From Clostridia bacterium (GTDB taxonomy: Bacteria > Bacillota > Clostridia > TANB77 > RGIG9151), in assembly GCA_017450465.1 (NCBI GenBank), contig JAFSUW010000022.1, positions 30,410-62,409 on the forward strand: a stretch of 32,000 nt of DNA, written 5' to 3'. A program made the position numbers and the translations under genes. Shown in pieces: positions 1 to 32,000 of the stretch. The notes under the pieces were generated by a model that did not search any database, was not told the DNA's origin, and worked only from the letters and a program-made list of their open reading frames with translations. Within the stretch, counting starts at the first letter, position 1; every line of letters starts with the position of its first letter.

Positions 1-20
1 CAAAATTAAATAATATCATT

Positions 21-1226
21 CTAATCCCTTTCAAAATCTATAAAATCATAACTTCGTTCTATCTTGCTTTCAACAACAACCTCTATTGGTACAGTTTTGA
101 AAATGCTTTCAAAATTATCTTTTATTTTTCTATATTTATACGGATGTTTTATTTTTAACTTTTCTTCAAAATTTAAAAAATCTGCATTTAACTCTTGCGA
201 TTTCTTTATGACATTCTCTATCTCTTTTTCTATTATATTTGCTAACTTTTCTTCAAATTTATTTACTAAATCTATGCTTAATTCTTCATCTTGTAAAACC
301 ATTTGAATGATATTGCTCTTATTTTTATTTTTCACAATTATTTTAGTAAGCATGTCACCATCAAATTTAAAATCAAAGTTTGTATTAGAACTAATTATTT
401 CTAACGACACTTCATTTTTGTTTTCATTTTCACCAACAATAGATATCACTGTATTACTAACTAAATTATTAACAAAATTAGCTGCTCTTGCTTCAGTTAA
501 ATTTAAATAATCTATTAATTTTGAATTTTTAAAAATTGCAAAACCTGCAAACTGTAAAACACTATTCGATTCTTTTTTATTCGAACTTTCTACTTCCCAC
601 TCTGTATTATATTTATTATCTCCCGCTGGCATTAGTGTAGGAATTAATCCGGATTTATTTTTAGTCACTAATAGTGGCAATATATCTAATATAGTCTCTT
701 CTTTACTATAACTAAATGAATTTATATTTTTAGTTAAATTATTTAATACATCTGAAATTTTCTCAATGGATTCTGTTTCATTTTGCATTAAATCACTTGC
801 ACTCATTTCTCTTGCAATAAAAACTTCCGATGTAAGCCGAAGTTCAACATCTCGCACAATAAAATCTATTGCATTTAAGAAATTATTTTTCGCCATATCC
901 TCGCCAATTATTACATACTTAATATGACCACCAGTAAATTGTTTAGATTTATAGTTTTGCAATGCACGAAGTGCTTTTTCAAAATTAGATGAACTAATAC
1001 TTACAACCTCTTGGCTATTACCATCTTCCCCCTCTTTTTTATCTGTACTTTCATCACGAACTATGCTAAGTAAAATATTTTCTTTATTATTATCAAGCCC
1101 TATTACTCGTACTGGTTCTAAATCACTTACTTCTAATCTTTTGGGGATGATTTTATCATTCCATGCAACAAGTATAAAAATAAACAAAATAAAAACAATA
1201 ATCTCTGTTTTATTATTCATCATCAT
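21..1226 (-). CDS. Spore germination receptor C subunit, Ger(x)C family
   Basis: 401-aa ORF overlapping the upstream A-subunit gene by 14 nt (translational coupling). N-terminal hydrophobic anchor ending ...LVAWNDK, which resembles the GerAC/GerKC ...GCW[DN] junction but lacks the Cys. Long polar K/N/E-rich body typical of the family. Confidence 0.75.
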   Translation of the reverse strand: MMMNNKTEIIVFILFIFILVAWNDKIIPKRLEVSDLEPVRVIGLDNNKENILLSIVRDESTDKKEGEDGNSQEVVSISSSNFEKALRALQNYKSKQFTGGHIKYVIIGEDMAKNNFLNAIDFIVRDVELRLTSEVFIAREMSASDLMQNETESIEKISDVLNNLTKNINSFSYSKEETILDILPLLVTKNKSGLIPTLMPAGDNKYNTEWEVESSNKKESNSVLQFAGFAIFKNSKLIDYLNLTEARAANFVNNLVSNTVISIVGENENKNEVSLEIISSNTNFDFKFDGDMLTKIIVKNKNKSNIIQMVLQDEELSIDLVNKFEEKLANIIEKEIENVIKKSQELNADFLNFEEKLKIKHPYKYRKIKDNFESIFKTVPIEVVVESKIERSYDFIDFERD

Positions 1227-2694
1227 TCATTCCTTTATTACTTGGTACTGCAATAATCGTATCATGCAAAACTTTTCTTCCCTCATTTGCAACAAATGGG
1301 ACAAGGTAAGGGACACCGAGTACTTCCATCTGGCTTAAATAATACACAATTACCATTATGCCAAAGGATAATCCAAATAGTCCAGCAATTGATGATGCAA
1401 TAACTAGCAATAACCTACAGATTCTAAAACTGTTCGAAAGCGGTTGATACGGCATTACAAAATCTGCTATACCCGCTATTGCTATTACTACAACTACAGC
1501 TGGTGATATTATTTTTGCATTGACTGCTGCGTCCCCTATCACCAAACCACCAATTATAGAAATGGTTGCACCAATAGATTTTGGTAATCGCAAACTTGCT
1601 TCAAGTAATATCTCAAACGCAAGTAGCATTCCAAGTACTTCAAGCGTTGTTGGGAATGGTACACCTTCCTTACTCTCGATTATTGAAGCAATCAAACTTG
1701 CCGGTATCATTTCATGATGAAATGTAGTAATTGCAACATAAAAACCTGGCAAAATTAATGTTAACGTTGCACAAAAATATCTCATAAAACGTATAAAAGA
1801 ACTAATGAAATAGTTTTCGTCGTAATCTTCTGGGGCCTGAAAAAACATATTAAATACACCAGGGACAATATATCCTACTGGTAACCCATCTACCAAAATC
1901 CCCACTTTTCCATCTAATATATTTGAACAAAATTTATCTACTCTTTCAGTAAATAAAACTTGTGGAAAAAATGAATATTTGTTATCGTTTATCGCATTTT
2001 TTAAAATATTAGAAGATATTACATCTTCAGATTTAATTTTTTCTATTCTTGATATGACTTTATTTAGTATATCCTTATCTGTAATATTAGTAAGGTAAAC
2101 TACTTGTATAGACGTTTTAGTGGTTATTCCTACAGTAATGTCAAAAAATCTTAAACTTACAGATTTTACTTTTTTTCTAATTAAACTTGTATTCACTCTT
2201 ATATTTTCAACAAACGCCTCTTGTGAGCCAAGTAATGCACTCTCATTTGGTGGAGTCGTAATACTTCTACCTGCTAATTTTTTTGCGTCAAAAACTACTG
2301 CTTTCTTTAATGAATCAAAAACAAGTACTGTTAACCCCTTTAATATGCTATCTACTGCCTTTGATAAATCTTCTACTATTTTTTGATCAAAGTGATATAT
2401 TATACCATCTGTAACTAAGTTAAATAATTCTTTTTCATTTTTTGCTCTCAATACTTTTTCATTAGACGCTAATGGTTTTAAAATAAAATTATCAACAATA
2501 TTTGTATCAACCATACCATCTATTCCAAATGCAGTGATATTAAAATCTTTATCATTATTTATATAAACTTTTTTTACAATTATATCTGAACTATCTCCTA
2601 AAACTTCTTTTACGTTTTTTGAAGATAAACTTCCAAGAATTTCATTGTCTTTAGTAAATTCTACTTTTTTATTTATTCGCCAAAAATTAAACAT
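1213..2694 (-). CDS. Spore germination receptor A subunit (GerAA/GerKA family)
   Basis: 493 aa. Soluble N-terminal half with GerA-family stretches (RSITTPPNESALLGSQEAFVENIRVNTSLIRKK, FPQVLFTERVD), then a C-terminal half with about 5 hydrophobic helices. Coupled to the Ger(x)C gene. Confidence 0.85.
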   Translation of the reverse strand: MFNFWRINKKVEFTKDNEILGSLSSKNVKEVLGDSSDIIVKKVYINNDKDFNITAFGIDGMVDTNIVDNFILKPLASNEKVLRAKNEKELFNLVTDGIIYHFDQKIVEDLSKAVDSILKGLTVLVFDSLKKAVVFDAKKLAGRSITTPPNESALLGSQEAFVENIRVNTSLIRKKVKSVSLRFFDITVGITTKTSIQVVYLTNITDKDILNKVISRIEKIKSEDVISSNILKNAINDNKYSFFPQVLFTERVDKFCSNILDGKVGILVDGLPVGYIVPGVFNMFFQAPEDYDENYFISSFIRFMRYFCATLTLILPGFYVAITTFHHEMIPASLIASIIESKEGVPFPTTLEVLGMLLAFEILLEASLRLPKSIGATISIIGGLVIGDAAVNAKIISPAVVVVIAIAGIADFVMPYQPLSNSFRICRLLLVIASSIAGLFGLSFGIMVIVYYLSQMEVLGVPYLVPFVANEGRKVLHDTIIAVPSNKGMNDDE

Positions 2695-2714
2695 ATTTCC
2701 TCCAATTACTTATT

Positions 2715-2743
2715 TAGTATGAGGAATTTTAAAAATTTTATTC
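2715..2743 (-). promoter_or_regulatory. Forespore-type (sigma-G/sigma-F-like) promoter upstream of the germinant receptor operon
   Basis: Minus-strand sense reads GAATA-17 nt-CATACTA. This matches my memory of the sigma-G consensus (GnATA / CATnnTA). It ends about 20 nt upstream of the GGAGG RBS of the A-subunit gene. GerA-type operons are classically sigma-G dependent. Confidence 0.45.
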
Positions 2744-2830
2744 TATTTTTGATTTGATAGCAAAATATTGCATATCAAAAATTAATAATATATAATAAAT
2801 TCATAATTTACATACGAAAGGAAAATTTAT

Positions 2831-3199
2831 ATGGAAATACTTGAGAATTTTTTAAGTCAATTTGTTGGAGTTGCTATTATTCTTTTTGAGTTTACTGGTG
2901 CTGTTGTTATCACTCTTGCCGGTATTAAAGGTGTTATAAACCTTCTGACACGTAACCCTAAAACAAGATTAAACTTAGCTTACGGTCTTGCAATGGGACT
3001 TGAATTTAAGCTTGGTAGTGAGATTTTAAGAACTGTAGTTGTCCGTGAGCTTTCAGAAATTGTTATTGCAGGTTGCATTATTTTACTTCGTGCTGCATTA
3101 ACGCTCTTAATCCATTGGGAAATTCACAATGAAGAAGCAAACGAAAAATTAAATGAAGAAATAAAAACTAAAAAAAGTTTTTTCAAAAATAACGGGTAA
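2831..3199 (+). CDS. Small membrane protein, DUF1622-like
   Basis: 122 aa with hydrophobic helices and a charged C-terminal tail. AAAGGAAAA RBS-like purine run about 8 nt upstream of the ATG. Resembles DUF1622 family members. Confidence 0.55.
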   Translation: MEILENFLSQFVGVAIILFEFTGAVVITLAGIKGVINLLTRNPKTRLNLAYGLAMGLEFKLGSEILRTVVVRELSEIVIAGCIILLRAALTLLIHWEIHNEEANEKLNEEIKTKKSFFKNNG

Positions 3200-3215
3200 C
3201 ACCCGTTATTTTTTT
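3185..3215. terminator. Bidirectional intrinsic terminator shared by convergent genes
   Basis: AAAAATAACGGGT-aac-ACCCGTTATTTTT: perfect stem with an A-run on one side and a T-run on the other. It overlaps both stop codons (3197-3199 plus strand, 3206-3208 minus strand). Confidence 0.75.
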
Positions 3216-4489
3216 ATGCCATAAAGTGAAGATAAAACTTCAAAATTCGTCCTAAAGTAATTTGTTATTGTCCAAAAACTTACTCCTCCTAAATCATATT
3301 TATTTACTAATCGTAACCTTGCCTCTATGCTTCTTGCATCATCAAACCATACTATATGTAACTTTCCATTTTTATCATAATAATTAAAATATGGTGCTTG
3401 AGCTTTAGAATCATATTTTATTTCCGCCCCTACATCTATTGCAAGATTTACCGCCGCTATGTTAGATAGACTCCTTGCTACTGTTCCTTGCCTATATGGC
3501 AAAGTCCAATCATAACCATAATTAGGCATTCCCATAAGTATTTTAAGAGGCGGAATTCTTGTTACTGCATATTTTAACACTTGCTCTACTCTATTTATTG
3601 GTGCTACCGCTTGTGGCTCACCTCTACTATATCCCCATTCATAAGTCATTAAAACAACAAAATCGGCAAGGGTTCCATGAAATGCATAATCATGTGCTTC
3701 ATATAATAAGCCCTGTTGATTATCACTTATTTTAGGTGCTAGTGCAGTTGATATAGTATAACCCTGTGGCTTAAAACGTTCTACTACTTTTCTTAGAAAG
3801 TTATTATAATTTTCTTTATCTGATGGATAGATATATTCAAAATCTATATTAATTCCAGAATATCCTTTACTTTTTAAGAGATATTCAATATTTCCAAGTA
3901 AAGTATCCTGTACTTCTTCACTATTCAGTATTAAACTTACCAATTCACTATTAAAGCCACCACTTTCACCTATATTAGTTATAACCATAAATGGCAAAGT
4001 GTTTTCCGCTCTTGCCATTCTTATTATATTTTCATCATTAATAGGTACAAGTAATCCATTTTCACGCACTTCATAACTAAACACACTTAAGAAAGATAAA
4101 TAGCTAAGTGACATCTTTAACGTGTTCATATTTATACTTGGAAATGCATAACCATTAACATATATATTTTTTAAAACCTCATTATTTTTAGGGACTATTA
4201 TTTTTTGTCCTGGATAAATTCTTCCTGGGTTTTTTATATCTGGATTAACCGCAAGAATTTGCGACACACTTATATTATATCTTCTTGCTATTCTATATAA
4301 ATTTTCACCATTTTTTATTACATATGTTATATATTCTGCCGGTATAATAAGAGTTTGCCCAATGGTAAGCTTACTTGCATCCTTAAGCTGGTTTATATCT
4401 ATTATTTTTTCTTCAGGTACATTATACCTATTTGCTAATTTATATACCGTATCATTTCTTATTACTTTATGTATAAACAAATAAATCAC
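3206..4489 (-). CDS. sleL: Spore cortex-lytic N-acetylglucosaminidase-like protein, two LysM domains plus GH18 domain (YaaH/SleL type)
   Basis: 427 aa. Two N-terminal LysM repeats (TVYKLANRYNV...GQTLIIP and NLYRIARRYNI...GQKIIVP). GH18 catalytic motif GINIDFEYI. Long stretches matching my memory of B. subtilis YaaH (YEAHDY, DFVVLMTYEWGYS, PQAV.PI, YGYDWTLPY, AQAPYF, VWFDDARSI). The annotated GTG start may instead be the TTG three codons downstream. Confidence 0.85.
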   Translation of the reverse strand: MIYLFIHKVIRNDTVYKLANRYNVPEEKIIDINQLKDASKLTIGQTLIIPAEYITYVIKNGENLYRIARRYNISVSQILAVNPDIKNPGRIYPGQKIIVPKNNEVLKNIYVNGYAFPSINMNTLKMSLSYLSFLSVFSYEVRENGLLVPINDENIIRMARAENTLPFMVITNIGESGGFNSELVSLILNSEEVQDTLLGNIEYLLKSKGYSGINIDFEYIYPSDKENYNNFLRKVVERFKPQGYTISTALAPKISDNQQGLLYEAHDYAFHGTLADFVVLMTYEWGYSRGEPQAVAPINRVEQVLKYAVTRIPPLKILMGMPNYGYDWTLPYRQGTVARSLSNIAAVNLAIDVGAEIKYDSKAQAPYFNYYDKNGKLHIVWFDDARSIEARLRLVNKYDLGGVSFWTITNYFRTNFEVLSSLYGIKK

Positions 4490-4544
4490 ATCCTTTTATA
4501 ACAAATATATGTCTTGTGATTTATTTTCATAACAAATTTTAAAC

Positions 4545-4584
4545 AAAAAAAATGGCGCGGCCTCCATGTTTTCGGTGCCACGCC
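4545..4584 (-). terminator. Intrinsic terminator ending the large ncRNA
   Basis: Sense: GGCGUGGC-A-CC-gaaaacau-GG-AG-GCCGCGCC, an 8-bp GC stem with one G-U plus a 2-bp extension, followed by A-UUUUUUUU. Confidence 0.8.
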
Positions 4585-5207
4585 TTTATATGTTCGATAA
4601 GCCAATGCGCCTTTGACCTACCGCTTTATAAGTTCCAATACTGCCGATTCTCCGTCTTGAACTTTCAACTTGATGGATATTTCCCCTCTTTAATAGCACA
4701 CCACTCGGGCCGGCTTTACCCGGAACACTTCGGCGTTACTTCACAAGACCCTCGACGCGCCACCTCTTCGACTGACCTGGCACGTTTTAAGCACCACGCC
4801 CTTCGCGGGGGGTATGACACCTCGCTTTCCCTTAGCACACTTCCCGCCTCGCCCTACGCTTTGGCGTTCCTGCACCACTGGAATAGCCCTGCTACTATAT
4901 CGCTATCTTCAAGGACAAACACGTCCTGCCTGGACTTCCACCTACCACATCGCACATAACTTAGCCGCTATCTATCACGTCTCATGCTCTTGCACTGTAC
5001 TCTCGCGTCGCTGCTACTCCATATGTTTCGTCCACAACGCTCGCACCTTGTGCTCCAGCACTCACTCGTGCCAAACAGCTTTCCAAGCTACCTTCGCTTT
5101 TCGTGCTACAACATCGCCCCGCTACTCCATATGTTTCGTCAAGGGTTCATTAGCACTCACGGTAAGTTTCTTTTCCAGCCCCTCCCTCTTCGGGAAGGAT
5201 ATCAACT

Positions 5208-5241
5208 AAAAAGCTCTGCTTCGGGAAACCAAAGCAGAGCT
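5208..5241 (-). terminator. Riboswitch expression-platform terminator (internal to the large transcript)
   Basis: Sense: AGCUCUGCUU-ugguuucccg-AAGCAGAGCU, a perfect 10-bp stem, followed by UUUU. The left arm and loop (GCUUUGGUUU) are complementary to aptamer segment AAACCAAGC, giving an alternative antiterminator pairing. Confidence 0.65.
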
Positions 5242-5257
5242 AAAAATTCAACTCACT

Positions 5258-5346
5258 TTCTTCGGCAACCCGGCTTCCATAGTCTTTCGACTTTAGGACC
5301 GATGGCTTTGTGCCCCAAGCTTTCGCTTGGTTTACCATTTCGGAAC
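5258..5346 (-). promoter_or_regulatory. c-di-GMP-I (GEMM-I) riboswitch aptamer
   Basis: Sense: GGUAAACC-AAGC-GAAA-GCUU-GGGGCACAAAGCC-AUCGG-UCCUAAAG-UC-GAAA-GA-CUAUGGAAGCCGGGUUGCCGAAG. It aligns block by block with V. cholerae Vc2 as I remember it: GGCAAACC-AUUC-GAAA-GAGU-GGGACGCAAAGCC-UCCGG-CCUAAACC...GGUAGGUAGCGGGGUUACCGAUGG. P1 hairpin carries a GAAA tetraloop. P2 carries the CCUAAAG/UAUGG tetraloop-receptor halves. Confidence 0.85.
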
Positions 5347-5356
5347 TTACAAATAT

Positions 5357-5386
5357 ATTATATCATTTATTAACATAAAAAGTCAA
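5357..5386 (-). promoter_or_regulatory. Sigma-A promoter of the riboswitch/large ncRNA transcript
   Basis: Sense: TTGACT-18 nt-TATAAT with an extended -10 (TGATATAAT). The predicted start is near G at 5350. Confidence 0.7.
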
Positions 5387-5419
5387 TACTTTTTTGAAAT
5401 TTTTTTTACTTTTTTTATT

Positions 5420-6037
5420 TTACTCCTCTTTCGCATAATTATCCGGTATTTCAAACAGTTTTTCATCAACTTCATTTGTGCATTTTACTACCTCAAAAAT
5501 ATTTTCTTTTATTTCAAGATACTCAAATGCTCCATCATAAATGTTGTAATAAAATCTTATTATATCATCATCTTTTTTTATTTCTTCATAACTATACTGT
5601 GCACCCATTATTTCTGCTAAACCACTTTCAAAATCACTATAATTCATATCTGCTATTGATTTATCAAATAGTATAAAATCATTTGAATAATCCATGTCTT
5701 CGTTTAATTTATATGTTTTGTTATCATGGTAGATAGTATAAAACTTACCATCTTTTTTTAATGTTCCTACAGAAAGTAACCCATCTACCCTTGTGTAAAT
5801 ATCTTCACCATTCTTGGCATATGTCATATTTATTTTTTCAAGACCATTTGCTATATCTTCAATTAAAGCAAGTTCCACTAAAAATGGTTTATCTGCATTT
5901 ATTTTTGTTTGATATAAAGTTATTGTTTTCCTTTGTGTAACCTCATGTGGTGACACATCTGGTTTTAATATTAAAAGTAATGCTACTATTATAATTATTA
6001 CAATTATAGTAATAAATCTTTTTCGCTTTTTATTCAT
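5420..6037 (-). CDS. Hypothetical membrane-anchored or secreted protein
   Basis: 205 aa. Basic N-terminus (MNKKRKRF) followed by a single hydrophobic helix, then a soluble Y/D/K-rich domain. GGAGGAATA RBS upstream. No family recognised. Confidence 0.5.
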   Translation of the reverse strand: MNKKRKRFITIIVIIIIVALLLILKPDVSPHEVTQRKTITLYQTKINADKPFLVELALIEDIANGLEKINMTYAKNGEDIYTRVDGLLSVGTLKKDGKFYTIYHDNKTYKLNEDMDYSNDFILFDKSIADMNYSDFESGLAEIMGAQYSYEEIKKDDDIIRFYYNIYDGAFEYLEIKENIFEVVKCTNEVDEKLFEIPDNYAKEE

Positions 6038-6098
6038 TTGTATTCCTCCATATAATTTAATTAACTAAATTATATAATTTTATTTTTTATTATTCAAC

Positions 6099-6130
6099 AA
6101 AAAAAATAAGGGCGACTTAAAATCGCCCTT
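6099..6130 (-). terminator. Intrinsic terminator downstream of hsp20
   Basis: Sense: AAGGGCGA-uuuuaag-UCGCCCUU followed by AUUUUUUUU. It starts about 10 nt after the stop codon. Confidence 0.8.
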
Positions 6131-6139
6131 ACTCGCCTC

Positions 6140-6565
6140 CTATTCAATTGAAATGTATTTTTTAGTTTCCATTTGTTTTGTTTCTTCTTTAGGAAATGTT
6201 AGATTTAATATACCATTATTATATGAAGCTTTAATGTCTTCTTGTTTTATTGAACTTCCTACATAAAAGCTTCTTGAACATTCACCAGAAAATCTTTCTT
6301 GACGGATATAATTTCCTTCACTATCTTTTTCATCAACATTTTCATTTTTTGTAGCAGATATTGTTAAATATCCATCATTTAATTCTGCTTTGATGTCTTT
6401 CTTATCATATCCAGGTAAATCCATTGTAAGCATGTAGTTACCATCTTTTTCTTTTATATCTGTCCTCATTAATGCTTCTTCTCTACGTGAATGTGCAAAA
6501 AATGGATCACTAAAGAAATCATCAAATCCACTCATTCCTAAATTTTTTCTTGGTACTAACATCAT
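6140..6565 (-). CDS. Small heat shock protein, Hsp20/alpha-crystallin family
   Basis: 141 aa with an alpha-crystallin domain pattern (TDIKEKDGNYMLTMDLPGYDKKDIKAEL...GYLTISA...ERFSGECSRSFYV...I.ASYNNGILNLTFPK). Confidence 0.9.
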   Translation of the reverse strand: MMLVPRKNLGMSGFDDFFSDPFFAHSRREEALMRTDIKEKDGNYMLTMDLPGYDKKDIKAELNDGYLTISATKNENVDEKDSEGNYIRQERFSGECSRSFYVGSSIKQEDIKASYNNGILNLTFPKEETKQMETKKYISIE

Positions 6566-6686
6566 AACGCATTACCCCTTTCAAATTTCGTGTGTTGAAT
6601 CCTAAATGGGATAGCACATCATTTATTATAGTTTACTCGGAATAGTTTTTTTATACATTTTTTCTATTTCTTTCAACTACAAACAT

Positions 6687-6729
6687 ATTATAGAACTAAA
6701 AATTAGCACTGTCAAGAAGAGAGTGCTAA
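6687..6729 (-). promoter_or_regulatory. CIRCE (HrcA operator) inverted repeat overlapping a sigma-A promoter
   Basis: 6703-6729 reads TTAGCACTg-N9-GAGTGCTAA, against the CIRCE consensus TTAGCACTC-N9-GAGTGCTAA. On the minus strand, TTGACA lies in the CIRCE spacer and right arm (6710-6715), followed by a 17-nt spacer and TATAAT (6687-6692). Confidence 0.8.
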
Positions 6730-6790
6730 TTTTCATCAAACGTTCACATAACCCAGTTTTTGTAAATTTGAAAGGCATAAAACTATCTAA

Positions 6791-7771
6791 TTAAAGCATT
6801 TCGTGGAGAAGTTCGTCACCTGACTTTGTACTTAAATATGCAGGTGGAACATCAAATACTGTTAAGCAACCTGTTCTACCTTCGTTTCTCATTTTATATA
6901 TTGCTCTTGCAAATGCTACAAGTATGCTTGATGTAAATTCTGGATTTGAATCAAGTTTTAACTTATATTCTACTGTATGAATATTTTCATCGTTTACACC
7001 TGTTTTTCCATTTCTTATTACAATTCCACCATGAGGAATTTTATTATGATTTTTCTTTAATTCTTCTTCAGTTATAAAGTTTACTGTTGTTTCATATTCA
7101 TCAAAGTAGTTTGGCATAGTCTTTATTTCGCGTTCTATTCTTGCTTTATCTGCCCCTTCTTCAACTACTACATAACAATCACGCGTATGTTTTTCTCCCA
7201 CAGAATAATTTGGGCATTCTCCTTTTCTTACAGTTTCTAATGCCTTTTCAATAGGAATTGTATACTGTCTTGCATCTTTTACTCCTTCTATTCTTCTTAT
7301 AGCATCGGAATGTCCTTGACTTACACCTGGTCCCCAGAATGTATATGTTGTACCATTTGGCAAAATAGAATCAGCATATATTCTACTTACTGAGAACATT
7401 CCTGGGTCCCAACCTACTGATATTATTCCTATATGATTACTTTCTTTTGCTGCTTTATCTACGTTTGCAAAATGCTCTGGAATTCTTTTATGTGTATCAA
7501 AACTATCTACTACATTAAAATACTTTGCATATTCTGGTGTTTGTACTGGCAAATCATTTGCACTTCCACCACATAATATTAAAACATCTATTTGATCTTT
7601 GTAATCTAGTATATTATTTACACTACAAACTTTCGTGTTATACACTGTTTTTAAGTCTTCTGGATTTCTACGCGTAAATATTGCAACTAGTTCCATATCT
7701 TTATTTTTATTTACTGCAATTTCTACTCCACGCCCTAAATTACCATACCCCAAAATTCCTATTCTTATCAT
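6791..7771 (-). CDS. ddh: meso-diaminopimelate D-dehydrogenase
   Basis: N-terminal Rossmann motif IRIGILGYGNLGRG. Length and motifs (VLILCGGSA.D, DSFDTH, ISVGWDPG) fit Ddh. The track ORF starts at 7780, but the second ATG (7771) has better spacing from the AAAGGA RBS. Confidence 0.8.
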   Translation of the reverse strand: MIRIGILGYGNLGRGVEIAVNKNKDMELVAIFTRRNPEDLKTVYNTKVCSVNNILDYKDQIDVLILCGGSANDLPVQTPEYAKYFNVVDSFDTHKRIPEHFANVDKAAKESNHIGIISVGWDPGMFSVSRIYADSILPNGTTYTFWGPGVSQGHSDAIRRIEGVKDARQYTIPIEKALETVRKGECPNYSVGEKHTRDCYVVVEEGADKARIEREIKTMPNYFDEYETTVNFITEEELKKNHNKIPHGGIVIRNGKTGVNDENIHTVEYKLKLDSNPEFTSSILVAFARAIYKMRNEGRTGCLTVFDVPPAYLSTKSGDELLHEML

Positions 7772-7787
7772 TATAATCATCCTTTCT

Positions 7788-8555
7788 TTATGGGAAAATT
7801 ACATAGTTCCCATATAATTTTACTGCTATTAAATATAATATAAATAAATGTACTGGATAAAAAGCATAGAAGAAATATTTCATACTTCTGCCTCTTTCTC
7901 CATTGTATAACGCAAGCAATGAAAATGGTACTATTACAAATATCGAAGTATTAACAAGTGAAACAAATCCCGCCATAAGTTTCATTGGTTTTAAATCCCT
8001 AAATATGTACATTAAAGATATTGCGAGTACTCCATAAAATGAATAATCTGTTTTTAAGAAATCTGCTATAAGACTTGCTATTGTTATAGTTGCAAAAGTA
8101 AGTACTACTCTTATTTTGTGTTTTTCGTTAAATTTTTCTTCTAGTAGTTTTATTATGCACAAACTTAATAATCCTATCAATAATGTAAACATTACATTTT
8201 GATATTTAAAATAAAATAACTTCTTAAAACTTGCAAGGTCAAATGGTATTTCTGATAATAATGCAAAAATACCTAATCGTAAAATGTACTTTTTAATGCT
8301 TTTAGTATGTATAAAACCTTCTACTATAAAGAAACAAAATATAGGGAAAGCTATTCTTCCTATCGTACGCATAATTTCATATATACAATATATAATTAGT
8401 ACATCTTGTGGCCAATCTAATATACTTAAGTTTGGATTATTATTAATAAATTTTATGCATGTATCTGGGACTAAAACTAGTGCAGCATGATCTATTACCA
8501 TAGTAATTATAGCTATTAATTTTAAATAAAATGCGTTTAATCTAAGTTTTTCCAT
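7788..8555 (-). CDS. TraX family membrane protein
   Basis: 255 aa, polytopic. N-terminal LKLIAIITMVIDHAA signature typical of TraX-family proteins. Confidence 0.7.
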   Translation of the reverse strand: MEKLRLNAFYLKLIAIITMVIDHAALVLVPDTCIKFINNNPNLSILDWPQDVLIIYCIYEIMRTIGRIAFPIFCFFIVEGFIHTKSIKKYILRLGIFALLSEIPFDLASFKKLFYFKYQNVMFTLLIGLLSLCIIKLLEEKFNEKHKIRVVLTFATITIASLIADFLKTDYSFYGVLAISLMYIFRDLKPMKLMAGFVSLVNTSIFVIVPFSLLALYNGERGRSMKYFFYAFYPVHLFILYLIAVKLYGNYVIFP

Positions 8556-8633
8556 AATAGCACCTCAGTAAAAGTATATAATTTTATTATTTCTTTGTCT
8601 ATGAATTTTTAACTATTTATTATACTAAAGCAT

Positions 8634-8664
8634 ATAAAAATAGGGCAACCTTTCGGTGCCCTAT
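8634..8664 (-). terminator. Intrinsic terminator after the RND efflux operon
   Basis: Sense: AUAGGGCA-ccgaaaggu-UGCCCUAU followed by UUUUAU. It begins 4 nt after the RND permease stop codon. Confidence 0.7.
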
Positions 8665-8667
8665 TAA

Positions 8668-11600
8668 TTAATCGTCCACTTCTACTTTCTTAAATCTAGA
8701 TGTAATACTATCTAATAGTGAATAATAAACCGGAGTAAATAATAGTGTTATTATTGTTGATATTATCATACCAGCTATCATTACTATTGCCATTGGTACC
8801 ATCATTTCATTACCTTCTCCTAAGCCTAAAGCCATAGGAAGTAAACCAAGTATTGTTGTAAGTGTTGTCATTAAAACTGGCCTTATTCTTCTTGGGCAGG
8901 CATTTAATATTGCCTCATTTTTCTCTTCTCCACGTCCTCGCCTTATATTAATATAGTCTACCAGTATAATTGAGGAGTTTACAACTATACCTGAAAGCAT
9001 AATTACCCCAATAAATGCTGGCATAGATATTGGATTACCTGTAAGTGGTAAACCAATTAATGAACCAATTAAGCCAACAGGCAATATTAACATTATTATT
9101 ACTGGCATTATAAATGATTCAAACTGTGCAGCAAGTATAAAGTATACGAGTCCGAGTGCTACAAGTAATGCATAAGCAAGTGTTGTAAATGATTCTTGTA
9201 TTTCTTCCATTTCACCACCATTGCTTATTATTACACCCTCTGGGGCATCATAATTATCAATAATACTTTGTACATCATTATATATAGTTGCAGCATCATC
9301 TGTTAAACTATTACCAGATATTGTTACTGTTCTACTTTGGTTACTTCTTGCAATAGATAATGGTGCAAGTTCAACTTTTACATCTGCAACAAGCGAAAGC
9401 GGAATATTGCCACCCGTTGGAGTTGTAATAAGCATATTTTTTAGTTCATCTAAACTGTTTTTTGAACGTTCATCACCTTTTACATTTATATCTATTTCAT
9501 CACCATCGATTTTTAAATTTGTTTGTGACATACCAGATAGTTTATAGTAAATGTCGTTTCCAATTCCTCCTGCTGTTAAACCAAAATAAGATGCATTTTC
9601 GCGATTAACATATATATTAACTTGTGCTGTCTTTCTTGACGCAGATGATTCTACATCTACAGCATCAGGAAGTGCTGAAATACGTTTAACTAATTCATCA
9701 GAAGCTTCCAAAATTTTATCATAATTATCTCCTGTAATTTCTACAGCTATATCTCCACCGCTTAAAGAGGACATATCCATCATACCAGCCGATGAAACAC
9801 TTATTTCTGCTCCAGCTATATCTTGCAAATTATCTCTTAGTTTATTTGCTAACTCCTCTGTCGATAGTTTTCTTTTACTCATTTCTACTAAATTTATTGT
9901 AATACTTACAGAATCTGAAGAACTTGCCATAGAACTCATCATTGTTGTACCACCCGATGAATAAGAAACACTTTCAAGTTCATTTGGCATTGTATCATAT
10001 ATTATCTTCGAAATTTTGTCACCAATTTCTTCACAGTCTGATAGTTCAGAACCTATTGGAAGCTCTGCTGTAACCGTAATCATACTTTGGTCCATAGATG
10101 GAATAAGCTCTACTCCTGCTAAACCAATAAGTAACAAAAATGCTACAAACATTATTACTGAAGCTAAAACCCCTACTTTTCTATGAGTAATAAAATAATT
10201 CAAAAATCCTTTATATTTATTAATGTATCTATTATCTAGTTTTTTATTTTCTTTTTCATCATTATTAAGTTTTTTCTTGCCCCTGCCCATAAGTATATAA
10301 CACATAAGTGGAACTAAAGTAAGTGCTATAAATAACGAAGAAAACATAAGTGTTGCAATTGTTATTGTAAATTCTTTGAACAACATTCCACTTGTTCCAC
10401 CAGATAATCCTATTGGAAGGAATACTGCTACTGTAGTAAGTGTAGATGCAGTAATTGAAAGTGCAACTTCTTTTGAGCCCTCTACGCAAGCTTCTTTTCT
10501 TGATTTTCCTTCAGTTCTAAACCTAAATATATTTTCCAATACAACAATGGAGTTATCTACTATCATACCTACACCCATCGCAAGTCCACCAAGACTCATA
10601 AGGTTTAAAGTAATATTTAATCCCCTCATTATTAAAAATACAGTAACAATACATACTGGCATCGATATTGCTATAACTGTTGTTGTTCCCACATCTCTTA
10701 AAAAGAAGAATAGTACTATTGTTGCAAATATTACTCCTAAAGCAATATTTTGCGTTACATTTCTAACAGAACGATTTATAAAATCGCTTTGATCCATTGT
10801 AACAACATATTTTATATTTGGATTATCTTTGGCAAGAGTTGCCATAGTACTTTTAATTTTATTTGAAACTTTAACTGTATTTACATCTGACTGCTTTGTA
10901 ACAGAAAGCATTACGCTCTTTTCACCATTTAGTTTTGAAATTGCATTTTGCTCCTTTGGTTTTAATGAAACATTAGCGATTTCTGAAAGTCTTACAGAGC
11001 CACCCGTTTGAAGCGGTATTAATACATTTTTGATATCTTCAACAGACTTAAACTCGCCATCTAGTTTTATATTTAATGATTGATTTCCGTTATTTACAGT
11101 ACCAGCAGGCATCGATATGTTTTCTGCAGACAAAATTTGTGTTATGTATGATATTGTAAGCCCATAACCAGTTAATTTGTCTGCATACGTTTCTATACTA
11201 ACTTCGTTATCATAGCCACCAATCGTCGAAACTGACGCAACACCTGCAATTCTTTCAAGTGCTGGTGTAATTACATCTTCAGATAATGTTTGTAATTTAC
11301 TTAAATCATCACCTTGTAATGAAAATACTGTAACAGGCATTGAATCTGGATTTAATTTCATTACCATAGGAGTACTTGCTTTATCTGGCAACATTGCCTC
11401 AACCATATTAACTTTCTCACGAAGATCTGTTGCTGCCTCATCTAAATTAACATCCGTAGAAAATTGAACTATAACAAGTGATAGATTTTCAGAAGATGTC
11501 GATACAAGCTCATCCATTCCAGCAACACTCGCACAAGCATTTTCTATTCTTTTGGTTATCAAATTTTCTACTTCTTCTGGTCCTGCTTGATATGTAGTAT

Positions 11601-11742
11601 AAACAACTATTATAGGTATTTCTATGTTTGGAAGTAATGCAAGTGGTAAAGTTGTAAAACTCATTATTCCAAATATTACTACCATTATAAACGCCATTAT
11701 TGTCGTTACTCTTCTTCTTATACAAAATTCTGCTATGCCCAT
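8668..11742 (-). CDS. RND efflux transporter permease (AcrB/HAE family)
   Basis: 1024 aa with the typical 12-TM, two-large-loop organisation. N-terminus MGIAEFCIRRRVTTIM.. (ACR_tran-like) and repeated halves. Confidence 0.9.
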   Translation of the reverse strand: MGIAEFCIRRRVTTIMAFIMVVIFGIMSFTTLPLALLPNIEIPIIVVYTTYQAGPEEVENLITKRIENACASVAGMDELVSTSSENLSLVIVQFSTDVNLDEAATDLREKVNMVEAMLPDKASTPMVMKLNPDSMPVTVFSLQGDDLSKLQTLSEDVITPALERIAGVASVSTIGGYDNEVSIETYADKLTGYGLTISYITQILSAENISMPAGTVNNGNQSLNIKLDGEFKSVEDIKNVLIPLQTGGSVRLSEIANVSLKPKEQNAISKLNGEKSVMLSVTKQSDVNTVKVSNKIKSTMATLAKDNPNIKYVVTMDQSDFINRSVRNVTQNIALGVIFATIVLFFFLRDVGTTTVIAISMPVCIVTVFLIMRGLNITLNLMSLGGLAMGVGMIVDNSIVVLENIFRFRTEGKSRKEACVEGSKEVALSITASTLTTVAVFLPIGLSGGTSGMLFKEFTITIATLMFSSLFIALTLVPLMCYILMGRGKKKLNNDEKENKKLDNRYINKYKGFLNYFITHRKVGVLASVIMFVAFLLLIGLAGVELIPSMDQSMITVTAELPIGSELSDCEEIGDKISKIIYDTMPNELESVSYSSGGTTMMSSMASSSDSVSITINLVEMSKRKLSTEELANKLRDNLQDIAGAEISVSSAGMMDMSSLSGGDIAVEITGDNYDKILEASDELVKRISALPDAVDVESSASRKTAQVNIYVNRENASYFGLTAGGIGNDIYYKLSGMSQTNLKIDGDEIDINVKGDERSKNSLDELKNMLITTPTGGNIPLSLVADVKVELAPLSIARSNQSRTVTISGNSLTDDAATIYNDVQSIIDNYDAPEGVIISNGGEMEEIQESFTTLAYALLVALGLVYFILAAQFESFIMPVIIMLILPVGLIGSLIGLPLTGNPISMPAFIGVIMLSGIVVNSSIILVDYINIRRGRGEEKNEAILNACPRRIRPVLMTTLTTILGLLPMALGLGEGNEMMVPMAIVMIAGMIISTIITLLFTPVYYSLLDSITSRFKKVEVDD

Positions 11743-11796
11743 AGTTTTAATCCTTTCAATATTTTAAAACGGGCGATTAATAATCGCCCCTATAGT

Positions 11797-12999
11797 TTAT
11801 ACACCTACAACACGTAAATTACCGCCATCAGTCAAATAACTTTGACCTTTTATAACTAAATTATCTCCTTCTTTTAGACCTTCTATTACCTCTGTTACAC
11901 CATCACCTATTATACCTGTTCGTACAACAACCTTTGTTGCTTTTGTATTATTATCTGTTGCTATATAAACATATTGTATTTCGCCATCATTTAGTATTGC
12001 TTGGGTAGGAATTACAATAGTATTTACATGAGTATTAGTTTTTAGCGTTACTTCTGCAAACATACCAATTACTGTATTTATGTTATCAGGCAAGTTCAAG
12101 TATACATCATATAAGTGTGTCATAGCATTTGCGCTTGGTGAGAATGAATCTACTTTGCAATTCATTGTATCTCCACCTAAAGCATTTATTGATACTTCTG
12201 CTATATCTCCAACAGATATATATGGAATTATCTTTTCTGAAACGGATATTTTTACTTGATGTTTTTTGCTACCAGATACAACAACTCCAGCCATTTGTGG
12301 AGACGCCATATTACCTTTTGTTACATTTACTGCTGTAACAACTCCATTTATTGTTGATTTTGCATAAGTTTTATTTAATGTATCTTCTAAATCTTTTATA
12401 TTATTTGTTAATTGTGTTAATGTACTATCAGCTGAATTCTTGGCTGATGTTACACCAATTTCAGCTTGCCTTATAGCTGCATTTGCTGAAATTTCGGTTT
12501 GATTTAATGCAAATTCTGTATTTTCTACATCAATTTTAGTAGCAGCGCCAACATCATATAATGCTTTTGTATTATCTGCAGTTTGCTTTGCAAGACGAAC
12601 TTGCTCATTATATATCACTTTGGTATCTTCTAAAGATTGTTCAGCAAGTGATACTTGCTTTTCTAAAAGCTCTTTTGTCCTGTTATAGTCATCAAGTAAT
12701 GCTTGATAACTTCTTGACATGCTTTTATTATCGACAGAAAATAATATTTGATTTTTGCTAACTTTGTCGCCAACTTTTACCTTTACTTCTGTAACTTCCC
12801 CGGCTATTGGAGCATAAACAGATACCTCATCTTGAGTTACCACACTACCATTTATTCTATTTATCGTGGATATATCATCACTTTTTACCATTTGTATTTC
12901 AACTGGTATTGCAGCCACTTCAGTTGTTGAAACTTCAGTTTCTCCACAAGCAGTAAGAGATATAATTATAGCAAAAAGTATAAGTAATTTCTTTTTCAT
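11797..12999 (-). CDS. Efflux RND periplasmic adaptor (membrane fusion protein), lipoprotein
   Basis: 400 aa. Lipobox LTAC at the signal peptide end. Lipoyl-like hairpin halves (APIAGEV..V.VKVGDKV and STINGVVTAVNV) flank a coiled-coil. C-terminal beta-barrel segments. Confidence 0.85.
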   Translation of the reverse strand: MKKKLLILFAIIISLTACGETEVSTTEVAAIPVEIQMVKSDDISTINRINGSVVTQDEVSVYAPIAGEVTEVKVKVGDKVSKNQILFSVDNKSMSRSYQALLDDYNRTKELLEKQVSLAEQSLEDTKVIYNEQVRLAKQTADNTKALYDVGAATKIDVENTEFALNQTEISANAAIRQAEIGVTSAKNSADSTLTQLTNNIKDLEDTLNKTYAKSTINGVVTAVNVTKGNMASPQMAGVVVSGSKKHQVKISVSEKIIPYISVGDIAEVSINALGGDTMNCKVDSFSPSANAMTHLYDVYLNLPDNINTVIGMFAEVTLKTNTHVNTIVIPTQAILNDGEIQYVYIATDNNTKATKVVVRTGIIGDGVTEVIEGLKEGDNLVIKGQSYLTDGGNLRVVGV

Positions 13000-13019
13000 T
13001 AAATTATCATCCTTTCAAA

Positions 13020-14168
13020 TTAAACATTACTAACTACATCACCAACAAGCATTGCAATTTCCCAACGTTCATTTAACAAAATATTTTCATGCAATGCTTT
13101 TTTATATGTGTTTTCCGCATTTAATACTGCAATTTTAAAACTTTCATAATCATTTTTGGTTAACATATTTAAGTCATACATTGTAGCCATTTGAACTTGC
13201 TTTTGATTTAATGTGTCTAATTCTTCTTTTGCAACTAAAACACTACTTTCATTAGTTTTTATTTGCCTATATAGAATTAACAAATTCTCTTTTACTGAAT
13301 TCGTAGTATTGTTAAGTCGTAATTCGGCATCACTAAAAGCAGTCTTTGCATCTTTTACCGCTTTTGTGCTTTCAAGTTGCAAAGTTTTAGCAAGTACATT
13401 ATTTATCTCTTTTTGTTTATACTCTAACTTAGCGCTTAATATTGTGCTATTAGTCGCTAATGAATTTTCAATTTCTTTATTTACATCTTCTATTATTAAA
13501 TATTCAAATTCACTTTCAGGAATAGTTATTTTTAATTCTTTTGACACATCAAAACCAAGTAAGCCCTTTATGCTTACTTTTAATGTATCGTATGTAGATT
13601 TTACCGTTTCTAATTGGAGTTTGGTTGACTTTAGTGTTGTACGTGCACTTTCAACGTCAAGCAAAGTTCCCATATTTATTTTTAATTTTACTTCCGCTAC
13701 TTTTATATCATTTTCTTGCTTTTCAATAGTCTTTTCAAGCAAATTTATAGTATCTTCTAATTCGTCTATTGTGTAGGCAAGTTTCATAACACTGTATTTT
13801 ACTGTGCTTTTTGCCGTGTTTTCACCCGCCACGAAATTATCGTAAACTATTTTTGCCAAATCCTTGGAATATCCATAATACTCTAAATACTGAGTAGGAT
13901 AATCAAATGAAAAGCCCTTTTGTTCATGCCAAACATTATACGCCTTTATGGCCTTTCTATATGTAACTTCTTGATCCCTTTCCATTCTTTTTAAGTCGAC
14001 AATATTAGGATTATGCGCCATCGCATAATCTATTGCTTCATCCAACGTCATTATTGTTTCTTTATCTTCAGTAATTTCGGTGTCTTCTGTCTTTGCAAAA
14101 CTTGCTGAAAACATTGTTGTAACAATCACAACCGCAGTCAAAATACTTAATATCTTTCTTAACATCAT
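13020..14168 (-). CDS. TolC-like outer membrane efflux protein family (OEP) component
   Basis: 382 aa. Cleavable-looking signal peptide (..MFSASFA/KTED). Two repeated long coiled-coil halves typical of the OEP/TolC family. First gene of the MFP-RND operon. Confidence 0.7.
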   Translation of the reverse strand: MMLRKILSILTAVVIVTTMFSASFAKTEDTEITEDKETIMTLDEAIDYAMAHNPNIVDLKRMERDQEVTYRKAIKAYNVWHEQKGFSFDYPTQYLEYYGYSKDLAKIVYDNFVAGENTAKSTVKYSVMKLAYTIDELEDTINLLEKTIEKQENDIKVAEVKLKINMGTLLDVESARTTLKSTKLQLETVKSTYDTLKVSIKGLLGFDVSKELKITIPESEFEYLIIEDVNKEIENSLATNSTILSAKLEYKQKEINNVLAKTLQLESTKAVKDAKTAFSDAELRLNNTTNSVKENLLILYRQIKTNESSVLVAKEELDTLNQKQVQMATMYDLNMLTKNDYESFKIAVLNAENTYKKALHENILLNERWEIAMLVGDVVSNV

Positions 14169-14269
14169 GTTTTCTTCCTTTCTATATAAACTTTTACCCT
14201 AATTATATAATACTATTTTATATGACATTGTCAATAAAAATAATACATTTGCTATATATTTACAAATTA

Positions 14270-14596
14270 TTATTTTAATCTATCATACATTTCATACATT
14301 TTTTGCACTGAATTTTCCAAAAAATAGTAATGAAATATGTATGGAATCAGTAACGCTACTACTAATACTACCAATAATAGTGTTGCTACGGATGGTGCTG
14401 TTATAAAAATTATTACCGCAAGCATCCCCAAAATTGCAAAAGCCAGCGTTACTAGTAAGTGTATTAAACGCTCATGCTGAAAAAAACTAATTTTTATTAA
14501 AAAATCATTTATATCTTCTTCCTCTATTTTATTATTACTAATCTTCTCTTCAAAACTTTCCATATATTTTTTTATCATTTGTTTCATAAAAATCAC
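14270..14596 (-). CDS. Hypothetical small membrane protein
   Basis: 108 aa. Acidic N-terminal region followed by two hydrophobic helices. No family recognised. Confidence 0.45.
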   Translation of the reverse strand: MIFMKQMIKKYMESFEEKISNNKIEEEDINDFLIKISFFQHERLIHLLVTLAFAILGMLAVIIFITAPSVATLLLVVLVVALLIPYIFHYYFLENSVQKMYEMYDRLK

Positions 14597-14658
14597 CTCG
14601 ATTTATTATACTATTTTTTAAAACAAAAAAATAGTCGATTTTCTCGACCATTTTTCTT

Positions 14659-15096
14659 TTATATTTTTTCTAGCATTTCTAATTGTGTTTTTATTAATGT
14701 CTCCATTTGATTTTTGTATATTACCATTTCTTTTCTTAGGTTTTCATACTCTGCCTTTATATTTATGGTTTCTTGATTTGCAAATTCACGCGATTTTTGT
14801 GCCATATATTCTGCTTCTTGTACTATATTATCTGCCTTTTCTTGTGCATTTTTCTTTATTTCTTCAGCAGATGATTGTGCAGTTATCATAGCAGTTTTTA
14901 GCACATCTTCCATAGACTTGTACTGAGAAACACTTTCATTTAGCATTGTAATCTTATCTTTTAATTCGATATTTTCCTTATACAGTTTTTCATAATCGAC
15001 TTTTACTTTTTCGAAAAAGTCTTCAACTGTTTTTTTAGAAAACCCAAATAAAGCCCTTTTGAAATCCGTCTTTTCGAGTTCCAGTGGCGTAATCAT
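14659..15096 (-). CDS. divIVA: DivIVA domain protein
   Basis: N-terminal MITPLELEKTDFKRALFGFSKKTVEDFFEKV matches the DivIVA lipid-binding domain, followed by a coiled-coil. Sits downstream of sepF-yggT as in the ylm cluster. Confidence 0.8.
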   Translation of the reverse strand: MITPLELEKTDFKRALFGFSKKTVEDFFEKVKVDYEKLYKENIELKDKITMLNESVSQYKSMEDVLKTAMITAQSSAEEIKKNAQEKADNIVQEAEYMAQKSREFANQETINIKAEYENLRKEMVIYKNQMETLIKTQLEMLEKI

Positions 15097-15125
15097 AAAA
15101 ACACCTCCCGCGTAGCTATGCTACA

Positions 15126-15398
15126 CTAAATAACAGCAATGATATCTTGAAGCACAATTAATAGGATAAACGTAATCAAAAATGAAAAGTCTATCATAGA
15201 ATTACCCATACTTGTTTTGTCAATAAGTTTCCTTACAGGACGCACTATAGTTTCTGTTATTTCATACAAAAACATATAAATTTTAGTACCCCTTGTGCTT
15301 GGTATCCAAGATAATATTGCTCTTAAGAACATAAATGTTTGCATGATACCTAAAACCTGGTATAATGCAAACAATATGCTATTAACTATTTTATCCAA
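15126..15398 (-). CDS. YggT family membrane protein
   Basis: 90 aa, two TM helices. The LRAILSWIP motif is characteristic of YggT/YlmG. Overlaps the sepF stop. Confidence 0.75.
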   Translation of the reverse strand: MDKIVNSILFALYQVLGIMQTFMFLRAILSWIPSTRGTKIYMFLYEITETIVRPVRKLIDKTSMGNSMIDFSFLITFILLIVLQDIIAVI

Positions 15399-15841
15399 GC
15401 AAATGACCCCTTATTTTTGTCTTCAGTTTCATCACTCATTATATCTACATTGTATGGTGCAATTAAGAATATTGTTGCTGAAACTTTTTGGATTGTTCCA
15501 TCGACAGCGCAAACAGAGCCACTTAAGAAATCGATAATTCTAGTAGCTGTTGCTTTGTCTGTGTATTCAAGATTGATAACTACTGGCTTATGAGCCTTTA
15601 GATGATCACAAATATCTCTTGCATCTTCATATGAAGTTGGTTGCATTACAACTAACTTTAATTGATTTGCGTTTGATAAGTTTACTAATTTACCAGAATT
15701 CTTCTTTGTGTTACTCATTGTCTCTCTACCTTCGTTTGATTTGTTTGTTAATGTTTCTGTCTCAACACCATCCATGGTGCTTTCGTCTTCGTCTGGTTCG
15801 AAGCCGGCCAACGTCAACATCTTGTTGATAAAAGCTGACAT
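15386..15841 (-). CDS. sepF: Cell division protein SepF
   Basis: N-terminal amphipathic membrane-targeting helix, an acidic linker, and a C-terminal domain (VVMQPTSYEDARDICDHLKAHKPVVINLE...RIIDFLSGSVCAVDGTIQKV) typical of SepF. Confidence 0.9.
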   Translation of the reverse strand: MSAFINKMLTLAGFEPDEDESTMDGVETETLTNKSNEGRETMSNTKKNSGKLVNLSNANQLKLVVMQPTSYEDARDICDHLKAHKPVVINLEYTDKATATRIIDFLSGSVCAVDGTIQKVSATIFLIAPYNVDIMSDETEDKNKGSFAWIK

Positions 15842-16027
15842 AACTAAAACCTCCTTGTTTTATTTTTTTCTTTAGAATTGAACAGAATTGTTCACGTTTT
15901 ATATCGTCAATGATTTAGGAAAACTTTATAGTGTTTTTTAAAGTTTTTAAATTATTTTTAAAAGTTGTTTACTATAGCCGATGTAAGCATCGGCCAATAT
16001 ATTATTTTTATTAGATATATACATTCA

Positions 16028-17266
16028 TTACGATTTATATAGCATCTTTTTAGTATTTACCTTACTTGCATTTAATATAACACTGTCATATAAATATAGT
16101 CTATCGCCATCAGTGCCTTGAATTATAGCATAATCTCCAAATTCATCAACTATATCTACTTTTCTTTCAACTATATAATTTCGACCTACCATTATATACA
16201 CAACATTTCCTTCATCGGTTTTTACTATTGCATTACTTGGTACTTTGTATCCTTCTGTAGTCTTCCATATAACATCTACTTTTACTTTTCTATAATTAAG
16301 TAAGGATTCTATAGCACGATTTATTCTTATCGTTATTACCGAATTACCTTCTTTATCACGGTTTATATAATCTATTCTTCCTGGTATAATCAAACTATTA
16401 TCTATCTCTGGAAAACGAATATTTACCTTTTGGTCAACATCGGCATTCGATGCACGTTCAGAATTTAAGCTAACTGTAACATAGCCCTCAATATTATCTA
16501 CAATCTTCAAACTATTTTCTTTTAATGTTCCTACTAATTCGCCTTTAGATATATTAAGTTCTTCTAAATTTTTCGCATTATAAGTTGATATAGCATCTTC
16601 GGTAAGTATGTTTTCGTAGCCATCAAGCCGGTAAACTACTGTCCCCGCAATAGGTGCAATTATTTCTGACTGCACATTATTAAGCTCAGCTTCATATTTC
16701 TCAAGCTGTGCTATATAATTTTGTTCAACAGAACCTATAGGGCTCTCGCTTCCGATAATTTTTGCTTTCTTTTGCATTTTTGAATCTATTGTTCTTTTAT
16801 AATTACTTGCATCTGAGAAAAATTTATAATAATCATCTTTTATTATTTTGGATAGAATTGTTGAAATTTCTCCGTCCAAAACTTTTATATCATTATTAAA
16901 TAAACTTGGCACTTTTAAACTATCTATCTGTTCATTGAGTTCGTATATTTTTTTCTCGACTTCTTTTACCTGTTCATTTTTGACTACTGCGACAACTTGT
17001 CCTTTCGAAACGCGTTCACCAGAATTTACTTGTGGATATAAAACTCCTTTTACATCTGATGATACTACTTTTTCGCTTCTAGTAATTATCCCGTAGCCCT
17101 CATCTAATTCTTCTATTTCACCTGAAGTAAGAATAATAGTCTCAACATTCTGAGCAAAGAAAGTATGTATAAACATAATAAAATAAGCTAAAACTAAAAG
17201 GGCTATCACAGCATTTTTTATGCTAATACCTTTTTTAGTTTTAACGTCACTCGAATTATTTGACAT
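16028..17266 (-). CDS. HlyD-like (membrane-fusion/biotin-lipoyl fold) membrane-anchored protein, no partner transporter nearby
   Basis: 412 aa. One N-terminal TM helix. Lipoyl-like halves (GVLYPQVNSGERVSKGQVVAVV ... IIAPIAGTVVYRL) separated by a coiled-coil, then C-terminal beta-rich domains. Confidence 0.6.
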   Translation of the reverse strand: MSNNSSDVKTKKGISIKNAVIALLVLAYFIMFIHTFFAQNVETIILTSGEIEELDEGYGIITRSEKVVSSDVKGVLYPQVNSGERVSKGQVVAVVKNEQVKEVEKKIYELNEQIDSLKVPSLFNNDIKVLDGEISTILSKIIKDDYYKFFSDASNYKRTIDSKMQKKAKIIGSESPIGSVEQNYIAQLEKYEAELNNVQSEIIAPIAGTVVYRLDGYENILTEDAISTYNAKNLEELNISKGELVGTLKENSLKIVDNIEGYVTVSLNSERASNADVDQKVNIRFPEIDNSLIIPGRIDYINRDKEGNSVITIRINRAIESLLNYRKVKVDVIWKTTEGYKVPSNAIVKTDEGNVVYIMVGRNYIVERKVDIVDEFGDYAIIQGTDGDRLYLYDSVILNASKVNTKKMLYKS

Positions 17267-17289
17267 TTTTCCTCCACAACTAAAAAAAT

Positions 17290-17544
17290 TTATACAAAAC
17301 TAATTGGTTGCTCTTCTGTTCCAAGCATTTTATTTACAGGTTTTGTTGGATTTATTGTTGATATAGCATGTTTATAAAGAAGTGTTTGTTTCCCTTCTGA
17401 TTCGATTAATACTACAAAACTGTCAAACCCTTTTACAATACCTTTGCATTGAAATCCATTAGTTAAATAAACATTTACAACAACTTTTTCCTTTCGTACT
17501 TGATTTAAAAATAGATCCTGCAAATTTCCCGTGTTTTGTGCCAT
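17290..17544 (-). CDS. hfq: RNA chaperone Hfq
   Basis: 84 aa with Sm motifs ([55 protein letters not shown]). Immediately downstream of miaA, the conserved arrangement. Confidence 0.95.
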
Positions 17545-17594
17545 TTTTATTCCTCCTTTGTTTACTTATACTACTGCAATAACTAAATATATTC

Positions 17595-18518
17595 TTAAAG
17601 TTCTAAGAATATTCTTAAAACTTTATTTACATTATCATTAAAGTCATCTTTAATATCTAGCAAAACAATATCTTGATTTCGCCTAAACCATGTAAGCTGA
17701 CGTTTCGCATAATGTCTTGTTTCTTGCTTTATCTTATCTTTTGCTTCTTCTAATGGTATTTCACCATCAAAATATTTTTTTAATTCTTTATAACCTATTG
17801 CTTGATATGAAGTATGAAGTGCATCTGCTTTTTTTATTATTTTACTTGCCTCTTCTAGCAAACCCTCTTCAAACATTTTGTCTACACGCCTGTTAATTCT
17901 GTCATATATAGTTTCTCTGTCAGTTGTAAGACCTATTACTACATAATCATACTTTTTATCAGGCATTTTAGACATTTCTTGTTGCTTGGTTATGCTATTG
18001 TTAGAAAATTCATATACTTCAAGCGCACGGATTATTCTTTTTAAGTCGTTAATATGTATTCTTTCACACGCCTTAGGGTCTTTTTGTTTTAAGTCATTAT
18101 ATAGTACTTCATTACCCTTCGCCTTCGCTATTTCTAACAGCTTATTTCTATATTCTTCAGAAGGGTTAGTATCAAAATAATTAATTTCTTCAACAATACT
18201 ATTAATATATAGTCCTGTCCCACCAACAACTATTGGTACCTTACCACGCGAAATTATATCATCTATACATTTGCGTGCTTTTTCTACATAGTCTGCTACA
18301 CTAAAACTTTCGCCTACTTCAACTATGTCAATCATGTGATGAACTGCTGCGCTTAGTTCTTCATTATCTGGCTTTGCTGTTCCTATGTCCATTTCTTTAT
18401 AAATTTGCATTGAATCAGCAGACACTATTTCGCCATCTAAACGTTTTGCAAGTTCTATTCCTAATTTTGTTTTTCCTGTTCCGGTAGGTCCAGTAATGAC
18501 TAAAACTTTTTTCTTCAT
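17595..18518 (-). CDS. miaA: tRNA dimethylallyltransferase
   Basis: 307 aa. P-loop GPTGTGKT, DSMQIYKEMDIGTAKP, GGTGLY, and YAKRQLTWFR motifs. Confidence 0.95.
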   Translation of the reverse strand: MKKKVLVITGPTGTGKTKLGIELAKRLDGEIVSADSMQIYKEMDIGTAKPDNEELSAAVHHMIDIVEVGESFSVADYVEKARKCIDDIISRGKVPIVVGGTGLYINSIVEEINYFDTNPSEEYRNKLLEIAKAKGNEVLYNDLKQKDPKACERIHINDLKRIIRALEVYEFSNNSITKQQEMSKMPDKKYDYVVIGLTTDRETIYDRINRRVDKMFEEGLLEEASKIIKKADALHTSYQAIGYKELKKYFDGEIPLEEAKDKIKQETRHYAKRQLTWFRRNQDIVLLDIKDDFNDNVNKVLRIFLEL

Positions 18519-18574
18519 ACCCTACTCCTTTATCGGCAAATTTTATTATTTTGTTTAGTATATTATTCCAATTG

Positions 18575-18626
18575 AAAAAATATGGCCGATGTTAACTATC
18601 AGTTTCAATAGACTTGGCATCGGCCA
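18575..18626 (-). terminator. Intrinsic terminator after the CBS-domain gene
   Basis: Sense: UGGCCGAUG-26 nt loop with a short inner stem-CAUCGGCCA followed by UAUUUUUUC. Confidence 0.55.
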
Positions 18627-18633
18627 CTACAAA

Positions 18634-19062
18634 TTATTTTTCATCATGACATTCGCAAATGTCAGCCAAACATTCTGATACTTCTATATCAAAATCAGAA
18701 TCAAAAGCAATATCACCTAACGACACTATTCCTACTAATGCATCATTTTCTACTATTGGTAATCTTCTTACTTGCCACTCTGACATTATATCGCACGCTT
18801 CATATACAGTCATATTAGGCGTACCTGTTTTTATAACAGAACTCATTACATCTTTGGCATAGGTGTTTTCAGGACTTTTCCCTGTTGCAACATTTCTAAT
18901 TACTATGTCTCTATCTGTTACCATTCCAAGTAAATGCTTATCTCCGTTACATACCGGCACAACACCTATATCATATTTTTGCATTATCTCAGCAGTCTTT
19001 ACTAAATCTGTCTCAGGTGTTACCCATTTTAAGTCTGTGTTCATTATTTCTTTTAATTTCAT
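18634..19062 (-). CDS. CBS domain pair protein
   Basis: 142 aa with two CBS repeats (..GVVPVCNGDKHLLGMVTDRDIV.. and ..RRLPIVENDALVGIVSLGDIA). Cys/His-rich C-terminal tail (ECLADICECHDEK). Confidence 0.8.
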   Translation of the reverse strand: MKLKEIMNTDLKWVTPETDLVKTAEIMQKYDIGVVPVCNGDKHLLGMVTDRDIVIRNVATGKSPENTYAKDVMSSVIKTGTPNMTVYEACDIMSEWQVRRLPIVENDALVGIVSLGDIAFDSDFDIEVSECLADICECHDEK

Positions 19063-19110
19063 TTCAAAAAACTCCCTTCTTTTACATATGGGAGTATTTT
19101 GTCTCGTTTT

Positions 19111-19539
19111 TTAAAAATTATTCAAAAGAAATGCCAATGCAATTCCCCAAATTGCTCCTACTAAAACTTCAAATGGGGTATGTCCTAAAAGCTCTTTTAA
19201 TTTTTCGTTTGTATCAACTTGAACTTGATTTGAATATATTAATTGATTCAATATACCAGCTTGCTTTCCAGCAGCACGTCTTACACCTGCCGCATCATAC
19301 ATTACAATTATCCCAAATACAAATGATATCACAAAATATGGTGAATCTATACCATAATTAAGTGCTATTAAAGTCATAAGACTCGTTACAACAGCAGAGT
19401 GTGAACTTGGCATACCACCTGTTTCAACTAACCTTTTAAAATTAAATTTCCTATGTATTATTGCATCTGCTAAAAATTTGAATACTTGCACACTAAACCA
19501 TGCAATTATTACAGTGTATAGCAAAATATACTTTTTCAT
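19111..19539 (-). CDS. Divergent PAP2 / DUF212 family membrane protein (YuiD-like)
   Basis: 142 aa, 3-4 TM helices. GGMPSSHSA motif typical of the acid-phosphatase-related DUF212 family. Its start codon abuts the ispA stop (shared coordinate 19539). Confidence 0.7.
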   Translation of the reverse strand: MKKYILLYTVIIAWFSVQVFKFLADAIIHRKFNFKRLVETGGMPSSHSAVVTSLMTLIALNYGIDSPYFVISFVFGIIVMYDAAGVRRAAGKQAGILNQLIYSNQVQVDTNEKLKELLGHTPFEVLVGAIWGIALAFLLNNF

Positions 19540-20417
19540 TAATTGTCCCTCTCTTTTATAAATAGTGCTAACTCTTTAAAAAATTGCACATTTTTATCTA
19601 ACGTTTCTATAACTTTTATTGCTTCTTTAGTTCCGATATCTAATTCTTCTTTTGCCTTATGTATTCCAAGTACTGTTACAAATGTACATTTACCACGAAG
19701 TTTATCATTTCCAATAGGTTTACCGAGTATTTTTTCGTCACCTATTTCTGATAAAATATCATCTTTTATTTGAAAGTTTACACCTATTTTGTCGGCATAG
19801 TTTATTAAAATCTTTAATTCATTTTCACTTGCACCTGCTAACACTGCACCCATCAATAATGATGCCTTAATTAATGCTCCTGTCTTATTTTCGTGCATTA
19901 TGTGTAGTTCATCTAAGTTAATTTTTTTACCCTCGAATGAAATATCTATAAATTCACCTTTAATCATATCTCCAACAGCTGTTGCAAATATATTAAATGC
20001 TTTTGCTTTATTCTCTGTATTGTTCCCTTTTACAAGCTCTTCACTTACGATTTGATATGCATAGTTTTGTAAAGCATCGCCTGCCAAAATTGCAGTATTT
20101 TCTCCAAACACTTTGTGGTTTGTTGGCTTTCCACGACGCAAATCATCGTTATCTATTGCTGGCAAATCATCATGGATTAATGAAAAAGTGTGTACCATTT
20201 CCATAGCACAAGCAAAAGGCACTGCTTCTAAATAATTTGGCTTAAATAAACGATATCCTTCTAAAATAAGTGCTGGTCTTAAACGTTTCCCACCGGCCAT
20301 TAAACTATATTTCATGGCCTTTTTCAATTCTTCATCGTAATCTTTGTTTACTTCAATATACTTATCTAGTGCTTCATTAATTACATTAGTGTATTCTCCA
20401 AGTCTTTCTTTTAACAT
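19539..20417 (-). CDS. ispA: Farnesyl/geranylgeranyl diphosphate synthase (polyprenyl synthetase)
   Basis: First aspartate-rich motif LIHDDLPAIDNDDLRRGKPT and second motif FQIKDDILS. 292 aa. Located after xseB as in many Firmicutes. Confidence 0.9.
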   Translation of the reverse strand: MLKERLGEYTNVINEALDKYIEVNKDYDEELKKAMKYSLMAGGKRLRPALILEGYRLFKPNYLEAVPFACAMEMVHTFSLIHDDLPAIDNDDLRRGKPTNHKVFGENTAILAGDALQNYAYQIVSEELVKGNNTENKAKAFNIFATAVGDMIKGEFIDISFEGKKINLDELHIMHENKTGALIKASLLMGAVLAGASENELKILINYADKIGVNFQIKDDILSEIGDEKILGKPIGNDKLRGKCTFVTVLGIHKAKEELDIGTKEAIKVIETLDKNVQFFKELALFIKERDN

Positions 20418-20432
20418 AGCTATCTTCCTTTC

Positions 20433-20657
20433 TTAAACCCCTTCTATTTTTAGTTGTGTTTCTTCTACTACTCCATCTTTTTCAGTAAGTTCTACTATTT
20501 TCTTTTCTGCTTTTTCTAATTTACTATTACATTCACCTACAAGTTGCATTCCGATTTCAAACAAATTCATGCTTTCTTCTAACGTTTCTGTTCCATTCTC
20601 TAGTTTATTTATTATTGTTTCTAATTCTTTTATCGATTCTTCATATGTCTTTTCCAT
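20433..20657 (-). CDS. xseB: Exodeoxyribonuclease VII small subunit
   Basis: Sequence MEKTYEESIKELETIINKLENG..LEESMNLFEIGMQL is typical of XseB. I place the start at the internal ATG (20657), which has GGGGAGG 8 nt upstream, rather than the track start (20690), which would overlap xseA. Confidence 0.85.
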   Translation of the reverse strand: MEKTYEESIKELETIINKLENGTETLEESMNLFEIGMQLVGECNSKLEKAEKKIVELTEKDGVVEETQLKIEGV

Positions 20658-20673
20658 TTCTTTTACCTCCCCT

Positions 20674-21867
20674 TTACGGGCGAATTGCATTTACAGTAGC
20701 ACTTATTTCACCCTGCTTTAGTTTTACGTTTATCGTATCTCCCGCATTTACACTATTTGCATCTGTAATAATTATATTATCACTTTTTACTATTGCATAG
20801 CCACGAGTTAAAGTTTTTAGCGGACTTAATACATCAAGTTTTGCAATTTTTTCATTAAAAATTTTGTGTCTATCATTCACCAATTTATTTATATTGTTTA
20901 CAAGATTTTTTTGATAAATGTCCAGTTCATAACTTCTTTTATTGATAATTTCAAGTGGCCTTTTTAGTATATATGAATTTGTAAGTGCCACTAAATGTTT
21001 TTTACGAACATTCAGTGCAGAAAACAACAATACTCTTAAGTTATTTTTATATGTATCTAATTTATATTGAAGTTCTTCTCTATCTGGGAAAACCAGTTCT
21101 GCAGCTGCTGATGGTGTTGGTGCTCTTAAATCTGCCACAAAATCTGCTATTGTAAAATCTGTCTGATGACCTACCGCAGATACAACAGGAATTTTTGAAT
21201 TATATATCGCATATGCGACTTCTTCTCTGTTAAAGTTCCATAAATCTTCTATTGAACCGCCACCACGCCCGATTATTATTACATCGGCCACATTTTTATT
21301 ATTTACAAATTCTATTGCTTTTACCAATTCTTTATATGCCTCTTCGCCTTGCACAGAGGCGGGTACAAGTTTTATACAAGCATTTGGAAAACGCCTTAAT
21401 GATACATTTATTATATCTCGTAATACTGCACCAGTTTTAGATGTAATAACTGCAACACTTTTTGGAAGTATCGGAAGTGGCTTTTTATGTGCCTCATTAA
21501 ATAAGCCCTCTTTTTCTAGTTTTTCTTTTAACTTTTCATACGCCACATATAAATCTCCAACACCATCTAAAACTACTGTGTCGCAGTAAAGTTGATACTG
21601 CCCATCGCGTTCATATGCTGAAACATAGCCCGATATAATAACTTTCATTCCGTCTTCTAATTTTACCTTTAGTCCCATCGCATTAGTCTTAAACATAACG
21701 CATTTTATTACGGATTCTTCATCTTTTAATGAAAAATACAAGTGCCCCGATGAATGATTTTTAAAATTAGAAATTTCACCCTTAACCATTATGTTTGAAA
21801 GGATGAAATCGTTTGAAAGTAATTTTTTTATATATTTATTGACTTCAGTTACTGTATATGTATTAAT
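20674..21867 (-). CDS. xseA: Exodeoxyribonuclease VII large subunit (N-terminally extended relative to the ORF track; probable ATT start)
   Basis: The track ORF starts at MVKGEISNF, inside the conserved OB-fold. The in-frame upstream sequence has no stop and reads NTYTVTEVNKYIKKLLSNDFILSNI, a canonical XseA N-terminus. ATT at 21865-21867 sits 7 nt after GGGAGGG. There is no in-frame ATG/GTG/TTG between the nusB stop and 21789. Confidence 0.75.
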   Translation of the reverse strand: MNTYTVTEVNKYIKKLLSNDFILSNIMVKGEISNFKNHSSGHLYFSLKDEESVIKCVMFKTNAMGLKVKLEDGMKVIISGYVSAYERDGQYQLYCDTVVLDGVGDLYVAYEKLKEKLEKEGLFNEAHKKPLPILPKSVAVITSKTGAVLRDIINVSLRRFPNACIKLVPASVQGEEAYKELVKAIEFVNNKNVADVIIIGRGGGSIEDLWNFNREEVAYAIYNSKIPVVSAVGHQTDFTIADFVADLRAPTPSAAAELVFPDREELQYKLDTYKNNLRVLLFSALNVRKKHLVALTNSYILKRPLEIINKRSYELDIYQKNLVNNINKLVNDRHKIFNEKIAKLDVLSPLKTLTRGYAIVKSDNIIITDANSVNAGDTINVKLKQGEISATVNAIRP

Positions 21868-21879
21868 ATTTAGCCCTCC

Positions 21880-22275
21880 CTAAACTTCGACTTGTCCTAA
21901 AATTCCATTTATAAACCTACTAGAATCATTGGTCCCAAATTTTTTACCAAGTTCAACTGCTTCATTAATACTAACTCCAACAGGGATATCTTCACGATGT
22001 TTCATTTCGTAAATGGCTACTCTAAGTATTGCTAAATCTATTTTAGCTATACGTTCTAGTTTCCAACCTATTGCTTTATTGCTTATTATTTCATCAATTT
22101 CTTTTTGAGAATTTATAACTCCATTAATTATTTCATAAAAATAATCTTTATCAAAATTTTCTTCACCTAAAGAATCTAGAAAATCTTCAACTTGCTCTTT
22201 AATAGATTCTCTTTGAAATTCAATCTGGAATAAAAATTCTACCGCCATTTCTCTTGCTAATTTTCTACTACTCAC
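21880..22275 (-). CDS. nusB: Transcription antitermination factor NusB
   Basis: 131 aa. MSSRKLAREMAVEFLFQ... and INEAVELGKKFG....RFINGILG are typical NusB motifs. Follows asp23 as in other Firmicutes. Confidence 0.9.
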   Translation of the reverse strand: MSSRKLAREMAVEFLFQIEFQRESIKEQVEDFLDSLGEENFDKDYFYEIINGVINSQKEIDEIISNKAIGWKLERIAKIDLAILRVAIYEMKHREDIPVGVSINEAVELGKKFGTNDSSRFINGILGQVEV

Positions 22276-22280
22276 CTTGT

Positions 22281-22634
22281 CTACCCCTCTTTATCAGTTT
22301 TTGCTTCTTTTTTATCATAATTAATGCCTTGTATATGAACATTTACTGTTGTTACTATCATTCCTGTCATATTTTCAAGTTCTTTTTTTACTCTATCTTG
22401 AATTTCCCATGCTATATCAGGTATTTTAGTACCATAATCAACCGTAACATAAACATCTAGCATAATTTCTTTGCCTGATATATCTACTTTTATTCCTGGG
22501 GCACCTTTCTTACCTAAAAAGTTACCCATTATTCCACCATTTAGTGCATGTACTCCGCTAACAGAAAGGATTACACGCTCTGCCATAGTTGATATTACTT
22601 CTTCAGAAATGCTTAAGTTTATGTTTTCTTCCAT
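22281..22634 (-). CDS. Asp23/Gls24 family envelope stress protein
   Basis: 117 aa. ISEEVISTMAERVILSVSGV ... KIPDIAWEIQDRVKKELENMTG is typical of Asp23. Confidence 0.85.
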   Translation of the reverse strand: MEENINLSISEEVISTMAERVILSVSGVHALNGGIMGNFLGKKGAPGIKVDISGKEIMLDVYVTVDYGTKIPDIAWEIQDRVKKELENMTGMIVTTVNVHIQGINYDKKEAKTDKEG

Positions 22635-22772
22635 AATTTTTTACCTCCAAAAACATTTTCCTGTGTTATTTTACCATAATTTTGCCATTTTGTACATATT
22701 TTTATGAGAAATTTAATAGCAAAATGAATTATAGCTTGTACAAAAAAATATGCGATACTATTCGCACATTTT

Positions 22773-23375
22773 TTATTTTTCTGGTTCTAACGAATCTTTA
22801 GTCTTCTCTTTCTTAATATTAGCCGATTTTTCTTTTTGCATTGCTATTATTTGTGATTGATATTTACTATATATTGCATCTCTTTCAAATTTTAATTCTA
22901 ATTTTTTATGCTCTAGTTCATTAATTTTTTTATGTTCTTGTTCACTAATTTTTCTATAAATTTCATTAAAATCATTATTACCAAACATTAAATAATCTTC
23001 TTTGATTTGAATGCCTGTTTCTCTCGTTATCTCTTCTTTAATCTTTCGAAAGGCTTCTAAAAGGCTATCATGCTCTTCTACGAGCGAATCTATTTTTCTT
23101 TCATAATAATCTTCTTCGTCATCATCAACTAATCCCTCGTGAATTCTCATAATATAACCATCTATAGCATCTGACTTTATTATTAATTCTCTCAAAAGAT
23201 CTCTCATTTCTTCTATTAAATCTTCTATTCCCCTATATTCACTTTCTATTTCTTTAATTCTAAAAGAAATTTCTTCTATATCACTACTCAATTCCTCATA
23301 TCTATCCCAAGCTTCCGAATATTTAAAATATTCAATACTAATTTCTCCTGGCTCCTCATCTTTAATTAAATCCAT
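22773..23375 (-). CDS. Hypothetical highly acidic coiled-coil protein
   Basis: 200 aa, E/D/I/K-rich with heptad-like stretches. GGAGAG RBS-like sequence upstream. No family recognised. Confidence 0.4.
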   Translation of the reverse strand: MDLIKDEEPGEISIEYFKYSEAWDRYEELSSDIEEISFRIKEIESEYRGIEDLIEEMRDLLRELIIKSDAIDGYIMRIHEGLVDDDEEDYYERKIDSLVEEHDSLLEAFRKIKEEITRETGIQIKEDYLMFGNNDFNEIYRKISEQEHKKINELEHKKLELKFERDAIYSKYQSQIIAMQKEKSANIKKEKTKDSLEPEK

Positions 23376-23397
23376 ATCAATCTCTCCTTACTAATTA

Positions 23398-23432
23398 ACA
23401 AAAAAGCATAAGAGTATTTCTACACTTATGCT
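23398..23432 (-). terminator. Intrinsic terminator after the histidine kinase gene
   Basis: Sense: AGCAUAAG-uguagaaauacu-CUUAUGCU followed by UUUUUG. Confidence 0.75.
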
Positions 23433-23505
23433 TAATTCTAAACATTTATTTACCTTTATGTGTGACAAAATAAATTATACCATTATTTACATAACATGCC
23501 AACAA

Positions 23506-25278
23506 CTATACTAACGCTGGTTCACCAGCAAGCAATGTAATCGTAACTTCTGTCCAATAGCCATATTCACTATCTATTGAAATGGTTCCACCATTAGCTT
23601 CTATCATGTTTTTTGAAATAGAAAGGCCAAGTCCTGTACCACCCATTTCACGAGTGCGTGCCTTATCCACACGATAAAAACGCTCGAATATTCTTGATAA
23701 ATCTTCTTTTGGTATACCTATTCCATTATCCTTGATTTTTATTACTGTATTTTCATCATTTGCTTCAATCTTTACTTTTATATTACCACCTTCAGGAGTA
23801 TATCTTATTGAATTCGTTATTATATTTATTATAACTTGCTCTATTTGTGAATAATCTGCAAAAGCCAAAACATTTTCATTACTTTCAACATCTACAGTTT
23901 GGTTCTTTTTCTGAAGTTCCAACGAAAGTTTAGCTACAACATCGTCTACTATCTTTCTTAAATCAATATTCTCTTTATTTACAGTAATTTCATTTGAATC
24001 CATTTTAGAAAGTTTTAGTAAATCGCTAACAATTCTAGACATTCTCTCCGCTTCTGAATTGATTACGCTTAAAAATCTTTCTTTTGTTTCTTTATCTACA
24101 TCATTTTCCAGCAAAGTTTCTGAATAACCTTTTATAGAAGTTATTGGTGTCTTTAATTCGTGTGATACATTTGCTACGAAATCTTTTCTCATGTTCTCGA
24201 GTTTTTCTTGTTTCGTTATATCCTGAATAACACAAATTATCCCTTCGTTATTACCCTTTTCATCTTTAAACTTTGCAAAAAATAGTTTTAAGTATTTATC
24301 ATTTACTACCATATCTTTTTCAGTAATGGTATCGCCTTGAGTATTAATTACATCTTCAAAGCTTACATCGTTTATACTTTTAAATACATCATCATATACC
24401 TTTGCTTCTTCGTTAAAATTCAATAGTTTATACGCACACGAATTTGCGTGAATTAAATTTTTGTTTATATCAAACGCAATTACTCCGTCATTCATGTTTT
24501 GAAGTAACGTTTCTATTTTGTTTTTCTCTCGCGATATTTCACTTAACGTGCTATCTAGTTTTACCGCCATATAATTAAATCTATCCGCAAGCTGCGATAT
24601 TTCATCGCCAGATTTTAGCATTTTTATTGGTGTAAAATCTCCTTCCGCCATCTTTTCTGCACGAGATTTTAATTTATAAATTGGCACAGTAATAGCACGT
24701 GACAATAAATAACTGATAAACACTGAAATTATAAGCGTTACACACACTGTCCAGATAATAATTCTTTTTAATGAACTTATTACACTATCAATTGTTGAAC
24801 GATCTTGCGTTAAATAAAATATGTATTTAATTTTGCCATCTACCATAACTGGTTTTGCAAAATCAAAGTAGCTATCTTTATTAATTTCGTAACTTGTTTT
24901 TCCTCCCATTGCCACCATTATGTTTTGAGTCATTACAACACTTGTATTTTCTAATACATCAGTATTTTTAGATATTAAAACGTTTCCTGTTGGATCTAAT
25001 AGATATGCATTTCTTACGTTATCATCAACTTGGAAATAAACTTTAAATGCTTTATATAGTTCTAACGAATAGTCCGTTTCAGACGATATAATGTTTTCCG
25101 ACAAAACATCTGCATTTTCTAAATTCGTGTTCCACGTTTCTATGTCCGCACAGAATTCTTTATAATATGTATCTTCTATCGAATAAATCATAAATGTACC
25201 AATTATAATCATAAGTATTATAACCAGCAAAAACAAAATCATCATAAGACGCCAATGAAGAGTTTTAAAAAATTTCAA
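23506..25278 (-). CDS. Sensor histidine kinase (2 TM, extracytoplasmic loop, HAMP, PAS, HisKA, HATPase_c); no cognate response regulator adjacent
   Basis: H-box SHELKTPITSIKGY, N-box NIITNSIRYTPEGG, G1 IKDNGIGI, G2 GGTGLGLSI. HAMP-like segment after TM2 and a PAS-like segment (LLQNMNDGVIAFD). Confidence 0.9.
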   Translation of the reverse strand: MKFFKTLHWRLMMILFLLVIILMIIIGTFMIYSIEDTYYKEFCADIETWNTNLENADVLSENIISSETDYSLELYKAFKVYFQVDDNVRNAYLLDPTGNVLISKNTDVLENTSVVMTQNIMVAMGGKTSYEINKDSYFDFAKPVMVDGKIKYIFYLTQDRSTIDSVISSLKRIIIWTVCVTLIISVFISYLLSRAITVPIYKLKSRAEKMAEGDFTPIKMLKSGDEISQLADRFNYMAVKLDSTLSEISREKNKIETLLQNMNDGVIAFDINKNLIHANSCAYKLLNFNEEAKVYDDVFKSINDVSFEDVINTQGDTITEKDMVVNDKYLKLFFAKFKDEKGNNEGIICVIQDITKQEKLENMRKDFVANVSHELKTPITSIKGYSETLLENDVDKETKERFLSVINSEAERMSRIVSDLLKLSKMDSNEITVNKENIDLRKIVDDVVAKLSLELQKKNQTVDVESNENVLAFADYSQIEQVIINIITNSIRYTPEGGNIKVKIEANDENTVIKIKDNGIGIPKEDLSRIFERFYRVDKARTREMGGTGLGLSISKNMIEANGGTISIDSEYGYWTEVTITLLAGEPALV

Positions 25279-25279
25279 A

Positions 25280-25807
25280 TTATTTTCCTCCCTTTAACGC
25301 TAAACTTTTACGAATTTCTGTACTGCTTATCACTTTACCGTTTTCTTTTAACAAAGGAATTTCAATTACATCAAAATCATATTTTTTAGATAATTCTTTT
25401 AGTAGCGTAACATTTCCAAGCGAATCTTTACCAAATGTCGAATTACTACCAATAACTATTTCTTTTACATGTAACTGATCTACTAGTACATTTTTTACAA
25501 AATCTTCTGGCATAATATTTGCAAAATCTCTATCAAATTTTTGAAAAATTAATATATCTATACTTAAATTTTCTAGTGCTTCCACTTTTTCTTCGTTTGT
25601 CATAAGCACAGTAATATCCTCATTATTTAAGTATGCTTTAGGGTTATTTAAAAATGTATAAATACACGCCTTTTTATGAAGCTTATGTGCCTCATCTACC
25701 AGCGTATTTATAATTTTTAGGTGTCCCTTATGTAAGCCGTCGAACTTTCCAAAAGCAACAACGGTTTCAGATTTTATACTAAAATTTGGATTATATAAAA
25801 CTTCCAT
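25280..25807 (-). CDS. FMN adenylyltransferase (FAD synthetase N-terminal domain only, no riboflavin kinase domain)
   Basis: VVAFGKFDGLHKGHLKII nucleotidyltransferase motif. The protein ends after about 175 aa, whereas bifunctional RibF is about 310 aa. I place the start at the ATG at 25807 (GGAGG 5 nt upstream) rather than 25882, which overlaps the upstream gene. Confidence 0.75.
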   Translation of the reverse strand: MEVLYNPNFSIKSETVVAFGKFDGLHKGHLKIINTLVDEAHKLHKKACIYTFLNNPKAYLNNEDITVLMTNEEKVEALENLSIDILIFQKFDRDFANIMPEDFVKNVLVDQLHVKEIVIGSNSTFGKDSLGNVTLLKELSKKYDFDVIEIPLLKENGKVISSTEIRKSLALKGGK

Positions 25808-25856
25808 ATTACCTCCAAAATTTTTATATGTTTCCAAATTATGATAACATTTTTTT

Positions 25857-26246
25857 TTACTGTTGTAAATATTCGATAACACCCTTAATTAATTTACTAA
25901 AAAAGGCCATTGGCACACCCATCAAAAACCAACCTACAGAAAACGGCACACATATTTGACCTTTTACGTTATAAATAACACGAGAATAATCCCAAACGTG
26001 CATTTTTAACTGCAAATTCACAATACAACCCACAAATAATTCGAAAAATGTTATAAGTACCATAGAAATAATGCAACTTTTTATTACACTTAAATGGTTC
26101 GTAATATAGATTTTATAAAAAATACAAAATACTATTCCGCCAGTTAACACCATACTCCAATGTGTAAACCCGCGAAATAGTATCTCTACTGCCGCATAAC
26201 CAAATCCGCCTATAAAAAAGGCGCATACGATTTCCTTGAAAGTCAT
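25857..26246 (-). CDS. Small polytopic membrane protein (resembles the putative ABC-transporter type IV / CmpB-like family)
   Basis: 129 aa, 4 hydrophobic helices, WDYS motif. The family assignment is tentative. Confidence 0.45.
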   Translation of the reverse strand: MTFKEIVCAFFIGGFGYAAVEILFRGFTHWSMVLTGGIVFCIFYKIYITNHLSVIKSCIISMVLITFFELFVGCIVNLQLKMHVWDYSRVIYNVKGQICVPFSVGWFLMGVPMAFFSKLIKGVIEYLQQ

Positions 26247-26258
26247 TTAAGTCCCCTT

Positions 26259-26978
26259 TTATCGTCCTATAAACATCTGTGTAAATAGTTTTCCATACCT
26301 TTTACTATCAACAATACCTATTCCCGTATAATTATAGCTTGAGTTTAATATATTTGCCCTATGGCCTTCCGAATTCATCCAACCTTCAAAAGCCTTTTGG
26401 GCAGTAGAATAACCAGCGATATTTTCACCCGCACTTTTATACGTTATGCCAAATGTTTTCATCATATCAAAAGGGCTCCCATACGTTGGTGACGTATGCG
26501 AAAAATAATTTTTATCTTCCATATCTTTCGATTTTAATTCAGCAACTTCCATTAACTTAGTATCTACCTTTAATTCAGTAAACCCTGCTTCCTTTCTTGC
26601 TTTATTCACAAGATTTAATATTGTCTTTTCATCATTTGTTAAAGTTTCACTTGCTTTGTTTTCTAATACTGTATTATTTACTATATTATTAGTATTTGTT
26701 GGTGATATATACCATCCATTTACCATGCCAAAAACGTCGTCATTAGTTTGCACCAAATACCAATTTTTTATCTTACCAAGAGCTCTTAAATTGGTACCTT
26801 TATTTACTACCTTGACCACTCCATAATTCGTTCCGGGGCCACTTCTAATGTTTAAGCTATTAGTATTTACATAACAGTTATAAAACCCGGCATCAGTAAT
26901 ATAATTTACTGCACTAGTTTTTATTGGCATTAAAAACAATATAGTTATAAGCAAAAAAATCTTTCTCATAAAATTCAT
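26259..26978 (-). CDS. Secreted SH3b plus CAP (SCP/PR1, YkwD-like) domain protein
   Basis: Signal peptide. SH3_3-like segment (LNIRSGPGTNYGVVKVVNKGTNLRALGKIKNWYLV). CAP domain motifs (FSHTSPTYGSPFDMM, GENIA, GWMNSEGHRANIL). Confidence 0.8.
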   Translation of the reverse strand: MNFMRKIFLLITILFLMPIKTSAVNYITDAGFYNCYVNTNSLNIRSGPGTNYGVVKVVNKGTNLRALGKIKNWYLVQTNDDVFGMVNGWYISPTNTNNIVNNTVLENKASETLTNDEKTILNLVNKARKEAGFTELKVDTKLMEVAELKSKDMEDKNYFSHTSPTYGSPFDMMKTFGITYKSAGENIAGYSTAQKAFEGWMNSEGHRANILNSSYNYTGIGIVDSKRYGKLFTQMFIGR

Positions 26979-27032
26979 TCCTTTTCTATTTTCTTAACTA
27001 TATTGTTACCCATTTTTTTATTTTTATTTTTG

Positions 27033-27061
27033 AAAAAAGAACCAACTACTTAGTTGGTTCT
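27033..27061 (-). terminator. Intrinsic terminator after hicB (overlaps its last codons)
   Basis: Sense: AGAACCAACU-aagu-AGUUGGUUCU, a perfect 10-bp stem, followed by UUUUUC. Confidence 0.8.
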
Positions 27062-27456
27062 GATACATTTAAATACTCTTTTAATGCTGCTTGCAATATT
27101 TTAGAGAAATTAACATTATTTTCTTCTGCTATTTTATTCAACCATTGCGGAATTGTTAAAGTCTTTTTAACGGATTGCTCCTCTACTTCCATTCTAACTA
27201 ATGGCATCCATGTTTTTATAAGCAAAACTTTTTCATTCTTTTGACAACATACATCTTCCAATTTCGTAGGTTTAGGGATTTTTTCGTTATCCTCTTCTAA
27301 ATTATACATCCACAATCCTAAAACCTCTTCAGCGTTTTTTAACGCTTCTTCAGTAGTTTGTGCTTCAGACAAACATCCTGGTAAATCAGGAAAACTTATT
27401 GAAATTCCATCGTCTGCATAATTAAAAATAGCAGGATAAACATATGCGTTTTTCAT
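27046..27456 (-). CDS. hicB: HicB family antitoxin
   Basis: N-terminal HicB fold signature (YPAIFNYADDGISISFPDLPGCLSEAQTTEEALKNAEEVL). C-terminal ribbon-helix-helix-like DNA-binding tail (TLTIPQWLNKIAEENNVNFSKILQAALKEYL). Confidence 0.85.
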   Translation of the reverse strand: MKNAYVYPAIFNYADDGISISFPDLPGCLSEAQTTEEALKNAEEVLGLWMYNLEEDNEKIPKPTKLEDVCCQKNEKVLLIKTWMPLVRMEVEEQSVKKTLTIPQWLNKIAEENNVNFSKILQAALKEYLNVSEPTK

Positions 27457-27490
27457 AAAAACATCTCCTTATTTTTGAGGGGGACGAGAA

Positions 27491-27685
27491 CTAGAATTTA
27501 ATTCCCGTCAATTTTGAAATACTTTTTATATTATTTAATGTCATATCTTTAACTGGATGTGTTACAGTAATCTTATTATTATTTACTGTATGTATAAAAT
27601 AATAATGATCACCACGTATATTTTTTAACTTCCAACCATTTTTCTCAAGTATCTCAATTACTTCCCTAGAAGAATAACTTTTCAT
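27491..27685 (-). CDS. hicA: HicA family mRNA interferase toxin
   Basis: 64 aa. SREVIEILEKNGWKLKNIRGDHYYF...TVTHP.KDM is typical of the HicA/YcfA fold. Immediately upstream of hicB. Confidence 0.85.
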   Translation of the reverse strand: MKSYSSREVIEILEKNGWKLKNIRGDHYYFIHTVNNNKITVTHPVKDMTLNNIKSISKLTGIKF

Positions 27686-27708
27686 TTGTACGTCCCCCTT
27701 ATGAATAT

Positions 27709-27738
27709 ATTATAACACGTATTATTAATACGTGTCAA
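27709..27738 (-). promoter_or_regulatory. hicAB promoter with embedded perfect palindromic operator
   Basis: Sense: TTGACA-18 nt-TATAAT. The spacer and part of the -35 form the perfect inverted repeat ACACGTATTA-t-TAATACGTGT (27715-27735). GGGGGA RBS upstream of the hicA ATG. Confidence 0.65.
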
Positions 27739-27744
27739 CGTATA

Positions 27745-27778
27745 TAAAAAATATTGCTACAATTTCTGTAGCAATATT
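27745..27778 (-). terminator. Intrinsic terminator after the cell wall hydrolase gene
   Basis: AATATTGCTACA-atttc-TGTAGCAATATT, a perfect 12-bp stem with T/A runs on both sides, directly after the stop at 27780. Confidence 0.8.
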
Positions 27779-27779
27779 T

Positions 27780-28469
27780 TTATTCTTTATATCCATAAAA
27801 ATTATGCGGTGCTATGTAGTCAATTTTTCTTAATGCTCTTTCAAACCATCCTTTACCTGGTGCTGTTGGTGTGCAAAAATAAAGTGCATCTTCACCAATT
27901 ATTCTGCTACCATTAAGTGCATCAGCAACTACTTTTTTTGTTGTTTCACTTACTTTAATTGTGTAATATCTTCCATCACTTATAGGACTAAATTGCTTTG
28001 GTGCAAATATAACTTCTTTTAATGTATTTGGAAATCTTGAACTTTGCACACGATTTAGTACTACATTTGCAACTGCAAGTCGTCCATTATAGTCGGAACC
28101 ACCTGCTTCTGCTTCTACTATTCTTTCAAATATTTCAACTTCCTCTTCTGTGAGACTAAGATTAATTTCTTCATAATATATACTTTTGGTTTCCCTTGGT
28201 GTATCAATACCACTTCTTGATGTCACTACTTGTTTCTTTGGTGCTTGTGCACTATGTTCTTTAATAACTTTTACTTCAGTTTCTTCAGTAAAATCTTCAG
28301 ATAACTCTTCTTCGCTACTCATTGCAAGTTTTACTGATTTTTCAATAACAAATTTTTGAGGTACTTTAACTTCAAAAAATAATGAGTGTATTAAAGCCGT
28401 TAAAAATAGTGCGACAAATGCTACGATTATTGCTAGTTCTCTTTTTAAAATAACTATCCCTCCTCGCAT
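27780..28469 (-). CDS. Cell wall hydrolase, SleB/CwlJ catalytic-domain family, membrane-anchored
   Basis: N-terminal TM helix. C-terminal Hydrolase_2 motifs (RIVEAEAGGSDYNGRLAVANVVLNRVQSSRFPNTLKEVIFAPKQFS). Confidence 0.8.
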   Translation of the reverse strand: MRGGIVILKRELAIIVAFVALFLTALIHSLFFEVKVPQKFVIEKSVKLAMSSEEELSEDFTEETEVKVIKEHSAQAPKKQVVTSRSGIDTPRETKSIYYEEINLSLTEEEVEIFERIVEAEAGGSDYNGRLAVANVVLNRVQSSRFPNTLKEVIFAPKQFSPISDGRYYTIKVSETTKKVVADALNGSRIIGEDALYFCTPTAPGKGWFERALRKIDYIAPHNFYGYKE

Positions 28470-28575
28470 ATTTTATATCACATAATTAAAATTATGTCAA
28501 ATTAAGTTAAATAAATCAATTTTATTGACCACAAAACCAATTTGGAATATAATTACATCGAAAGGAATGGATACA

Positions 28576-30924
28576 ATGGATAAAATACTTAATACACTTG
28601 AATATGATAAAGTTATCAAGCTATTAACACAAAATGCATCGACACCACTTGGTAAAGAATTATGTGAAAGTCTTGTACCTTCATATTCTTATGAGGAGAT
28701 AAATGAAACATTAAAAGAAACAGGTGAAGCAGTCAATTTTACTGTAAAATATAATGCACCACCATTTTCAGCAATTCACGATATACGCACTAGCTTAAAG
28801 CACTCTGAGATTGCTTCTATGCTGTCAATTGATGAACTTTTAGATATTGCAGATACTTTACGTGGTACTATGACATTAAAAAAATATTTTGAAAATTCTG
28901 AAGAACCTACTGTTTTCTTAACCGACTATGTATATAACCTATATACCAATTCATCAATTTGCGATGAAATATATAGATGCATAGATAACAGTAATCACAT
29001 ATCTGACCACGCTTCTTCTGAATTATCCAAAATTCGAAATCAAATAAAAAGTGCTGAACAAAATATTAAAGAAAAAATAAATTCAATAATTAAAGGGCGT
29101 TCCTATTCAAAATATTTACAAGAAAACATCGTAACAATAAGAAACGATAGATATGTTATCCCTGTAAAACAAGAATACAAATCATCTGTGCCTGGTCTTG
29201 TTCATGACTCTTCTTCTACTGGTTCTACCCTATTTATTGAGCCAATTGAAATAGTAGAATTAAACAACAAAATACACGAATTATATATTGCGGAAAAAGT
29301 TGAAATCGAAAAAATATTAACAAATCTTTCTTCACTTGTATTTACTATTCGTGAAGAATTAGAAAGCTCACTAAGTAGCATAGCAAAACTTGATTTTTGC
29401 TTTTCTAAAGCCAAATTTGCTATAAACCAGAATGCTTTCGCCCCAAAACTTAACACTTGGGGATATATAAACTTAAAAAAAGCACGTCATCCACTTATAG
29501 ATAAAAATAAAGTGGTACCTATTAATGTATATATTGGCGACAAATTTTCAACATTAGTTTTAACTGGTCCAAATACCGGTGGCAAAACCGTTACACTAAA
29601 AACTGTAGGTCTACTTACCTTAATGGCATATTCAGGCCTTTTTATACCATGTTCTGAAAATTCTGAGATTGCAGTATTCGATAACGTTTTTGCTGAAATT
29701 GGTGATGAACAGAGCATTGAGCAAAGTTTAAGTACGTTTTCTGCACACATGAAAAATATTATAAACATACTAAAAAACATCAATTCAAATTCTTTGGTAT
29801 TACTCGATGAACTTGGCTCTGGGACCGACCCTGTAGAAGGTTCTGCCCTTGCAATTTCTATACTTGAACACCTATATAAAAACGGTGTAAAAACAATGGC
29901 AAGCACACACTATAGCGAACTTAAGACCTATGCTTTAACCACCGAAGGTGTTACTAATGCTTCTTGCGAATTTGATGTAAACACACTATCACCAACATAC
30001 AACTTAATAATAGGTCTTCCTGGTAAAAGCAACGCTTTTGCAATTTCGGAAAAACTTGGTCTTCCTGAAACTATCATAAAAAATGCACAAACTTTTTTGA
30101 CAACTGAAAAAGCAGAATTTGAAAAGGTAATCTCCGAACTTGAAAATGAAAGACATGAACTATATGCTCAAAAAGCAGAATCAGAAAAATACTTCAATGA
30201 AATTTCAAAATTAAAACAAGAACTTCAAGACAATACAAAAGAACTTGAAACAAAGAAAAATAAAATTATAGAACGCGCTCGTGAAGAAGCAAAAGAGATA
30301 CTTCTATCCGCTGAAGAAGTTGCAAATGAAAGTATGCGTGAAATAAAAAATGCAAAAAAATTAAGCATGTCCGATATGGATAGAAAATTTAGTGAAACTC
30401 GTGGCAAAATAAAAAATCAATTAAAAAATAACTACAAAAATAAAACCACCGAAACCACTGAATATACACCGTTCGATATTCATATAAACGATACTGTTTA
30501 TATTCCAACGCTTGACCAAGAAGCAACTGTTCTTTCATTACCAGACAAAGACAATATGCTTTATGTACAAGCCGGAATAATGAAATCAAAAATACATCTT
30601 CATAAACTGCGTCCAGCAAAAAAAGAAACACAAACTAATTCATCAAAAATTTCAATAAATGTTGAAAACAAAGCAAAAACTATTTCACCAGAATTAAACT
30701 TACTTGGAATGCATGTAGATGAAGCACTTCACACTTTAGATAACTACATAAACGACGCTTTAATTTCTAATTTATCGACAATTAGAATAGTTCACGGGAA
30801 AGGCGAAGGAGTACTAAAAAAAGTAGTCTGGGACTACTTAAAAACTAGCCCATATGTAAAAACTTACCGCATGGGTAACTTTGGTGAAGGAGACCTTGGC
30901 GTTACAGTTGCGGAATTAAAATAA
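28576..30924 (+). CDS. mutS2: Endonuclease MutS2 (MutS domain plus C-terminal Smr)
   Basis: Walker A GPNTGGKT, DELGSGTDP, STHY, a long coiled-coil, and a C-terminal Smr domain (LNLLGMHVDEAL...IRIVHGKGEGVLKK). MDKILNTLEYDKV is a typical N-terminus, so I place the start at 28576 rather than the TTG at 28525. The ATG at 28567 is an alternative. Confidence 0.9.
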   Translation: MDKILNTLEYDKVIKLLTQNASTPLGKELCESLVPSYSYEEINETLKETGEAVNFTVKYNAPPFSAIHDIRTSLKHSEIASMLSIDELLDIADTLRGTMTLKKYFENSEEPTVFLTDYVYNLYTNSSICDEIYRCIDNSNHISDHASSELSKIRNQIKSAEQNIKEKINSIIKGRSYSKYLQENIVTIRNDRYVIPVKQEYKSSVPGLVHDSSSTGSTLFIEPIEIVELNNKIHELYIAEKVEIEKILTNLSSLVFTIREELESSLSSIAKLDFCFSKAKFAINQNAFAPKLNTWGYINLKKARHPLIDKNKVVPINVYIGDKFSTLVLTGPNTGGKTVTLKTVGLLTLMAYSGLFIPCSENSEIAVFDNVFAEIGDEQSIEQSLSTFSAHMKNIINILKNINSNSLVLLDELGSGTDPVEGSALAISILEHLYKNGVKTMASTHYSELKTYALTTEGVTNASCEFDVNTLSPTYNLIIGLPGKSNAFAISEKLGLPETIIKNAQTFLTTEKAEFEKVISELENERHELYAQKAESEKYFNEISKLKQELQDNTKELETKKNKIIERAREEAKEILLSAEEVANESMREIKNAKKLSMSDMDRKFSETRGKIKNQLKNNYKNKTTETTEYTPFDIHINDTVYIPTLDQEATVLSLPDKDNMLYVQAGIMKSKIHLHKLRPAKKETQTNSSKISINVENKAKTISPELNLLGMHVDEALHTLDNYINDALISNLSTIRIVHGKGEGVLKKVVWDYLKTSPYVKTYRMGNFGEGDLGVTVAELK

Positions 30925-30951
30925 AAAATGCGGATTTAATCCGCATTTTTT
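30923..30951. terminator. Bidirectional intrinsic terminator between mutS2 and the convergent gene
   Basis: AAAAAATGCGGAT-tta-ATCCGCATTTTTT. The loop contains the stop codon of the minus-strand gene. Confidence 0.8.
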
Positions 30952-32000
30952 ATTTCTACTTCTGTTATATACCAACTTTGCAAATAATGTACTTTCGCTC
31001 CACAATGCTCACAAGCATTCTTCATTATATCAACAGTAGCTCCGCAACCATGGCACTTTACTACATATATTCCTGGATGATAAGGATTTTCTTCTATTTC
31101 GTTTTGAACCAATGTACAACTTAACGTTTTAATACTCGATTTTACCTTATCTTCTACCATTTCTACTACTCTTATATCTAACTTTACTTTTATATTAATC
31201 CTTTTTAAGTCATCAAAAAAATAACTATAATCATCGTAATCAACTACATCAAAATCAATTACGTTTTTGTTCTCTTCTTTAGTTCCGTCAAAAAAGAATT
31301 CATTTAATTCATTATTAAAATTATTAAAAAATTTTTCTTTAGATATGTCATAGCTTTTAAGTGATTCCCAAAACTTTGCCTGAATTTGATTTTTCTTTTC
31401 TTTTTCAGCTAGTGCAATACTTCTTACATAACCCATTCTTAATGCATATAGCGGATAAAAAAGTAATCCCGTAAAAGCTAATGCTATTCCTAGTATCTTT
31501 AATATATCAAAAACAGTAAATGTTCTACCTGTAGTAATACAATACCACGAAGAAAGTATTAAACAAATTATAAAATCAATAATGAAAACTAAAATCTTTC
31601 CTCTACCTTTGTCTTTTATCACATAATTAGTATTAAGTTGTGCCCCAACTTTTTTATTCGAATAATCAATTGTATATATTGAACCACAATATGGGCAACC
31701 TTCCAAAAAATCTTTTCCGTTTCCCTTCATACCACAGTTCATGCATTCTATATCTTCTTCCAATTCCTTGTTAATAACAAAAGAATATAAAAGACTTGGA
31801 TTAAAGTCTGTTTCAGCAAAAACTGGTGTACCATTTTTAAAATAAGTTTTATTTAAAATAACACCATTTTTTATATCATCATTTCGTGAATTATCCGAAT
31901 TACGTTCACAAACACTTTCTCCATCTTTATATTTGGTTTTTATATTAATATTTTTATCTCGCAAACGTTTTTTATGAAAATGTTCAGTTACTGTAGCCAT
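30936..32000 (-). CDS. Hypothetical membrane protein with two zinc-ribbon motifs (may extend beyond the window edge)
   Basis: CxxC...CxxC pairs near aa 86-108 (CMNCG...CPYCG) and aa 320-338 (CHGCG...CEHCG), with two hydrophobic helices between them. An ATG lies exactly at the window edge, so the true start is uncertain. Confidence 0.5.
   Translation of the reverse strand: MATVTEHFHKKRLRDKNINIKTKYKDGESVCERNSDNSRNDDIKNGVILNKTYFKNGTPVFAETDFNPSLLYSFVINKELEEDIECMNCGMKGNGKDFLEGCPYCGSIYTIDYSNKKVGAQLNTNYVIKDKGRGKILVFIIDFIICLILSSWYCITTGRTFTVFDILKILGIALAFTGLLFYPLYALRMGYVRSIALAEKEKKNQIQAKFWESLKSYDISKEKFFNNFNNELNEFFFDGTKEENKNVIDFDVVDYDDYSYFFDDLKRINIKVKLDIRVVEMVEDKVKSSIKTLSCTLVQNEIEENPYHPGIYVVKCHGCGATVDIMKNACEHCGAKVHYLQSWYITEVEIKNAD

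Follow-up and report, generated by a model that had tools for sequence, protein, structure and literature searches.

A c-di-GMP-I riboswitch followed by a large modular RNA with its own terminator in uncultured Clostridia

A non-coding transcription unit of about 0.8 kb

In the window, the whole 32,000-nt stretch of DNA that was analysed, a promoter and an intrinsic terminator on the minus strand enclose about 800 nt immediately 5' of a co-oriented LysM/GH18 (YaaH/SleL-like) gene. The promoter (5357-5386, minus strand) is of the sigma-70 type and consists of TTGACT, an 18-nt spacer and an extended -10 element, TGaTATAAT, with 11 of 12 positions matched and the upstream TG present. It is the top-scoring site within 3 kb, and transcription probably starts at about 5350. 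The RNA ends at terminator T2 (4545-4584, minus strand), formed by an 8-bp G+C stem, GGCGUGGC...GCCGCGCC, followed by U8 (-17.9 kcal/mol); T2 is overlooked by a simple terminator scan because its loop exceeds 8 nt. A preliminary description of this DNA had placed a TTGACT-18 promoter and a strong terminator around some 800 nt, and both elements are found, at 5386..5357 and 4584..4545.

Homologues were detected in just two further lineages of metagenomic Clostridia, one represented by L023 and the other by L006 and L032, making three sequence variants in all, from uncultured ruminant-gut-type Clostridia. L032 is 99.6% identical to L006 and was reached through a search with a spurious antisense ORF of the latter. 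The promoter is kept in L023, with an identical -35 element and TGCTATAAT, and its counterpart in L032 reads TTGCTT ... TGATATAAT. At T2, L023 carries one U-G to U-A change, while the sequence of L006 is wholly different and still forms a terminator.

The unit is non-coding, and its structure is strand-specific. As stated in the preliminary description, the sense strand contains no ORF of at least 60 aa, the longest being 40 and 45 aa; the alignment of the window with L023 contains 23 gap openings, mostly of a length not divisible by three, and the open frames of one are not retained in the other. The G+C content, described earlier as well above that of the A+T-rich surroundings, amounts to 52% against 30% in the flanks (51.9% over the core, 4545-5207, against 29.7%), and ranges from 0.47 to 0.595 over 4600-5300 against 0.19-0.38 around it. 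The sense strand folds with a minimum free energy (MFE) of -298.1 kcal/mol, against -250.3 +/- 8.1 kcal/mol in dinucleotide shuffles (z -5.9), and the antisense strand reaches only -202.2 kcal/mol, with a z of only -2.2. The RNA body is G-rich and C-poor, and the advantage of the sense fold, about 96 kcal/mol, is due to G-U pairs. These properties bear out the earlier picture of a discrete, highly structured minus-strand RNA.

The neighbouring genes serve germination, cell division and housekeeping; the oapA/ybzG context characteristic of OLE and the prophage or tRNA surroundings of GOLLD and ROOL are not found, and the preliminary description had likewise noted no oapA, prophage or tRNA. The 32-kb window contains no tRNA and no mobile-element gene, blastn against 50,697 phage and 72,556 plasmid records yields zero matches, and three scans of viral contigs give chance single matches or nothing. 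The locus lies among germination genes, in spore-forming Clostridia of the gut.

Architecture of the riboswitch and the RNA beyond it

At the 5' end of the transcript lies a full-length c-di-GMP-I riboswitch aptamer (RF01051; 5261-5346, minus strand), matched over model positions 1-87 of 87 with 78.7 bits (E 4e-14; gathering score 35 bits). The same family is matched in L006, L023 and L032 at 76-78 bits. All six helices listed in the preliminary description are present, and two of them, CCAAGC-GAAA-GCUUGG and AGUC-GAAA-GACU, correspond to the hairpin pair of this aptamer (5346..5261). Alignment to the consensus places a GAAA tetraloop on the hairpin CCAAGC/GCUUGG and a receptor-like internal loop, CCUAAAG...CUAUGG, in the partner hairpin, and the two may dock. 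The aptamer reads AUGGU at consensus AaGGC and UUGCCGAA at consensus cUgCCgaa in the Rfam alignment, and mapping of the Vc2 numbering through this consensus suggests that equivalents of G20 and C92 are present. G20 and C92 are ligand contacts, and G rather than A at position 20 separates c-di-GMP from cGAMP sensors (PMC11705072).

The local P1 helix (P1a) comprises at most about 3 pairs (UUC/GAA), and both of its flanks are complementary to the distal 3' domain. This poor local helix leaves the co-transcriptional behaviour of the aptamer uncertain. The 3' tail of the aptamer, strand b (GUUGCCGA; 5262-5269, minus strand), includes the presumed C92 equivalent and has two candidate partners, the 5' arm of the downstream terminator, as an antiterminator, or strand b' at 4640-4647. 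That terminator, T1 (5208-5241, minus strand), forms the expression platform, with a 13-bp stem, a UUUC loop and U5 (-21.5 kcal/mol); L006 shows two compensatory G-C to A-U changes in it. The antiterminator pairing GCCGAAG x CUUUGGU is present in the MFE structure of nascent transcripts of 132-140 nt, and thermodynamic folding of such nascent lengths points to an OFF switch.

Beyond T1, the remaining RNA of about 660 nt is built from a series of hairpins and domains. Hairpin H1, CCUUCC-cgaaga-GGGAGG (5181-5198, minus strand), is retained through compensatory changes (CUCCCC/GGGGAG in L023, UUUCUCC/GGAGAAA in L006). It is followed by domain 1 (4940-5167, minus strand), closed by the helix ACUUACCG x UGGUAGGU, in which C-G is replaced by U-A once, as a compensatory change, and several further changes affect one side only. 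Domain 1 holds both loop-E arms; arm 2 (4956-5091, minus strand) is a long irregular stem of about 135 nt that ends in loop-E hairpin 2, and in the consensus fold of the window and L023 its changed pairs are preserved. Next comes a hairpin, AGGAC-GUGUUU-GUCCU (4912-4927, minus strand), whose sequence and loop are the same in the three lineages. Domain 2 (4692-4906, minus strand) is multi-branched and rich in GNRA loops; its blocks 4845-4866 and 4694-4751 are 100% identical between the window and L023, and L006 cannot be aligned to it. The 3' domain (4625-4674, minus strand) is identical in L023 and about 80% identical in L006. Immediately before T2, hairpin H3, CGGUAGG...CUUAUCG (4595-4623, minus strand), exchanges C and U on its 3' strand in L023 and L006, with G-C or G-U pairs preserved.

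Across the aligned homologues, the RNA is conserved with changes that preserve its predicted structure. When a structure predicted with no sequence but the window is applied to L023, 34 changed pairs survive, 8 of them through double changes, and 18 do not; of 42 single-sided changes, 26 preserve the pair, where 12.7 would be expected. The consensus fold contains 215 pairs, none of them broken. Covariation statistics are weak, since only three distinct sequence variants are available.

The tips of the long arms carry a conserved 20-nt element, GACGAAAC-NNNN-GGAGUAGC, in 2-4 copies per RNA. In the window it appears as an exact 20-nt repeat (5140..5121 and 5032..5013), with the copies 108 nt apart in dissimilar arms; Tandem Repeats Finder detects no array within the RNA. 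Loop-E hairpin 1 (5117-5145, minus strand; motif 5121-5140) combines a flanking helix with GACGAAAC-AUAU-GGAGUAGC and scores 45 bits with model R1, and loop-E hairpin 2 (5006-5039, minus strand; motif 5013-5032) scores 49.8 bits. Eight copies are present over the three lineages (2, 2 and 4), with an invariant 16-nt core. Their flanking helices are 81.9% paired against 70.6% in shuffles, and the covariation score of 0.361, against 0.179, is reached by 2 of 500 shuffles. Between the tips, the arms of the window and L006 are not alignable.

The tip reads as a loop-E, or bulged-G, module, a fit given by AGUA facing GAA. Other readings of the motif fail: GACGAAAC recalls part of a hammerhead core, but CUGAUGA and an Rfam match are absent; a K-turn lacks the tandem G-A pairs following a 3-nt bulge; UAUGG in the hairpin loop, considered as a GAAA tetraloop-receptor, is not conserved in L006; and the AUG of a mini-ORF, AUG-GAG-UAG, inside the motif is not conserved. 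Model R1 finds no further hairpin copies over 57 kb, so that no 'regulon' is visible for a sponge to mimic.

The 5' and 3' regions are connected by three predicted long-range helices, a, b and c, in which the 3' domain strands a' (4625-4636), b' (4640-4647) and c' (4653-4666) are complementary to strands flanking the aptamer. Strand a, the 5'-terminal (UUU)GUAAGUUCC (5342-5353, minus strand; inverted repeat I4), pairs with a' at a probability of 0.88-1.0 in each of the three homologues folded singly, and 9 of 9 pairs are kept everywhere. Strand c, UGAGUUGAAUUUUU, lies between the aptamer and T1 (5242-5255, minus strand) and pairs with c', with three one-sided changes and all pairs retained. 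The pair probability of the clamp as a whole is above about 0.9 in every homologue folded singly, and pairing over its 28 pairs is 98.8% complete and drops to 28-55% after sliding of the partner. The changes in these helices are one-sided and of the wobble type, with zero double compensatory changes. An alternative a''-a pairing is not conserved and was discarded. The predicted fold suggests that the closed full-length form excludes the ligand.

Homologues, the downstream gene and family assignment

Common to the three lineages are the riboswitch with T1, two to four long arms, the 3' domain and the final terminator, with a length difference of about 215 nt between lineages. The RNA is rare. 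A scan for the double motif in 185,579 species-representative genomes gave a single match, a false one, on the antisense strand of a repetitive Fibrobacter protein gene, and among 9 matches of a metagenome scan, L023 is the one true homologue, the others being coding sequences or simple repeats.

Comparison of gene order and sequence between lineages shows the RNA to be independent of the downstream gene. The arrangement with the GH18 gene immediately 3' is shared by L006/L032. In L023, the GH18 gene is absent and T2 adjoins a convergent DUF1622 gene; the stretch from promoter to T2 is 84.0% identical to the window, and the DUF1622 gene is 79.9% identical, with third codon positions at 67.5%. 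The riboswitch and the RNA occur together in 3 of 3 lineages, and both are missing upstream of seven further GH18 homologues. In ten look-ups of contigs carrying GH18 homologues, the RNA is found only in the window's own strain and in L006, whose GH18 identity is 67%; homologues at 59-66% identity are without it. A conserved CATATA box resembling a -10 element precedes the GH18 ribosome-binding site, also in a relative that lacks the RNA. Read-through of T2 into GH18 may take place in the two lineages that carry this gene.

The assignment to a family differs between the two parts of the transcript. The preliminary description had named cmscan against Rfam as the check, and a significant full-length family match as grounds against novelty; cmscan does give a significant match, to RF01051, that takes in no more than about 11% of the transcript. 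The earlier label of an unassigned class therefore falls for the 5' 145 nt or so, a c-di-GMP-I riboswitch with its terminator, and holds for the other ~660 nt, which have zero matches among 4227 Rfam families at E<=10. The scans were run at the gathering score and at E<=10 and covered window positions 4400-5500, L006 positions 1-1100 and isolated hairpin arms. No match at E<=10 is obtained with OLE, GOLLD, ROOL, HEARO, raiA, RNase P, tmRNA or group I and II introns, in line with the exclusions made earlier, and Intron_gpI (P3-P9 core) likewise gives none at this threshold. Weak matches to PyrG_leader, L10_leader, IMES-2, mir-259 and others lie on a terminator or are noise. A type III toxin-antitoxin RNA of the ToxI kind was considered and rejected, as head-to-tail short repeats are lacking and, where a toxin endoribonuclease gene would be expected downstream, there is LysM/GH18 or none. 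The RNA was not found described in literature searches. The suggestion of a new class of large RNA does not apply to the riboswitch part and stands for the ~660 nt as a riboswitch-gated RNA; with three sequence variants behind it, this part possibly represents a new family.

Proposed function and relation to known systems

The preferred reading, held at a probability of roughly 60%, is that of a stand-alone unit in which the c-di-GMP-I riboswitch gates a large modular non-coding RNA, probably serving as a multivalent binding platform. In this model, the strong housekeeping-type promoter fires and the first ~90 nt form the c-di-GMP aptamer. At high c-di-GMP, the aptamer would retain its 3' tail (GCCGAAG), T1 would form, and only an RNA of about 145 nt would be made. 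At low c-di-GMP, the tail would pair with the 5' arm of T1 (CUUUGGU), and the polymerase would continue for about 660 nt and stop at T2. In the finished 0.8-kb RNA, the colinear helices a, b and c would let the 3' domain clamp the 5' end together with the aptamer on either side; helix b covers the would-be ligand-pairing nucleotide, so the closed form of the full-length RNA probably carries no ligand. The long variable arms would display two (window) to four (relative) loop-E tips together with the GGAC-GUGUUU-GUCC hairpin. As to function, the model favours a sponge or scaffold, active at low c-di-GMP, whose partner is most likely a protein.

Several other explanations have to be set against this one. 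Since the RNA lies directly 5' of GH18 and co-oriented with it in the window and in L006/L032, and c-di-GMP-I riboswitches usually act in cis, the whole 0.8 kb could be the 5' untranslated region of the LysM/GH18 gene, with T1 and T2 both regulatory and the central domain sensing a second signal for two-input control; Bc1 offers a precedent for a long expression platform with two terminators (PMC11218506). Such a leader is improbable, given that purifying selection has maintained the RNA in L023, where no co-oriented gene lies 3' of it, and that T2 is strong, with U8, in all lineages. A conserved antiterminator for T2 is not found either, the sole candidate, UGGCGCG x CGCGCCA, being weakened by a change in L023, and the RNA-less GH18 relatives are also without the riboswitch, yet share the -10-like box and the ribosome-binding site. 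A small but appreciable chance is left to a riboswitch-gated RNA that adopts a defined overall fold, structural, self-assembling or catalytic in the manner of ROOL, GOLLD and OLE, in which loop-E modules and GNRA loops make tertiary contacts. The very low folding energy, the numerous GNRA tetraloops and loop-E modules typical of such contacts, the paired 5' and 3' ends seen in many large RNAs and the long blocks 100% conserved between the window and L023 would all suit this explanation, and large ornate RNAs form homo-oligomers (PMC12286853). Against it, two or four arm copies and a length differing by ~215 nt are found among the lineages, L006 has no detectable counterpart of domain 2, as would not be expected of a conserved catalytic or cage core, and similarity to these families is nil.

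That the locus has no RNA function at all, being the G+C-rich remnant of a gene or mobile element in decay, or else a plus-strand protein gene, with the riboswitch an orphan, is very unlikely and largely refuted already. The plus strand does hold ORFs of 129, 131 and 135 aa; two of these are called genes in one metagenome assembly and one of 141 aa is called in L006, and the family is very rare. The plus-strand frames are nevertheless broken by indels between the window and L023, the L006 'protein' matches only itself among 5.8 billion proteins, and NCBI annotated no protein here, the accessions of the flanking genes being consecutive (MBQ7668599 and MBQ7668600). The better fold on the sense strand, an identity to L023 above that of the neighbouring gene and the retention of the promoter, both terminators and the hairpins likewise speak against it.

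A bolder form of the stand-alone, riboswitch-gated reading is put forward tentatively. Here the RNA would stand for a new class of large (0.8-1 kb), modular bacterial RNAs, with c-di-GMP governing not only their synthesis but also their shape: capture of the aptamer P1 strands by the distal 3' domain would make the ligand-bound and closed forms mutually exclusive, leaving an allosteric scaffold that presents its two to four loop-E hairpins to a partner only at low c-di-GMP. c-di-GMP riboswitches are known as switches of adjacent protein-coding genes, and an aptamer fused to a self-contained 0.7-kb RNA would carry second-messenger signalling to a large trans-acting RNA, if true the first under c-di-GMP control. 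The short list of large bacterial RNAs whose function is unknown would be enlarged by one family; the rarity of that family restricts generality, and it would still be a clean natural case of a riboswitch and a large RNA combined.

Within RF01051, of which Vc2 of V. cholerae is an example, OFF-type transcriptional representatives of c-di-GMP-I riboswitches occur in Clostridia, and the 5' 86 nt described here form a full-length member with a terminator platform immediately after it. In contrast to the usual members, it would control, rather than an adjacent ORF, a structured non-coding stretch of ~660 nt that has a terminator of its own, and its very weak local P1 has strands complementary to a domain 700 nt downstream. 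The closest logic is that of EutX and Rli55, AdoCbl-riboswitch-gated RNAs of Enterococcus and Listeria that sequester the ANTAR regulator EutV. There, too, a 5' riboswitch and terminator precede a longer ORF-less RNA with its own terminator, and the terminator decides the making of an RNA that carries partner sites, here putative; the ligand class is different, the present RNA is 3-4 times larger, and it has the loop-E hairpin in two to four copies and no ANTAR two-hairpin site. In Clostridioides difficile, an allosteric group I ribozyme is reportedly fused to a c-di-GMP-II aptamer, which likewise places a c-di-GMP aptamer on a large structured RNA in Clostridia, with aptamer flanks that pair downstream. 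The present aptamer is of class I instead of II, an intrinsic terminator separates it from the large RNA, and a group I intron signature is absent even at E<=10.

With OLE, GOLLD, ROOL, raiA and HEARO, the RNA shares a size of 0.6-1 kb, a G+C content that rises as an island above that of its A+T-rich Firmicute genome, and closely packed helices with GNRA loops, and with ROOL also a gut or rumen origin; unlike them, it is fused to a riboswitch and modular, with a variable number of arms and no covariance-model match. The variable hairpin number and the conserved tip on poorly conserved stems resemble the CsrB/RsmZ sponges, although the tip is a 20-nt loop-E hairpin instead of a GGA loop and is present in only 2-4 copies. 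In Bc1 of the Bacillus cereus group, a c-di-GMP-I aptamer is also followed by two intrinsic terminators, which lie 28 bp apart in the leader of downstream genes (PMC11218506), whereas the end of T1 (5208) and the start of T2 (4584) are here about 625 nt apart with conserved structured RNA between them, and one lineage, L023, is without a downstream gene. Among the Vc2-dependent upstream small RNAs of V. cholerae, a c-di-GMP-I aptamer within a non-coding RNA controls its abundance; the aptamer there is 3' and acts through RNA stability, whereas here it is 5' and is followed by a terminator (bioRxiv 10.1101/617340).

Transcription unit, riboswitch and internal terminator

The RNA unit lies on the minus strand of the window. 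It begins with a near-consensus promoter (5386..5357; TTGACT, an 18-nt spacer and an extended -10 TGaTATAAT) and ends at the terminator T2 (4584..4545), formed by an 8-bp G+C stem followed by U8 (-17.9 kcal/mol). Over the ~800 nt after the promoter, G+C is 0.47-0.60 versus 0.19-0.38 in the surroundings; the core at 4545-5207 reaches 51.9% versus 29.7% in the flanks, with 34% G and 18% C. Being poor in C and rich in G would favour the escape of such a long, untranslated RNA from Rho. The sense (minus) strand contains no ORF longer than 45 aa. The minimum free energy of the RNA is -298.1 kcal/mol, compared with -250.3 ± 8.1 in dinucleotide shuffles (z -5.9); for the antisense strand it is only -202.2 (z -2.2). 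As the sense strand folds far better, the structure relies on G-U pairing and is a property of the minus strand. Promoter, T2, G+C, ORF and fold data thus bear out the preliminary description of a promoter-to-terminator, G+C-rich, ORF-less and hairpin-dense stretch of ~800 nt, and all the helices it listed are found in the sequence.

The same description placed the RNA in an unassigned class, which holds for one part of it. In an Infernal search with all 4227 Rfam families, the 5' part (5346..5261, minus) is a full-length c-di-GMP-I riboswitch aptamer, scoring 78.7 bits against a gathering score of 35 (E 4e-14), the sole gathering-score match in the whole 32-kb window. Two of the listed helices, CCAAGC-GAAA-GCUUGG and AGUC-GAAA-GACU, are the two hairpins of this aptamer. 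The other ~660 nt match no Rfam family at E<=10 under permissive filters, whether the window, the most divergent homologue or isolated repeat arms are searched, and have no match in phage or plasmid collections.

Directly 3' of the aptamer stands the intrinsic terminator T1 (5241..5208, minus; 13 bp, -21.5 kcal/mol). The aptamer 3' tail UUGCCGAAGA nearly duplicates the T1 3' arm UUCCCGAAGC (direct-repeat family D4). In minimum-energy folds of nascent transcripts of 132-140 nt, the tail (GCCGAAG) is paired with the T1 5' arm (CUUUGGU); with the full T1 present, the best fold is aptamer plus T1. We infer from this arrangement the logic of a classical OFF switch. With ligand bound, the aptamer would retain its tail and T1 would form, yielding an RNA of ~145 nt; without ligand, the tail would act as antiterminator and polymerase would pass T1.

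Homologues and shared architecture

Several metagenome assemblies (L001-L005, L033) contain identical copies of the RNA. A metagenome pattern scan recovers locus L023, with 84% identity across the entire unit. In the third lineage, L006/L032, the RNA lies upstream of a gene 67% identical to the window's LysM/GH18 gene (GH18), located downstream of the RNA; it measures ~1030 nt, and its alignment with the window is confined to the 5' ~160 nt, the 3' domain and some short motifs. Scanned with a double-motif pattern, 185,579 species-representative genomes yield no true member, and the RNA family is therefore rare. The sole genome hit of the pattern, L016 3500-4260 (Fibrobacter intestinalis NZ_FUWU01000014.1), is unrelated, being the reverse strand of a highly repetitive, partly N-masked protein-coding gene. 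Contig L033 equals the window over its first 1844 nt and departs from it thereafter (1845-1974), cutting GH18 to 108 aa, probably an assembly end or chimera and not a real variant. In that assembly, both antisense ORFs within the RNA are called as genes.

All three lineages carry the c-di-GMP-I aptamer, T1 and the hairpin H1, and the T1 and H1 stems vary by compensatory substitutions. Beyond these lie long arms bearing a conserved hairpin tip, a flanking helix plus GACGAAAC-NNNN-GGAGUAGC, present twice in the window as exact repeats (5140..5121 and 5032..5013), twice in L023 and four times in L006. Its 16 specified bases are invariant in 8/8 copies, and the flanking helix covaries (e.g. CGUUGU/GCGACG, GUCAU/GUGAC, AAUCAU/GUGGUU, CCGU/ACGG), being 81.9% paired versus 70.6% in shuffles, with a covariation score of 0.361 versus 0.179 (reached by 2/500 shuffles). 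Read directly from its sequence, the motif would fit a loop-E/bulged-G module closed by a 4-nt loop, with C3-G19, G4.A18, A5.U17, bulged G16, A6.A15, A7.G14 and C8-G13. A covariance model of the tip finds only the eight known copies in 57 kb. The hairpin AGGAC-GUGUUU-GUCCU is conserved in sequence. The arms between shared elements vary in number, length and sequence, and domain 2 (4906..4692) has no detectable counterpart in L006.

The 3' domain (4674..4625) is identical in the window and L023 and ~80% identical in L006. Three segments within it are complementary to the RNA 5' end (strand a, GUAAGUUCC), the aptamer 3' tail (strand b, GUUGCCGA) and the linker that precedes T1 (strand c, GAGUUGAAUUUUU). 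These helices are predicted in each homologue folded alone, with probabilities mostly >0.9. Across lineages their 28 pairs are 98.8% paired, versus 28-55% with the partner slid, and the five one-sided changes all preserve pairing, with 0 double compensatory changes. The hairpin H3 and T2 follow; the T2 sequence is wholly different in L006, where a terminator is still formed. On the minus strand, a direct repeat (4584-4595 and 4624-4635) consists of GAACUUAUAAAG, which belongs to strand a', and GAACAUAUAAAG, which directly precedes T2. The latter copy, present in L023 and absent in L006, could in principle also pair with the RNA 5' end. A hairpin of domain 2 (4781-4803, GGGCGUGGUGCUUAAAACGUG) resembles the T2 5' half (4565-4587, GGCGUGGCACCGAAAACAUG; 74% identity over 23 nt), a likeness that may reflect internal duplication.

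When the aptamer is aligned with the Rfam consensus and the numbering of Vc2 (the V. cholerae c-di-GMP-I riboswitch), strand b includes the C92 equivalent and strand a corresponds to the 5' strand of P1a. C92 pairs with one ligand guanine, and P1a formation is required for stable binding (PMC11705072). The two aptamer flanks can form only ~3 local pairs with each other, yet both are good pairing partners for the distal 3' domain. Formation of this clamp would probably block the ligand site; the finished RNA would then be locked ligand-free, or a rise in c-di-GMP could pry the clamp open.

Proposed function of the RNA

In the window/L023 alignment, conservation is patchy, with 100%-identical blocks of 22-58 nt between variable stretches, and most of the 23 gap openings are not multiples of three. 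No open frame is conserved between the two on either strand, and the L006 plus-strand 'protein' has no relative among 5.8 billion proteins. When L023 substitutions are mapped onto a fold predicted from the window alone, 34 changed pairs are kept (8 by two-sided changes) and 18 broken; single-sided changes keep the pair in 26 of 42 cases, versus 12.7 expected from the substitution spectrum of unpaired columns. The consensus fold of both has 215 pairs and 0 broken, a figure biased towards structure. That the stretch has no function, or codes on the antisense strand, is largely refuted and very improbable.

The RNA could instead be a giant two-terminator leader of GH18, which we consider rather improbable; the reading is weakened by the strength of T2 and by L023, which has the RNA without GH18. 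There, similarity to the window begins just 5' of the -35 box, ends at T2 and picks up again within the convergent DUF1622 gene; a second hairpin stands between T2 and that gene, and the whole LysM/GH18 gene is missing (L023 1000-1020 versus window 3206-4545). The RNA is nonetheless 84.0% identical, against 79.9% for the adjacent DUF1622 gene (67.5% at third codon positions); L023 thus maintains it with nothing downstream to regulate. In seven GH18 homologues of 59-66% identity, the upstream region is short (58-249 nt) and lacks both the RNA and a c-di-GMP riboswitch, so it is the RNA, not GH18, that the riboswitch accompanies. A CATATA -10-like box ~20 nt 5' of the GH18 ribosome-binding site is common to the window (~4505-4511, minus), L006 (~1080-1090) and one RNA-less relative (L007, ~480-490), and suggests that GH18 is transcribed from a separate promoter 3' of T2, perhaps of sporulation type. 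A globular or self-assembling ornate RNA is also rather unlikely. Conserved tips, variable in number, on poorly conserved stems look more like a multivalent binding RNA than a ribozyme-like core. For this reason we favour a partner-binding sponge or scaffold, analogous to the AdoCbl-gated EutX/Rli55 RNAs. In this sponge or scaffold model, low c-di-GMP would allow antitermination at T1 and transcription as far as T2, giving an RNA of 0.8 kb. In the finished RNA, the 5' end and aptamer would then be clamped by the 3' domain, and the arms would present 2-4 identical loop-E hairpin tips.

Related systems and chromosomal neighbourhood

The 5' part of the unit is a member of c-di-GMP-I, and the whole would work like a riboswitch-gated non-coding RNA. 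The unit differs from Bc1, whose two terminators lie 28 bp apart within a leader (PMC11218506), from Vc2-dependent small RNAs, in which a 3'-terminal aptamer acts by way of stability (bioRxiv 617340), and from the c-di-GMP-II/group I ribozyme, whose intron core it lacks. Nor does it belong to OLE, GOLLD, ROOL, raiA or HEARO. As for the large RNA, it is a candidate for a new family; it is represented by three sequence variants, all from uncultured organisms, and its long-range helix covariation is weak.

The source of the window is a MAG that NCBI labels 'Clostridia bacterium' (proteins MBQ7668597-604). The genes flanking the RNA have consecutive protein accessions, so no protein is annotated between them. 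The neighbourhood is made up of ordinary chromosomal genes (gerA-type germination receptor, DUF1622, LysM/GH18, Hsp20, DAP dehydrogenase, RND efflux, DivIVA, SepF, MiaA, NusB and MutS2), and no tRNA is found in the window. GH18 is a clean presence/absence difference of ~1.3 kb between the related genomes of the window and L023. Its start (minus strand) is ambiguous: NCBI gives 427 aa from GTG 4489, and metagenome calls give 424 aa (P0001) from TTG 4480, ~8 nt 3' of the ribosome-binding site AAAGGATG. Directly upstream of the RNA unit, 5420-6037 (minus) encodes a 205-aa 'hypothetical' protein (MBQ7668600.1) with no Pfam domain; this neighbour varies by lineage, and L032 has a MamF/MmsF-like protein and DNA polymerase III alpha. 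Elsewhere on the minus strand (27046-27456 and 27780-28469) lie a gene for a HicB-like antitoxin, for which no HicA partner is obvious among ORFs of at least 110 aa, and nearby a SleB-type cell-wall hydrolase gene, another germination-related gene in the window.

Follow-up and report, generated by a model that had tools for sequence, protein, structure and literature searches.

Repeated hairpin modules with a putative sarcin-ricin core in a large RNA downstream of a c-di-GMP-I riboswitch of uncultured Clostridia

Background

The minus strand of a 32,000-nt stretch of DNA from a Clostridia bacterium (GCA_017450465.1 JAFSUW010000022.1:30410-62409; the whole stretch is called the window here, and positions are counted from its first nucleotide) encodes a large RNA in which a 20-nt sequence is present twice. 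In a first-pass annotation, each copy was placed in a loop of about 21 nt exposing the palindrome CAUAUG, and kissing contacts between such loops were proposed, with protein binding as the alternative. The locus thus raises the question of what the repeats are: loops that pair with one another, or structured sites for some other partner. The host appears to be an uncultured, small-genome, spore-forming bacterium of the Clostridia type (GerA, GerAC and SleL-like genes are present), and the repeats were followed from its genome into diverged homologues of the RNA.

Results

Organization of the locus

In minus-strand order, a promoter-like region is followed by a c-di-GMP-I riboswitch aptamer (5261-5346; 78.7 bits with Rfam RF01051, for which the gathering score is 35), the intrinsic terminator of its expression platform (5207-5241; a 13-bp inverted repeat, 5212-5224 with 5229-5241, and then a U run), a GC-rich RNA of about 650 nt that bears the repeats (4545-5205), a second intrinsic terminator at the 3' end of this RNA (4545-4584; a helix and then a U run), and a LysM-GH18 gene of the YaaH/SleL-like type (3206-4489). 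The 5' arm of the riboswitch terminator is 74% complementary to the 5' half of the aptamer at 5318-5336, which suggests that the riboswitch is an OFF switch in which the ligand would favour termination. The GC content of the large RNA is 52-60%, compared to about 27% in its flanks, its folding z-score is -3.6, and no open reading frame was found on the minus strand of the GC-rich stretch (approximately 5205 to 4545). Among the covariance models of Rfam 15, nothing credible beyond c-di-GMP-I matched positions 4400-5450 at E<=10; weak matches to the PyrG leader, IMES-2 and others were discarded as noise.

Long antisense open reading frames cross the GC-rich RNA (4552-4959, 4814-5209 and 4984-5373 on the plus strand of the window; 215-640 on the minus strand of a homologous contig, L035), and one of them is annotated as a 141-aa gene in a JGI record, probably a spurious call on RNA-coding DNA. 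Directly upstream of the riboswitch promoter is an open reading frame of 205 aa (5420-6037, minus strand) without a Pfam domain; a search of 5.8 billion proteins returned no homologue except itself, which made it useless for synteny. The genome has three further c-di-GMP-I riboswitches (C27:26031-26115, C37:20474-20563 and C4:10491-10580), and relatives in the same family have 3 to 6 each, which is many for a genome size of 1.3-1.7 Mb.

Homologues of the large RNA

Four diverged homologues of the large RNA were found, all on metagenome contigs, so that five lineages including the window could be compared. L039, a GenBank metagenome contig, was found with a degenerate two-copy pattern, and the others were reached by synteny through orthologues of GH18 and DUF1622 genes: L035 (JGI 3300029305; RNA at 166-1048), in which the RNA precedes a GH18 orthologue of 67% amino-acid identity, and L058 (JGI, from the same sample as L035 but another species; RNA at 3236-4045, minus strand) and L065 (Logan SRR27608055; RNA at 1706-2630, minus strand) through DUF1622 orthologues. 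At the other loci reached by synteny (L036, L057, L059 and L060-L064), the RNA is absent or the contig ends before it. Two ENA contigs are 100% identical to the window over the RNA and its flanks and added no information.

The order riboswitch, terminator, RNA, terminator is common to all five lineages, with RNA lengths of 650-925 nt, and the helix of the 3' terminator shows compensatory changes among the five, with a U run after it. The c-di-GMP-I aptamer is also found upstream of the RNA in L035, L039 and L065, where it was the sole Rfam match (gathering threshold or E<=10); in L058 only its 3' half is visible and the contig end cuts off the rest. The downstream gene varies: it encodes GH18/LysM in the window (3206-4489) and L035, an AI-2E permease in L058 (2030-3169) and L065 (457-1611), and a convergently transcribed DUF1622 protein in L039 (1019-1387). 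Because the downstream genes differ among lineages, the large RNA is, as judged by gene order, its own transcription unit and not a leader.

The comparison is limited mainly by the rarity of the family, of which just five lineages, all uncultured, are known. When the RNA was compared by BLASTN with 60 relatives, the riboswitch platform alone matched, in one relative (G008), and there were no matches in plasmid and phage collections. A search with nhmmer of 30 c-di-GMP riboswitch loci of the same order found neither a homologue of the RNA nor a comparable GC island downstream. The exact 20-mer had no matches in genome contigs or metagenome contigs, because the central bases of the repeat vary among lineages (see below). 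With one mismatch allowed, the repeat was confined to the window's own genome among 400 genomes of the order; 13 matches elsewhere were rejected as AT-rich, apparently coding sequence (translation D-E-T-x-G-V). The two-copy pattern had no true match in a collection of species-representative genomes, its four false positives (Fibrobacter intestinalis, L038, L040 and L041) being tandem repeats of coding type without the GAC prefix. Such repeats, in which GAAAC-N4-GGAGTAG occurs by chance, are unrelated to the repeat of the large RNA (L037, Fibrobacter intestinalis NZ_FUWU01000014.1, approximately 3650-4350; also L038, L040 and L041). A model of the repeat with its closing stem (R1) gave no matches in 150 genomes of the class.

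Two hairpin modules in the window

The perfect 20-nt direct repeat, GACGAAACAUAUGGAGUAGC in RNA sense and GCTACTCCATATGTTTCGTC on the plus strand, is indeed present at 5121-5140 and at 5013-5032; shuffling the 666-nt RNA 300 times produced no exact repeat of more than 13 nt. The closing helices pair as the first-pass annotation had them, CCCU at 5142-5145 with GGGG at 5117-5120 and GCGUUGU at 5034-5040 with 5005-5011, and both hairpins are formed in the minimum-free-energy fold of the whole RNA. Only the 3' arm of the second helix had been misread: the window has GCGACGC there, and the reported GCAGCGC is the sequence of L039, both of which pair fully. A second short sequence, GUGAGUGCU, does occur twice (5152-5160 and 5057-5065), but the copies lie 11 and 24 nt upstream of the repeats. 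They belong to helices other than the closing stems, and retention is poor: the first copy alone is found in L039, with one mismatch, and neither is found in the three longer homologues.

Each repeat with its closing stem is termed a module here, and the 20 nt themselves its core. Module 1 (5117-5145, minus strand) comprises the stem CCCU/GGGG, a junction U at 5141 and the core at 5121-5140; it sits on an outer helix (GUGCUA at 5151-5156 with UAGCAC at 5103-5108) and scores 29.1 bits with R1. Module 2 (5005-5040, minus strand), which scores 52.7 bits, has the stem GCGUUGU/GCGACGC, a G·A junction (5033/5012), its core at 5013-5032 and the central bases AUAU at 5021-5024, and tips an irregular arm of about 180 nt rich in compensatory changes. 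No further modules were found with R1 in the 1.47-Mb genome; only the two of the window matched.

A supposed third, degenerate copy at 4888-4900 turned out to be something else. The hairpin in which it lies (4882-4907, minus strand) shares only UAGUAGC (4891-4897) with the modules, has no GAA strand opposite, and is not matched by R1. The sequence UAGUAGC(R)AGG is nonetheless a conserved element of the RNA, present once and at the corresponding place in all five lineages, and the stem of its hairpin changes compatibly (AUAGC/GCUAU in the window, GUAGC/GCUGU in L039). A complementarity of GCUAUUCCA at 4879-4887 to UGGAGUAGC was considered and rejected, not being conserved in L039.

The best-conserved stretch of the RNA is in its 3' domain (approximately 4610-4665 of the window, minus strand; approximately 915-970 of L035), where AUAUYCAUCAAGUUGRAARUU..GGACGG(A)GRAAUCGGC..GGAACUU is near-identical in the five lineages; RNAalifold pairs GUUGR with YCGGC (alignment columns 67-71 and 90-94) and UYC with the GGA of GGAACUU (columns 59-61 and 101-103).

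An invariant core with variable central bases and copy number

The window and L039 have two modules each, L058 has three, and L035 and L065 have four, a total of 15 that overstates the number of independent observations since the window and L039 are close and the copies are a mixture of paralogues and orthologues. The core, GACGAAAC-NNNN-GGAGUAGC, is invariant at its 8+8 defined bases in 13 of the 15 modules; the other two have AGUGAAAC and GAUGAAAC, each with C3 changed to U and the pair with G kept. The four central bases are the sole variable part of the core and are found as nine different sequences with the pattern R-Y-A-H: AUAU twice in the window, GUAU twice in L039, ACAC, ACAU, GCAA and AUAC in L035, GUAA, AUAA and AUAA in L058, and GAAA, AUAA, GUAA and AUAA in L065. 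Central bases are often equal within a lineage (AUAU twice, GUAU twice, AUAA two or three times), and one and the same A/G change separates the window from L039 in each of the two modules (window 5129-5132 and 5021-5024; L039 429-432 and 536-539), which points to gene conversion between modules or selection for equal loops.

Modules 1 and 2 are at conserved places, starting near positions 66-72 and 170-174 of the RNA. Variation in copy number is due to a second block of about 300 nt that is absent from the window and L039 and carries two modules in L035 and L065; in the longer homologues (L035, L065 and L058) this block, with one or two modules, lies between a conserved hairpin with the loop GUGUUU and the UAGUAGC element. 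A two-module block has therefore been duplicated or lost within the family.

Covariation of the closing stems

Below the core, the stems are unlike in every copy and yet covary across the 15 modules of the five lineages. The earlier suggestion that a common architecture with different stem sequences reflects selection on structure is borne out, the core being kept in 15 copies while the closing stems covary. Each stem has 4-9 bp of free sequence and nearly always ends in a U·G pair. Two classes were distinguished by the junction with the core: type 1 has a one-base bulge (U or A), as in module 1 of the window, and type 2 a G·A junction, as in module 2. In every two-module block a type 1 module is followed by one of type 2.

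In type 2 stems, 96.3% of the cells of the alignment are paired and six of nine pairs are changed on both sides, with a covariation score of 0.657 compared to 0.248; whichever the measure, shuffles did as well in at most 5 of 500 cases. Pairing in type 1 is 87%. When the partner strand was slid by 1-2 columns, pairing fell to 15-46% over both classes (15-28% for type 2). A separate check on eight modules gave 37 paired cells out of 40, compared to 29.6 in shuffles, none of 5000 reaching 37, and stem position 2 alone shows CG, GC, UA and AU. In RNAalifold predictions from three and from five sequences, both modules form the tips of arms in which compensatory changes are found. Unlike these freely changing stems, the Watson-Crick pairs of the core never covary.

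A putative sarcin-ricin fold of the core

Numbered from 1 to 20, the core places G4-A5-A6-A7 opposite G14-A15-G16-U17-A18, with C3-G19 on one side of this internal loop and C8-G13 on the other, in register; U·G replaces C3-G19 in two copies. The sequence AGUA/GAA is the one derived for sarcin-ricin motifs, the known alternatives for the core strands being AGUA or GGUA opposite GAA or AAA (PMC1865062), and the motif is framed by cWW pairs, with G·A documented as a natural lower tSH (trans sugar-Hoogsteen) pair (PMC8450098). All 15 modules have A15-G16-U17-A18 opposite G4-A5-A6, cWW pairs flank the loop on both sides, and G14·A7 corresponds to the G2-A12 variant described in PMC8450098. We consider it somewhat better than an even bet, from base identities and register, that the invariant strands form a sarcin-ricin (bulged-G, S-turn) internal loop. 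The contacts would be A18·G4 (sheared), U17·A5, a bulged G16, A15·A6 and G14·A7, within a frame of C3-G19 and C8-G13 and with G1-C20 beneath a bulged A2. In module 1 (minus strand) this would correspond to the pairs G1-C20 (5140/5121), C3-G19 (5138/5122) and C8-G13 (5133/5128), the strands GAAA (5134-5137) and GAGUA (5123-5127), and the tetraloop AUAU (5129-5132). Nearest-neighbour folding prefers A2-U17 and C3-G16, and the invariant bases fit either pairing. The loop of 21 nt of the first-pass annotation is thus probably not open, and would instead be a structured internal loop followed by one C-G pair and a 4-nt loop.

The predicted fold shares with the sarcin-ricin loop of 23S rRNA helix H95 the strands AGUA/GAA, the G·A lower tSH pair and the framing Watson-Crick pairs. 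It differs in its reversed orientation, the tetraloop of the module adjoining the lower tSH side, and in being repeated two to four times in a non-ribosomal RNA. Compared to the generic motif, the modules add the invariant G1, A2 and C20 and the U·G pair that tops the stem. Two other known motifs were rejected: a K-turn, there being no tandem G·A adjoining a stem in the right register, and the 11-nt GAAA-tetraloop receptor, since the UAUGG of the window's loop is not kept in the homologues.

Discussion

Possible docking sites for a trans-acting partner

Sarcin-ricin motifs are docking surfaces for proteins and for RNA. The reading that we prefer, with a probability of roughly one half, is that the modules are identical sites at which a single trans-acting partner, most likely a protein, would dock. 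Each repeat would be the conserved tip of a hairpin arm, built in layers from a stem of free sequence through a one-base bulge or G·A junction and the invariant strands GACGAAAC and GGAGUAGC to a variable 4-nt loop. The partner would read the modules by sequence as well as by shape, because the adjacent stems drift but no covariation is seen in the Watson-Crick pairs of the core; 13 of 15 copies agree in all 16 core bases although the neighbouring GH18 orthologues share only 67% amino-acid identity. Because the copy number is two, three or four, the sites would be equivalent and additive and not unique tertiary contacts, and the RNA would act as a multivalent scaffold or sponge with two to four tips, depending on the lineage. 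It would be made only upon read-through of the c-di-GMP-I riboswitch, probably when c-di-GMP is low, and with a riboswitch of the OFF type c-di-GMP would set the level of the RNA and hence the free concentration or localisation of the partner.

More tentatively, the partner may be a novel RNA-binding protein, which would make the RNA a c-di-GMP-controlled RNP scaffold or sponge of spore-forming Clostridia. The five lineages have no neighbouring gene in common that could be taken as a candidate partner. A sponge that mimics the binding sites of target transcripts, as EutX and CsrB do, is not supported, because the module is unique to this RNA in the 1.47-Mb genome; a dedicated RNP would fit.

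The repeated hairpin with its 16-nt motif offers a concrete and testable handle on the RNA family. Its small size suits it to pull-downs, crystallography or probing, and a dosage series already exists in nature as the variants with two, three and four copies.

Other interpretations of the modules

The interpretation that comes closest, although we think it unlikely, keeps the structure and changes the partner: the modules would be RNA-RNA docking elements, within or between molecules and independent of the palindrome, in which the sarcin-ricin platform or GNRA-like tetraloops enter helical receptors, much as OLE, ROOL and GOLLD assemble from RNA alone. The RNA is large, GC-rich and highly structured with many GNRA loops, the modules are at arm tips, and four of the seven type 1 loops are GNRA (GCAA, GUAA twice, GAAA); A-minor and loop contacts hold known ornate RNAs together (PMC12286853), and a structural role would also suit the presence of the module nowhere else in the genome. 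However, a unique tertiary fold should not tolerate two, three or four copies of one contact, the loop is not GNRA in 11 of the 15 copies, no receptor was identified, and invariant Watson-Crick pairs in the core are more typical of a partner that reads sequence.

A less probable interpretation involves the hairpin GGAC-GUGUUU-GUCC (4913-4926, minus strand, about 100 nt 3' of module 2; 444-457 in L035 and 632-645 in L039), the loop of which is complementary to the AAAC-R-Y of 14 of the 15 modules. Module bases A5-A6-A7-C8-R9-Y10 would pair with GUGUUU, either as a loop-loop contact or as a toggle that competes with the sarcin-ricin fold. In each of the five lineages the hairpin is found at RNA position 273-280, always equally far beyond module 2; its loop is invariant, and its stem shows a single G-C to G·U change. 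The match extends over six of six positions in those 14 modules, and positions 9 and 10 vary only as A/G and U/C, which keeps the U and G partners. Transitions are, however, the commonest mutations, which weakens this last point, and one side never changes, so that there is no true covariation. The pairing is also difficult to reconcile with a single GUGUUU loop facing two to four modules, with RNAalifold closing that loop by a G·U pair that leaves 4 nt, and with the module with the GAAA loop, which breaks the pattern.

Symmetric kissing contacts of an exposed CAUAUG, within or between molecules, as first envisaged, have become very improbable. CAUAUG is self-complementary in the window as noted at the outset (six of six Watson-Crick pairs with itself or the sister loop), both loops of the window have it, and both loops of L039 have CGUAUG, which can pair with itself only through two G·U pairs. 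Strict palindromes, however, are found in two of the 15 loops, those of the window, and 11 of the 15 are unable to self-pair: the 11 loops of L035, L058 and L065 (CACACG, CACAUG, CGCAAG, CAUACG, CGUAAG, CAUAAG and CGAAAG) pair with themselves or a sister loop at no more than four of six positions, and the invariant C and G account for two of these. In OLE (L9.3) and GOLLD (L21a), symmetric kissing loops switch from palindrome to palindrome (PMC12286853), whereas the homologues' loops lack the palindrome and show no such switching; the homologues thus contradict the kissing model. Furthermore, the C8-G13 pair, if formed, leaves only four loop nucleotides. That the palindrome appears to be incidental spares effort on kissing-loop experiments.

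Recent duplication or gene conversion alone, without function, is just as hard to credit as an account of the identity of the copies: loops tend to match within a lineage (window, L039, L058 and L065), hinting at homogenisation, but lineages with GH18 orthologues of 67% amino-acid identity still share all 16 core bases, the stems adjoining the core have diverged and covary, and conversion tracts would not end exactly at the core borders in every copy.

Comparison with known regulatory and structural RNAs

EutX of Enterococcus and Rli55 of Listeria are noncoding RNAs controlled by AdoCbl riboswitches, with ANTAR-binding hairpins that sequester EutV. Both have been reviewed (PMC5821096). As with EutX and Rli55, a riboswitch and terminator would decide the full-length synthesis of a noncoding RNA with (here putative) protein-binding hairpins, and in the five lineages the aptamer and terminator are directly upstream of a noncoding RNA that has its own terminator. 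The differences lie in the ligand (c-di-GMP instead of AdoCbl), in the length of the RNA (650-925 nt instead of about 200) and in the hairpins (predicted sarcin-ricin type instead of dual hexaloops). In addition, the leaders of target mRNAs bear the same hairpins as EutX, whereas this genome has no module outside the large RNA: R1 finds two modules genome-wide, and no candidate binding protein was found.

Like the CsrB/RsmZ sponges, the large RNA has one short conserved hairpin containing GGA, repeated in variable copy number in a noncoding RNA. The conserved part is, however, a structured 16 nt here and a GGA loop in CsrB/RsmZ, and CsrA (PF02599) was not found in the window's genome, which is 94% complete, in a search that was positive for the E. 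coli, B. subtilis and T. maritima controls.

OLE, ROOL and GOLLD are homo-oligomers held by kissing loops and A-minor contacts (PMC12286853). The large RNA resembles them in being a large, GC-rich, hairpin-dense bacterial RNA. Unlike them, it has no Rfam match, its candidate palindromic loop is neither conserved nor palindromically covarying, and it is gated by a riboswitch. On these comparative grounds the large RNA is an undescribed family gated by a predicted c-di-GMP riboswitch. To our knowledge, nearly all c-di-GMP riboswitches described so far control protein-coding genes; if the reading preferred here is correct, c-di-GMP would in these bacteria act through a large RNA instead of a protein gene.

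Follow-up and report, generated by a model that had tools for sequence, protein, structure and literature searches.

A c-di-GMP-I riboswitch that is followed by a large structured RNA, and not by an open reading frame, lies on the minus strand of a 32-kb window (the whole stretch of DNA that was analysed, here labelled WIN) from an uncultured Clostridia bacterium (GCA_017450465.1, JAFSUW010000022.1). Along that strand, the unit consists of a strong promoter, the c-di-GMP-I aptamer, an intrinsic terminator, an RNA body of about 650-660 nt (5209-~4547), and a second terminator. We hold with good confidence that this architecture represents a riboswitch-gated, stand-alone structured RNA and that the switch follows OFF logic. 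The same aptamer-terminator-body-terminator unit is found in three further metagenomic lineages (L005, L064, and L090), so it is known from four metagenomic lineages, all within one uncultured Clostridia clade. The claim of the earlier note that the switch controls a noncoding structured RNA instead of an ORF is supported by this architecture, common to the four lineages, by the lack of a conserved ORF, and by covarying hairpins. The RNA body is a previously undescribed family. The 5' part of the unit contains these features.

5357 to 5386, minus strand: sigma-70-type promoter, TTGACT-18 nt-TATAAT with an extended -10 TG (11/12 matches).
5261 to 5346, minus strand: c-di-GMP-I (GEMM-I) aptamer, carrying a GAAA tetraloop and the receptor halves CCUAAAG/UAUGG (RF01051, 78.7 bits).
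5260 to 5272, minus strand: probable switching sequence CGGGUUGCCGAAG, which takes in the 3' sides of aptamer helices P2 and P1 and the tail.
5208 to 5241, minus strand: intrinsic terminator of the expression platform, its 13-bp stem capped by a UUUC loop and followed by a U tract (2 compensatory stem pairs).

Transcription is predicted to start at about 5350, giving a terminated leader of about 145 nt or a read-through transcript of about 800 nt with its 3' end at the second terminator. The promoter is also present in L064, and L005 shows the -10 element. A promoter scan found no second minus-strand promoter-like site between the promoter at 5386-5357 and the end of the RNA.

The Rfam c-di-GMP-I covariance model, proposed in the earlier note as a check of its aptamer assignment, gives 78.7 bits, far over the gathering score of 35 (cmscan, RF01051, E 4e-14, model positions 1-87 of 87), and RF01051 is the top family of clan CL00126 at the aptamer. 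All of the GEMM-I consensus blocks that had been read from the sequence are in place (GGUAAACC, the GAAA-capped hairpin, GGGGCACAAAGCC, CCUAAAG/UAUGG, and GCCGGGUUGCCGAAG). The aptamer has the two-hairpin GNRA tetraloop-receptor architecture of the c-di-GMP-I class, in which the GAAA loop caps CCAAGC/GCUUGG and the receptor halves align to the RF01051 consensus, and the MFE fold recovers both hairpins together with P1 (GGUAA/UUGCC). Orthologous aptamers score 76.3 bits (L005) and 77.6 bits (L064) against the same model. In the aptamer alignment, model position 11 is a G (AAAUGGUAAACC), which would fit selectivity for c-di-GMP; this position, before GGC/GGU-AAA, probably corresponds to G20 of Vc2, where an A would mark the cGAMP-selective GEMM-Ib variants. 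The leader is 89-97% identical among the lineages for which it is available in full, and the RNA bodies are 35-37% identical.

The terminator proposed for the expression platform is real, but its stem has 13 bp and not 10: the hairpin spans 5241-5212 and is followed by UUUU, and two of its stem pairs change from G-C to A-U in a compensatory manner in L005 and L090. The MFE fold accommodates aptamer and terminator together. An anti-terminator had been suggested between AAACCAAGC and GCUUUGGUUU, which do lie at 5333-5325 and 5235-5226, respectively; this pairing can form, but about 10 kcal/mol above aptamer plus terminator. A more local partner is the aptamer 3' tail CGGGUUGCCGAAG, which nearly duplicates the terminator 3' arm and could pair with 5234-5222. 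For the nascent transcripts of WIN, L005, and L064, its pairing with CUUUGGUUUCCCG (GCCGAAG:CUUUGGU) gives the lowest-energy fold, at a cost of just 4-8 kcal/mol. Since the AAACCAAGC:GCUUUGGUUU pairing is further uphill, the folding models make the local anti-terminator the more likely of the two. Either pairing predicts an OFF switch, as the earlier note had done.

At low c-di-GMP, transcripts from the constitutive-looking promoter that drives the riboswitch would pair CGGGUUGCCGAAG co-transcriptionally with the terminator 5' arm CUUUGGUUUCCCG; with this anti-terminator formed, the polymerase would read through the intrinsic terminator of the expression platform into the ~660-nt structured RNA and stop at the RNA's own terminator. 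When c-di-GMP is high, bound ligand would keep the CGGGUUGCCGAAG strand within helices P1 and P2 of the aptamer; the terminator would then fold, leaving the ~145-nt leader as the only product. In C. difficile, 11 of the 12 c-di-GMP-I switches are OFF terminators (PMC3649979). Clostridia OFF riboswitches such as C. difficile Cdi1_3, upstream of flgB, share the RF01051 aptamer, the terminator platform, and the predicted OFF logic (PMC3649979), whereas the controlled transcript here is not an mRNA and the leader is unusually conserved.

Downstream of the switch, the RNA body is G+A-rich, with 52-60% GC against ~27% in the flanks and the genome. Its sense strand has a folding energy of -223.9 kcal/mol (z = -5.2 against shuffled sequence) and the antisense strand reaches only z = -0.3, so that folding beyond the level of shuffled sequence is confined to the sense strand; the L005 body gives z = -3.2. 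We found no credible minus-strand ORF downstream of the switch and no sense ORF conserved across the four lineages, among which peptide similarity amounts to short patches in all frames. The view of the earlier note that the ~650 nt beyond the switch are noncoding and structured agrees with the ORF search, the base composition, and the folding of the sense strand.

These data bear on whether the locus encodes a type I antitoxin RNA that targets a small plus-strand toxin ORF, or a small-protein gene, which we consider exceedingly improbable. The former has precedent, as RCd11 and RCd12, antitoxin RNAs of C. difficile, are under the control of two prophage c-di-GMP-I riboswitches, with one orphan switch also listed (PMC11477304), and plus-strand ORFs of 129-135 aa do exist at our locus. 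However, these ORFs are unconserved as protein beyond the part antisense to the aptamer, and C+U-rich sequence predicts ORFs of this kind. The four lineages contain neither a conserved small hydrophobic antisense ORF nor a conserved sense ORF, no plasmid or phage similarity was found for the locus, and its neighbors in the 32-kb window are chromosomal housekeeping genes. With both the hydrophobic toxin ORF and the mobile-element context missing, the antitoxin reading is largely refuted. RCd11 and RCd12 resemble our unit in that a c-di-GMP-I switch precedes a noncoding RNA, but they are small antisense RNAs of prophage toxin-antitoxin modules with a second, stronger promoter past the switch (PMC11477304), while the RNA described here is ~660 nt long and highly structured and lacks a toxin ORF, a prophage context, and a second promoter-like site. 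The earlier note had regarded a c-di-GMP-I switch gating a large noncoding RNA as unprecedented; RCd11 and RCd12 provide a precedent for the noncoding target (PMC11477304), and what stands is the novelty of the large modular RNA. The principle of a c-di-GMP-I switch ahead of a noncoding RNA was already known.

Searches with Rfam 15 over 4300-5500 (E <= 10) gave, aside from the aptamer, nothing above half of its family's gathering score, and neither did L005 1-1200 (E <= 1). No Rfam model match was found to OLE, GOLLD, ROOL, HEARO, raiA, group I/II introns, RNase P, or tmRNA, and ARAGORN returns no tRNA or tmRNA. Like OLE, GOLLD, ROOL, HEARO, and raiA, the body is a noncoding RNA of large size, high GC content, and many helices in an AT-rich Firmicute genome, from mostly uncultured bacteria, but it matches none of them in sequence or structure, and its number of internal modules is variable. 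We know of no member of these five families under riboswitch control. The body is organized as follows.

5201 to 5209, minus strand: 5' strand UUAGUUGAU of a predicted long-range closing helix, overlapping the terminator U tract.
5181 to 5198, minus strand: 5' hairpin H1, CCUUCCC-GAAG-AGGGAGG (4 compensatory pairs, four lineages).
5109 to 5152, minus strand: hairpin module copy 1, tip GACGAAAC-AUAU-GGAGUAGC at 5140-5121 (48.6 bits, module model R1).
5001 to 5044, minus strand: hairpin module copy 2, invariant tip at 5032-5013 (54.6 bits).
4913 to 4926, minus strand: invariant central hairpin GGACGUGUUUGUCC, GGAC-GUGUUU-GUCC, identical in WIN, L005, and L090.
4690 to 4912, minus strand: variable GC-rich multi-helix domain, conserved only in WIN and L064.
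4625 to 4684, minus strand: conserved 3' domain AAUAUCCAUCAAGUUGAAAGUUCAAGACGGAGAAUCGGC...GGAACUUA, with extended invariant stretches when the four lineages are aligned.
4595 to 4623, minus strand: penultimate hairpin CGGUAGG...CUUAUCG, stem kept in most lineages with one-sided changes.
4545 to 4584, minus strand: the body's own intrinsic terminator, GGCGUGGC...GCCGCGCC plus U8 (3-4 compensatory pairs across lineages).

Compensatory pairs number 32 in the L005/L090 fold and 12 in the four-way framework, counts of limited power as they come from just four lineages that form two close pairs. The module tips, the GGAC hairpin, the closing helix, and the 3' domain are invariant, so covariation is uninformative for them. 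The closing helix, whose 3' strand (4674-4665) lies inside the conserved 3' domain, was predicted independently in the WIN/L064 fold and in the L005/L090 fold; it is nearly invariant, and its single variable position reads A-U, G-C, G-C, and A.C from the sequences. As predicted, this helix would join the nucleotides just past the riboswitch terminator to the conserved 3' domain. In a mini-construct fold, the conserved AUCAAGUUGA segment shows a rival local pairing of GUUGA with UCGGC. Other parts are more variable: the penultimate hairpin changes from G-U to G-C or A-U and has three pairs broken or gapped in L090, and the 4690-4912 domain is replaced in L005 and L090 by extra modules and other helices. 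The GGAC hairpin has one G-U change in L064.

The genomic context bears on whether the ~660 nt are instead a long cis-acting 5' UTR of the next gene, with the 3' hairpin acting as a second regulated attenuator. That gene encodes a LysM/GH18 protein in two lineages, an AI-2E transporter in one, and a convergent DUF1622 protein in L064, and a leader would regulate the LysM/GH18 or AI-2E gene. The next gene is indeed co-oriented in three of the lineages, where it starts 50-70 nt beyond the RNA, and the c-di-GMP-I switch of C. difficile flgB precedes a long unexplained leader (PMC3649979). However, the family of the downstream gene varies among lineages, and in L064 the terminator is followed by a convergent gene, with GerA as the first co-oriented gene; the L064 unit sits between the terminator of the upstream gene and a convergent gene. 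With its U7-U8 tract the 3' terminator is a strong one, kept with covariation in all four lineages. Beyond the clade, the most closely related LysM orthologs are preceded by a short upstream region that lacks the RNA. We therefore consider a cis-acting leader very improbable. Judged from the sequence, the unit is a stand-alone RNA gene, because the next downstream gene varies among lineages and is convergent in one of them.

Synteny searches with LysM/GH18, GerA, and DUF1622 orthologs yielded L005 and L090. The RNA is absent from the examined locus in L006, L007, and L093 to L095; L091, L092, and L160 to L162 stop short of the expected RNA position and fall outside the presence/absence comparison. 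Scans with exact 20-mer and 19-mer motifs found nothing in viral contigs or genome contigs. Two copies of GAAAC-N4-GGAGTA gave 74 listed loci in metagenomes and genomes, which, except for L064, are unrelated tandem repeats, mostly coding. Scans of viral contigs with single degenerate motifs or invariant blocks gave 8, 19, and 45 matches, all of them by chance, located in coding frames or without an nhmmer match. The spurious antisense ORFs were of no use as queries for homologues either, with even L064 reaching only ~31 bits outside the aptamer-antisense part.

The repeated element of the body is the hairpin module, present in two copies in WIN and L064, three in L090, and four in L005 (11 in total). 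Its 20-nt tip, GACGAAAC-RYAN-GGAGUAGC, is invariant, while the stem is variable but covarying: the basal stem is paired in 75% against 65% in shuffles, and its covariation score is 0.329 against 0.163, with 0/500 shuffles reaching either value and all slid registers lower. The copy 2 tip caps a long irregular arm. All 11 copies read C-GAA-AC / GG-AGUA-G, in which C3-G19 and C8-G13 could pair, although thermodynamic folding prefers A2-U17 and C3-G16. GAA/AGUA matches the consensus of the sarcin-ricin/loop-E (bulged-G) motif, with 5'-AGUA-3' opposite 5'-GAA-3' and flanking Watson-Crick pairs, and the tips may adopt that fold. Tip positions 9 and 10 are a purine and then a pyrimidine in 11/11 modules, leaving A11 as the sole invariant base of N4. 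A hammerhead or K-turn reading of GACGAAAC was discarded on inspection: a CUGANGA partner is missing, as is a GA following a 3-nt bulge, and Rfam gave no ribozyme match. Outside these RNAs, the 126 kb of sequence examined contain no further copy of the hairpin motif, so no natural site that the RNA could mimic was seen there.

The invariant tips may serve as multivalent binding sites, and the RNA would then act in trans, only at low c-di-GMP, as a protein scaffold or sponge. We put forward tentatively that it is a multivalent scaffold or sponge for an RNA-binding protein, made at low c-di-GMP. The best functional analogy is with EutX (Enterococcus) and Rli55 (Listeria), AdoCbl (B12)-riboswitch-controlled RNAs that sequester the ANTAR regulator EutV. 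As in these systems, the terminator of a riboswitch would decide whether a trans-acting RNA is completed, and repeated hairpins are candidate binding sites; the locus likewise combines aptamer and terminator, an ORF-less RNA, its own 3' terminator, and an independent unit. It differs in ligand and aptamer, in a new 20-nt motif that is not an ANTAR substrate, and in an RNA several times longer, and sequestration here would be by analogy.

A more specific version, in which the A-N-G-G-A sites sequester CsrA at low c-di-GMP and so de-repress flagellin and motility genes, appears improbable to us. As in CsrB/RsmZ, a short conserved A-N-GGA hairpin motif is present in variable copy number; the invariant A11 yields ANGGA in 11/11 copies, ANGGA is enriched in L005 (z 3.6) and L090 (z 3.2), and expression at low c-di-GMP would match the timing of flagellar genes in Clostridia. 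However, none of the four RNAs shows GGA enrichment (z 0.2-1.0), unlike the many enriched loop GGA motifs of CsrB/RsmZ, and ANGGA is not significantly enriched in WIN and L064 (z 1.0-1.7). There are only 2-4 sites per RNA, the 16 invariant bases of each exceed what CsrA needs, and CsrA recognition leaves the invariance of GACGAAAC and GUAGC unexplained. No csrA, fliW, or flagellar genes were found within the 32-kb window. To our knowledge, the only antagonist of CsrA in Firmicutes is the protein FliW, and a CsrB-like RNA would be new there.

An RNA-only machine, that is, a self-assembling multimer or ribozyme with no dedicated protein partner, seems unlikely, though less so than a CsrA sponge. 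Multimer self-assembly has been reported for ROOL, GOLLD, and OLE, and the present RNA is of large size, with numerous helices and a closing one. The invariant tips and the GGAC-GUGUUU-GUCC loop would then make tertiary or intermolecular contacts, which typically show invariant loop and internal-loop sequences, and AAACRY in the tips can pair with the GUGUUU loop in 11/11 modules. Yet GUGUUU-compatible six-mers number 18-25 per RNA against 17-22 in shuffled sequence, and the duplexes reach just -1 to -3.7 kcal/mol, so we rejected this kissing interaction as weak and at chance level. There is also no match to a known ribozyme or large-RNA family at E <= 10, and a variable number of modules (2-4) with an unconserved central domain suits a fixed three-dimensional machine poorly. 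Returning to the protein scaffold or sponge, its full form, a new class of large, modular, c-di-GMP-repressed RNAs that titrate or scaffold an RNA-binding regulator through 2-4 loop-E-type tips in spore-forming Clostridia, is possible but doubtful.

c-di-GMP riboswitches are usually understood as gene-by-gene mRNA switches, and our locus indicates that c-di-GMP may also act through a large structured RNA. If a large trans-acting RNA is gated, the c-di-GMP level would set the amount of a macromolecular regulator or scaffold, adding a regulatory layer between c-di-GMP and motility, adhesion, and sporulation. Should the sponge reading hold, c-di-GMP signalling would gain its own post-transcriptional output, and the RNA would set a precedent as a protein-sequestering RNA under second-messenger control, and possibly also as a Firmicutes sponge RNA for a global regulator. 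Unlike other large ornate RNAs, this one has a predicted input signal, through which its biology could be probed directly by altering c-di-GMP levels, and the 20-nt hairpin tip, being invariant, offers a concrete handle for pull-downs.

The unit described here runs on the minus strand of the window and consists of a leader, made up of a c-di-GMP-I aptamer and a riboswitch terminator, followed by a structured RNA of about 660 nt (the body). Its features in the window are:

5386-5357, minus strand: near-consensus promoter, TTGACT-18-TGnTATAAT
5346-5261, minus strand: c-di-GMP-I aptamer (Rfam 15: 78.7 bits, gathering score 35; E 4e-14; model positions 1-87 of 87)
5241-5212, minus strand: riboswitch terminator, a 13-bp hairpin and then a U tract
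4584-4545, minus strand: the RNA's own 3' terminator, a hairpin and then U8

This full-length match makes the aptamer a typical RF01051 member, as an earlier note had proposed from blocks of GEMM-I sequence, all of which were found in place; the terminator hairpin and U tract described there are also present, but the stem has 13 bp rather than 10. Downstream of the riboswitch terminator, GC content rises from about 27% to 52-60% over 4550-5205. The sense strand of the body folds at -223.9 kcal/mol (z = -5.2) and the complementary strand at -148.9 kcal/mol (z = -0.3), a difference between strands that a structured RNA rich in G-U should show. No credible minus-strand ORF follows the leader, which together with the sense fold bears out the claim of a structured, non-coding RNA, and a coding reading of the body was rejected. 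Besides the aptamer, no Rfam family came near threshold, even at E <= 10, and ARAGORN gave no match. At a related locus, L005, a 141-aa "gene" had been called inside the RNA (215-640, minus strand of the locus), antisense to it and without any Pfam match. This call is most probably an artefact, as stop codons are scarce on the C+U-rich antisense strand and gene callers therefore report false ORFs there. Similar plus-strand ORFs of 129-135 aa lie at 4552-5373 in the window.

The RNA was recovered from three further metagenomic lineages. L005 was found via synteny with the LysM/GH18 gene, whose ortholog is 67% identical, and repeats the layout of the window (-10 element, aptamer with 76.3 bits, terminator, a GC-rich RNA of about 870 nt, terminator). 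L064 came from a degenerate two-copy pattern scan (aptamer 77.6 bits) and L090 from GerA synteny, on a contig that starts within the aptamer. Four other metagenome contigs carry a copy 100% identical to the window over 921 nt and add no information. Within pairs, the bodies are 78% (window with L064) and 51% (L005 with L090) identical; across the pairs, identity is only 35-37%. All four loci have a DUF1622-GerA pair 0-3 genes downstream of the RNA, while the next gene is LysM/GH18 in the window and L005, an AI-2E transporter in L090 and a convergent DUF1622 gene in L064, where the gene on the upstream side is a different one too, with a terminator of its own. This shows the RNA to be an independent unit bounded by promoter and terminator, and a role as a cis-acting leader is unlikely because its neighbours vary in this way. 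At the locus examined in the more distant relatives L006, L007 and L093-L095 the RNA is absent, while in L091, L092 and L160-L162 the sequence ends short of the position where it would be; nothing similar was found in plasmid, phage or viral collections.

The LysM/GH18 gene (window 3206-4480), a YaaH/SleL-like spore cortex hydrolase, sits between the RNA and DUF1622. This slot is empty in L064 (1000-1040) and holds the transporter in L090 (930-985), so that, judging by gene order, the site beside the GerA germinant-receptor operon appears to be a gene-turnover hotspot in which the RNA persists. The 60-nt AT-rich spacer from the RNA terminator to the LysM/GH18 start (4490-4545, minus strand) has a CATATATTT-like sequence that, by eye, could be a candidate mother-cell sporulation (sigma-E/K type) -10 element, in which case the gene would have its own promoter.

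Regarding the switch, the leader folds with z = -4.4 into an MFE structure that contains both aptamer and terminator; the two are mutually compatible, and therefore the folded (ligand-bound) aptamer permits termination. The mutually exclusive pairing proposed in the earlier note (5333-5325 with 5235-5226) can form, with 9 bp and one bulge, but lies about 10 kcal/mol above the MFE. In the folding models a local anti-terminator is better: CGGGUUGCCGAAG (5272-5260), the aptamer 3' strand and tail, is a near copy of the terminator 3' arm (repeat family D4) and pairs with CUUUGGUUUCCCG (5234-5222), overlapping the P1 3' strand UUGCC. For the nascent transcript of the window, L005 and L064 the MFE structure has this pairing, which in the full leader costs only 4-8 kcal/mol. 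Under either anti-terminator, ligand binding would remove the competing strand and let the terminator form, so the OFF switch already predicted is retained, in agreement with the C. difficile c-di-GMP-I switches, 11 of 12 of which behave as OFF (PMC3649979). The riboswitch terminator stem shows covariation, with two G-C pairs replaced by A-U; the anti-terminator partner strands are invariant and thus outside the reach of covariation. Complete leaders share 89-97% identity across lineages (alignment of window 5205-5350), compared with 35-37% for the bodies (4550-5205) and about 67% for flanking proteins, far above what the aptamer fold alone requires. This conservation suggests extra constraints, such as a terminated RNA of about 145 nt that may have a function of its own.

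The most striking element of the RNA is a hairpin module whose tip is the 20-nt sequence GACGAAAC-N4-GGAGUAGC. The window and L064 carry two copies each, L005 four and L090 three. No base differs in either 8-nt half across these 11 copies, and the four central bases are R-Y-A-N; the flanks vary yet remain complementary (GCGUUGUG/AGCGACGC, GGUCAUG/AGUGAUC, AAUCAUG/AGUGGUU, GACCAUG/AGUGGUU). With the 11 copies aligned free of gaps, 75% of cells in the proposed hairpin are paired (65% in shuffles) and the covariation score is 0.329 (0.163 in shuffles), values each reached by 0/500 shuffles and higher than in all slid registers; as the copies mix orthologs and paralogs and are non-independent, these figures count in favour of the stem without being probabilities. 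The tip sets 5'-GAA-3' against 5'-AGUA-3' between C-G pairs, an arrangement that fits the sarcin-ricin/loop-E (bulged-G) consensus and makes it a putative motif of this type. If the tip does fold this way, that would account for both strands being frozen, since non-canonical pairs cannot covary. A module covariance model found no further copies in 126 kb of sequence. Outside full modules, half-motifs with AGUAGC occur as AUAGUAGCAGGG in the window (about 4888-4900) and L064, and as CUUAGUAGCGAGGUU in L005 (about 786-800) and L090 (about 708-722); these may represent degenerate modules, or else further S-turn strands.

Other elements are shared by all four lineages:

5' hairpin, with four compensatory pairs
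GGAC-GUGUUU-GUCC hairpin, invariant
3' domain AUCAAGUUGRAA...GGACGGAG...GGAACUUA, conserved
penultimate hairpin, conserved
3' terminator, conserved, with 3-4 compensatory pairs

Nucleotides just 3' of the riboswitch terminator (UUAGUUGAU or UUGAUG) pair with AUCAAGUUGA or CAUCAA of the 3' domain, in a helix predicted independently by two pairwise consensus folds that would enclose the whole body; as it is almost invariant and competes with a local pairing, this closing helix is likely but unproven. From the GGAC hairpin to the 3' domain there is no conservation between the window/L064 and L005/L090 pairs, and the family therefore combines a conserved frame with modules whose number differs and an insert that varies. 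In the window, the 5' half of the 3' terminator has a near-repeat (4781-4803 against 4565-4587, minus strand; AAGGGCGUGGUGCUUAAAACGUG and AAAGGCGUGGCACCGAAAACAUG, 74% identical) and the terminator loop (CCGAAAACAUGGAGG) resembles the module tip, neither being conserved in L005 or L090.

As the tip is invariant and sequence-specific, and sits on covarying stems whose copy number varies, the best-supported though tentative guess is that the body may bind protein at several sites, as a scaffold or sponge produced only at low c-di-GMP, working as the B12-controlled RNAs EutX/Rli55 do. A CsrB-like role is tempting, as A-N-G-G-A occurs in the tip of 11/11 copies, copy number varies and the expression predicted at low c-di-GMP would run parallel to that of flagellar genes; however, GGA is not enriched and CsrA binding leaves the 16 invariant bases unexplained. 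An RNA-only role in assembly or catalysis seems improbable, a kissing contact between the module and the GUGUUU loop being no better than chance. A toxin-antitoxin reading was rejected.

The pattern scans also met unrelated repeats in termite-gut metagenomes. In L029 (474-860), near-identical units of 95 nt built on the core AGAAAGAAAC-N4-GGAGTACAGAAG are arrayed in tandem, and such arrays also occur in L011, L014, L025, L033, L040, L045, L051, L052 and L059. The period is no multiple of 3, no long ORF crosses the array, and only a short GAAAC-N4-GGAGTA core is common to the window motif, with no nhmmer similarity; these arrays look like a satellite-type repeat unrelated to the RNA. A 119-nt tandem repeat with a ACGCCCGAAACATGTGGAGTAATTTAG core in L035 (6250-7340) is probably host or eukaryotic DNA; the Rfam hits adjoining it fall below threshold and belong to miRNA precursor families of eukaryotes (mir-3913 reaches 63.8 bits, the gathering score being 100).

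The earlier claim that a c-di-GMP-I switch gating a large non-coding RNA is novel holds for the large RNA but not for the gating principle. Riboswitch-gated non-coding RNAs are already known in EutX/Rli55 and, for the same aptamer class, in the C. difficile prophage antitoxin RNAs RCd11 and RCd12; one orphan c-di-GMP-I switch is also listed in that species (PMC11477304). Interest is tempered by the narrow range of the family, which was recovered from four lineages within a single uncultured Clostridia clade. Neither Rfam 15 nor the literature searched contains the body, and none of the known large RNAs resembles it. What is new is the controlled RNA itself, modular, structured and about 660-870 nt long, which makes the body a candidate for a new family.
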